Shown here: positions 1 through 32,767 of the stretch, piece by piece | Layout: every line of letters begins with the position of its first letter | Position numbering within the stretch: position 1 is the first letter of the stretch | Virus record (IMG/VR): IMGVR_UViG_3300029999_000001 | Coordinates: 67,557 to 100,323 of that record | DNA from: a virus | DNA length: 32,767 bases | Direction: 5' to 3' (one strand) | Notes under the pieces: generated by a model | What the model was told of the DNA's origin: nothing | The model's input: the letters and a program-made list of their open reading frames with translations, nothing else | Databases searched by the model: none | Made by a program: the position numbers and the translations under genes

Positions 1-178
1 TGTCGTACGGCCAGTTCCCCGCGGGACTGGCCATCGCTTTCGCCAGCCATGAGGCGTTCCGGCCCGGGGCGTTCAGCGACAGGACGGCCATCGCGGCGCG
101 GTCAAGCTGCCAGGACCGGAACGCGAGCCGCGTCTGCGGGAAGTCAGGGACGGCTTTCCCCGTACTGCCGCCGCTCAC
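1..178 (-). CDS. hypothetical protein, truncated by window start (VSGGSTGKAVPDFPQTRLAFRSWQLD...)
   Basis: Manually translated; GTG at 178 overlaps the TGA of the upstream 38-aa ORF (GTGA); frame open to base 1. Confidence 0.6.
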   Translation of the reverse strand, partial: MSGGSTGKAVPDFPQTRLAFRSWQLDRAAMAVLSLNAPGRNASWLAKAMASPAGNWPYD

Positions 179-291
179 GCCGGCACCTTCTCCGGGGTAG
201 CGGGCTCCGTGGCCGGGGTGCCGGCGGGAATCTGGTCCGGGTGTACGGGCATGGGCACCTCGATCGGGTCACCTTCAGGGCCAATCTCCAT
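175..291 (-). CDS. 38-aa Pro/Glu-rich peptide MEIGPEGDPIEVPMPVHPDQIPAGTPATEPATPEKVPA
   Basis: Strong RBS GAGGAGG upstream; stop overlaps next start; below the ORF-track cutoff. Confidence 0.65.
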   Translation of the reverse strand: MEIGPEGDPIEVPMPVHPDQIPAGTPATEPATPEKVPA

Positions 292-319
292 CACTGCCTC
301 CTCAGCAGGGGTTACCGGG

Positions 320-1642
320 TTACGGGAAAAGGGTCATCTGGGGTGCGATCAGCCGGTACTCCTCACGGGGCCGGCCGGAAGTCTCGACCTTCCGCCGCTC
401 GATCAGCCGCCTGGCGGTGAGCTCGGCCAGCGCCGCTTCCATGTCGGCGGCCGGGATGTTGCTGCGCAGCACACCGGAGCCGATCTCATCCCGGGATGTC
501 CATTCGGGGTACTGGCCGTGCAGGTGCCGGACGATCTTCGCGGTGTGCGATGGGTTCACCCGCGGTGGCAGCTGCGCGACGGGGACACTGAACACGACCT
601 CCGCGGACTGCGCGCAGTACGACAGCAGCGCCAGCGCCGCCTCCGTGTGGTCCGGGCCGATCACCGGGGACATGTCCGCGAGCGCATAAGCGGCGGCGAG
701 GCGGATCACCTGCGACTCAGCGCGGCTGTGCAGGCTGCGGAATCCTTCGCTGGCGTGCGGGAGGCGCGCTTTCACCGCGGTCCCCCACGCGCCGATCACG
801 CCGTCGTCTACCGGCAGCGCTGTGCGCGGCTGGATACCCCGCAACGTCAGCAGGTACCTGCTGACCGGGTCGGTGTGGTTCATCACCGCCTCACGGGACG
901 CTTCCAGCACCATCCGGACCCGGGCAGCGAGCGGGCCGTGGCCGGGGGTGTCCGCGAACGGGCTGATGTCCTTCACCGGGGCCGTGTAGACGTACAGGAT
1001 GCGTGACTCCAGTCCCCCGGCCTGAGACAGCCGCTTGTGGTGCCGGAGCAGTTCCTCCGGGGTGATCATCGCCAGCAGGGAAATGTGGGCGCGGGACGCC
1101 CGGCGGGTGAACTTGGTCGTCGTCCGCTGCAGCGTCCGGCCGTCCCAGGCGTTCCGCAGCTGGGCGGACAGGGTGCCGGTCCGGGCCATCGTCTCCACCA
1201 GGCGGCCGAACTCGGTTTCCACGATCAGCACCCGGCAGTCATGGGAGTGGTCGTCGGCTACCTTGTCGATCATCGCCTCCGCGGACTGGAGGCCGTACAG
1301 CACCCGGTCGGTAGCCCAGTCTGGGTCCGCTTCGGTGAACAGCTTCTCCACCGCGGCGAGCGCTGTCCCTTTCCGGCCCGTCGCCGCATCCCCGACCAGG
1401 ACCGCGAACAGGCGGGCGGGATGCTCAGCGCCACCGAACCGGGCGTGCGGCTGCGGGCCCGCCGCATTCCCCAGTAGCGCCAGGAACGTCACCAGGACCG
1501 CGGCAGGGTCCGCACCCGACGCCTCCGAGAGGGTGGTGGCGACCTCCCCGGGCAGGCCACACAAGGCTGCTGGGGGAAGCTGGGGGCGCAGGAACGCGGC
1601 CAGCGGCGGAACCGGGGCGGCCTGATCCTCGATGGTGGTCAT
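320..1642 (-). CDS. DUF3987/YfjI-like P-loop protein (primase/helicase-associated)
   Basis: LVGDAATGRKGTA P-loop-like motif, LRNAWDG, GGLESRIL, C-terminal wHTH-like region; ATGA coupling. Confidence 0.75.
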   Translation of the reverse strand: MTTIEDQAAPVPPLAAFLRPQLPPAALCGLPGEVATTLSEASGADPAAVLVTFLALLGNAAGPQPHARFGGAEHPARLFAVLVGDAATGRKGTALAAVEKLFTEADPDWATDRVLYGLQSAEAMIDKVADDHSHDCRVLIVETEFGRLVETMARTGTLSAQLRNAWDGRTLQRTTTKFTRRASRAHISLLAMITPEELLRHHKRLSQAGGLESRILYVYTAPVKDISPFADTPGHGPLAARVRMVLEASREAVMNHTDPVSRYLLTLRGIQPRTALPVDDGVIGAWGTAVKARLPHASEGFRSLHSRAESQVIRLAAAYALADMSPVIGPDHTEAALALLSYCAQSAEVVFSVPVAQLPPRVNPSHTAKIVRHLHGQYPEWTSRDEIGSGVLRSNIPAADMEAALAELTARRLIERRKVETSGRPREEYRLIAPQMTLFP

Positions 1643-2040
1643 GCCGTACCACCCAGCAGGACGCAGGTGATGGCCTCATAGGTGGAGCACGGCCAGTCCG
1701 GCTCACCCTCGCACTCGGCGCAGACCGCCCCCCTGGGCTGGTCCAGGCAGAGCCAGTCACCGGAATCCGACTCGAAGTGCCGGCCGTCATCGCCGATCGC
1801 GTCGTAGTCGTGGCCGCACCAGGGCTTCAGGTCACCGGCGCCGTGACCGGAGGCGAGCAGCGCAATCCCGTAGACCGGCTGCCGCTGGTGCAGCTTCAGC
1901 ACCTCATCCAGCGCGGCCAGCAGGCGGGGAGCATGGATCTCCATGACCCGGTGCGGATACACCGCTCTATCGCTCAGGTCGGCGCGGATCTCGTTCAGGG
2001 CTGCGGTCAGTTCGTCGGGCTTGGTTTCGGTGGTGTTCAC
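1639..2040 (-). CDS. hypothetical phage protein (CAEC...WPCST motif)
   Basis: RBS GAGGAG, coupled stop/start; Cys motif typical of actinophage small proteins. Confidence 0.7.
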   Translation of the reverse strand: MNTTETKPDELTAALNEIRADLSDRAVYPHRVMEIHAPRLLAALDEVLKLHQRQPVYGIALLASGHGAGDLKPWCGHDYDAIGDDGRHFESDSGDWLCLDQPRGAVCAECEGEPDWPCSTYEAITCVLLGGTA

Positions 2041-2043
2041 GGG

Positions 2044-2059
2044 GGTCTCCTCGGGGGAT
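2044..2059. repeat. 16-bp direct repeat copy 1 (GGTCTCCTCGGGGGAT)
   Basis: Exact match to 3881-3896; contains the RBS GAGGAG on the minus strand. Confidence 0.85.
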
Positions 2060-2108
2060 TACCTGCCGGGCCCCCGTACCTGCTGGGAACCCGGCGATGG
2101 CGGGGTTT

Positions 2109-2531
2109 TCAGTCGGCGACCAGGCGTTCCTCATCGGCCTGCTCACGCTGACGGCGGACCACGTACGTGCCGGGCCCGAACGCCTGCAAACCGTGCTCGG
2201 CGTCCCGGGACAGCGCCGACACTGGCGTGCCGTCACCGTGAGCGAGATAGCCGACCTCACCCTCCGGGACGGTGACCGTGCCGACGGTCTGCGCACCCTC
2301 ACGGCCCGGCGCCCACAGCACGCGGCCCAGGAGCAGATGCACGTGGCCGCCCTGCCCGCGGACCAATTCCGCGCCGCAGGCCGGGAGCGGTCCGGCCGCG
2401 TCCGGGACGAGACCGTCAGCGGGCAGGATCAGCACATCCCCCTGCGGCAGCGGCTTCCCGGTGATCACGGGCACATCGGCGTCAGCGGTGAGCGCGTCAA
2501 GAACCGCGTCAGCGGTCATGGTGATGGTCAT
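2109..2531 (-). CDS. conserved hypothetical partner of DUF6745 (QGDV / GHxH / EH / PGTYVVRRQRE motifs)
   Basis: RBS GGAAGGA before ATG 2531; motif set I recognise as the usual neighbour of DUF6745. Confidence 0.75.
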   Translation of the reverse strand: MTITMTADAVLDALTADADVPVITGKPLPQGDVLILPADGLVPDAAGPLPACGAELVRGQGGHVHLLLGRVLWAPGREGAQTVGTVTVPEGEVGYLAHGDGTPVSALSRDAEHGLQAFGPGTYVVRRQREQADEERLVAD

Positions 2532-2548
2532 GGCTGTTTCCTTCCGGT

Positions 2549-3877
2549 TCAGGTCCGGCGCGCGATCTGCGCGTAGACCTCGGGAGTAACCCGGACGGGA
2601 CTGTCCGGGTCGTCGTAGCCCCACGCCGCAGCAGCGCGGGGGGTCTTGGTGTCAGGGCCCGCGGCGGCTGTTATGCCGAACCTGCGGCGGTTGCCGTCAA
2701 GTTCGGCGGTGCCGTTCCATGCCAGGAGCAGGCGGATACGGGAACCCCACAGCCGCTCAGGTACGTCATAGAGCTCGATGTCGAAGCCCGGATTGCCCGG
2801 ATCCGGTTCCGTGCCGATCAGCTGAAGTTCCGCATCGCTGACGAACTTCTCCCAGCCGAGTGATTCGATCGCGCAGCGGCGGACCTCCACGTTCTCCTCA
2901 CCTGCGATCCGCTCCACCGCCGGCTCTTCAACCACCCAGGCGGGGACCTGGCGCCCATGCCAGGAGTAGACGGGCCAGCCGTCACGGAACCTCATCGCCG
3001 GCCCATCGGCGGAATGCAAGCGGACCGTTCCCCGTGCCGCGTCCCATGTCTCGGTCTTCACAAGCGCGGGGCGTTCGGAGATCACGCAGACGTTGCCGTA
3101 AGGCCACCACCAGCCGCATGACCGGGCCAGCGCAGCCCACAGGCCCAGCCGGGCGTTAACCTCATTGCTGTAGGTGACGAGGTCAAGGCGCCGCGGCACG
3201 TCGTAGAACGCGATCCAGCTCGCTTCGTGCTGGCCCCAGAACCGTTGATAGAGGCTGGCCCCGAGGCTGTCCCTGAGGCTGTCCCTGAGGCTGGCCCCGA
3301 GGCTGGCCCCGAGGCTGTCCCTGAGGCTGTCCCAGAGGCTGTCCCAGAGGCTGTCCCAGAGGCTGGCCCCGAGGCTGGCCCCGAGGCTGTCATAGAGGCT
3401 GTCCCAGAGGCTGTCCCAGAGGCTGTCCCCGAGGCTGGCCCCGAGGCTGTCATAGAGGCTGTCCCTGAGGCTGTCCCAGAGGCTGGCCCCGAGGCTGGCC
3501 CCGAGGCTGTCCCCGAGGCTGGCCCCGAGGCTGTCATAGAGGCTGTCCCTGAGGCTGTCCCTGAGGCTGTCCCTGAGGCTGGCCCTGAGGCTGTCCCTGA
3601 GGCTGTCCCTGAGGCTGGCCCCGAGGCTGGCCCCGAGGCTGTCCCCGGCTTTGCCCGACAGCAGCCAGATCGCCAGCGATGCCGTCGCAGGCGAATCAGT
3701 CCAGACGAACTGGGGTGCCGGCTTGCCCATCAGCCGGTACATCTCCGTGATTGCTGCCTCAGATGCTGCACGGTCAGCGGGCTCACAGCAGGTACCAGCG
3801 GCCAGCCATTCGCTGCGGAGACGGTGAACCTCAGCCCATTGGGCTTCGGTGAGTTCGTTGATCCTTGTCGTGGTCAT
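2549..3877 (-). CDS. DUF6745 domain protein with central tetrapeptide repeats
   Basis: WGQHE..W, SCGWWWPY..VCVISERP, RLHSADGPA..F.DGW..Y.WHG, ENVEVRR motifs; RBS GAGGAG before ATG 3877. Confidence 0.85.
   Translation of the reverse strand: MTTTRINELTEAQWAEVHRLRSEWLAAGTCCEPADRAASEAAITEMYRLMGKPAPQFVWTDSPATASLAIWLLSGKAGDSLGASLGASLRDSLRDSLRASLRDSLRDSLRDSLYDSLGASLGDSLGASLGASLWDSLRDSLYDSLGASLGDSLWDSLWDSLYDSLGASLGASLWDSLWDSLWDSLRDSLGASLGASLRDSLRDSLGASLYQRFWGQHEASWIAFYDVPRRLDLVTYSNEVNARLGLWAALARSCGWWWPYGNVCVISERPALVKTETWDAARGTVRLHSADGPAMRFRDGWPVYSWHGRQVPAWVVEEPAVERIAGEENVEVRRCAIESLGWEKFVSDAELQLIGTEPDPGNPGFDIELYDVPERLWGSRIRLLLAWNGTAELDGNRRRFGITAAAGPDTKTPRAAAAWGYDDPDSPVRVTPEVYAQIARRT
3251..3646 (-). 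repeat. 33 x 12-bp in-frame tandem repeat NNN-G(A/C)C-AGC-CTC encoding [G/R/W/Y][A/D]SL
   Basis: Counted directly: 396 bp, AGC CTC invariant. Confidence 0.95.
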
Positions 3878-3880
3878 TCC

Positions 3881-3896
3881 GGTCTCCTCGGGGGAT
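3881..3896. repeat. 16-bp direct repeat copy 2 (GGTCTCCTCGGGGGAT)
   Basis: Exact match to 2044-2059. Confidence 0.85.
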
Positions 3897-3906
3897 ACGG
3901 GCGGGA

Positions 3907-4656
3907 TCATGAGGCTTCAAGGGTCATCTGGGAGAGGCGGCGCGCGGCGGCCTCGGCGTAGGGCTCGTGCCGCTCAACCCCGATGGCACGCCGCCCGGCG
4001 CAGCGGGCAGCGTCGAGGGTGCTGCCGCTCCCGGCGAAGGGATCGACAACGAGGCCGCCTGGCTGGCAGGCATAGCCGATCAGAGGGTCGAGCAGCTCAA
4101 TGGGCTTCTGAGTCGGATGAATGGGGTTGCGCCGCCACATGTTCGGGATGCGGAGAACGGTCCGGGTGAGCCGTGTCCCGTCGTCTTGCCATGACCGGCT
4201 GCCGATGGCTCCGGTGTGGGTCGGCTGCGCCCGTCCCGAGTTGGCAGCTGTCCGCCATGCCACTGTCGTAGGCGGTGTCTCGTGCCGGAAGCTGGCCCAG
4301 TCGCCCCGGTACCAGTGCGTGACCTGCTCATGAACGCGCTTGAAGCGGTCGCTGGCAAACCCGGAGCCGTTTTGCTTTTCCCAGATCAGATCCTGGCTCA
4401 GCTTCCAGCCTGCAAACTCGTCGCGGCGATCCAGGTACATCCGCAGCGAGCCAAAACACCAGAGCGACCGTGCGACGCCCGCAGCCACGTCAAGCCAGCC
4501 ATCTGGCCAGCGGTCCCACGCTAGCGAGGTCTCCCCGTACGGCGGGTCAGCCACGATGCAGTCCGCAGTGATCCCGAGCGCAGGGAGCACCTCGCGGCAG
4601 TCACCCACGTAGAGCGAAACCATCTCATCCTGGTAGTACGCCTTCGGCCCGCTCAC
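3907..4656 (-). CDS. orphan N6-adenine/N4-cytosine DNA methyltransferase, beta class
   Basis: DPPY precedes HPTQKP and DPFAGSGST; GTG start at 4656 overlaps upstream TGA. Confidence 0.92.
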   Translation of the reverse strand: MSGPKAYYQDEMVSLYVGDCREVLPALGITADCIVADPPYGETSLAWDRWPDGWLDVAAGVARSLWCFGSLRMYLDRRDEFAGWKLSQDLIWEKQNGSGFASDRFKRVHEQVTHWYRGDWASFRHETPPTTVAWRTAANSGRAQPTHTGAIGSRSWQDDGTRLTRTVLRIPNMWRRNPIHPTQKPIELLDPLIGYACQPGGLVVDPFAGSGSTLDAARCAGRRAIGVERHEPYAEAAARRLSQMTLEAS

Positions 4657-4862
4657 GCTGCTGCCTCCACCCGCTCGAGCGGCCATCCCGGCGCCACCCC
4701 GTCAAACCGGTTCTCCCACTCCCGTCCGCACGGGCACCGGTACTCAGCCCGGAGGGAACCGTGATCATTGGGAGTGACCGTGTGCGGGAGGACGGCGGGG
4801 AGGTCGCCGGGGAAATGGGTCAGGGCCTGGCAGGCGGCGCGAAGGTCCGGGAGGGGGCTCAT
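4653..4862 (-). CDS. small hypothetical protein (YRCPCGREW)
   Basis: Coupled at both ends. Confidence 0.6.
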   Translation of the reverse strand: MSPLPDLRAACQALTHFPGDLPAVLPHTVTPNDHGSLRAEYRCPCGREWENRFDGVAPGWPLERVEAAA

Positions 4863-5086
4863 GCGGGGCATCCGTCAAACATCGCCTGCCACCTCGCGGT
4901 CACCTTGGGCGGTCCAGCGTCGAAGCTTTTGCCACAGTTCCCGCAGGACATGTAGTGGATCTCTGGGCATCCGTGATCCTCGGTGGCCTCCGGGAACACG
5001 ACCTCATACGGGCCGTGATCCTGGTTGTGTTCCGTGCTGCCGCAGACCGGGCACTCGACGCCCGTGTACACCTCGTAGAGCCTCAT
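4859..5086 (-). CDS. small Zn-ribbon protein (CPVC...CGNC)
   Basis: Two CxxC motifs; ATGA coupling. Confidence 0.65.
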   Translation of the reverse strand: MRLYEVYTGVECPVCGSTEHNQDHGPYEVVFPEATEDHGCPEIHYMSCGNCGKSFDAGPPKVTARWQAMFDGCPA

Positions 5087-5496
5087 GCCGCCTCCCTTGC
5101 GGTCGCGCGGATGCGGGTCGGCTCGCCTTCGCCGCCGAGCTCACGGAGCAGGTTGTCCCAGTCCGACAGCGGGAACCAGTTCTTCTCCATCAGGTGCGCC
5201 GTCCAGCGGCACAGGGCCGGCCACGTGGCGATCCGGGGGCCGTCGATCTCGTAGCAGCTCTCGTCGTGGTCGGTGCGGCACTTGTCGTGCGCGGTCCGCC
5301 AGTGGACGTCGCGCGGTGCGGTCAGGAACTCCACGATGTCAACCCCCGCGTTGTGGAGACTTTCGCCGTGACGTTCCTGCCAAGCCCGGTCCGCGGCCTG
5401 CACGTCGTTGATGTCGCCGATGCGGACGTAGATGCTGCCGGTGTCACCCGTGATCGGGAACGTGCACGTCTCGCAGATCAGGGTCAGGTCACTCAT
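5083..5496 (-). CDS. hypothetical phage protein (CETC...H..C...HLMEKNW)
   Basis: Coupled ORF, high GC3. Confidence 0.7.
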   Translation of the reverse strand: MSDLTLICETCTFPITGDTGSIYVRIGDINDVQAADRAWQERHGESLHNAGVDIVEFLTAPRDVHWRTAHDKCRTDHDESCYEIDGPRIATWPALCRWTAHLMEKNWFPLSDWDNLLRELGGEGEPTRIRATAREAA

Positions 5497-6866
5497 GCCG
5501 TACCGCCAACCACCGTTGAGGGCGTCCAGCCCTGACCGGTCTCATAGTTCTCGCGTGCCTGGGAGACGATGCGCCCGTAGTGGCCCTGGAACTGCAAGGT
5601 CACGGTCGTCAGCGGGCCCTGCCGGTTCTTCGCGACGATCACGTCCAGTTCGCCGGCCCGCGCGGATTCCCGCTCGTAGTAGTCCTCGCGGTGCAGCAGC
5701 AGCACCACGTCAGCGGCCTGCTCGATCTCGCCGCTCTCCCGCAGATCGGACAGGCCCGGGATCTTGTCAGTCCGGTGCTCGGATGCTCGTTTCAGCTGGG
5801 CGAGCAGCACCACCGGGATGCCGAACTCGCGGGCCAGATGCTTGCAGCCCCGGGCCAGTTCCGCGACGGCATTCTGCCGGTTCTCGGCTTTCGGTTCCTT
5901 GAACAAGCCGAGGTAGTCGGCGATGTACATCCGGGCCGGGTTGCCGCTGCGCTCCATACCGCGAAGCCGGGCCCGGGCGTGAGGGAGTGACACATGGTCC
6001 TGGTCGTCAACGATCAGCGCGGACCCGGTGAGGTGGTCGTGGGCGCGGTTGATGCGGTCCCATTCCCCGTCGCTGAGGTTGTGCCGTACGAGGGAGTCCA
6101 GTTGCACGGTCGCGGTGGCGGCCATGCGGCGGAGCATCAGTTCCCCGGCGGTCATCTCCATGCTGGAGAACAGCACCGGCAGGCCCAGCCGGGTCGACAT
6201 GTGCTCAGCGATGCCCCCGGCGATCAGGGTTTTCCCCATCCCGGGCCGGGCTCCGATCACCGTGAGCGTGCCGGGCCGCAGCCCGCCGAGCACGTCGTCC
6301 AGGTCCGAGTAGCCCGTGCGCAGGCCCGGCTCGATGCCGCGCTCAAGCTGGTCGATGACGTCAGTGAGGACCTCAGCCTGCGTGCGGAGTTCCGCCTTGG
6401 CGGGCCCGGCGGTGGCGTCCCCGATCAGCTTGAGGATCACGTCGCCGCCGTCGTCCGTGTCGAACTCCGGGCTAGATGCGATCTGCAGGGCGCTGGTGAG
6501 CGCGGCAAGGGTGCGGCGCTGCCGGGCGGCCCGCAACACAGTCTGAGCGTGCGCGGCGTACGAGGGAGTCGCGCATTCCATCAGGCCGGCGAGGATCACC
6601 CCGGCCTGCCCGCTGCGCCACACGCCCTGCTCGGCGGCGACGAGGTGCCGCAGCACCGATGGGACATCACACGGCTCGCCGGTCTCGGTGAGGTACCGGA
6701 CGGCGGCGTACACGGCCTGGTGGATAGCGCTGGCGAAGCAGTCGTCCCGGTCAAGGATCGCGGCGACGGCTTCAGCGGCGGTCCGGGACGTGATGATGGT
6801 TCCGAGCACGCCCCGCTCGGCGGCCTCGACGTCCGGGGTGCGGCCTGGGCCTGGTGTCTCGCTCAT
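5493..6866 (-). CDS. dnaB: replicative DNA helicase, DnaB family
   Basis: N-terminal AERGVLG...HQAVY, Walker A GARPGMGKT, SMEM, DYL, LAQL, DLRESGEIEQAAD, KNRQGP. Confidence 0.95.
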   Translation of the reverse strand: MSETPGPGRTPDVEAAERGVLGTIITSRTAAEAVAAILDRDDCFASAIHQAVYAAVRYLTETGEPCDVPSVLRHLVAAEQGVWRSGQAGVILAGLMECATPSYAAHAQTVLRAARQRRTLAALTSALQIASSPEFDTDDGGDVILKLIGDATAGPAKAELRTQAEVLTDVIDQLERGIEPGLRTGYSDLDDVLGGLRPGTLTVIGARPGMGKTLIAGGIAEHMSTRLGLPVLFSSMEMTAGELMLRRMAATATVQLDSLVRHNLSDGEWDRINRAHDHLTGSALIVDDQDHVSLPHARARLRGMERSGNPARMYIADYLGLFKEPKAENRQNAVAELARGCKHLAREFGIPVVLLAQLKRASEHRTDKIPGLSDLRESGEIEQAADVVLLLHREDYYERESARAGELDVIVAKNRQGPLTTVTLQFQGHYGRIVSQARENYETGQGWTPSTVVGGTA

Positions 6867-7249
6867 GATCCCTCGATCTCAAGTCGCGGCGTGCCGGTGA
6901 CCGCACGCATCGCCGCTTCAGGGTCGCGCCCGTCGGCGACGGCGACCGTCGCGGCGTGCAGGGCTGCGCGATAGGTGTCGCGGTCGCCGTTGGCTATCTC
7001 GGGCGGCGGCGCGGGGATCTCGGCGCGGGCGATGCGCTCGTCGCGGATCTTCCGGACACACTGACGGACATGGGCCGGCATGATCCACTCGGTGCTGTCG
7101 GTGTAGTGGCTGATCACAGCCGTCTCACAGTCGTGGTAAGGCAAGTCGCCGAGGGCCTGAAGCCAGGCGATCACATCGGCCTCGCCAATCTTGCGGCGGT
7201 CGTAGCTGGCGCACTTGGCCAGCAGGCGCCCGGTCTCTTCGGCGTTCAC
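6863..7249 (-). CDS. putative helicase loader/inhibitor (G39P-like)
   Basis: LA..A.YD.R...W...L.DL.Y.D...AV..HY...IMPAHV pattern; located between initiator and DnaB. Confidence 0.65.
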   Translation of the reverse strand: MNAEETGRLLAKCASYDRRKIGEADVIAWLQALGDLPYHDCETAVISHYTDSTEWIMPAHVRQCVRKIRDERIARAEIPAPPPEIANGDRDTYRAALHAATVAVADGRDPEAAMRAVTGTPRLEIEGS

Positions 7250-8145
7250 GCGACGTCTCCGTTCTGGTCCATGTACGCCTGCACGCGGAGCCCGGCCTCG
7301 ATGCCCTCGCGGGCGCGCTGGTTGGTGGTTGATTCGCGCGATGGCCCGTTGCCGCTTACTCCCGCCTTCGCGCGAGCCCTGGCCCTGGCGTCGGCGTTCT
7401 GGACGTTTTCGGCGAAGCTGGTGAAGGTGGCCGCGTTCTGCCCCGACAGGAACCAGTCGGCGAGGCCTTGCCGGATGTGCTTGTCGGGGACGCCCTGGGC
7501 GAGCAGTTCGCCGATCTGGCTGGCGAGGCGGCCGATGGTCTGCCGGGTTAGGTTGCCCTCTTGCTCACGCACCCAGTCGATGAAGGCAGCGAGGATGGTC
7601 TGTGTCGTGGGAGCTTCAGCGACCGCGACCGTAGGTAGTTCTTCTGAGGGTTGCTCTTGTGAGGGGATAGTGAGGGGTAGCGAGCCTGTTTCCGCAGGTT
7701 GTGGACTCGGGTCCGCACCCTTTCTTGCCGATTCCGCACCCTTTCTCTTCGATTCCGCACCCTTTACCTCGGGTTTAGGGTGCGGCTTGGGCGCACTCTT
7801 TCCGGGGTCCTCAGGGTGCGCCTTGGCCGCACCCTCAACCTCTGCTTTAGGGTGCGTCTTGAGCGCACTCTTTACGTCGTCTGCAAGGGGCAGCAGAACG
7901 AACCGCGCGGGACCGCTGCGGTTGCCTCCGCCGTCGCGCTTGAGAACGCCCTCGGTGACCAGCTCATCGGAGATGTGCGACACGCGGCTGGGCGACCTGC
8001 CGGTGCGATGCGACAGCACCCCGCGCGTCGGCCAGCCGGTGCGCGTCCTGTCATTCGCCTTCTCGGCCCACGCCACCAGCCATAGCTTCCGGGCGTCGGG
8101 ACCGTGGTAGTGGTCGAGGACCTCAACCACCAGCTTCATCCCCAT
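7246..8145 (-). CDS. phage-type replication initiator (N-terminal wHTH, iteron-bearing linker)
   Basis: N-terminus LVAWAEKAND....WP....L...TG.S...V......L...G.L; lambda O-like position upstream of loader and DnaB; likely start ATG 8145 after AGGTGGG. Confidence 0.7.
   Translation of the reverse strand: MGMKLVVEVLDHYHGPDARKLWLVAWAEKANDRTRTGWPTRGVLSHRTGRSPSRVSHISDELVTEGVLKRDGGGNRSGPARFVLLPLADDVKSALKTHPKAEVEGAAKAHPEDPGKSAPKPHPKPEVKGAESKRKGAESARKGADPSPQPAETGSLPLTIPSQEQPSEELPTVAVAEAPTTQTILAAFIDWVREQEGNLTRQTIGRLASQIGELLAQGVPDKHIRQGLADWFLSGQNAATFTSFAENVQNADARARARAKAGVSGNGPSRESTTNQRAREGIEAGLRVQAYMDQNGDVA
7712..7873. repeat. iteron-like array, candidate replication origin
   Basis: TCCGCACCCTTT at 7712, 7733 and 7754 (21-bp period); AGGGTGCG-N7-CGCACYCT palindromes at 7777, 7813 and 7849 (36-bp period). 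Confidence 0.75.
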
Positions 8146-8388
8146 CACCCCACCTGGCCTGCGGGACGCGCGCCATGACGGGACTTGGAGTGACCCCAAA
8201 CCCAGATCGTGACGCTGATGGCCACCCGCGGCCGTCCTTCCGCTCATGTGTCGATGGACCCCTGTCTTACGCCGCCTCAAACTTTTCTCTACGTTATACC
8301 CTAACGGAGAACGGTGTGTAAGATAGTAGCGGACACCATCGGGAAGGATGCAATGGCTACACCGGAATGCTGTGTCATGATGGACTTC

Positions 8389-8622
8389 ATGAGCGCCGAG
8401 ACGGAGGCACGCCTGACGAGGGCCTCGCGCACCTATGCGCGCCTCAGGCCGCAGTGGCGTGATGCCGTCAGGGAGCTGCACGAGGCGATCATTGCCGAGC
8501 GCCAGGAAGGCGCGAAGATCGAGGACATCACGGCGCGTGTGCCGGTACGGCAGACGCAGGTGAACCGCATCCTCAAGGCGGCCGGACTGGTGGAGGAGCG
8601 GAAAGGCCCGGCTGAGCCCTAG
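8389..8622 (+). CDS. small HTH-like DNA-binding protein, antisense to the operon
   Basis: GAKIEDITARVPVRQTQVNRILK HTH-like segment; high GC3 on plus strand; TGtCATGAT 7 nt before ATG. Confidence 0.65.
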   Translation: MSAETEARLTRASRTYARLRPQWRDAVRELHEAIIAERQEGAKIEDITARVPVRQTQVNRILKAAGLVEERKGPAEP

Positions 8623-8888
8623 CACGCTTCCTCCTCGCCGCGTTCGCACTCCAGTTCACCTACCGGCCCCGCAGAATCCCGTACCTCGAGCCGCCGGACT
8701 TCCCCGTCTTTTTCCAGCAGCAGCACCGAGCATCGTTTCCCTTCGCGGGTGACGACGGCGAGCCCGGCGTACTGTTCTCCTGGTTCCCGCTGCCGGTAGA
8801 GGGCGGCGATGCCGTCGAGCATGGGGTTCCAGAACGCGGGGTCACGGCTGCCGGGCAGGGTGGACCGCGGCCATTCCCGGGTGCTCAC
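8619..8888 (-). CDS. hypothetical protein
   Basis: GTG start overlaps TGA of the stranded MTase tail. Confidence 0.6.
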   Translation of the reverse strand: MSTREWPRSTLPGSRDPAFWNPMLDGIAALYRQREPGEQYAGLAVVTREGKRCSVLLLEKDGEVRRLEVRDSAGPVGELECERGEEEAC

Positions 8889-8978
8889 GCGGCCCCCCGC
8901 GTGGTCATGTCCGCCGCTCGCGCCTCAACTGCCGCGATCCGGCCTGTGATCCACTCCACGACCGGGACCGCCACAGCG
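8885..8978 (-). pseudogene. stranded original 3' end of the C5 MTase (AVAVPVVEWITGRIAAVEARAADMTTRGAA*)
   Basis: 11/18 aa identical to the current MTase motif-X tail; still coupled (GTGA) to the downstream gene. Confidence 0.85.
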
Positions 8979-9623
8979 CACGCTACAGGTAGACTGGAAC
9001 AGTGGAGACATGGAGCGATACTTCCTTTGCCGCTTACCTCGCCGGTTTTACCGATGGAGAGGGCTACATGGACGCACCGCCTCACGGGGGGCTGCGCATC
9101 ATCCTGGCCAACTGTGAACGCGACGTGCTGGAGGCCATCCGGCGGCGGCTTGGCTACGGCGTAATCAGGTCCCAGCAGCAGAAGCCACATTGGCGCGAGC
9201 GCTTCGTCCTCGTAATTTCGAGCGCCGCCGACTGTGAGAGCTTTGCCCGCCTCACATTGCCATACCTGATCATCAAGCGGCGGCCGGCACTTGCCATCCT
9301 GGCCAAGTGCGAGGAATGGCGGAATGTCGTCGCGTCCTATGAAGAGCGAAACCATCTCATCAGGGAAGCCATTGCGGCGGGCGAAGTGCAGAAAGAAATC
9401 GCAGCAAGATTCGGCCTTAGCCAGCAGGCAATCTCGCGCATCAAACTGGGGCACACGTGGCCATCCGAGAAGCCCAAGAGTGCACGTCAAGGCGCCCGTG
9501 GTGCTTCGCTTCGAGGTCGCGTCAGGCAACACTGGTCATCCTCTCCGGGGCGCGGCCTGAATGGCACTGATCGACGGCCACAAGTCGCTGAAGAATCCAC
9601 TCAGCCACAGGAACCGCAATAGC
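8979..9623 (+). mobile_element. free-standing homing endonuclease insertion in C5 MTase motif X
   Basis: Bounded by the two copies of the MTase tail; almost entirely occupied by the HEG ORF. Confidence 0.8.
9002..9622 (+). CDS. single-motif LAGLIDADG homing endonuclease with C-terminal HTH
   Basis: AYLAGFTDGEG motif, LPYLIIKR, HTH GEVQKEIAARFGLSQQAISRIKLGHTW; TAGACT 6 nt before GTG. Confidence 0.88.
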   Translation: METWSDTSFAAYLAGFTDGEGYMDAPPHGGLRIILANCERDVLEAIRRRLGYGVIRSQQQKPHWRERFVLVISSAADCESFARLTLPYLIIKRRPALAILAKCEEWRNVVASYEERNHLIREAIAAGEVQKEIAARFGLSQQAISRIKLGHTWPSEKPKSARQGARGASLRGRVRQHWSSSPGRGLNGTDRRPQVAEESTQPQEPQ

Positions 9624-10808
9624 GTTCCCGCATTGCCGGTACCGGGCCGAGTCGGACTGTTCCGTCCCGTCCGCCTGCCACCGCGTCCAGTCGTCGGGGA
9701 GGCCCATCAAGCGCTCGCACTCAAGCGGGGTGAGCCGGCGGACGGCTGTTGCGGTCTGGACGCCGGTTATGGCGCGGGAGACGGCCATGATTGCGTCGTC
9801 CTTGCCGCCATGACCGGGAGCGCCGTGGTTGGTTCCCCAGGATGCCGTCAGCGTTGGAGCGGTTATCAGATGGCCGCCCGCCGCACCCTCGGCGTCTATC
9901 CGGTGCCCTCGCCGTCCGCCGCCCTGGAGGGTGGAGGCGACGAGCTGGCCGGCCGCGGCCTCGTCGGCGCCGACACGCCACCCTCCGCCCGGCCCGCCGG
10001 TTCCGAGGGTTCCGATCGTGCGAGGTTCTCCAGCGCCCCCTGAAGATCCCCCGGCATCACCCGGCCCCGCCTGGCTGCCCGCCGCAGGATCCCGGTCGCC
10101 GCCCTCGGACTCAAGGAGTACTTCCGCAGGTGCGGCCCGGTCTCCAAGACATCCGGCAATGAAGACACGACCGCGACGCTGGGGGACGCCGAAAAACTGA
10201 GCGTCCAGAACTCGGTAGGCGACCCCATCCCAGCGCTTCCCCACCGCCCCGAGGACGGTACCCATGGCTCCTCCATGGAGTCCCATGCAGCCGCCGGGGC
10301 AGGCGCCGCCTTCGGGAACGTGGGTGACGTGGGCGAGGAAGACACGCTTCCCGTCTCGCTTCTCCCATCGCCCGCATCGAACAGCGCGCCTGTTGTCCAG
10401 GCAGGTTTCGTCTCCGGGACATGAGCAGACGGCCGAGAGCATGCCTGGCACGTTTTCAAATAGGAGCCAGCGTGGACGCAGTTCGTCAGCGAGCCGCATG
10501 AAGTGCCAGAAAAGTCCTGAGCGTGCTCCACCCAGGCCCGCGCGGCGGCCAGCGATGGAGAAGTCCTGGCAGGGTGAGCCCCCGGCGAGGATTCCCCGTC
10601 CGGGAACAAAGCCGGCTGCGATGAGCTGGTCACCGGTGATCTCCGTTACGTCGTTGAACAGGGCTGTGCGGGGGAAGTGGCGGGCGAGCACGCCGCGGCA
10701 ATCGGGGTCGATTTCCACGGCCGCTACGACGTTCACCGCGGCCCGTTCGAGCGCCAGGTCGAAGCCGCCGATGCCGGCGAACAGGGAGACCGCAGTGAGA
10801 TCGCTCAT
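9522..10808 (-). CDS. orphan DNA (cytosine-5)-methyltransferase
   Basis: Motif I SLFAGIGG, IV GSPCQDFS, VI ENVPG, VIII FGVPQRRGRVF, IX RRLTPLECERLMGLP, X QCGNAIAVPV; ATG 10808 overlaps upstream TGA. Confidence 0.95.
   Translation of the reverse strand: MSDLTAVSLFAGIGGFDLALERAAVNVVAAVEIDPDCRGVLARHFPRTALFNDVTEITGDQLIAAGFVPGRGILAGGSPCQDFSIAGRRAGLGGARSGLFWHFMRLADELRPRWLLFENVPGMLSAVCSCPGDETCLDNRRAVRCGRWEKRDGKRVFLAHVTHVPEGGACPGGCMGLHGGAMGTVLGAVGKRWDGVAYRVLDAQFFGVPQRRGRVFIAGCLGDRAAPAEVLLESEGGDRDPAAGSQAGPGDAGGSSGGAGEPRTIGTLGTGGPGGGWRVGADEAAAGQLVASTLQGGGRRGHRIDAEGAAGGHLITAPTLTASWGTNHGAPGHGGKDDAIMAVSRAITGVQTATAVRRLTPLECERLMGLPDDWTRWQADGTEQSDSARYRQCGNAIAVPVAEWILQRLVAVDQCHSGRAPERMTSVA
9896..10633 (-). 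CDS. overlapping +1-frame protein resembling the M.EcoHK31I beta polypeptide N-terminal/central part
   Basis: 245-codon open frame with RWGSAGM...FWTL...PSVAVVSSLPDVLETGPHLRKYSLSPRAATGILRRAARRG..MP..L..AL; similarity recalled from memory, not aligned. Confidence 0.6.
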   Translation of the reverse strand: MTSSSQPALFPDGESSPGAHPARTSPSLAAARAWVEHAQDFSGTSCGSLTNCVHAGSYLKTCQACSRPSAHVPETKPAWTTGALFDAGDGRSETGSVSSSPTSPTFPKAAPAPAAAWDSMEEPWVPSSGRWGSAGMGSPTEFWTLSFSASPSVAVVSSLPDVLETGPHLRKYSLSPRAATGILRRAARRGRVMPGDLQGALENLARSEPSEPAGRAEGGVSAPTRPRPASSSPPPSRAADGEGTG

Positions 10809-11362
10809 GCGGCACGCCCCAGCCGGCTGATGCCCGCCAGTTCCCTGGCGATGACGCCGGACAGCAGCAGGGACGGGCGCCACACGCCCCAATCCTGCCC
10901 GGCAACCGTAAGGGCGTGCCCCATCTGCTGCTGGGCCGGGGTCGGCTTCCCCCGCATCGTCTTGAGCTCGCGCCAGAGGATGCCGCGGGGGCCGATCAGG
11001 ATGTCGTCGGGGACGCCGGGTGTGGTGCCGCGGGAGTTGTAGACGTGGATGCGGAGGACGCCGAGGTCTTTGCAGATGGCCCGGACGTGTTCCTCGAGCT
11101 CGTCCTCGCTCATCGCCGCGGCGAGAGTATGGAACCCAGCAGGGGGACGCGGCTTCCCGTCCACGCCCCCTGCCGGGGCTTGTCCCGCACCCGCAGCTGG
11201 GGGGGTAGCTACAGGTGCGGAAGTCTGACCGGACCCGCCCGGGGGGGCGGACGGGTCCGGCGTGGCCACGTCACCGCGTGAACCTGGACACGCGGGTGAC
11301 ATGGCCGGCCCAGCGGGGGCAACGGGGGCAACCCCGGCCGGGCGGTCTGGGATACGGGTCAT
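10805..11362 (-). CDS. VRR-NUC family nuclease with low-complexity N-terminus
   Basis: MSEDELE...PGVPD...RELKT..GK.T..Q......L......GVWRP. Confidence 0.82.
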   Translation of the reverse strand: MTRIPDRPAGVAPVAPAGPAMSPACPGSRGDVATPDPSAPPGGSGQTSAPVATPPAAGAGQAPAGGVDGKPRPPAGFHTLAAAMSEDELEEHVRAICKDLGVLRIHVYNSRGTTPGVPDDILIGPRGILWRELKTMRGKPTPAQQQMGHALTVAGQDWGVWRPSLLLSGVIARELAGISRLGRAA

Positions 11363-11622
11363 GGGGCACCGTCGTCTTTCAGCGCCAGCCCGGCCGCGTC
11401 GAGGACGCGCCGGACCTCGGCGAGCTGGGCGGGCCCGAAGTTGTACCGGTCCATCAGCTGGTCGGCGGTCCAGCCGGTCAGTACGCCGATGGTGCGGATC
11501 CAGGCTCGCAGCAGCGAGTTCTGCGTCTGTGTGACCATCCGGCCGGTGTCGCCTTCGGGCCAGAGGGTGAGGATGGAGGCGTTCGCGTCCACCACGGCCT
11601 GGTCCCGCGCCCCGGCGTTCAC
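11359..11622 (-). CDS. stand-alone RNA polymerase alpha-CTD-like protein
   Basis: TQNSLLRAWIRTIGVLTGWTADQLMDRYNFGPAQLAEVRRVLDAAGLALKD matches the alpha-CTD pattern N.L.R.GI.T.G.L.......L.D..NFG...L.EV...L...GL.LKD. Confidence 0.75.
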   Translation of the reverse strand: MNAGARDQAVVDANASILTLWPEGDTGRMVTQTQNSLLRAWIRTIGVLTGWTADQLMDRYNFGPAQLAEVRRVLDAAGLALKDDGAP

Positions 11623-11897
11623 TGGCCTGGCCTCGGGTACGTGATGACGGGTGAGTGCTCAGCCTTAAGTTTCGGCTTCGCGGCCTCGTACGGGAGCAGC
11701 CCGCACGCTTCCAGCAGCTCCCCGAACGCGCCTGGGTCATCTTCGAGGCAGGCGATGGCCCCGGCGACTTTCCAGAGCCGGGCGAGCCTGTGTTCCCGCA
11801 TCGCCTCCGTGGGGTGCCGGCCGGGGTACGGCATCACGGTGGAGGCGTCAGCACTAGCCAGGATGGCGGCGGTCGTGTGGTCACTGTGCACGGTCAT
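11619..11897 (-). CDS. hypothetical protein
   Basis: Coupled ORF (ATG 11897). Confidence 0.55.
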   Translation of the reverse strand: MTVHSDHTTAAILASADASTVMPYPGRHPTEAMREHRLARLWKVAGAIACLEDDPGAFGELLEACGLLPYEAAKPKLKAEHSPVITYPRPGQ

Positions 11898-12088
11898 GAC
11901 GCACCAGCCAGGCATTCGTCTGCGATCTTCAGCGTGTGCCGGTTCGGGGCGCCGAGCGGGTACCCGGCGCCGTCGAACGCCTCAGCAACCCCGGCTTCGA
12001 GGGCAAGCCAGCCGGCGGTCAGGATCTGCCCGTCCTGGATCATGGTCGCGGCGGCTGCACGGAGCGCAGCGATCTCAGCGGCGGTCAT
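11894..12088 (-). CDS. hypothetical protein
   Basis: Coupled ORF (ATG 12088). Confidence 0.55.
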   Translation of the reverse strand: MTAAEIAALRAAAATMIQDGQILTAGWLALEAGVAEAFDGAGYPLGAPNRHTLKIADECLAGAS

Positions 12089-12453
12089 GCGGCGGCCCGC
12101 CGTTCGGTGATCAGCCGCTTCCATTCGGCGGTCAGGGCGTCGTACTCCTCGTCGCTGTCCGTGTCCTCGGCCGCCATGAAGCCGCACTCAGCCGCCCAGT
12201 CGTTAAGCCGCTGGCCATCCGGGGCAAGGCCGGTCAGGCCGGCGGCCTGCGCGCAGAACGGCGACATCCAGCTCTCCGCGCGCTGCTCCCAGACCTTCAG
12301 CGGGCAGCGCTGGCCCAGGACGCACGTGTCCCCGCTGCCGAGACTCAGTACTTCCAGGTCGATCGCACGTTCGACGCCAGCACGCCACCAGTCCGGGTCG
12401 TGCTCGTCCTGGAACGCCGCGCCTGCGGCGACCCGCTCAGTGATGCTCGTCAT
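12085..12453 (-). CDS. hypothetical phage protein (RVAAGAA..DEH.P.W...ID...L.L.S...CVLGQ)
   Basis: RBS GGAGG, ATGA coupling. Confidence 0.7.
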   Translation of the reverse strand: MTSITERVAAGAAFQDEHDPDWWRAGVERAIDLEVLSLGSGDTCVLGQRCPLKVWEQRAESWMSPFCAQAAGLTGLAPDGQRLNDWAAECGFMAAEDTDSDEEYDALTAEWKRLITERRAAA

Positions 12454-12646
12454 GAGGCTTCCTCCGCACGCTGGGTCCTGAAGAACGTTGTGTCGTCGGC
12501 GCTGGCCGACGTCAGGTGCCAGAAGCCACCGCAGCGGCAGAGACCCGCACCTTGCCGATGCGCGCTCCGCGGAATCCGCCGCGCGCTTCACGCCTGGCTT
12601 CACGGCGGCTCAGGTAGCGCACCTTGCCGCACTCGCAAGTGCTCAT
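12450..12646 (-). pseudogene. frameshifted small Zn-finger gene (C.CGKVRY...R.[Y]CRCGGFWHLTS)
   Basis: One missing base at ~12540; restoring it gives an ORF ending in an ATGA overlap with 12453. Confidence 0.7.
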
Positions 12647-13164
12647 GCCGCCTCCCTCCCCGTCAGCCGCTCCCACTCGATCGCAACCTCCGGTGACGTC
12701 CAGTCGCACACCTCACTGAGCCGGCCGGCCGCCATCAGGGCTTCCTCGGCGTCGTAGTAAACGGTGGGCAACGGCCTGCCGGTGGGCCGGTGAATAACAC
12801 ACCAGAAAGACGGGGCCTCCGGGTCACGGCACACCACCAGAGGCGCGAACTCATCCCATGCGATGCCTTCAACGGCGAGCAGTTCACTGTTGTCCCGCCA
12901 GATGCGGACGGTTCCTGTGGGGACGAGGGGGGGCATTGCCTGTGTCATCTGGTTCAGGCGCAGCCCGGTGGTTTCCTGGGCTTGCCGTGCCCGGATCCGG
13001 GCGGCGACAGCCCGGGCGAACGCTGGCCCGGTGTGGTCGTCCGGGTCACGGAGGGCCAGCCGGACATCCGCCGCGTGCCCCCGGAAGTCCAGCACGAGAA
13101 CCGCGGCGATCAGTGACACGGTGGGGACACCGAATGCCAGGGCAGCCCAGTCGGTGATATTCAT
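12643..13164 (-). CDS. hypothetical protein with N-terminal TM helix
   Basis: RBS GGAGGAAGG; hydrophobic N-terminus. Confidence 0.6.
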   Translation of the reverse strand: MNITDWAALAFGVPTVSLIAAVLVLDFRGHAADVRLALRDPDDHTGPAFARAVAARIRARQAQETTGLRLNQMTQAMPPLVPTGTVRIWRDNSELLAVEGIAWDEFAPLVVCRDPEAPSFWCVIHRPTGRPLPTVYYDAEEALMAAGRLSEVCDWTSPEVAIEWERLTGREAA

Positions 13165-13325
13165 GGCTGCCCTTCCTCCCCCTCGTGCCTGGTTTCCCGT
13201 GCTCGCTGCCCGGCCGCTTCCATTTCGGTCACCCGGATCACTAGCCGCGCGTCCAGCCACTTCCGCACCTGATGGGTGCCGATGAGGGCAACGATGACGC
13301 CGGCGACCAGCAAGGCCGTGATCAT
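13161..13325 (-). CDS. 54-aa membrane peptide (MITALLVAGVIVALIG...)
   Basis: Manually translated; coupled at both ends. Confidence 0.6.
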   Translation of the reverse strand: MITALLVAGVIVALIGTHQVRKWLDARLVIRVTEMEAAGQRARETRHEGEEGQP

Positions 13326-13552
13326 GACCGCTCCCTGTCCGGCGTGACGGTGGGGTCGTGCTCCCAGCGGTAAAAGTGGAAGCCGAGTTCAGCGGTCAGC
13401 TGCGGGTCACGGGGGGCCTTGTCCATCCGGCGGCACGCCCAGCAGTGGCAGCCGGGCTTACGGTTCTCGCGCCGCTCCCGGATGATGAAGACAGCCACGG
13501 CGGCAGCTGCGGCCACGGCCAGCCCGGAGAACACCAGGTCAAGAAGGCTCAT
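13322..13552 (-). CDS. small membrane protein with CHCWAC motif
   Basis: TM N-terminus; coupled. Confidence 0.6.
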   Translation of the reverse strand: MSLLDLVFSGLAVAAAAAVAVFIIRERRENRKPGCHCWACRRMDKAPRDPQLTAELGFHFYRWEHDPTVTPDRERS

Positions 13553-14004
13553 GCGGCATCCCCGCCATCACCAGGCCACGAGTGCTTCAGCAGGCCGAGG
13601 TCGTACGCCCACTGGAGCTCGCTCTCCGGCTTCTGTGCGAGATCATGGTTGTGCTGCCTGCACAACGGCACGGTGTTCTCCGGGTCGGTGATCGACCCGC
13701 CCCGGGCCCGGGTCAGCACCTCATGAAGGTCATCCGCCGGCCCGCATCCGGGCACAGCGCACATGACGGTTCCTTCGCGGCGATCCGGCCAGCGCTCGTC
13801 CGCCATCGCGACGCGTTCCCGGTTCTCCCGGGCCCGCTTGGCGCTGACCTTCCTGATCGACTTCCTCGCCGGGGCACGCGACGGCTCAGCTGCCCCGCCG
13901 TCGTGGATCGTGACCACGAACCCAACCACCCGTAGCGGTTTGCTGTGGGCCCGCCACTCGCGGATGACAGCAGGGTCAGAGGGCGGCAACGGCTTGCTGC
14001 GCAT
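13549..14004 (-). CDS. HNH endonuclease-like protein
   Basis: CAVPGC...DLHE..TRARGGSITDPEN..PLCRQHN. Confidence 0.75.
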   Translation of the reverse strand: MRSKPLPPSDPAVIREWRAHSKPLRVVGFVVTIHDGGAAEPSRAPARKSIRKVSAKRARENRERVAMADERWPDRREGTVMCAVPGCGPADDLHEVLTRARGGSITDPENTVPLCRQHNHDLAQKPESELQWAYDLGLLKHSWPGDGGDAA

Positions 14005-14573
14005 CAGGCGCCCCCGCCCATCACCGCGTCGTAGGCGCGGAGCGCCCATTTCGCGTCCCCGAGCGCGCTGTGGCGTTCCTCGGGCCCGGGCGGCTCAACG
14101 CCGATCAGCCGGGACAGGTCATCCGACCGCCACGGGAGAGGGGGAACCATCTCGCCCTGGCCCCGCAGGTAACCGGCGATCAGGGTCTCGAAATCTTGGA
14201 GGTGGTAATGCCACGAGGGGCAGATGCCGTTGGCGCGCATCCGGCTGCCCAGCACCTCGGCGTCGAAGTTCGGGACAGCGCCGACGAGGTGAGCACCGCG
14301 GGTGCGGGCTTCCACGGCCCGCAGCGCGGGATGCTCGCGGTGGGTCATCTTTACGCTGCCGCCGGGCGCGTACTGCGGGTGCCGCTCATGGAACCGGCCG
14401 ATCTTCAGTGACATCAGGTCGGCGTTGCCGAGGTCGAGATCTTCGGCGGCGATGAACCAGGACTCTTCCCGGTCCGGCTTCCCCGGTTCGCGGGTGATGA
14501 CGGCGATCTCCCAGGCGCGCCTGTCTGGCCGCAAGCTGGTTGTCTCGCAATCAATTGCCACGATCTTGGTCAT
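14004..14573 (-). CDS. DEDDh 3'-5' exonuclease
   Basis: IDCETT, GAVPNFD, HSALGDA. Confidence 0.85.
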   Translation of the reverse strand: MTKIVAIDCETTSLRPDRRAWEIAVITREPGKPDREESWFIAAEDLDLGNADLMSLKIGRFHERHPQYAPGGSVKMTHREHPALRAVEARTRGAHLVGAVPNFDAEVLGSRMRANGICPSWHYHLQDFETLIAGYLRGQGEMVPPLPWRSDDLSRLIGVEPPGPEERHSALGDAKWALRAYDAVMGGGA

Positions 14574-14926
14574 CGCTGCCCCACCCCCGCTACTCCGTAC
14601 ATCGCCCTTAGATTGCTGTTGATCGACTGCCAGGCAAGGAGTTCCTTCTCCAGTGCCTTCGCGGTCCGTTCGGCGTGCTTGAACGCGATCTCGGCGTTGT
14701 CGGCCTCTTCGCGGTGCGGCATCGCCGTGATATCTGCGGTGTACCGGCGCTCATGGGCTGGCCCGTCGGCGTTCTTGTAGGCGTGGGCGTAGGCGAGGTC
14801 GAAAGCGCGTTTCTTGGTGCGCGCTTCCCGCTCGGCGGTGGTGACGACGCCGACGCCCTTGGCGATCCGCTCGGACAGTTCCTGGATCTTGCCTTCGGCG
14901 TCCACTGGGTTGAGGACTTCGCTCAT
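14570..14926 (-). CDS. coiled-coil hypothetical phage protein
   Basis: Helical ORF in the recombination module; coupled. Confidence 0.65.
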   Translation of the reverse strand: MSEVLNPVDAEGKIQELSERIAKGVGVVTTAEREARTKKRAFDLAYAHAYKNADGPAHERRYTADITAMPHREEADNAEIAFKHAERTAKALEKELLAWQSINSNLRAMYGVAGVGQR

Positions 14927-15648
14927 GCCGCCTCCGTCCACGCCTTGATCGGCCAGGACCCGTCAATGACCTCGGTCTTGCCCTGCTTGCGCAGGTAGTC
15001 CTGGAAGCTGGCAGCCTGATCGGCCTTGGCTTTCACCTGCAGGTCGTGGAGTTCACCCAGCGGCATGGCGGCAAGCTGCGGGTAGACCTTCGCGAGCTTC
15101 CAGGCCAGCCGCGCCGCGGCGATGGCGTCGGCCGCGGCGTCGTGCGCACCGTCGAGCTTGACCCCGTAGTGCTCGCAGACGGCGGTGAGCGTCCGCCTGC
15201 CCTTCCGGTACGGATCAAGGTGCTTGTCGAGGACGAACGGGTCAATGACAGCGGCGGCATAGGGGAACTGCCCGGTGAACGGTTCCAGTTCGTGCCGCCG
15301 CGTTTCCCGGTCGATGAGCGTTAGATCGAATGGGGCGTTGTAGGCGACGATGGGGATGCCCGCGCGGGCAGAGCGGACCAGTGCACCGCTGATGTCGTTC
15401 AGTGCCGGGCCGGGTACCTCGCCGTGCTCGCGGGCATGCTCCGTCGTGATGCCGTGAACATCCGTAGCGTCTGGAGGGATCTCGCAGCCCGGGTCAATGA
15501 GCCAGTTCTCGGACTCCGGCGGAATGACGCCGGAGCCGTCGACATGAGCCACGCAGGCGGTAACGATCCGGGCCGTCTCAACGTCCGTGTCAGTACTTTC
15601 GACGTCGAACGCGCACATCACGCCGAGATGCCACGGGTCAGTGCTCAA
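14923..15648 (-). CDS. DnaQ/Pol III epsilon-like 3'-5' exonuclease
   Basis: FDVEST, VHGITTE, YNAPFD, DPFVLDK, AHDAAADA. Confidence 0.9.
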   Translation of the reverse strand: MSTDPWHLGVMCAFDVESTDTDVETARIVTACVAHVDGSGVIPPESENWLIDPGCEIPPDATDVHGITTEHAREHGEVPGPALNDISGALVRSARAGIPIVAYNAPFDLTLIDRETRRHELEPFTGQFPYAAAVIDPFVLDKHLDPYRKGRRTLTAVCEHYGVKLDGAHDAAADAIAAARLAWKLAKVYPQLAAMPLGELHDLQVKAKADQAASFQDYLRKQGKTEVIDGSWPIKAWTEAA

Positions 15649-15884
15649 GAGTCCTCACCCTTCGCCCAGATGTCATCCGGCGCCGGGCCACGTGACCGGT
15701 CGGCCAGGCGCAGGGACGGAGTGTCAGCGAGGCGCTCATGCTCGGCGGCCTGGCGCCGGTCCATCAGCCCGCGTCGCCGCCGTTCCTCATTAGACAAGGC
15801 GGCCTTGTCGACGCGCCCGGTGAGCCACCGGTCAGCGAGGTCGGCCAGTTGCGCTGGGGTCAGGCGGGAACGGGCGGCCATCAC
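15645..15884 (-). CDS. hypothetical protein
   Basis: Coupled ORF. Confidence 0.5.
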   Translation of the reverse strand: MMAARSRLTPAQLADLADRWLTGRVDKAALSNEERRRRGLMDRRQAAEHERLADTPSLRLADRSRGPAPDDIWAKGEDS

Positions 15885-16798
15885 GCTGCCGCCCCGTCCA
15901 GTGAGGCGATGAACTCGCGGATCTGCGCGCTGGTCGCGGCTTCTATGTCCACACCCGTCTTGATCTTGAGTTCGCTCTCAAGCTCAGCGATGTTGGTCCG
16001 GTGCTTCCCGGCGGCGACGTTGAGTTCCTTCCAGGCCGCGTCCAGGTCAGCAAGTACCTTCTTGCGGAAGTTCAGGTACGGGCCAAGCTGGCCCTTCGTG
16101 CCAGTCGCTGGGTCAGCGATGAAAGCGGTCAGCTTCTGCCGCTGATGCGCGGTGACGTAGATGCGCTGCGCGAGTTCCGTGATGCTGCGGCAGGCGTGTG
16201 CGTCGTTCGCGAGCGCCTGAGCGTCATTGTCGATCTCGTCGCCCGGTTTGGGTTCGGCTTGTGCGGGCTGCCGGGCGACCTGGCCGCGTGGTGTGCCGTT
16301 GCCGTTGCCGTCCGGCCGGGCCGGGGCGGCGTTCTCGAACGCATCCGCTGCGGACTGCTGGTGCCCGGCCTCAGCGGCTGCGCCGTCGTCGTCAGCGTCC
16401 GGGGCCGCCCCGGTGATCGCGCACAAGCAGTACCGGCGGTAGTAGGTGATCAGCGAGCCGGTCTGCTGCGGGCTGCCCGTTCGGCCGAACGGGACGAACC
16501 CTTCGTCCTTTTCCCCGGACTTGTGCACGAGCTTGTAGGAGAGGCCGAACTCCCCGTCGACCATGGTCGGCTTGGAGTTGAATGCCAGGCCGTGCTTGGC
16601 GAGCAGCGGCAGGACCGCCTGGCTCACGTCGGCAAGGTCGGCGTACTTGTACTTGGGGCCCTTCTTGCCATCCTTGGTGTCCCCGCCGCCAATGTTGCCC
16701 TTGTCGATGTGCGGCAGTTCGGCCTGCACCGCAGCGAGCGCGGTGTACAGGCTGGCTTCGCCAGCGTCGCAAACTTCGCAACCTCCGGGGCCGTTCAT
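15881..16798 (-). CDS. ERF-family single-strand annealing recombinase
   Basis: YKYADLADV...PLLAKHGL...HKSGE...QQTGSLITYYRRY.L.AITG...DDDG. Confidence 0.9.
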   Translation of the reverse strand: MNGPGGCEVCDAGEASLYTALAAVQAELPHIDKGNIGGGDTKDGKKGPKYKYADLADVSQAVLPLLAKHGLAFNSKPTMVDGEFGLSYKLVHKSGEKDEGFVPFGRTGSPQQTGSLITYYRRYCLCAITGAAPDADDDGAAAEAGHQQSAADAFENAAPARPDGNGNGTPRGQVARQPAQAEPKPGDEIDNDAQALANDAHACRSITELAQRIYVTAHQRQKLTAFIADPATGTKGQLGPYLNFRKKVLADLDAAWKELNVAAGKHRTNIAELESELKIKTGVDIEAATSAQIREFIASLDGAAA

Positions 16799-17085
16799 GC
16801 CGTCACCCCCGTCCCGGTCAGCAGGACGGCCGCCTCAGGCACCCGGGCTGCGATTACCCGTGCCTCAGCGTCGGTTGCGGCGGCCCAGAGCTTGCGGGCA
16901 ACCGGCTCCAGCTCATCCAGCCGGGCCTGAGCCGCCGCGTGGTCGTCGCACCAGCCGGGAATGGACTTGCGGCAGGCTTCGCAGGAGCAGCCGTCGCTGT
17001 CCCACAGTTCCTCGATGCGGCCCTCGACGATGCCGACGAGCTTGTCCCGGAGCGGGATTTCCGTCTGCATTGGCGTCGCGTTCAT
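16795..17085 (-). CDS. hypothetical protein (CSCEAC...CDDH)
   Basis: Coupled ORF (ATG 17085). Confidence 0.55.
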   Translation of the reverse strand: MNATPMQTEIPLRDKLVGIVEGRIEELWDSDGCSCEACRKSIPGWCDDHAAAQARLDELEPVARKLWAAATDAEARVIAARVPEAAVLLTGTGVTA

Positions 17086-17810
17086 GCCGCCGCTCCGATG
17101 GCTTTTGCGTTCACGTGGTACCGGGGGTGAGCGGCAGCCTGGCGGCAGGCGTCCCGCATCTGAATGGCCGGGCCTGCTGCTTCGGCTGTGCGCCGGATTA
17201 GCGCGTGCTCGGCGACGGCAGGCTGGCCAAGCACACCCCATGGGGCAGGAGTGCTCACCGGCCAGTAGCCGGGCTTCTGCTGGCATGCTGGGCATGTCCA
17301 GGTCCCGAACCAGTCCTTCCGCCACCCGCCCGCCTCCGCTGCCGCGTACAGGCTCACGAAGCCGCGGGTGGCGTACCGGGTGCTGGTCACGGTGCAGTTG
17401 CGGCCACCGCAGTGCACCGAGCACACCTGGCTGAACCGGTCATCGTCGCGGGCGAGGACGGCGGGTTCCGCGGCGCCGTAGCGGGTGAGCATGTCCGCAC
17501 GCTCCGCGGTCAGCGGGTCGTGCGCCGGCGGTTCCGGGACGTAGGGACGCGGGGCCGGCCTGGGCACCGGGGTGGCCGCGGGCTGCGCCGGGGGTGTGTG
17601 CGGGGCGTGGACTTCCACGTACGGTGCGGTCGGTACGTCGACCTTGCGCCAGGCACGGCGCGGGCGCGGCGCCGGGGGGCCCACATGGGGGTCCTCGCTG
17701 GTGGCGAACAGGCTGACGTTTTCCAGCGGGTGGGTGCGGTCATCGGGGACCGGCTTGCGCTCGACGGGGGTGATCTCGTGGCGGCCAGCCTTGCGGCTCA
17801 GGAAGCTCAT
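17082..17810 (-). CDS. hypothetical Pro-rich protein with Zn-ribbon-like motif
   Basis: C...C...GW......W.CPAC; coupled. Confidence 0.6.
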   Translation of the reverse strand: MSFLSRKAGRHEITPVERKPVPDDRTHPLENVSLFATSEDPHVGPPAPRPRRAWRKVDVPTAPYVEVHAPHTPPAQPAATPVPRPAPRPYVPEPPAHDPLTAERADMLTRYGAAEPAVLARDDDRFSQVCSVHCGGRNCTVTSTRYATRGFVSLYAAAEAGGWRKDWFGTWTCPACQQKPGYWPVSTPAPWGVLGQPAVAEHALIRRTAEAAGPAIQMRDACRQAAAHPRYHVNAKAIGAAA

Positions 17811-18088
17811 GCCGCCGTCACCTCGTCCGGCACTTCGAGGGTGAAGGTGAACGGCTGGACGGGCAGCCCGTCATCGAACTCGTCCACCCAGTACGAGACT
17901 TCCTCCGGTGTGACGACCGGGCTGTACCTGCCACCGGGCAGCCCGAAGTGGATGAATTCGGCTGTGACGTCAATGCTCAGCGGGTGCAGTGCTTCCATGA
18001 TCGCGAGAGCTACCGCGTCGCTGTCGGAGCTGCACTGCTCGCCGGTGTTGATGTGCTCAGCGGTAACACTGATCTCTACGGCCTTCAC
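17807..18088 (-). CDS. hypothetical phage protein (ISVTAEHI..G......AVALAI...FDDG.PVQPFTF)
   Basis: Coupled ORF. Confidence 0.65.
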   Translation of the reverse strand: MKAVEISVTAEHINTGEQCSSDSDAVALAIMEALHPLSIDVTAEFIHFGLPGGRYSPVVTPEEVSYWVDEFDDGLPVQPFTFTLEVPDEVTAA

Positions 18089-18453
18089 GCCGACGCCTCC
18101 GCTTCCGGTGCACGGGAGGTGATGGCATCAGTGATGCGCCACGTGCCGTCCTCGTCCTGCGCGCAGGTGTCCTTAAGGAAGGCCGTCAGCTTGATCATCA
18201 CGCCGTGCAGTTCACCGTCCAGGTGGAGGTAAGCCCTGCTGTTGTCTTCAGAGGTGACGATCTCGCTGGTGAAACCGCACGGAATCGCCTGCATCGCGGC
18301 GATCATCCGGCTCACCGGGTCCGGTGAGCTGAGGTAGTAGAACGTCATCGAGGCCACGCTGCCCTGGTGTGGCAGCGGCAGGTCATCGTTCTGCTCAAGG
18401 ACATCAGCGAGGTTGCGCAGGCCCCGGATGTAATCCGCCCGGTCGCCGCTCAT
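18085..18453 (-). CDS. hypothetical phage protein (YI.GLR.LAD.LE...DLPLP)
   Basis: RBS GAGGAG; coupled. Confidence 0.65.
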   Translation of the reverse strand: MSGDRADYIRGLRNLADVLEQNDDLPLPHQGSVASMTFYYLSSPDPVSRMIAAMQAIPCGFTSEIVTSEDNSRAYLHLDGELHGVMIKLTAFLKDTCAQDEDGTWRITDAITSRAPEAEASA

Positions 18454-18806
18454 GCCACGCTCCTCAGGCTCTCCAGCAGCTGCCGGGCGCGGAGTTTCTT
18501 CACGTACTCGGGGGTGAAGTGCGCGCCGAAACGGATGCCGTCGAAGTCCTTGTAGGCCTCGAACACGCCGTCACGGTTGATGGGCTTGACGTCAAGCCAT
18601 GCGGCGATGCCGGCGAGCCGGTCAACGCGGGCGCTGTCATCACCGCCGGGCATTGTGAAGCTGAAGGTCATGTTCGGGCGGCCGGTCGGTGGCATCGCCG
18701 GATGGGTCATCAGGTAGTTGGTGACGCTGACGGTGGCCGTGATGAGCCGGGCCTGCTCAGCGCCGTGAGCGGCGAGGCCTAGTTCATGGCTGGTGAGGCC
18801 GTGCAT
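18450..18806 (-). CDS. hypothetical protein
   Basis: RBS AAGGGG before ATG 18806. Confidence 0.6.
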   Translation of the reverse strand: MHGLTSHELGLAAHGAEQARLITATVSVTNYLMTHPAMPPTGRPNMTFSFTMPGGDDSARVDRLAGIAAWLDVKPINRDGVFEAYKDFDGIRFGAHFTPEYVKKLRARQLLESLRSVA

Positions 18807-18898
18807 TGCATTTCCCCTTCGTCCGGTTAAGCTGGGTGCTGCATTTCCTCCCGCTAGGACCCTCGGGCTGTTCCCCCGGGGGTCTTTGCGTTGCCGGG

Positions 18899-19036
18899 CT
18901 AGGCGGCGTCGCTGCTGGTCTGCGGTGGTTCCTCCCAGATGCGGCGCATGACCTGCTGCTGGGCGGGGTCCAGGTCGGGCCAGGTCGTGAGTTCGGCCTC
19001 GTTCTGGGCTGAGAGGGCCTCGGGGTGCTCGCTCAT
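18899..19036 (-). CDS. 45-aa peptide MSEHPEALSAQNEAELTTWPDLDPAQQQVMRRIW...
   Basis: Manually translated; ATGA overlap with the Cro-like gene. Confidence 0.55.
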   Translation of the reverse strand: MSEHPEALSAQNEAELTTWPDLDPAQQQVMRRIWEEPPQTSSDAA

Positions 19037-19323
19037 GCGGCGCGCTTGGTGGTTGGCTCGTCCTCTGCCTCGCGCCCGGCGAGGAAGCGGCGGAAGAAGC
19101 CGGGACCGAGCTGGTAGATCTGCTCGAAGGCGATGATCGTGGGCAGGCTGAAGTCCTGCCGCCGGGTCTTTTCCAGGTCGTAGACCATCCGGTAGTTGAG
19201 GCCGTGCTCACGACAGAAGACCGAGCGCCTGCAGTAGCGCGGGCTGATCTCGACACGCTTGCGGATCAGCAGCTCCGCGAGGGCCTTCCACCTGGCTTCG
19301 GGGAAGTCTCTGAGTTCGGGCAT
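19033..19323 (-). CDS. Cro-like XRE HTH regulator, first gene of the left operon
   Basis: HTH-like F..EHGLNYRMVYDLE..RR..F; divergent from its paralog. Confidence 0.75.
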   Translation of the reverse strand: MPELRDFPEARWKALAELLIRKRVEISPRYCRRSVFCREHGLNYRMVYDLEKTRRQDFSLPTIIAFEQIYQLGPGFFRRFLAGREAEDEPTTKRAA

Positions 19324-19329
19324 GCCTTG

Positions 19330-19359
19330 ACTCTACGAGCTTCACGGAGCTGAGGGCAA
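19330..19359 (-). promoter_or_regulatory. leaderless sigma70-type promoter TTGCCC-N18-TAGAGT
   Basis: -10 ends 6 nt before ATG 19323; no RBS. Confidence 0.6.
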
Positions 19360-19405
19360 GCCTGTCGTAGACATTCACAGAGAAATCCTGATCGTCATGG
19401 CCTGG

Positions 19406-19423
19406 ATAACATGGAGTTGTTAT
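19406..19423. promoter_or_regulatory. palindrome ATAACA-N6-TGTTAT, candidate operator
   Basis: Perfect 6-bp arms in the AT-rich intergenic region between divergent regulators. Confidence 0.45.
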
Positions 19424-19551
19424 GAGAAACTTTGCTAAACCTGTGCCCTGGCCTGCATGGATGCCATCGTGAGTGGTATGACTTGACGTGATGCCGAATG
19501 TCCCTCACGCTCAAGCTCCGGGGGCGTTCTCCAGACCCGAAGGGATGCCTC

Positions 19552-20124
19552 ATGGCACCGTCAGAGGCGGCATGGGAGCGGCTCGGCGAGCTCCTCACCC
19601 AGCGCCGTGCTCAGCTCAACCCGCGCTACGGAAAACGCACCACGTTCGCCGCCGAACGCGGCCTCAACTACCGTGTCGCCTACGAGGTCGAGCAGGCCCG
19701 CCGCCACAACTTCGGTGACGGGACACTCGCGGTGATCGAGTCCGCCTATGAGCTGGTGCCCGGCTCACTCAAGAGGACGCTGAACGATGGCCCGCTTGAG
19801 CCAGCCAGCCGGGCCTTGGTGCCGCCGGCACCCCCAGCGGGCGAGCCCAGTCACACCGTCTCCCCCACCACGGCGACCGCGATCGGGGTGCTCGTGGCAC
19901 CCGTCATATCGGACGTCACGGCCGAGGTTAACCGCGCCCGGATGTGGCGCCCGGATGCCACCGGGGAGCAGATTTTCCCCGATCGGCTTGAGGCGCGGGC
20001 CTGGAATCTGACGACGGCATGGCCGGAGCCGGATCGCATCGAGTACATCGCCTGGCTGCGCGTCCGCCGCGCTGATGGGCGCACTGCGGAAGACACCGGC
20101 TACCCTCCGCGCAGGGTGCAGTAA
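19552..20124 (+). CDS. CI-like repressor (XRE HTH plus C-terminal domain)
   Basis: W.RLGELL..RR..L...Y.....FA.E.GLNYR....VE..RR..F...TL..IE.AY.L.PGS; divergent arrangement. Confidence 0.78.
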   Translation: MAPSEAAWERLGELLTQRRAQLNPRYGKRTTFAAERGLNYRVAYEVEQARRHNFGDGTLAVIESAYELVPGSLKRTLNDGPLEPASRALVPPAPPAGEPSHTVSPTTATAIGVLVAPVISDVTAEVNRARMWRPDATGEQIFPDRLEARAWNLTTAWPEPDRIEYIAWLRVRRADGRTAEDTGYPPRRVQ

Positions 20125-20296
20125 GCCTCTCCCGGGCCCCTGCCGTATCACTTACGGGCAGCAGTGTTACGGTCACGTAACCCGCCCATTTTCTGGCATT
20201 TGCACTCAATTGCAACATAAGCTATCCAGTAGTCACCAAGCGCCTGGCCGACGCTAACGCCCTGAAATGGGGCACACAACGATCCCTGGGGGGGAT

Positions 20297-20620
20297 GTGC
20301 CCGACCGGCCATCGCTGCATGGCAGCGAAAGCGGCGCAATACTCAGGCGCCTGGAAGAGAAACTCGGGCAGGCGGCCGGAAGATGGCGCCACCTCAAACA
20401 GCAGTTTGATCATCTCTCCGCCCGGCATGAGAACCTCAAGCGCGAGCACCGCGCCCTCGCCGGGCAGAACGAGGCGCTCCGCAGGCAGCTGGCTGCCGAA
20501 CGGGCCACTGCCAGAGCCGTCCGGGAGATCACCTGGCAGGCCGCCGAGGAAAGCGCACGGGCCAGGCTCGGGTTCCCCGCTCGCCCTGGCGTGAACCGCT
20601 GGCCCGTGATGCGCGGTTAG
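20297..20620 (+). CDS. coiled-coil hypothetical protein
   Basis: Heptad-rich sequence; G-rich RBS before GTG. Confidence 0.55.
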   Translation: MPDRPSLHGSESGAILRRLEEKLGQAAGRWRHLKQQFDHLSARHENLKREHRALAGQNEALRRQLAAERATARAVREITWQAAEESARARLGFPARPGVNRWPVMRG

Positions 20621-20946
20621 TTCGCATTCTGATCCAAAGGGAAGAAAGTACGGGGGCGGACGGGGGCCCACGCGCCTGGCCGGGTGCCGGACCCCCGTCC
20701 GCCCGCTCCAAGCCCTGGCCGTAACGTCACACCAGTCAGGGGAGTTTTTAAGGCCGCCCGCCTGAGTTCGTCGGCCACTTCGGCGGGATCTGTGGAGATG
20801 ATCGCATACAGGCCGTCCCCGTTGCTGCCGTGTTTGCGTACCGCCTCGAACCGGCGTTTTCCGCGGCCCTCGATGAGCCGGAAGGCGAAGCCAGGGAAGC
20901 CGGCTTCGAGTCTCGCCAGTTGCCGCCACACGTTGTCCCGCCCCAT
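20617..20946 (-). CDS. hypothetical protein (L.RLEA.FPG..F...R.EAVR......AIIS.DP.E...EL)
   Basis: RBS GAGGA before ATG 20946. Confidence 0.55.
   Translation of the reverse strand: MGRDNVWRQLARLEAGFPGFAFRLIEGRGKRRFEAVRKHGSNGDGLYAIISTDPAEVADELRRAALKTPLTGVTLRPGLGAGGRGSGTRPGAWAPVRPRTFFPLDQNAN
20654..20704. terminator. 13-bp perfect inverted repeat near convergent gene ends
   Basis: GGGCGGACGGGGG-N25-CCCCCGTCCGCCC. Confidence 0.45.
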
Positions 20947-21074
20947 GGTCCTCACCCTGCGTAATCTGCGATGCACAATGACTGATTCACGTACCGTACG
21001 TCTGCAATTGCGTGAATGTCCAATGCAGGGGGCGCACGTGCATGAACGGTGATCCCAGGGACGGGCCCGGGGTG

Positions 21075-21326
21075 TCAAGCGGAGCAGCGGTCCCCGCCGT
21101 CGCACTCGCTGGCAGGCTCGTCATCGTCCGCATACTGTGCGAAGCCGCCGAGATCAGCCGTCTCCCCGCGCTCGGCCTGCTCAATGCCCTCGCGGATCTC
21201 GGCCACCAGCCCGGCCGACAGCTCACGCGCCTCCATCCGCTTGCGCCAGCGAGTATCGCCATCGCCCATCCGGCAGTCCGGGCAGGCGCATCCGCCCGAG
21301 CGGTAGCGGCCGAGCATGCGGCTCAT
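21075..21326 (-). CDS. hypothetical protein (CACPDC; IREGIEQAERGE)
   Basis: Coupled ORF. Confidence 0.5.
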   Translation of the reverse strand: MSRMLGRYRSGGCACPDCRMGDGDTRWRKRMEARELSAGLVAEIREGIEQAERGETADLGGFAQYADDDEPASECDGGDRCSA

Positions 21327-21466
21327 CGCCCGAACTCCCCGTAGACATCAAGCATCGCGTCAAGCTCGGCCGGCGTGAGTAGCGCGTCCCGCTCAATGGC
21401 AACCTGAAGCCGCAGGTTCGCTACCTCATCGTGGAGCTGGTCGAATAGTTCGCCTGCGCGGCTCAC
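21323..21466 (-). CDS. small hypothetical protein
   Basis: GTGA/ATGA coupling. Confidence 0.5.
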   Translation of the reverse strand: MSRAGELFDQLHDEVANLRLQVAIERDALLTPAELDAMLDVYGEFGR

Positions 21467-21657
21467 GCTTCCCGCCCCTCCATCAGCGCGTTGTGGCCCG
21501 CGCACGCCTCGGCGGCCAGCTCTGGGGAGTCCAGCATCCCGAGCGGCACATCATCGCGGGACGCCCACTCACCGGCCTGGGCGTACAGGGCCCGCCCGTT
21601 GTGGCTGCCCGTACGCCAGGGCAGCGACAGGAGATCAGGGGTCTCGGTAGCCATCAC
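21463..21657 (-). CDS. small hypothetical phage protein (PWRTG...R..YAQ......D..LG..DSPELA)
   Basis: RBS GGAGG; coupled. Confidence 0.6.
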   Translation of the reverse strand: MMATETPDLLSLPWRTGSHNGRALYAQAGEWASRDDVPLGMLDSPELAAEACAGHNALMEGREA

Positions 21658-22454
21658 GCCTCCCAGGTCATCGACTTCACGTTGAGCACAGCCCAGTTAG
21701 CGCCGTCGCCCTCGTCGCAGTCCAGGCCGGTGACCTCAACGGGCCCGTACCCGAAGTCGCACGTCCGCTGGTATGAGCGGTGCAGGTGTCCGTGGAGCAG
21801 GTGCGACGGCTGCACGGCATCAACGACGCGCTGGAGTAGTTCCCGGTGCGCGTCGCTGCGGGCGAGATCCCGCAGGTCCCAGAACGGGGGCGGCGGCGGG
21901 AATGTGTGCTTCACGCCGGATGGGCAGTCGTGGGTGACCATCACGTCGGCCCCACCTTCCACGATCACCTTGGCCGCCTGCTCTGCGGTAATCTCCTCCT
22001 CGGGCCACCAGTCTTCGCCCTCGGTGCGAATGGCCTTGTCCAGGCTCACCCCGCCGCCGAGCGCGAGCCAGAGACGCCCGTGCCACACCCATCGGCTGCC
22101 TCGCGGCTGCCAGTAGATGCGCGGCGCGATCTCGGTCTCGCCAATCCCGCCGGGGAACATCCGCCTGTTGCGCTCCGTCTTTTCCTGCAACTGCGCAAAA
22201 TCCTCATGGTTGCCGTCTATGAACCACAGCACCATGCCTGCGGCCCGCAGGGCCTCGCTCACCTGCCGCAGATACTCCCAGCCGGTATCGCCGGGCCAGA
22301 CGCCAAAGTCGCCGAGATGCAGGATTATCCGTGCGGCCAGCGGATTCTTATCGTCCAGCCGGCTGGCGGCCATGCTGATGACGTGCAGTGCCCAGTCGGT
22401 GTTGCCGTGCCAGTCGCCGGCGACGACGATGCGGCTGGTGTCCCGGTATCCCAT
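21654..22454 (-). CDS. calcineurin-like metallophosphoesterase
   Basis: GDWHG, LGDFG, DGNHE, THD, HGHLH; start uncertain (22454-22481). Confidence 0.9.
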   Translation of the reverse strand: MGYRDTSRIVVAGDWHGNTDWALHVISMAASRLDDKNPLAARIILHLGDFGVWPGDTGWEYLRQVSEALRAAGMVLWFIDGNHEDFAQLQEKTERNRRMFPGGIGETEIAPRIYWQPRGSRWVWHGRLWLALGGGVSLDKAIRTEGEDWWPEEEITAEQAAKVIVEGGADVMVTHDCPSGVKHTFPPPPPFWDLRDLARSDAHRELLQRVVDAVQPSHLLHGHLHRSYQRTCDFGYGPVEVTGLDCDEGDGANWAVLNVKSMTWEA

Positions 22455-22538
22455 GCCATCCATCATGCCCGTACCCGGCATCCGTCACGATCCAGTCACG
22501 GGAGCAAACCCGGCGCAATTGGGGCGCGTCGTTATCAC

Positions 22539-23204
22539 ATGAGCCAGCCACCGTATCCGCCGCAGCAGCCGCGATACGTGCCCAGCGAGAACTACCTGCC
22601 ACCGCAGGGACCGCCACCGAAGAAGAAGCGGACCGGGCTGAAGATCTTCCTCGCGAGCGCCGCTACGTTCGTCCTCGTGCTCATCGTCGTTTCGGCGGCA
22701 GCCGGCAGCCATAACAAGGGCACCCCGGCCGCGGCGGCGTCCTCCTTGCCGAGCCCGGCCGCTTCCAGCAGTGCAGCCCCGGCCCGCGCCACCGCAGCCC
22801 CGTCTCCCGCTCACTCCGCAGTGGCCAAGATGACAGCCGCGCAGACGGCGGCAATGAGCAGGTGGTACAGCGGCGCTACCGTGGTTCAGGCCGCCAATGT
22901 TTGCGGGGATGTCTACCGGGTCTATTCCGACAACGTCGCAGTCAACTCGGGGACCGGATCGTCCAGCCTGGAAGGCGACATCACCCAACTGCAAACGGAC
23001 GTTGCCGTCGCGCTGAGCAACCCTCCACCTGTCGCCGCTGATGCGGTGATCTGGAAAAGAGTCCTCAGCGCATACAGCAACGCTGCGGGCGGCCCGACCA
23101 ACTCGGGCTTGGTAGTAGCCGCCCGGAGCGCTAAGAACGCTGCATGGACATGGACCCCATCCTTCGGCGGAACGCTGCTCGTCTGCCTCAATGTGAGCAT
23201 CTGA
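22539..23204 (+). CDS. membrane-anchored extracytoplasmic protein
   Basis: Pro-rich N-terminus, KKKR + TM helix, Ala/Ser/Pro linker, helical domain with two Cys. Confidence 0.75.
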   Translation: MSQPPYPPQQPRYVPSENYLPPQGPPPKKKRTGLKIFLASAATFVLVLIVVSAAAGSHNKGTPAAAASSLPSPAASSSAAPARATAAPSPAHSAVAKMTAAQTAAMSRWYSGATVVQAANVCGDVYRVYSDNVAVNSGTGSSSLEGDITQLQTDVAVALSNPPPVAADAVIWKRVLSAYSNAAGGPTNSGLVVAARSAKNAAWTWTPSFGGTLLVCLNVSI

Positions 23205-23263
23205 CCAGCAGCGTCGCACTCCCCGGGCGTGACCATCCGGCCTGGCACCTCTTGCCGTCGCCG

Positions 23264-23473
23264 CTATTGCCCCGGCAGGTCGAACTCCCCGTTCTTTACT
23301 CCCTGAATGAAGCACTCCCACTCATGCGGGGTGAAGGCGTGGGGTGCCTTCGATCGGTCCTTTGTGTCACGGACGCCGATCCTGCCGTTGTGGAACGTGA
23401 CTTCGACGCAGCCAACATCGTTGCTGACGCCGGACTTGAAGAACTGTGCGCCATCCCACTCACCGTTGCTCAT
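23264..23473 (-). CDS. DUF397 protein
   Basis: FFKS..S....CVEV......GVRDTKD......FT..EW..F...VKNGEFD. Confidence 0.92.
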   Translation of the reverse strand: MSNGEWDGAQFFKSGVSNDVGCVEVTFHNGRIGVRDTKDRSKAPHAFTPHEWECFIQGVKNGEFDLPGQ

Positions 23474-24039
23474 GCCGCTTTGGTCCTTTCGTTGCTGATC
23501 TTGTGCTCTGCCACGTACTGCGCGAGCGGCACCGCGAACCGCATTGCCTTGTCGCGCCCACGCTGCGCGCGTTCAAGGAAGTCCTCATCGCGGTAAAGCC
23601 GGACGATCCGGATGCGGCCGTCCGTCTCGTAGACGAGCATGGCGAGCAGGTCGTCATCGAACAGCCAGTAGTCCGCGGTGGGCAGTCCGCTAGCCGCTGC
23701 CGCCGCACGGCTGATGATCCGCACATCCTCCCCAGCCTCTACGCTGGCCGGATAGCCGTGCAGTAGCGAGAACCGCGTGTACTCGCTGACCGGCTCGCTA
23801 ACGATGTGCACGCGCTCCATGATCCGGCCCGACTTCCGGACCTCGGTCACGAGCTTCTTCCAGGGTTCCCGCCACGCCGGATCGACCGGCTCGCCTGCCC
23901 GGAAGCGCGCGAGCGGCTCCCGTTCGTTCGGCGCGTCGTAGTAGTCCAGGGCTTCAAGCCGGAAGACACGCCGGGTGAACAGGCTCGTGAAGTCCTGCGC
24001 TAGCTGCTCTAGCGTGATCACGCTGTTCACGTTGCCCAT
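23470..24039 (-). CDS. DUF6879 family protein
   Basis: FRLE..DYY...E......F.AG...W...V......G..M.RV.IV.EP...Y.RF...AGEDVR...DYWLFDD. Confidence 0.85.
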   Translation of the reverse strand: MGNVNSVITLEQLAQDFTSLFTRRVFRLEALDYYDAPNEREPLARFRAGEPVDPAWREPWKKLVTEVRKSGRIMERVHIVSEPVSEYTRFSLLHGYPASVEAGEDVRIISRAAAAASGLPTADYWLFDDDLLAMLVYETDGRIRIVRLYRDEDFLERAQRGRDKAMRFAVPLAQYVAEHKISNERTKAA

Positions 24040-24076
24040 GTGTCCAAGGTAGACGCTGACCTGCATTCTGGCGAGA

Positions 24077-24091
24077 CTTAAGCTGACTTAA
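24077..24091. promoter_or_regulatory. operator-like palindrome CTTAAGCTGACTTAA
   Basis: 14/15 identical to 24971-24985; TTAAG-N4-CTTAA. Confidence 0.7.
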
Positions 24092-24116
24092 ACCGGACGA
24101 CTGGAGCAGCCGCCTA

Positions 24117-24953
24117 ATGAGCCATCCGCCAACCCCATCCCAGCAGCGCATCGCCGCCATCCTCCGCGGCCTGCGGGACGGGGCCGGAATGACCACGTAC
24201 CAGCTCGCCGAGGTGCTCGGCTGGAGCCAGTCGAAGGTCACTCGGCTTGAGAATGGCCGCACTCAGGCGACTGCGGAAGATGCTGAGGCGTGGGCCCGGG
24301 CGGTCGGTGCTCCCGAAGCCGTCCGGGACGAACTGTCGAACCTCACCTATGCGGCGTTCACGGAAGCCAGGTCGTGGCGTTCGTCCCATCGCGGCGGCCT
24401 CGCTGCGCGCCAGCGCGAGATGGGCGAGATGGACCGCTCGGCGACGGAGATCCTGCATTTCCAGCCGTCCGCCATTCCCGGCTTGCTGCAGACTGAGAAC
24501 TATGCCCGGCGCCTGCTGACGATGGGCGACGTGTCCAGCCGGGGCGGCATCGACGCAGCCGTGACCGCGCGCATGAGCCGTCAGGCCATCCTCCGCGAGT
24601 CCGGCCGCCGGTTCGACTACGTACTCACCGAGGGCGCGCTGCGCTGGCGGCCCGGCCCGAAGGCGCTGATGGAGGAACAGCTTGGCCGGCTACTGGCTGC
24701 GGCCTCCCTGCCCACTGTCTCGCTCGGGATTATCCCGTTTGACCGGGAGGCGCGAGTCGTCTACCTCCATGGCTTCGCGATCTTCCGTACCCCCGATGCC
24801 CCGGTCGTGCTTACCGAGGGCTATACCAAAGAGGACTTCCTCGCCGACCCGCGCGACATCGAGGTCTACGAGGGCATCTTTGCCCTGCTTCGTGAGTCAG
24901 TGCTCATCGGGGACGCCGCAGCCGAGTTTGCGCGTTCCGTAATCCTCGGCTAA
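24117..24953 (+). CDS. XRE HTH + DUF5753 transcriptional regulator
   Basis: LRGLRDGAGMT..QLA..LGWSQSKV.RLENG; IPGLLQTE.YAR; R..RQ.IL; EGALR. Confidence 0.92.
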   Translation: MSHPPTPSQQRIAAILRGLRDGAGMTTYQLAEVLGWSQSKVTRLENGRTQATAEDAEAWARAVGAPEAVRDELSNLTYAAFTEARSWRSSHRGGLAARQREMGEMDRSATEILHFQPSAIPGLLQTENYARRLLTMGDVSSRGGIDAAVTARMSRQAILRESGRRFDYVLTEGALRWRPGPKALMEEQLGRLLAAASLPTVSLGIIPFDREARVVYLHGFAIFRTPDAPVVLTEGYTKEDFLADPRDIEVYEGIFALLRESVLIGDAAAEFARSVILG

Positions 24954-24959
24954 GTCACC

Positions 24960-24988
24960 TTGACTCGGTTCTTAAGTTGACTTAACTT
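24960..24988 (+). promoter_or_regulatory. promoter TTGACT-N17-TAACTT of the right operon, overlapped by operator CTTAAGTTGACTTAA (24971-24985)
   Basis: Near-consensus -35/-10 with 17-bp spacer. Confidence 0.7.
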
Positions 24989-25034
24989 GGCTCTAGATGG
25001 GCATCCTGCCCGCCGGAGATCATCTGGAGCCGCC

Positions 25035-25334
25035 ATGACGACCGGGCATCGCCCAGCCGCTGACAGCGCACCTAGCCGCGAGCGGGACAAGCGCCTGCTG
25101 CTGCCCGTGCGCGAGGTCGCCGAGATGTTCGACGTCTCCCGGTCCACGATCGTCCGCGCCTACGAGGCGCGCGAATTTCCAGTCGTGAAATTTCGGGGCA
25201 CTTACCGCGTCCCCCGCAAGTTCGTGGAAGACCTGCTCGCCGCCGCCGTCCCCGGCCGGCTTGTGGTCGTGGAGGAGTACGCGGCCGAGTGGGCTGCCCG
25301 CAACGCTGCCCTGCTCGCCGCGGCGGTCGTGTGA
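25035..25334 (+). CDS. excisionase-like HTH_17/MerR-type DNA-binding protein
   Basis: LL.V.EVA.MFDVSRSTI.R......FP..K....YRVPR..VEDLL. Confidence 0.8.
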   Translation: MTTGHRPAADSAPSRERDKRLLLPVREVAEMFDVSRSTIVRAYEAREFPVVKFRGTYRVPRKFVEDLLAAAVPGRLVVVEEYAAEWAARNAALLAAAVV

Positions 25335-25424
25335 TGACTTGCCCCGAGAACGTAAAAGACGGCCCCGTGCGCTGGAACGCCGGGACCGCCGAAAGTCCTG
25401 CCCATCCCCGAGGAAGGCTGAACG

Positions 25425-25673
25425 ATGAACACGCTAGCACGCGAGCGGGCCCGGGCCCGTCACATGACCTCCCAGCCCACCTACGACTACGCCCGGGACC
25501 TCGGCCGGAAGGCCGCCGCTATGTTCCCCCCTGGCACGGAGATCACCACGGATCACGAGGCCCTCGTCATCGCCCTGGACGCTGGCATTCCCCCGGAGCA
25601 GATCGCGGCCGACGCGCCGTCGGTTCCTTCGCTGGCCCCGCTCGCCGCCGTGATGGAACGGCTCGTGCGGTGA
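25425..25673 (+). CDS. hypothetical protein
   Basis: RBS GAGGAAGG; coupled. Confidence 0.55.
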   Translation: MNTLARERARARHMTSQPTYDYARDLGRKAAAMFPPGTEITTDHEALVIALDAGIPPEQIAADAPSVPSLAPLAAVMERLVR

Positions 25674-25927
25674 GCGCCATCCACGACTTCCGGCCCGGCG
25701 ACATCGTTGAGGTCCGCCGCTACCTCCAGGTCGGCTTGGGCCACGACCATGACGGCCAGGTCCCCGAGCATGAGCACAAGGGGACCATTACCGCCGCCGG
25801 TGACTTCGGTATCCGTCTGGATTCCCACCCGGATTACATCTGCGTGGACCCCCAGTTCGCCGATGGCGGCGACGGGCACGGTGATGGCTCCTGGTGGCTT
25901 GTCACCGAAGTGGAGCGGGTGTCATGA
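25670..25927 (+). CDS. small SH3/KOW-like beta protein (FRPGDIVEV)
   Basis: GTGA and ATGA coupling. Confidence 0.55.
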   Translation: MSAIHDFRPGDIVEVRRYLQVGLGHDHDGQVPEHEHKGTITAAGDFGIRLDSHPDYICVDPQFADGGDGHGDGSWWLVTEVERVS

Positions 25928-26160
25928 CCCCCAATCCGGTGAGCACCCGGCTCCCTGCCCTCCACGACACCCTCAACTGCGCCACGACCGCTGTCCTCGC
26001 CGCCATGTGCGGGGAACCGGGATCCGCCCGGGCGAACCTGCTGGAAGCCGGTATCGCCGCTAGTGAGACGTTCCCGGCCGGGAGCCCGGAAGCCGCCGCG
26101 CTGAACATGATCCTCGGGACGGTGCAGGACGCGGTGGCAGCGAGCGAGGTGGCCCAGTGA
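25924..26160 (+). CDS. small helical protein, paralog A
   Basis: Coupled; similar to the next ORF. Confidence 0.6.
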   Translation: MTPNPVSTRLPALHDTLNCATTAVLAAMCGEPGSARANLLEAGIAASETFPAGSPEAAALNMILGTVQDAVAASEVAQ

Positions 26161-26441
26161 ACGGCGCGACCATGGCCATGCCGGCGGTCACCCTGCCGAG
26201 CGGCATGATGATGCTGTCCATCACCGGTGACGACGCCCGTGATCTTGCCCTGGTCTGTTCCCGGCGCGCGACGGTGGCGATCAGCGAAGGTGACCAGGCG
26301 GCGGCCGAGGCGTTCCTTTTCGACGCTTACGCGCTCGCGGCGGACGCCTACCCGGATGGGACAAGCGCCGCGCTGGCGCTGGCGTTCACGCTCGGGCAGG
26401 TAACGCAGGCGTTCAACGCCTGCTGGCCGGTGACGCCCTGA
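26157..26441 (+). CDS. small helical protein, paralog B
   Basis: Coupled; similar to the previous ORF. Confidence 0.6.
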   Translation: MNGATMAMPAVTLPSGMMMLSITGDDARDLALVCSRRATVAISEGDQAAAEAFLFDAYALAADAYPDGTSAALALAFTLGQVTQAFNACWPVTP

Positions 26442-26692
26442 TGCGCCGCGTCGCGCTGATCTTCAGCGGATTCGGGCTGGTCTACCTGTGGGTCACCTCA
26501 CCCCAGGTCCGGGCGTATGTCCCGTCCTGGATCAGATGGCAGCTGGGGCTGACCGTCAACGAGGTTGCGGTGATCAGCCACAACCCGCTGAAGCTCGCAC
26601 TGTGGATAGGACTCTCAATCCCGGTACTCAGGCTGGCATGGATGTTCCGGGACAAGCCGGCCAGTCGCAGAAGAGGGAGGAAGCAAGCATGA
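26441..26692 (+). CDS. small membrane protein (2 TM)
   Basis: Hydrophobic segments, basic tail. Confidence 0.6.
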   Translation: MRRVALIFSGFGLVYLWVTSPQVRAYVPSWIRWQLGLTVNEVAVISHNPLKLALWIGLSIPVLRLAWMFRDKPASRRRGRKQA

Positions 26693-26883
26693 GCACCGCG
26701 ACCATGGCCGACCTCGGTGACGGTGTTCGCATCCGTCACCTCGCGTGGGACCTGACCGGAACCATCCGGATCGTCGGCCCCGTGTCTGAGATCCGCTGGG
26801 ACGACACGTTCGGCGACATGGAGATCAGCGACGAGGGCGTCGTGTTCCCGGAGGATGTCGAGATCATCGGGGAGGCGCCGTGA
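26689..26883 (+). CDS. small beta-rich protein
   Basis: RBS GGGAGG; coupled. Confidence 0.6.
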   Translation: MSTATMADLGDGVRIRHLAWDLTGTIRIVGPVSEIRWDDTFGDMEISDEGVVFPEDVEIIGEAP

Positions 26884-27071
26884 GCAGCTTTTCGGCTGAG
26901 CTCATCACGATCGCCCAGCGACTGTTCGCCCAGCTCAAGATCACAGCGTTGAACGTCGGCGACATTGCCGTCGCCCTTGGTCACATTCACCTGCCGTGGC
27001 TGATCCGTCCCTTCGTGGTCATCGTCGTGCTCTGGGTCATCTTCAAGATCGTCAAGAAGGTGAAGAAGTGA
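26880..27071 (+). CDS. small membrane protein
   Basis: TM FVVIVVLWVIF followed by KIVKKVKK. Confidence 0.6.
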   Translation: MSSFSAELITIAQRLFAQLKITALNVGDIAVALGHIHLPWLIRPFVVIVVLWVIFKIVKKVKK

Positions 27072-27133
27072 CAGGCGCCACCATCTACGTCGCCCTGGCC
27101 ATCTTAATGATCGCGTTCTGCTCGAAGAACTAA
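27068..27133 (+). CDS. 21-aa hydrophobic peptide VTGATIYVALAILMIAFCSKN
   Basis: GTGA coupling; single TM; contains a TTA codon. Confidence 0.35.
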   Translation: MTGATIYVALAILMIAFCSKN

Positions 27134-27189
27134 CCCCTAGACCCCCGGGACCGGCCGGTTCCGGGTTCATCACCGAAGGAGAAATTCCC

Positions 27190-27402
27190 GTGCAACTCGC
27201 AAGCCCCGCCGCGTGCACCACTGGGGACTGGCTGCAGAAGTTCAACTGTGCCCGTCACCAGCCGGTCAGCCCGGCCATCACGCACGCCGGCTACACCACC
27301 GGCCACGACTTCATGCCTGCGCTCATCGTGGGAGTGATCATCGGGCTCATCATTCTGGCCATCCGAAGCGCCCGCTCTCAGGGCACCCCAGCTACCAAGT
27401 GA
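27190..27402 (+). CDS. small membrane protein
   Basis: RBS AAGGAG; TM near C-terminus. Confidence 0.65.
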   Translation: MQLASPAACTTGDWLQKFNCARHQPVSPAITHAGYTTGHDFMPALIVGVIIGLIILAIRSARSQGTPATK

Positions 27403-27477
27403 CGCGAGAGCCCGGCAAGGCGCCGAAACCATCGCCGGGCCCCCGCAAGATCCACACCCTGAAGGAGAGGAGCGACC

Positions 27478-27702
27478 GTGTCCGACTTTAAGCCCGGCGA
27501 CCGGGCTCACGTGATCTCCGCATGGTTCGTTACCGTCCCGGCTGATCTGTCCGGCGCGCTGATCTCCCACGGAGGCGAGCCGTGCGAGTACGAGGTGATC
27601 ACCACGTCCGGCGACAGGGCCCTAGTCGACTGCCTCACGATCCCCAGCGAGGGCGTCTTCGAGGTTGAGACTTCCCACCTCATCCCAGCTACCACCGAGT
27701 AG
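27478..27702 (+). CDS. small SH3/KOW-like protein (FKPGDRAHV)
   Basis: RBS GAGGAG. Confidence 0.6.
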   Translation: MSDFKPGDRAHVISAWFVTVPADLSGALISHGGEPCEYEVITTSGDRALVDCLTIPSEGVFEVETSHLIPATTE

Positions 27703-27711
27703 GAGCAGATC

Positions 27712-27999
27712 GTGCCTGAATCCAACCACGGGCCGCGCGCCGCCGTGAAAGCGGTCGTGGCCGTCGTGGCCGTGCTCTTCACCGTGTCCGCCATCGCCGA
27801 TGGGATCAGCGCACTGGCGGGCCCCGGGGCGGGTGTCGCGTTCGTCCTGGCCGTGCCGGTGGCCTGCTGGTGGATCTTCGGTGTGCGCGCGGCTAGGCAT
27901 CCCGCACCGGCCCGGCGCGTAGCCCCCGGCCGTGACCCCCAGGCGACCGCCCCGCTCACCCTCACCGAGAGCAGCGAGCCGGCACAACTCGCTGCATAG
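27712..27999 (+). CDS. small membrane protein (2 TM)
   Basis: RBS AGGAG; two hydrophobic helices. Confidence 0.65.
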   Translation: MPESNHGPRAAVKAVVAVVAVLFTVSAIADGISALAGPGAGVAFVLAVPVACWWIFGVRAARHPAPARRVAPGRDPQATAPLTLTESSEPAQLAA

Positions 28000-28063
28000 G
28001 CAACAACCCGGCGGGTCTCCCCGCGCAACGCCAATGCCGCGACACGCTCAGGAGAAAAGGAAC

Positions 28064-28879
28064 ATGAAGGCTAACCTCCCAACCCGGCTAGCTAAAACAT
28101 GGCGCCGGAACGTCACTGCTGTCCGCGAGAACGTCCCGGTGATGGTCCTGATCGGTATTGCGTTCGGCGGGTCTTACGGGCACATCGTCAAATTGGCCGG
28201 GGAGCATGGGCCGCACGGCTGGGTGCAATACGCCACCGCAGGCGTTGTCGATTTGCTGTTCGCCATCGGCGCGGAAGAACGACAGAGGGACAGGCGCATT
28301 GGCCGCCAGCGGGCCGGTAAATGGGTTTCCTTGCCGACGGTAGTCATGATCATCGGAATCGCGCTGACATTGACCGCTAACCTCGCGACCGCGCAAAGGA
28401 CCCTGTGGGGTTATTTCGTCGCCGCGCTTGCTGCGGGGGCGCTCCTGCTGGCGCTGTCGATCCTTGAGCGCCGAGCCTCGTTCCCGGCGGCGACCGGTAA
28501 CAAGGCGACGGTGCGGCACAGCACCACGCCCAGGCCGGCGGTAACACCCGGGCCTGTGGAGCCGGTAACACCCTCGGTAACAGTCCCGGCCGTCAAGCAG
28601 GCCGTTCCGGTAACAGCCGCTCGTGTTACGCCCGAACCGGCGACAGAAACGGGGGAGGGGCCGCGCGAGCGCACCGAAGAAGAGTGGCTCAAGGAAGTCC
28701 GCAAGCTGTACGCCGGGCAGGGTGACGCGCTCGTCGTCCGCAAGCTCATGCCGCAACTGAAACTGATCGGCGGTGGCCGGGGGATCGCGATCGGCAAGGC
28801 GACGGAGATGCTGCGCACGGTCAAGGCCGACGCGAGGGTGGCGGTAGGGGCCGATGACGATGCCGAGGCGGTGGGCTGA
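28064..28879 (+). CDS. DUF2637/Spd-like plasmid spreading membrane protein with C-terminal HTH-like domain
   Basis: AF..SY.HI..LA..HG..GW......VD; TLTANLA; 4 TM; Pro/Thr linker; helical C-terminus. Confidence 0.78.
   Translation: MKANLPTRLAKTWRRNVTAVRENVPVMVLIGIAFGGSYGHIVKLAGEHGPHGWVQYATAGVVDLLFAIGAEERQRDRRIGRQRAGKWVSLPTVVMIIGIALTLTANLATAQRTLWGYFVAALAAGALLLALSILERRASFPAATGNKATVRHSTTPRPAVTPGPVEPVTPSVTVPAVKQAVPVTAARVTPEPATETGEGPRERTEEEWLKEVRKLYAGQGDALVVRKLMPQLKLIGGGRGIAIGKATEMLRTVKADARVAVGADDDAEAVG
28495..28629 (+). repeat. five exact CGGTAACA 8-mers plus one inverted TGTTAC
   Basis: Copies at 28495, 28539, 28563, 28575 and 28608; inverted copy at 28624. Confidence 0.85.
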
Positions 28880-28880
28880 G

Positions 28881-29141
28881 ATGACCTTCCCGCAGCAGCG
28901 GCCGGGCGGCGGTCCAGTGGGCCGCCCGGCCGGCATCCACACGGCCCCCCGTATGGCCCCGCCCGGGGCTGAAATTCCCTCAGATTCTTCCCGCCCCCGC
29001 ATGATGGCCCCCGGAACAGCCCCTCCCCCGGAAGGGGTGACCCCTCTCGGAGGAGGGGTGCGGCCTCGCCCGACGGGCGCGGACCCGACGGGCGCGCGTG
29101 ATTTTACCCCTCCCGGGAGGCGATCCGGCTATGCACGTTGA
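28881..29141 (+). CDS. Pro/Gly-rich hypothetical protein
   Basis: Fills the operon gap; low complexity. Confidence 0.35.
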   Translation: MTFPQQRPGGGPVGRPAGIHTAPRMAPPGAEIPSDSSRPRMMAPGTAPPPEGVTPLGGGVRPRPTGADPTGARDFTPPGRRSGYAR

Positions 29142-29439
29142 CCTCATCCCGGTCTCGAACGGCCGCAAGTGGCACATCGATCACATCAACAAGGCCCCGA
29201 CTTCGGAGGTCGCACTGCAGCGGACCTTCGAGTGGATCAGGGCCGAACTGCGGGACTGCCAGGTCCGTCGGCCGCAGGACGCTGAGGGGTTCCGGTGGCG
29301 GATCATCCACGAACTCGCCGCCGAGTACGGCCACAAGATCCACGGCAATCACCCGGATGACAAGTTCCGGTACGACCCGCCGAGACTGCCCGGCGGCGGG
29401 TGGGTCCGGAAGCCTGGCGCGAACGCGCGAGAGCCCTGA
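29131..29439 (+). CDS. hypothetical protein
   Basis: GGGAGG upstream; high GC3. Confidence 0.6.
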   Translation: MHVDLIPVSNGRKWHIDHINKAPTSEVALQRTFEWIRAELRDCQVRRPQDAEGFRWRIIHELAAEYGHKIHGNHPDDKFRYDPPRLPGGGWVRKPGANAREP

Positions 29440-29451
29440 GAGGAGACGGTA

Positions 29452-30027
29452 ATGGCCCAGGGCAACGGCACCCCGGCGGCGCGACGCCCCCTGTTCGCGC
29501 TGCCCGCTGTTACGGAGCCCGTTCCCGGTAACGCTGGCCAGCACCGCGTTACGGAGCCAGTAACAGGCTCCGTAACGCTCCCGCTGACCCCGCTCACCGT
29601 CACGGGTAACGCCGGGGAGCCTGTTACGGAGACGCCGGCGGGTAACACCGCGGTCGTGCCGCTGACCCCTGTCGAGCACGGTCGCCTCGCTGTCGCCCAC
29701 TGGGCCAGTACCGCCGCGAACGGTGCCGGGCAACTGTGGCTGAACCCCGGCCGTCTCGGTCACGCGCTCTATCACGGGAGGCCCGGATCGATAGCCGGGA
29801 AGCGTGCCTACGTCAAATCCCATGAGTGGGTGCCGCCGGAACTGGACGGTAAAGCCGCGAAAGTTATTGGCGGCGTGGGGGTCATCTTTCATATGGTCGC
29901 CGGGCTTCTCCAAATCCCGCTCCTCATCCTCTATGTGGCCCTGGACAGGCCGCTCCGCAGCGCGGGCCTCGTTGCATTCCTGATTGTCTTCATCGTTTTC
30001 GTCCTGCCGCATATTCCGCTGATCTGA
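29452..30027 (+). CDS. membrane protein (2 C-terminal TM), transfer-region type
   Basis: RBS GAGGAG; ..DRP.R..G...F pattern. Confidence 0.7.
   Translation: MAQGNGTPAARRPLFALPAVTEPVPGNAGQHRVTEPVTGSVTLPLTPLTVTGNAGEPVTETPAGNTAVVPLTPVEHGRLAVAHWASTAANGAGQLWLNPGRLGHALYHGRPGSIAGKRAYVKSHEWVPPELDGKAAKVIGGVGVIFHMVAGLLQIPLLILYVALDRPLRSAGLVAFLIVFIVFVLPHIPLI
29508..29647. repeat. cluster of eight GTAAC/GTTAC sites including a 13-bp inverted repeat
   Basis: GCGTTACGGAGCC-AGTAACA-GGCTCCGTAACGC at 29546-29578; further copies at 29508, 29526, 29604, 29622 and 29641. Confidence 0.85.
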
Positions 30028-30039
30028 AAGAAGCCTGTC

Positions 30040-30174
30040 GTGATACTGGTCGAACTTCTCCCGTCGCTGGTCTTCTTCGGATGGGGCGTCGCCACCTTGA
30101 CAGTTTTCCGGCCAAGATGGTTCGGCCTCTTCATCATCGCACTCGGTTTCATCCTGCTAGCCGCTCACATCTGA
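30040..30174 (+). CDS. 44-aa two-TM peptide (VILVELLPSLVFFGWGVATL...)
   Basis: Manually translated; fills the gap between coupled genes. Confidence 0.5.
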   Translation: MILVELLPSLVFFGWGVATLTVFRPRWFGLFIIALGFILLAAHI

Positions 30175-30185
30175 AAGGAAATCCA

Positions 30186-30665
30186 GTGAACTGGGCTCCG
30201 CTCATTCTCGCTGTCGTGTTCGCCACGCCGGCGGTTGTCATGCTGCTGCACCGGAAGGCACCGCGTCTGGTCGCGATCCTCGGTGCTCTCGCCGCGCTGT
30301 GCCTTCTCGCGGGGGTGCCGTCGTTCCTGGCCGTGATCGGGCATCCGCTCAGCCCCGGCCCGATCCTGCTCGGCATCGTCGTCGCCGCGCTCGCCTCGGC
30401 GACGTTCTTCTACTTCGACGTGATCCGTGGCCACCACACGGACACGCTGAGGGTGGGCCGGAAGGCCATCGGGAGTGGCCCGGGTGGCCCGGGCGGCGGG
30501 GGCGGCGGCGGCGGTAAGAGCAGCGGCCACGGCCGCGCCCTGGTTGCGAGCGTCGGCCTGGCCGTGTTCGGGCTGATGATCGTCATGAACTGGAGCGCGG
30601 TCGCGGCGGGTGTAGGTGGCGGGTTCACGCAGACGGTCACGACGATCAGCCACGCGAAGGGCTGA
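30186..30665 (+). CDS. 4-TM membrane protein with poly-Gly loop
   Basis: RBS GAAAGGA before GTG 30186. Confidence 0.7.
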   Translation: MNWAPLILAVVFATPAVVMLLHRKAPRLVAILGALAALCLLAGVPSFLAVIGHPLSPGPILLGIVVAALASATFFYFDVIRGHHTDTLRVGRKAIGSGPGGPGGGGGGGGKSSGHGRALVASVGLAVFGLMIVMNWSAVAAGVGGGFTQTVTTISHAKG

Positions 30666-30668
30666 CCG

Positions 30669-31049
30669 ATGTCAACCGACATGCTGGTGATCGTCTGCGA
30701 TCCGGTAAACCCTCACGACCTGTTCGCTGCGGCGGCAAAGGCCCTGGGTGACCCGCGCTGGCACGAGCTGAACTTCGGCGGCGGCCGGATGATCCAGGCC
30801 CTCGAACAGCCGAAATCGGTGCGGGTGACGGTTCACTGCCCGTCCAACGGCGGCCCATGGCATGGCTGCAAGGGGGAGAGCGACCCCGATGGCTACGCCA
30901 CGGTCTCGTTCAGCACCGCGGCGGATGGTGACCGCATTGCACTTCTTGATTTTGCCGCCGCCGCGTTGGGCATCTGGCTCCGCCAGCGGCACGTTGGCTG
31001 GCTGTGGATGAGCCCGCAAGATTCCGGCTCGTGGGAGACGGGAGCCTGA
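30669..31049 (+). CDS. hypothetical protein
   Basis: Closely spaced ORF in the operon. Confidence 0.6.
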   Translation: MSTDMLVIVCDPVNPHDLFAAAAKALGDPRWHELNFGGGRMIQALEQPKSVRVTVHCPSNGGPWHGCKGESDPDGYATVSFSTAADGDRIALLDFAAAALGIWLRQRHVGWLWMSPQDSGSWETGA

Positions 31050-31052
31050 TCC

Positions 31053-32767
<1,715 letters not shown>

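Follow-up and report, generated by a model that had tools for sequence, protein, structure and literature searches.

A putative homing-endonuclease cassette carrying a replacement methylase C-terminus in motif X of a phage C5 DNA methyltransferase gene

I-CreI, I-MsoI and I-CvuI are homodimeric, intron-encoded LAGLIDADG endonucleases, and the free-standing phage endonucleases SegF and SegG of T4 are associated with intronless homing. Intronless homing has also been described for F-CphI, a free-standing phage endonuclease encoded beside psbA (PMC6083498). In fungal mitochondria, mORFs bring a foreign gene C-terminus to atp6 of Allomyces macrogynus and to atp6, atp9, cox2 and nad3 of Glomus (PMC3630166, citing Paquin et al. 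1994). In actinophages, the ShiLan or "hidden HNH" insertion has been reported in DNA methylases (PMC9957025, PMC11855218). In this study, we analysed a 32,767-nucleotide stretch of phage DNA, referred to as the window, in which, as in the mORFs, a free-standing LAGLIDADG gene without intron or intein is placed in the 3' part of a host gene. The insertion point lies in motif X of a C5 methylase gene, between the GN and AV codons, and we consider it likely (probability roughly 0.8) that a mobile homing-endonuclease cassette in this motif explains the locus (Table 1).

The limits of the insert follow from the methylase tail stranded downstream of it. A first-pass annotation of the window had noticed this second tail copy and ended it at 8978; the copy is real, while its homology starts at 8977, and the insert is therefore placed at 8978-9623. 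Since GCT is common to both tails, the junction can slide by 3 nt. Peat-metagenome contigs of other runs span both junctions without differences (8400-9015, 8799-9061 and 9307-9663), and the arrangement is thus not an assembly artefact.

Table 1. Features of the locus, with positions given in the window
Feature	Position	Strand	Basis or remark
Next operon gene, 89 aa, no family	8619..8888	-	GTG overlaps stranded TGA
Stranded native methylase tail, 30 codons + TGA	8885..8977	-	Similarity to L002 C-terminus
Bridge ORF, 215 codons, codon-aligned antisense of endonuclease gene	8885..9532	-	No family match in Pfam or PHROGs
Inserted element, 646 bp	8978..9623	.	GC 0.607 vs flanks 0.681
TAGACT, -10-like hexamer, 6 nt before GTG start	8990..8995	+	Kept in close relatives
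Homing endonuclease gene (predicted), 206 codons	9002..9622	+	I-CreI-type core, HTH, PDB profile, AF2, Foldseek, phrog_5046
C5 cytosine DNA methyltransferase, form now expressed	9522..10808	-	PF00145 E=1.4e-51
Replacement (in-use) C-terminal tail, 33 codons after motif-X GN + TGA	9522..9623	-	Foreign to methylase lineage
Occupied left junction, 22 bp matching predicted target	9609..9630	-	Compared with reconstructed empty site

The host gene is assigned to the C5 cytosine DNA methyltransferases from its PF00145 match together with legible motifs I, IV, VI, VIII, IX and X (FAGIGG, PCQ, ENV, QRR, a TP.ECERL block and GN-A-x-x-VPV). While the listed ORF is longer and reaches a TTG at 10892, translation probably starts at the ATG at 10808, where homologues begin at the methionine of MSDLTAV. 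On the minus strand, the frame now closes at a stop at 9522-9524, after 33 foreign codons (9525-9623), and the methylase would remain active with this replacement tail. Uninterrupted methylase alleles ending in a tail of the stranded type, on whose existence the first-pass annotation had staked the insertion, were found in L002 and L003 (85% amino acid identity, over residues 29-347) and in L004 (61%). Aligned with L002, the methylase of the window diverges sharply from about codon 340 up to the junction, which may represent a co-conversion tract or an unrelated recombination.

Comparison of the two tails with L002 indicated which of them is native. The stranded tail shares 43 of 54 nucleotides and 14 of 18 residues with L002, and its BLASTP match to the L002 C-terminus (E=8e-8) extends to a common RGAA-stop ending, whereas the in-use tail shares 35 of 54 nucleotides and 11 of 18 residues; between themselves, the two motif-X tails agree at 11/18 residues (BLASTP E=1e-5) and 33/54 nucleotides. 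GC at third codon positions is 14/18 in the stranded tail and 8/18 in the in-use tail, and the TGA of the stranded tail overlaps the GTG start of the next gene as GTGA at 8885-8888. The proposals that the downstream copy is the original, that it is the GC-rich one in its codons and that it retains the coupling to the next gene are all borne out by these data. Judged from the alignments, the stranded tail is the orthologue of the tail of the uninterrupted alleles, the in-use tail being further off; the closest tail elsewhere to the in-use tail is the stranded tail of L082 (14/17 residues). No endonuclease-free version of the same phage was seen, as contigs of four peat runs contained no joint skipping the element, and the nearest endonuclease-free allele is the one only 85% identical. 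One related peat contig departs at 9613 into another motif-X tail.

The ORF annotated between the two tails on the opposite strand was confirmed as encoding a LAGLIDADG core followed by an HTH. The predicted protein comprises a single LAGLIDADG core (residues ~8-113), an HTH (~117-156) and an unconserved, disordered tail. A PDB profile search returned I-CreI, I-MsoI and I-CvuI at E about 1e-6, the motif LAGFTDGEG (residues 13-21) aligning to LAGFVDGDG of I-CreI and K92 to I-CreI K98; in an alignment of 12 homologues, D18, G19 and G21 are invariant, as is K92, and E20 is nearly so. In the AF2 model, residues 1-155 have pLDDT >90 and the secondary structure follows the order H-E-E-H-E-E-H; the alpha-beta-beta-alpha-beta-beta-alpha core fold was recovered from the model and from Foldseek, whose best matches were I-CvuI and I-CreI (E about 1e-7, probability 1.00). 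A homodimer model scored 0.67 against 0.32 for the best control, with the LAGLIDADG helix (residues 4-20) as the interface, a partner pLDDT of 85 and 100% agreement in contacts across three runs. The mark of the dimer tool is reached by 20 of 30 proteins solved as one-chain pairs and by 1 of 23 single chains, and the pass obtained here rests on likeness to solved I-CreI dimers. The endonuclease is thus predicted to belong to the I-CreI-like class, with one motif per chain and dimerization via the motif helices.

The TAG of the endonuclease gene (9620-9622) abuts the junction, so that the last 33 sense codons and the TAG lie antisense to the in-use tail in an overlap of 101 nt. This antisense dual coding of the repair tail, which the first-pass annotation had regarded as part of the design, is real in the window. 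However, the conserved core of the protein ends near residue 177, residues 159-196 have pLDDT <50, and among relatives the overlap with the new tail ranges from 4 to 101 nt. Because the C-terminus of the endonuclease is unconserved and predicted to be disordered, and the overlap is variable, the 33-codon overlap is considered incidental rather than a design feature.

Searching IMG/VR with the single endonuclease sequence gave nothing, and alignment-based scans gave the homologues. Twelve further loci, with GC contents of 46-70%, have an endonuclease homologue at the same GN-AV point, adjoining the 3' end of a C5-methylase gene. Those of L082-L088, L090, L116 and L118 show 41-69% identity and are convergent with, and overlap, the methylase 3' end. 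A stranded tail is clearly recognisable in the window and in eight of the further loci (L082, L084, L086, L087, L090, L115, L116 and L118), as expected from the proposal that homologues would lie beside duplicated motif-X tails; no clear stranded tail was seen in L083, L085 and L088. L115 contains a truncated homologue, and of the tails only the stranded one was seen there. The endonuclease gene is opposite to the methylase strand in the window and in 11 of the 12 further loci, the methylase of L115 not being seen; the exception is L113/L114, where the homologue lies on the same strand directly behind the methylase tail, and antisense placement is therefore not obligatory. Since homologues recur at this point, many of them with stranded tails and in unrelated contigs, the core reading of a selfish "home-and-rescue" cassette at motif X without intron or intein is supported. 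An 18-residue identity matrix for tails travelling with the endonuclease clade was noisy. The CVNV tails of L084, L085 and L086 group together.

Several other sequences were set aside. L091-L102 and L108 carry in-frame LAGLIDADG domains within N6/N4 methylases, L120 and L121 belong to another family, and L112 is a 752-bp contig with repeated ends that is uninformative as a cassette locus. In a phage collection, a near-identity DNA search gave no match, and a protein search gave only Streptomyces phage Coruscant (28% identity), whose gene lies among tRNA genes with no adjoining methylase; as these matches lack the cassette, no cultured phage carrying it is at hand.

It may be asked whether the locus is instead an immobile fossil, in which an ancient local duplication of the methylase 3' end around a domesticated or dead LAGLIDADG-like gene has been inherited vertically. 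Such a history could account for our not having seen an endonuclease-free allele of the same phage, and for the loss of the stranded tail or truncation of the endonuclease gene in the relatives L083, L085, L088 and L115, but loss and decay in some loci also fit the usual homing cycle. In addition, the host methylases sharing the architecture are only 35-40% identical to each other and span GC contents from 46 to 70%, of the two tails only the stranded one agrees with the local methylase lineage, the catalytic motif and the equivalent of I-CreI K98 are invariant or nearly so across the family, the endonuclease ORFs are intact in 12 loci, and the GC content of the element differs from that of its flanks. 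We therefore regard the fossil as improbable, and the same site being used in such distant methylases, together with the patchy distribution, suggests endonuclease-driven mobility.

A spliced element would be another way to keep the methylase whole. A group I intron or other spliced element with an antisense endonuclease, splicing of which rejoins GN to the stranded tail, would explain why that tail is still an intact open frame with a stop and remains coupled to the next gene, and mobile introns do occur in conserved motifs of phage genes. Against this, no Rfam intron model matched at E up to 1 (the sole match in the Rfam scan, snoU83B at E=0.57, is by chance), a ribozyme core could not fit into the 24 nt that the endonuclease ORF leaves free, and the sequence after GN forms a well-formed motif X with its own stop in every relative, which would be superfluous for an intron. 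An intron of this kind thus appears very improbable, and an intron- or intein-borne endonuclease in general was rejected from the lack of an Rfam match, the opposite strand and the closure of the host frame at its own stop. Reading of the methylase through the insert into the old tail was likewise rejected, the frames being different and the new tail having a stop.

In the preferred reading of a mobile cassette, the plus strand contributes its own -10 element and the gene for a predicted I-CreI-type homodimeric LAGLIDADG endonuclease with a C-terminal HTH. The minus strand supplies a new C-terminus for the methylase together with a stop codon, and the methylase therefore stays whole without splicing. 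The endonuclease would cut endonuclease-free methylase alleles at a roughly 22-bp pseudo-palindrome across the GN-AV point, and the occupied allele would then serve as template for repair of the break, with homology provided on the left by the methylase body and on the right by the stranded native tail. In this way, the replacement tail and the endonuclease gene would be copied into the recipient, whose own tail would be stranded downstream.

Endonucleases of the I-CreI-like class cleave specific targets of about 22 bp and leave 4-nt 3' overhangs. A candidate for the target was obtained by rebuilding the empty site, joining 9624-9630 to 8963-8977. The result is a 22-bp pseudo-palindrome with a central TGTG, in which 8 of 9 outer pairs are palindromic, against 6 of 9 in the occupied site; 8/9 was reached by 127 of 20000 shuffles (0.6%). 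Recoding was proposed in the first-pass annotation to destroy the element's own site, but only 4 of 22 positions, two of them within the central four, separate the occupied junction from the rebuilt empty site; these differences may protect the occupied allele from cutting. The palindrome is strong only in the window, the same centre giving 6/9 in L082 and L004 and 3/9 in L002, and a search in other clades gave no consistent centre, so the pseudo-palindrome is taken as a lead rather than a mapped site.

The leaderless TAGACT-type -10 of the first-pass annotation gains support from the closest relatives, since the three closest elements have TAGACT (window), TATACT (L082) and TAGACT (L083) at the same position, 6-7 nt ahead of the start codon. 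Lower-GC relatives have TGGTATAAT and GGAGG in place of this hexamer. A generic promoter scan found no sigma-70 site and a terminator scan found no terminator. The conserved hexamer points to a leaderless or near-leaderless endonuclease transcript.

The earlier reading stressed the overlap with the repair tail and made no mention of an open frame along the antisense strand of the endonuclease gene. This frame forms a 215-codon bridge ORF, because the cassette avoids TTA, CTA and TCA in the endonuclease gene. The GTG start of the ORF lies 8 nt ahead of the methylase stop, and the ORF shares both the frame and the stop of the stranded tail. Stops number 0-2 in the antisense-aligned frame of 12 of 13 loci, whereas in other alternative frames they number 1-17, mostly 4-17. 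Pooled over the loci, TTA was used in 0/26 cases as against 172/340 in matched controls (p=3e-8), CTA in 3/135 (p=1.5e-3) and TCA in 5/90 (p=4e-4); depletion was also detected locus by locus in eight loci (P from below 0.0001 to 0.02) and was not individually significant in four high-GC or low-A3 loci. In 8 of 10 loci, the methylase stop is preceded at 1-19 nt by an ATG or GTG, and in 7 of 8 the bridge frame is that of the stranded tail. Overlap of the bridge stop with the start codon of the following gene was observed in the window, L082, L087, L088 and L090. In all 11 placeable loci, window included, the bridge and methylase frames differ by 1 or 2 nt. L118, found after the idea was formed, has all of the bridge features.

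The whole antisense frame thus seems to be kept open, and such dual coding appears to be selected. It is possible, though we hold this only tentatively and at somewhat less than even odds, that the element is translationally transparent, in that the bridge ORF passes ribosomes from the new methylase stop to the start of the next gene. Terminating ribosomes would restart on the bridge ORF, which would be translated, and be carried on to the next gene; this relay would keep translational coupling, avert polarity and lower the cost of the element to the phage. With the same reservation, the stranded tail would be a working part of the element, both as 3' homology arm and as a landing ramp for coupling.

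The cassette reading could also hold if the antisense frame is never translated, its openness being a by-product of GC content, TpA avoidance or codon usage, and the start and stop codons close by being due to coincidence or inheritance. A is rare at third positions in L082, L084, L088 and L112, where few such codons are expected (P 0.27-0.54), flanking genes of L084, L086 and the window also seldom use TTA or CTA, the original gene junction already accounts for the stop-start overlap at the stranded tail, and two loci break the pattern, L087 with seven stops in its bridge frame and L088 with no restart codon near the methylase stop. However, where A3 is 0.21-0.35, the loci contain 0-1 such codons instead of the expected 5-8, TA-matched (GTA, ATA), NCA and two-fold R-ending control codons are all significantly higher, and the flanking genes of L085 use the avoided codons freely (0.26, 0.21; P(0)=0.003). 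A by-product also does not predict that the frame is kept in 7 of 8 loci while the spacer between endonuclease start and stranded tail varies in length, nor that a start codon falls within 19 nt of the methylase stop as often as it does. On balance we consider the by-product rather unlikely, and less so than the fossil or the intron.

If the cassette reading is right, splicing-free "home-and-rescue" homing, so far mainly fungal mitochondrial, would be extended to bacteriophages, with motif X of C5 DNA methyltransferases as a new target. The homologues define a compact endonuclease family, with an I-CreI-type core and an HTH, across very different hosts, which could give new small homodimeric meganucleases with a predictable target. 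The bridge ORF offers the testable idea that an insertion in an operon spares downstream genes by means of a translatable antisense strand; if true, the relay would represent a new means by which selfish genes conceal what they cost, and ShiLan and other endonuclease insertions free of stops may have the same explanation. In annotation, gene ends left stranded, or long antisense ORFs, beside "HNH/LAGLIDADG" phage genes can be marks of such cassettes and need not be noise.

With I-CreI, I-MsoI and I-CvuI, the predicted endonuclease shares one motif per chain, the conserved acidic residue and the K98 equivalent, the same core fold, a predicted dimer through the motif helices and a 22-bp pseudo-palindromic candidate target, but its sequence identity to them is ~18-20%, it has an extra C-terminal HTH and it is not intron-encoded. 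Like SegF, SegG and F-CphI, it would be a free-standing endonuclease whose gene spreads when a conserved host gene close by is cut and the flanks are co-converted, whereas the genes of those enzymes are intergenic, their target gene is uninterrupted and its 3' end is not duplicated. The resemblance to ShiLan lies in a homing-endonuclease insert at a conserved site of a phage methylase, without recognisable intron or intein, and in a host-strand frame lacking stops across the insert (nearly so here, in 12 of 13 loci). In ShiLan, however, the host is an N6/N4-type methylase, the HNH gene shares the strand of the methylase but not its frame, the insert forms part of the methylase reading frame and there is no replacement tail; here the host frame stops at the new tail, and it is a separate ORF, restarted and antisense to the LAGLIDADG gene, that stays open.

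The mORFs are closer still in organisation. In both cases the host gene runs in frame into the inserted C-terminus, and its native C-terminus persists downstream and is nearer to endonuclease-free relatives than the inserted one (91-98% vs 64-81% nucleotide identity in mORFs, 80% vs 65% here). In the mitochondrial mORFs, all genes are on one strand and the endonuclease is often in phase, whereas here the endonuclease gene is antisense, convergent and overlaps the new tail. Unlike the mORFs, the present element also has its own putative promoter, a phage host, a DNA methyltransferase as target and an antisense frame kept open as the bridge ORF. Because its endonuclease ORF is opposite to the host-gene strand, we file the element as a variant of the mORF-type cassettes.

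The window, a portion of a 100-kb IMG/VR virus record, covers a stretch present in many peat-metagenome runs and carries most of its genes on the minus strand. The minus-strand ORF ending at 9522 encodes a C5 cytosine methyltransferase (PF00145, E=1.4e-51) with two C-terminal ends, a tail in use and a second tail stranded beyond an inserted endonuclease ORF (see table). The two tails share 11/18 aa (E=1e-5) and 33/54 nt, with a GC3 of 14/18 in the stranded tail vs 8/18 in the one in use. The next gene begins with a GTG that overlaps the TGA of the stranded tail. The TAG of the endonuclease adjoins the insert junction, and its last 33 sense codons together with this TAG are the antisense of the tail in use (101-nt overlap). 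Both junctions are spanned, without differences, by contigs of other runs. The duplicate methylase tail with an antisense ORF in between, reported in the first-pass annotation, was thereby confirmed in its coordinates, tail match, GC3 and GTG/TGA overlap. A minus-strand alternative frame of 245 codons also lies inside the methylase, on the same strand (9896-10633); many such frames arise here from high GC alone.

Features of the methylase cassette in the window
Feature	Position	Strand	Remarks
Stranded tail (second motif-X tail)	8885-8977	minus	30 codons + TGA
Putative bridge ORF	8885-9532	minus	codon-aligned antisense frame of the endonuclease gene
Insert	8978-9623		646 bp; GC 0.607 vs 0.681 in flanks
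Endonuclease ORF	9002-9622	plus	206 codons; occupies the gap between the two tails
Tail in use	9522-9623	minus	33 codons + TGA; after the motif-X GN of the methylase

Uninterrupted alleles with a stranded-type ending had been named as the decisive check, and such methylase relatives were found in IMG/VR: L002/L003 (85% aa identity) and L004 (61%), whose genes end in a stranded-type tail and overlap the start of the next gene (ATGA). In an 18-codon comparison with L002, identity is 43/54 nt and 14/18 aa for the stranded tail vs 35/54 nt and 11/18 aa for the tail in use, and a BLASTP alignment of the stranded tail with L002 extends right to the C-terminus (E=8e-8). Judged by these comparisons, the stranded tail is the native methylase end, as originally proposed. 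The window methylase is 83-97% identical to L002 DNA up to about aligned codon 340, after which an indel and 45-80% identity follow as far as the junction; this divergent stretch comprises the last ~90 codons (9624-9900). The divergence looks like co-conversion with the DNA of a foreign donor, in which case the gene may be a chimera; unrelated recombination may instead have produced it. The tail in use (9570-9623) is most like the native tail of another interrupted locus, L082 (454-507; 14/17 aa), a likeness which hints that replacement tails were captured from earlier hosts. A related peat contig (run X16, record 21) matches the methylase to 9613 and then carries a different motif-X tail (…PVIEWIARR…; window 9613-9663), representing another methylase allele of the same community.

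A large protein collection contained 12 relatives of the endonuclease, and scans supplied further loci. A homologue convergent with, and overlapping, a C5-methylase 3' end was identified at L082-L088, L090 (=L119), L116 (=L117) and L118, among which L084 (=L089=L107) is a contig of a Pyrinomonadaceae MAG. The break falls constantly at the same position, directly after the motif-X GN(A). A second, stranded tail lies just past the endonuclease start in L082, L084, L086, L087, L090, L115, L116 and L118; L083, L085 and L088 lack it or have a degenerate one. The loci range in GC from 0.46 to 0.70 and their methylases are mutually only about 35-40% identical; such a patchy, site-specific distribution is a signature of homing, and we infer that the element homes. 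In L088 (421-984), the endonuclease gene is flanked by a C5 methylase on one side and an N6/N4 methylase on the other, without a stranded tail, and its open antisense frame still ends with an ATGA overlap onto the start of the next gene. Homologue P0008 (L113:1-720, L114) directly follows a C5-methylase motif-X tail on the same strand and has no second tail in 247 nt downstream; even so, its antisense frame is almost without stops. This arrangement may represent an ancestral or intergenic form of the element. L112 (752 bp, homologue P0003) repeats a stretch of roughly 120 nt at its two contig ends, probably two similar tails collapsed by the assembler.

The inserted gene is predicted to encode an I-CreI-type endonuclease. 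While Pfam gave sub-threshold matches only (LAGLIDADG_3 and HTH_3), a profile of 12 homologues matches I-CreI, I-MsoI and I-CvuI (E about 1e-6) over residues 8-113, aligning LAGFTDGEG to LAGFVDGDG and the invariant K92 to I-CreI K98. The AF2 model is confident over residues 1-155 and disordered over 159-196, and Foldseek placed I-CvuI and I-CreI on top. A homodimer model with the motif helix as interface scored 0.67 vs 0.32 for the best control (100% contact agreement across three runs; partner pLDDT 85), a pass that depends on likeness to solved I-CreI dimers; the tool's mark is reached by 20/30 proteins solved as one-chain pairs and 1/23 solved as single chains. No intron model matched the insert. 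When the left flank is fused directly with the stranded tail, the reconstructed empty site reads CGGGAACGC-TGTG-GCGGTCCCG, in which 8/9 outer pairs are palindromic (reached by 0.6% of shuffles over 26 centres). The distance from the centre of this site to the GN|A junction is 4 nt, matching expectation for an I-CreI-like dimer, and the occupied junction differs at -1, +2, +8 and +11, reducing the symmetry to 6/9. At that same centre, L082 and L004 score 6/9 and L002 scores 3/9; we take this pseudo-palindrome as a candidate target and a lead only. The element also putatively carries its own expression signals: the TAGACT -10 noted earlier has counterparts at the same spacing, 6-7 nt before the start codon, in L082 (TATACT) and L083 (TAGACT), and in lower-GC relatives TGGTATAAT precedes GGAGG and the ATG. 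A generic sigma-70 scan requiring a -35 hexamer found no site.

The first-pass annotation had regarded the repair tail as dual-coded in antisense. The overlap is real, but its dual coding is incidental, as judged from the alignments and predicted disorder: the conserved core of the endonuclease ends near residue 177, beyond which tails vary in length and sequence and are predicted disordered, and the overlap of 101 nt in the window is 80, 68, 59, 56, 40, 35, 28, 23, 8 or 4 nt elsewhere. In the window, which is high in GC, the frame simply runs on without a stop as far as the junction.

On the other hand, antisense dual coding of the whole gene appears to be selected. The codon-aligned antisense frame has 0-2 stops in 12/13 loci vs 1-17 (mostly 4-17) in other alternative frames. 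Stops in this frame can come only from TTA, CTA and TCA; 5-8 of these codons per gene were expected from third-position A at four-fold sites and 0-1 observed in the informative loci (per-locus P <0.0001 to 0.02). Pooled over 12 genes, all three are depleted relative to matched controls (TTA 0/26 vs 172/340, p=3e-8; CTA 3/135 vs 28/254, p=1.5e-3; TCA 5/90 vs 84/410, p=4e-4), and genes flanking the element in L085 use them freely. The frame opens at an ATG or GTG 1-19 nt upstream of the new methylase stop in 8/10 loci (GTG 9532, 8 nt upstream, in the window), coincides with the frame of the stranded tail in 7/8 loci despite varying spacer length, and ends at that tail's stop, which overlaps or abuts the start of the next gene (GTGA or ATGA in the window, L082, L087, L088 and L090; starts at -5 and -8 in L084 and L115). 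All features recur in L118, found only after the idea was formed (ATG 14 nt upstream of the stop, a run of 234 open codons, ATG of the next gene at -8). The pattern is broken by L087 (7 stops) and L088 (no restart codon nearby). This bridge ORF is a second layer of the putative cassette that was unexpected and has statistical support; we infer that it is translated, and it would relay ribosomes across the insert.

Taken together, the core cassette interpretation of the first-pass annotation is supported, with two details revised. Known insertions in actinophage methylases include inteins, a LAGLIDADG domain placed in frame and the 'hidden HNH' of ShiLan, which leaves the host frame without stops (PMC9957025, PMC11855218). 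Distant LAGLIDADG matches (about 30% identity; L091-L102 and L108) are in-frame domains inserted directly after the DPPY motif of N6/N4-type DNA methylases (e.g. L092:2162-3517), resembling the 'second homing endonuclease' of actinophage methylases (PMC9957025). In the literature that we searched, no phage cassette like this one was described. In fungal mitochondria, free-standing endonuclease ORFs supply their host gene with a foreign C-terminus, and the native C-terminus stays behind downstream, as in Allomyces atp6 and Glomus atp6, atp9, cox2 and nad3 (PMC3630166). The window cassette is a variant of this known kind, differing in that its endonuclease ORF lies on the strand opposite to the host gene, whereas the mitochondrial ORFs lie on the same strand.

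Follow-up and report, generated by a model that had tools for sequence, protein, structure and literature searches.

A conserved +1-frame gene nested within a phage DNA cytosine methyltransferase gene most likely encodes a small partner protein of the enzyme

Does a long open reading frame lying in the +1 frame of a phage C5 DNA methyltransferase gene encode a second protein, or is it a by-product of high GC content? We addressed this question in a stretch of 32,767 nucleotides, hereafter the window, from a complete 100,323-bp virus record (IMG/VR IMGVR_UViG_3300029999_000001) with about 68% GC. The original prediction held that a 245-codon +1 frame at 9896-10633 encodes a second chain, comparable to the beta chain of M.EcoHK31I, that supplies the L.D.LE....KY.LS element normally following motif VIII of monomeric C5 methyltransferases, while the main chain retains the target recognition region and motifs IX and X. 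We find that the ORF is present as described and that comparative and modelling evidence supports this interpretation, although translation of the +1 product, its binding to the main chain and its requirement for activity are inferred. The relevant features, all on the minus strand, are as follows.

9522-10808, minus strand: main-frame C5 DNA methyltransferase CDS, 428 aa, with ATG 10808 overlapping the stop of the upstream gene (ATGA) and TGA stop at 9522-9524.
9896-10633, minus strand: nested +1 ORF of 245 codons with a GTG start and TAG stop, wholly inside the methyltransferase CDS.
10631-10648, minus strand: likely initiation region of the +1 ORF, with a +1-frame TAA stop at 10646-10648, GGAG at 10641-10644, a 7-nt spacer and GTG at 10631-10633.
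10281-10436, minus strand: Cys-rich insert between motifs VI and VII of the main protein, which lengthens the +1 leader in this clade.
10217-10258, minus strand: +1-frame block PSSGRWGSAGMGSP, overlapping the main-frame strand just before motif VIII.
10161-10181, minus strand: motif VIII (QRRGRVF) in the main frame, immediately upstream of the +1 core.
10019-10162, minus strand: core of the +1 product (residues 158-205), comprising SLPDVLE, KYSLSPRAATGILRRAARRGRVMP and L..AL.
9945-10103, minus strand: main-frame Gly/Ala/Pro-rich linker (residues 236-288) between the EVLLE strand and the TRD.
9896-10018, minus strand: tail of the +1 ORF, about 40 codons.
9606-9743, minus strand: motifs IX (VRRLTPLECERLMGLPDDWT) and X (QCGNAIAVPV), both in the main frame.

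The main frame encodes a C5 methyltransferase by Pfam match (PF00145, E 1.4e-51), with motifs I (F.G.G), IV (PCQ), VI (ENV), VIII (Q.R.R), IX and X (GN) in order in one frame. Motifs I, IV, VI and VIII lie in the first 216 residues, followed by a short strand (AEVLLESE), the Gly/Ala/Pro-rich stretch, a TRD module, and motifs IX and X. Over the Gly/Ala stretch, the +1 frame encodes SSLPDVLETGPHLRKYSLSPRAATGILRRAARRGRVMPGDLQGALENLA, and it remains open across the Cys-rich insert, which is present in the closest homologs and absent from four homologs in our alignment (P0047, P0054, P0079 and P0085). By tblastn, 40 homologs align throughout in the main frame, filler included; the true methyltransferase start is ATG 10808 and not the TTG at 10892, and none of the 120 best main-frame homologs has a GIL.RA-type motif in frame. 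Taken alone, the open +1 frame is not remarkable, as the window holds many long alternative-frame ORFs, and synonymous shuffles of the main frame leave the 162 upstream +1 codons stop-free 6.8% of the time.

Comparison with relatives lifts the ORF above chance. A tblastn search with the +1 peptide found 140 phage records, with up to 62% identity and E 1e-9, including mycobacteriophages and Caulobacter, Vibrio, Pseudomonas, Ruminococcus and Akkermansia phages; in all eight annotated phages that we inspected (GC 51-64%), the match is +1 to the methyltransferase and sits in an open +1 frame of 134-194 codons. A scan of IMG/VR gave at least 583 loci, and in the best 80 the segment is +1 to the N-domain in 80/80, with motifs IX-X in the main frame in 72 and in the segment’s frame in 5. 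A scan of bacterial genomes gave 321 loci, mostly Acidobacteriaceae and Beta- and Alphaproteobacteria, and motif VIII is in the frame one base behind the segment in all 80 that were kept, once two broken genes are inspected, with the main frame unbroken in 72 of 74. To avoid selecting on the segment itself, we also retrieved loci using only main-frame TRD and motif X patterns, and all 52 with an N-domain reaching motif VIII have the segment in +1, at E 1e-18 to 1e-38. In total, the segment lies in the +1 frame relative to motif VIII in about 210 relatives with 38-76% GC. Homologs of the +1 product appear as 726 or more called proteins and 2066 cluster representatives at E up to 0.001, most of them 155-170 aa “hypothetical proteins” with no Pfam domain, and in three metagenome loci the gene caller had called the +1 ORF together with only the C-terminal part of the methyltransferase.

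The length of the +1 ORF is also conserved irrespective of base composition. Its stop-to-stop length has a median of 165 codons across 41-69% GC and a minimum of 151 in the 17 loci below 52% GC, whereas the +2 control frame at the same place has a median of 30 codons. Synonymous shuffles of the main frame give a mean of 3 stops in the upstream part (0.6-7.2 across loci) and a median stop-free fraction of 0.034 per locus, yet no stops are observed in 83/83 loci; as the sequences are related to each other, these counts are not independent events and the probabilities cannot be multiplied. Most loci carry a start codon with a Shine-Dalgarno-like sequence at the 5' end of the open +1 frame (ATG, GTG or TTG at the position equivalent to that in the window), many reading AAGGAG, 7-8 nt, then ATG, and in several a +1-frame stop comes immediately before, as in the window. 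Our Shine-Dalgarno test was permissive, and part of that motif could instead reflect main-frame residues such as KEW.

To determine which frame is under selection, we threaded codons onto an alignment of 83 +1 ORFs and measured diversity at each codon position. From the 5' end to the residue before the core, the most variable nucleotide is the main-frame wobble position, but over about 48 codons, from SLSD[IV]LE to AL..VA, it is the +1-frame wobble position, and +1 positions 1 and 2 are invariant at many residues, including G, I, R, R, A and P. Amino-acid identity in the core is 0.65 in the +1 frame and 0.43 in the main frame, while upstream of the core it is 0.43 and 0.68, respectively, and the same holds in low-GC and actinophage-like subsets. 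Across 14 distant sequences, 15 columns of the core are invariant. In the block at 10217-10258, diversity is low at all three codon positions (alignment columns 74-87), so both frames appear to be under selection there.

As that alignment was built on the +1 frame, we repeated the test on a main-frame alignment of the window with its ten nearest relatives from the set retrieved without reference to the segment. Differences per site at main-frame positions 1, 2 and 3 were 0.21, 0.13 and 0.47 in the N-domain; 0.21, 0.11 and 0.21 in residues 220-235; 0.48, 0.27 and 0.24 in residues 236-263 (the core); and 0.34, 0.29 and 0.55 in residues 264-290. Thus, in the window’s own clade, the stretch 10019-10103 evolves as +1-frame protein and the first half of the main-frame linker is unconstrained as main-frame protein, whereas the stretch 10104-10162 and the SGRW..GMGSP block (10217-10258) are constrained in both frames. 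The main-frame wobble returns after main residue 263, and the +1 tail at 9896-10018 shows no +1-frame selection, a correction to the original prediction; the tail is probably a by-product of high GC content, as in relatives the +1 stop mostly follows the core by 0-14 codons, by up to 30 in a few and by 45 in the nearest high-GC relative.

We next asked what the product might do. A complex modelled from the main chain (63-row alignment) and residues 120-210 of the +1 product (82-row alignment) scored 0.82 against a best of 3 controls of 0.33, a mark reached by 58 of 80 solved complexes and 2 of 110 mismatched pairs, though these counts hold only roughly because our own alignments were used. The runs agree in at least 57% of contacts and the partner’s pLDDT is at least 80. 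The predicted interface involves main-chain residues 175-209 (the motif VII-VIII strand), 224-233 (EVLLE), 354-367 (the motif IX helix), and 400 and 404, and the block at 10217-10258 contacts main-chain residues 194-202. This score is only the model’s own confidence and may partly reflect memory of monomeric methyltransferase folds. Independent support comes from natural fusions: in relatives P0246, P0273, P0281 and P0292, and in the viral locus L079 (41% GC), the segment is in one frame with the TRD and motifs IX-X, so it is a true part of the enzyme. Sequence searches were otherwise uninformative, as the +1 product matched nothing in Pfam or NCBIfam, searches of the PDB with the peptide and with its profile found nothing relevant, the ESM Atlas returned only unnamed, mostly viral clusters, and PHROGs gave only a weak hit of two relatives to phrog_16143, which looks like a family built from such +1 ORFs.

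These findings lead us to favor a model in which the methyltransferase gene is dual-coding. The main frame makes the full-length enzyme, comprising motifs I-VIII, the short EVLLE strand, a floppy linker, the TRD and motifs IX-X, and ribosomes that start independently at GTG 10633 on the same mRNA would make a second polypeptide. Its first ~120 residues would be an unselected leader that merely has to stay free of stops, an odd design for a subunit, and its functional part would be about 85 residues (10019-10276: SGRW..GMGSP, SL.D[IV]LE, KY.LS.[KR]A..GILRRA..RG..[LM]P..L..AL). This small chain is inferred to bind the large one, adding a strand next to the motif VII-VIII sheet and packing helices against the motif IX helix, and thereby to supply in trans the element that follows motif VIII in monomeric enzymes and that the main chain lacks. 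We consider it very likely that the core is translated in the +1 frame and under selection, likely that it is a separate chain started upstream, and somewhat less likely, though still more probable than not, that the whole mechanism holds.

Other readings fit the data less well. Programmed +1 ribosomal frameshifting near motif VIII could yield a truncated fusion of motifs I-VIII and the segment that acts together with, or regulates, the full-length enzyme, and in split relatives such as L079 and P0292, where the segment, TRD and motifs IX-X share one frame that is +1 to motifs I-VIII, a single shift would recreate a standard monomer; nucleotides around the junction are also conserved at all three codon positions (alignment columns 104-113). 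However, a frameshift product would need neither the roughly 100 codons kept stop-free upstream of the junction in 83/83 loci nor the start codon and Shine-Dalgarno sequence at their 5' end, and in the window’s architecture a full enzyme containing the segment would need two shifts. We noticed no slippery site, main-frame stop or rare codon at the junction in the window, albeit without a systematic search, and called proteins that fuse the two frames join them at scattered places, all before motif VIII, and look like indels. We regard frameshifting as unlikely.

It is also doubtful that the ORF is translated and selected but yields a protein other than a methyltransferase subunit, such as a regulator of methyltransferase expression or a protein with a separate phage function. 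The product matches no annotated family and its basic helices (RRA..RG[KR]) could bind nucleic acid on their own, but it is found only inside this methyltransferase clade, always at the same place, is fused in frame to the TRD and motifs IX-X in some relatives, and is docked on the catalytic domain in a model that passes its controls. Least likely is an untranslated shadow ORF kept open by GC content, or the fossil of an old pair of compensating frameshifts. Although ORF length is unremarkable in this window and the N-terminal two thirds of the +1 product vary with the main-frame wobble position, main-frame constraint cannot produce +1-frame codon periodicity with a free main-frame first position, the ORF is just as long at 41% GC, a fossil would have decayed across lineages whose main-frame N-domains are only 31-40% identical, and no stops inside the core were seen in about 210 loci. 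A sequencing error or pseudogene can be rejected, as both frames are intact here and in two relatives whose main-frame protein is about 85% identical, and the layout recurs in about 210 loci.

Long same-strand overlapping genes are rare in bacteria and phages, their existence is often disputed, and gene callers forbid them; this case combines an unusually clean evolutionary signature with a clear functional rationale and a biochemical precedent. If the small chain is needed, recoding or codon optimization of the annotated methyltransferase ORF would silently destroy the second gene and could give inactive enzyme, with consequences for cloning phage methyltransferases, for methylome and REBASE-style predictions, and for engineered split methyltransferases. 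It would also explain thousands of “hypothetical proteins” of about 160 aa in metagenomes, which are this +1 product called in place of the enzyme’s N-terminal half, and would give a natural series showing how a monomeric enzyme becomes a heterodimer through frameshifts. A broader possibility, which we consider about as likely as not, is that a whole clade of phage and mobile-element C5 methyltransferases, spanning Actinobacteria, Proteobacteria, Acidobacteria, Firmicutes and Verrucomicrobia hosts and including thousands of sequence clusters, consists of obligate two-chain enzymes whose small subunit is a ~160-codon same-strand gene nested in the +1 frame of the large one. This would be among the largest and most widely conserved overlapping-gene families in prokaryotic viruses, and its fused and nested forms would record how a frameshift split a monomer and a second shift re-joined all but one segment.

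In the literature that we searched, we found no description of a conserved nested ORF across phage C5 methyltransferases, but a precedent exists in M.EcoHK31I (YGGCCR), a two-polypeptide enzyme in which beta is encoded in another frame inside the alpha gene, both chains are needed for activity, the first 42 or more residues of beta are dispensable, and internal Met codons can initiate (PMC2836561, PMC3404938), paralleling the unselected leader seen here. As in that enzyme, the +1 ORF lies wholly within the methyltransferase CDS in a different frame. Beta of M.EcoHK31I is reported to carry motif IX, and alpha motifs I-VIII, X and the TRD (PMC3404938), in agreement with the original prediction; in the window, motif IX (VRRLTPLECERL) is in the main frame at 9684-9743 and the +1 chain carries the post-motif-VIII element. 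The core’s LS.[KR]AC.GIL loosely resembles the LT.REC.RLQ of motif IX, so the two could be the same thing described differently, and EcoHK31I may belong to this clade.

Monomeric enzymes such as E. coli Dcm carry, in frame just after motif VIII, an element of the form L..LLD.....KY.L, and a profile of the +1 segment aligned by hhalign to exactly that place in Dcm (residues 292-338), though the match is weak (E 0.097). In the window’s clade, the element was in frame with motif VIII in none of the roughly 210 loci and 229 proteins checked. In the split enzyme M.AquI (CYCGRG), alpha carries motifs I-VIII and beta carries the rest of the variable region plus IX-X (PMC3404938). The window’s main frame is unbroken from motif I to X and only the ~85-residue segment is separate, yet L079 is divided in the same way as M.AquI, with one ORF carrying motifs I-VIII and a second, overlapping it by 503 nt, carrying the segment, TRD, IX and X; of the 5 of 80 viral loci with IX-X in the segment’s frame, only in L079 is that frame continuous from the segment to motif X. 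The family thus contains both an AquI-like split form and the nested form seen in the window.

Three further features flank or lie within the methyltransferase gene in the window:

9002-9622, plus strand: a LAGLIDADG-like plus HTH ORF, convergent to the methyltransferase.
10281-10436, minus strand: a Cys/His-rich insert of about 52 residues between motifs VI and VII of the methyltransferase.
10805-11740, minus strand: the upstream ORF of 311 aa, which ends in ATGA and overlaps the methyltransferase start.

The overlap of the upstream ORF with the methyltransferase start suggests translational coupling between the two genes. This ORF has no Pfam match, and because its N-terminal two thirds are Arg/Pro/Gly-rich, its true start may lie further downstream. 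The Cys/His-rich insert is shared by the closest homologs and absent from shorter ones (database proteins P0047, P0054, P0079 and P0085); it may bind metal, and it accounts for the longer +1 leader in this clade. At the other end of the gene, the convergent ORF matches PF14528 (E 2.4e-4) and HTH_3 (E 2.7e-4), although both matches fall just under Pfam's cut-offs, and its 3' end as listed overlaps the 3' end of the methyltransferase by about 100 nt. Elsewhere, database proteins P0238 and P0269 carry a LAGLIDADG-like N-terminus fused in frame to the +1 segment.

Other loci revealed enzymes of this clade that are divided differently. A locus from IMG/VR with 41% GC (L079:1422-2577) encodes a split form of the enzyme, in which ORF A (226 aa) holds motifs I-VIII and ORF B (325 aa, +1 frame) holds the leader, the segment, the TRD and motifs IX-X, with the two ORFs overlapping by 503 nt. 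In four other viral loci (L013, L021, L052 and L056), motifs IX-X are also in the segment's frame, but a stop follows the segment there, so the IX-X part is a separate ORF. Cluster J mycobacteriophage methyltransferases of this clade are further broken up: Mycobacterium phage Dove (L001) has gp107, which comprises motifs I-VIII plus a TRD module, and gp108, which comprises motifs IX-X, followed by an HNH gene, while in phage Schatzie (L244) the gene is annotated as ‘coding region not determined; unable to determine intron boundaries’, with an HNH endonuclease inside it.

In metagenome assemblies (L003:2721-4514, L004 and L005), the gene caller called the 160-167 aa +1 ORF plus a 5'-truncated methyltransferase instead of the full 597-aa methyltransferase ORF, which is how thousands of such ‘hypothetical proteins’ entered the databases. 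Two of these loci, L003 and L004, sit next to TrbL/VirB8 conjugation genes, so the family travels on integrative or conjugative elements as well as on phages. Several bacterial genomes carry two or three copies of this dual-coding methyltransferase, as seen in L105, L131 and L097 (Silvibacterium bohemicum) and other Acidobacteriaceae genomes.
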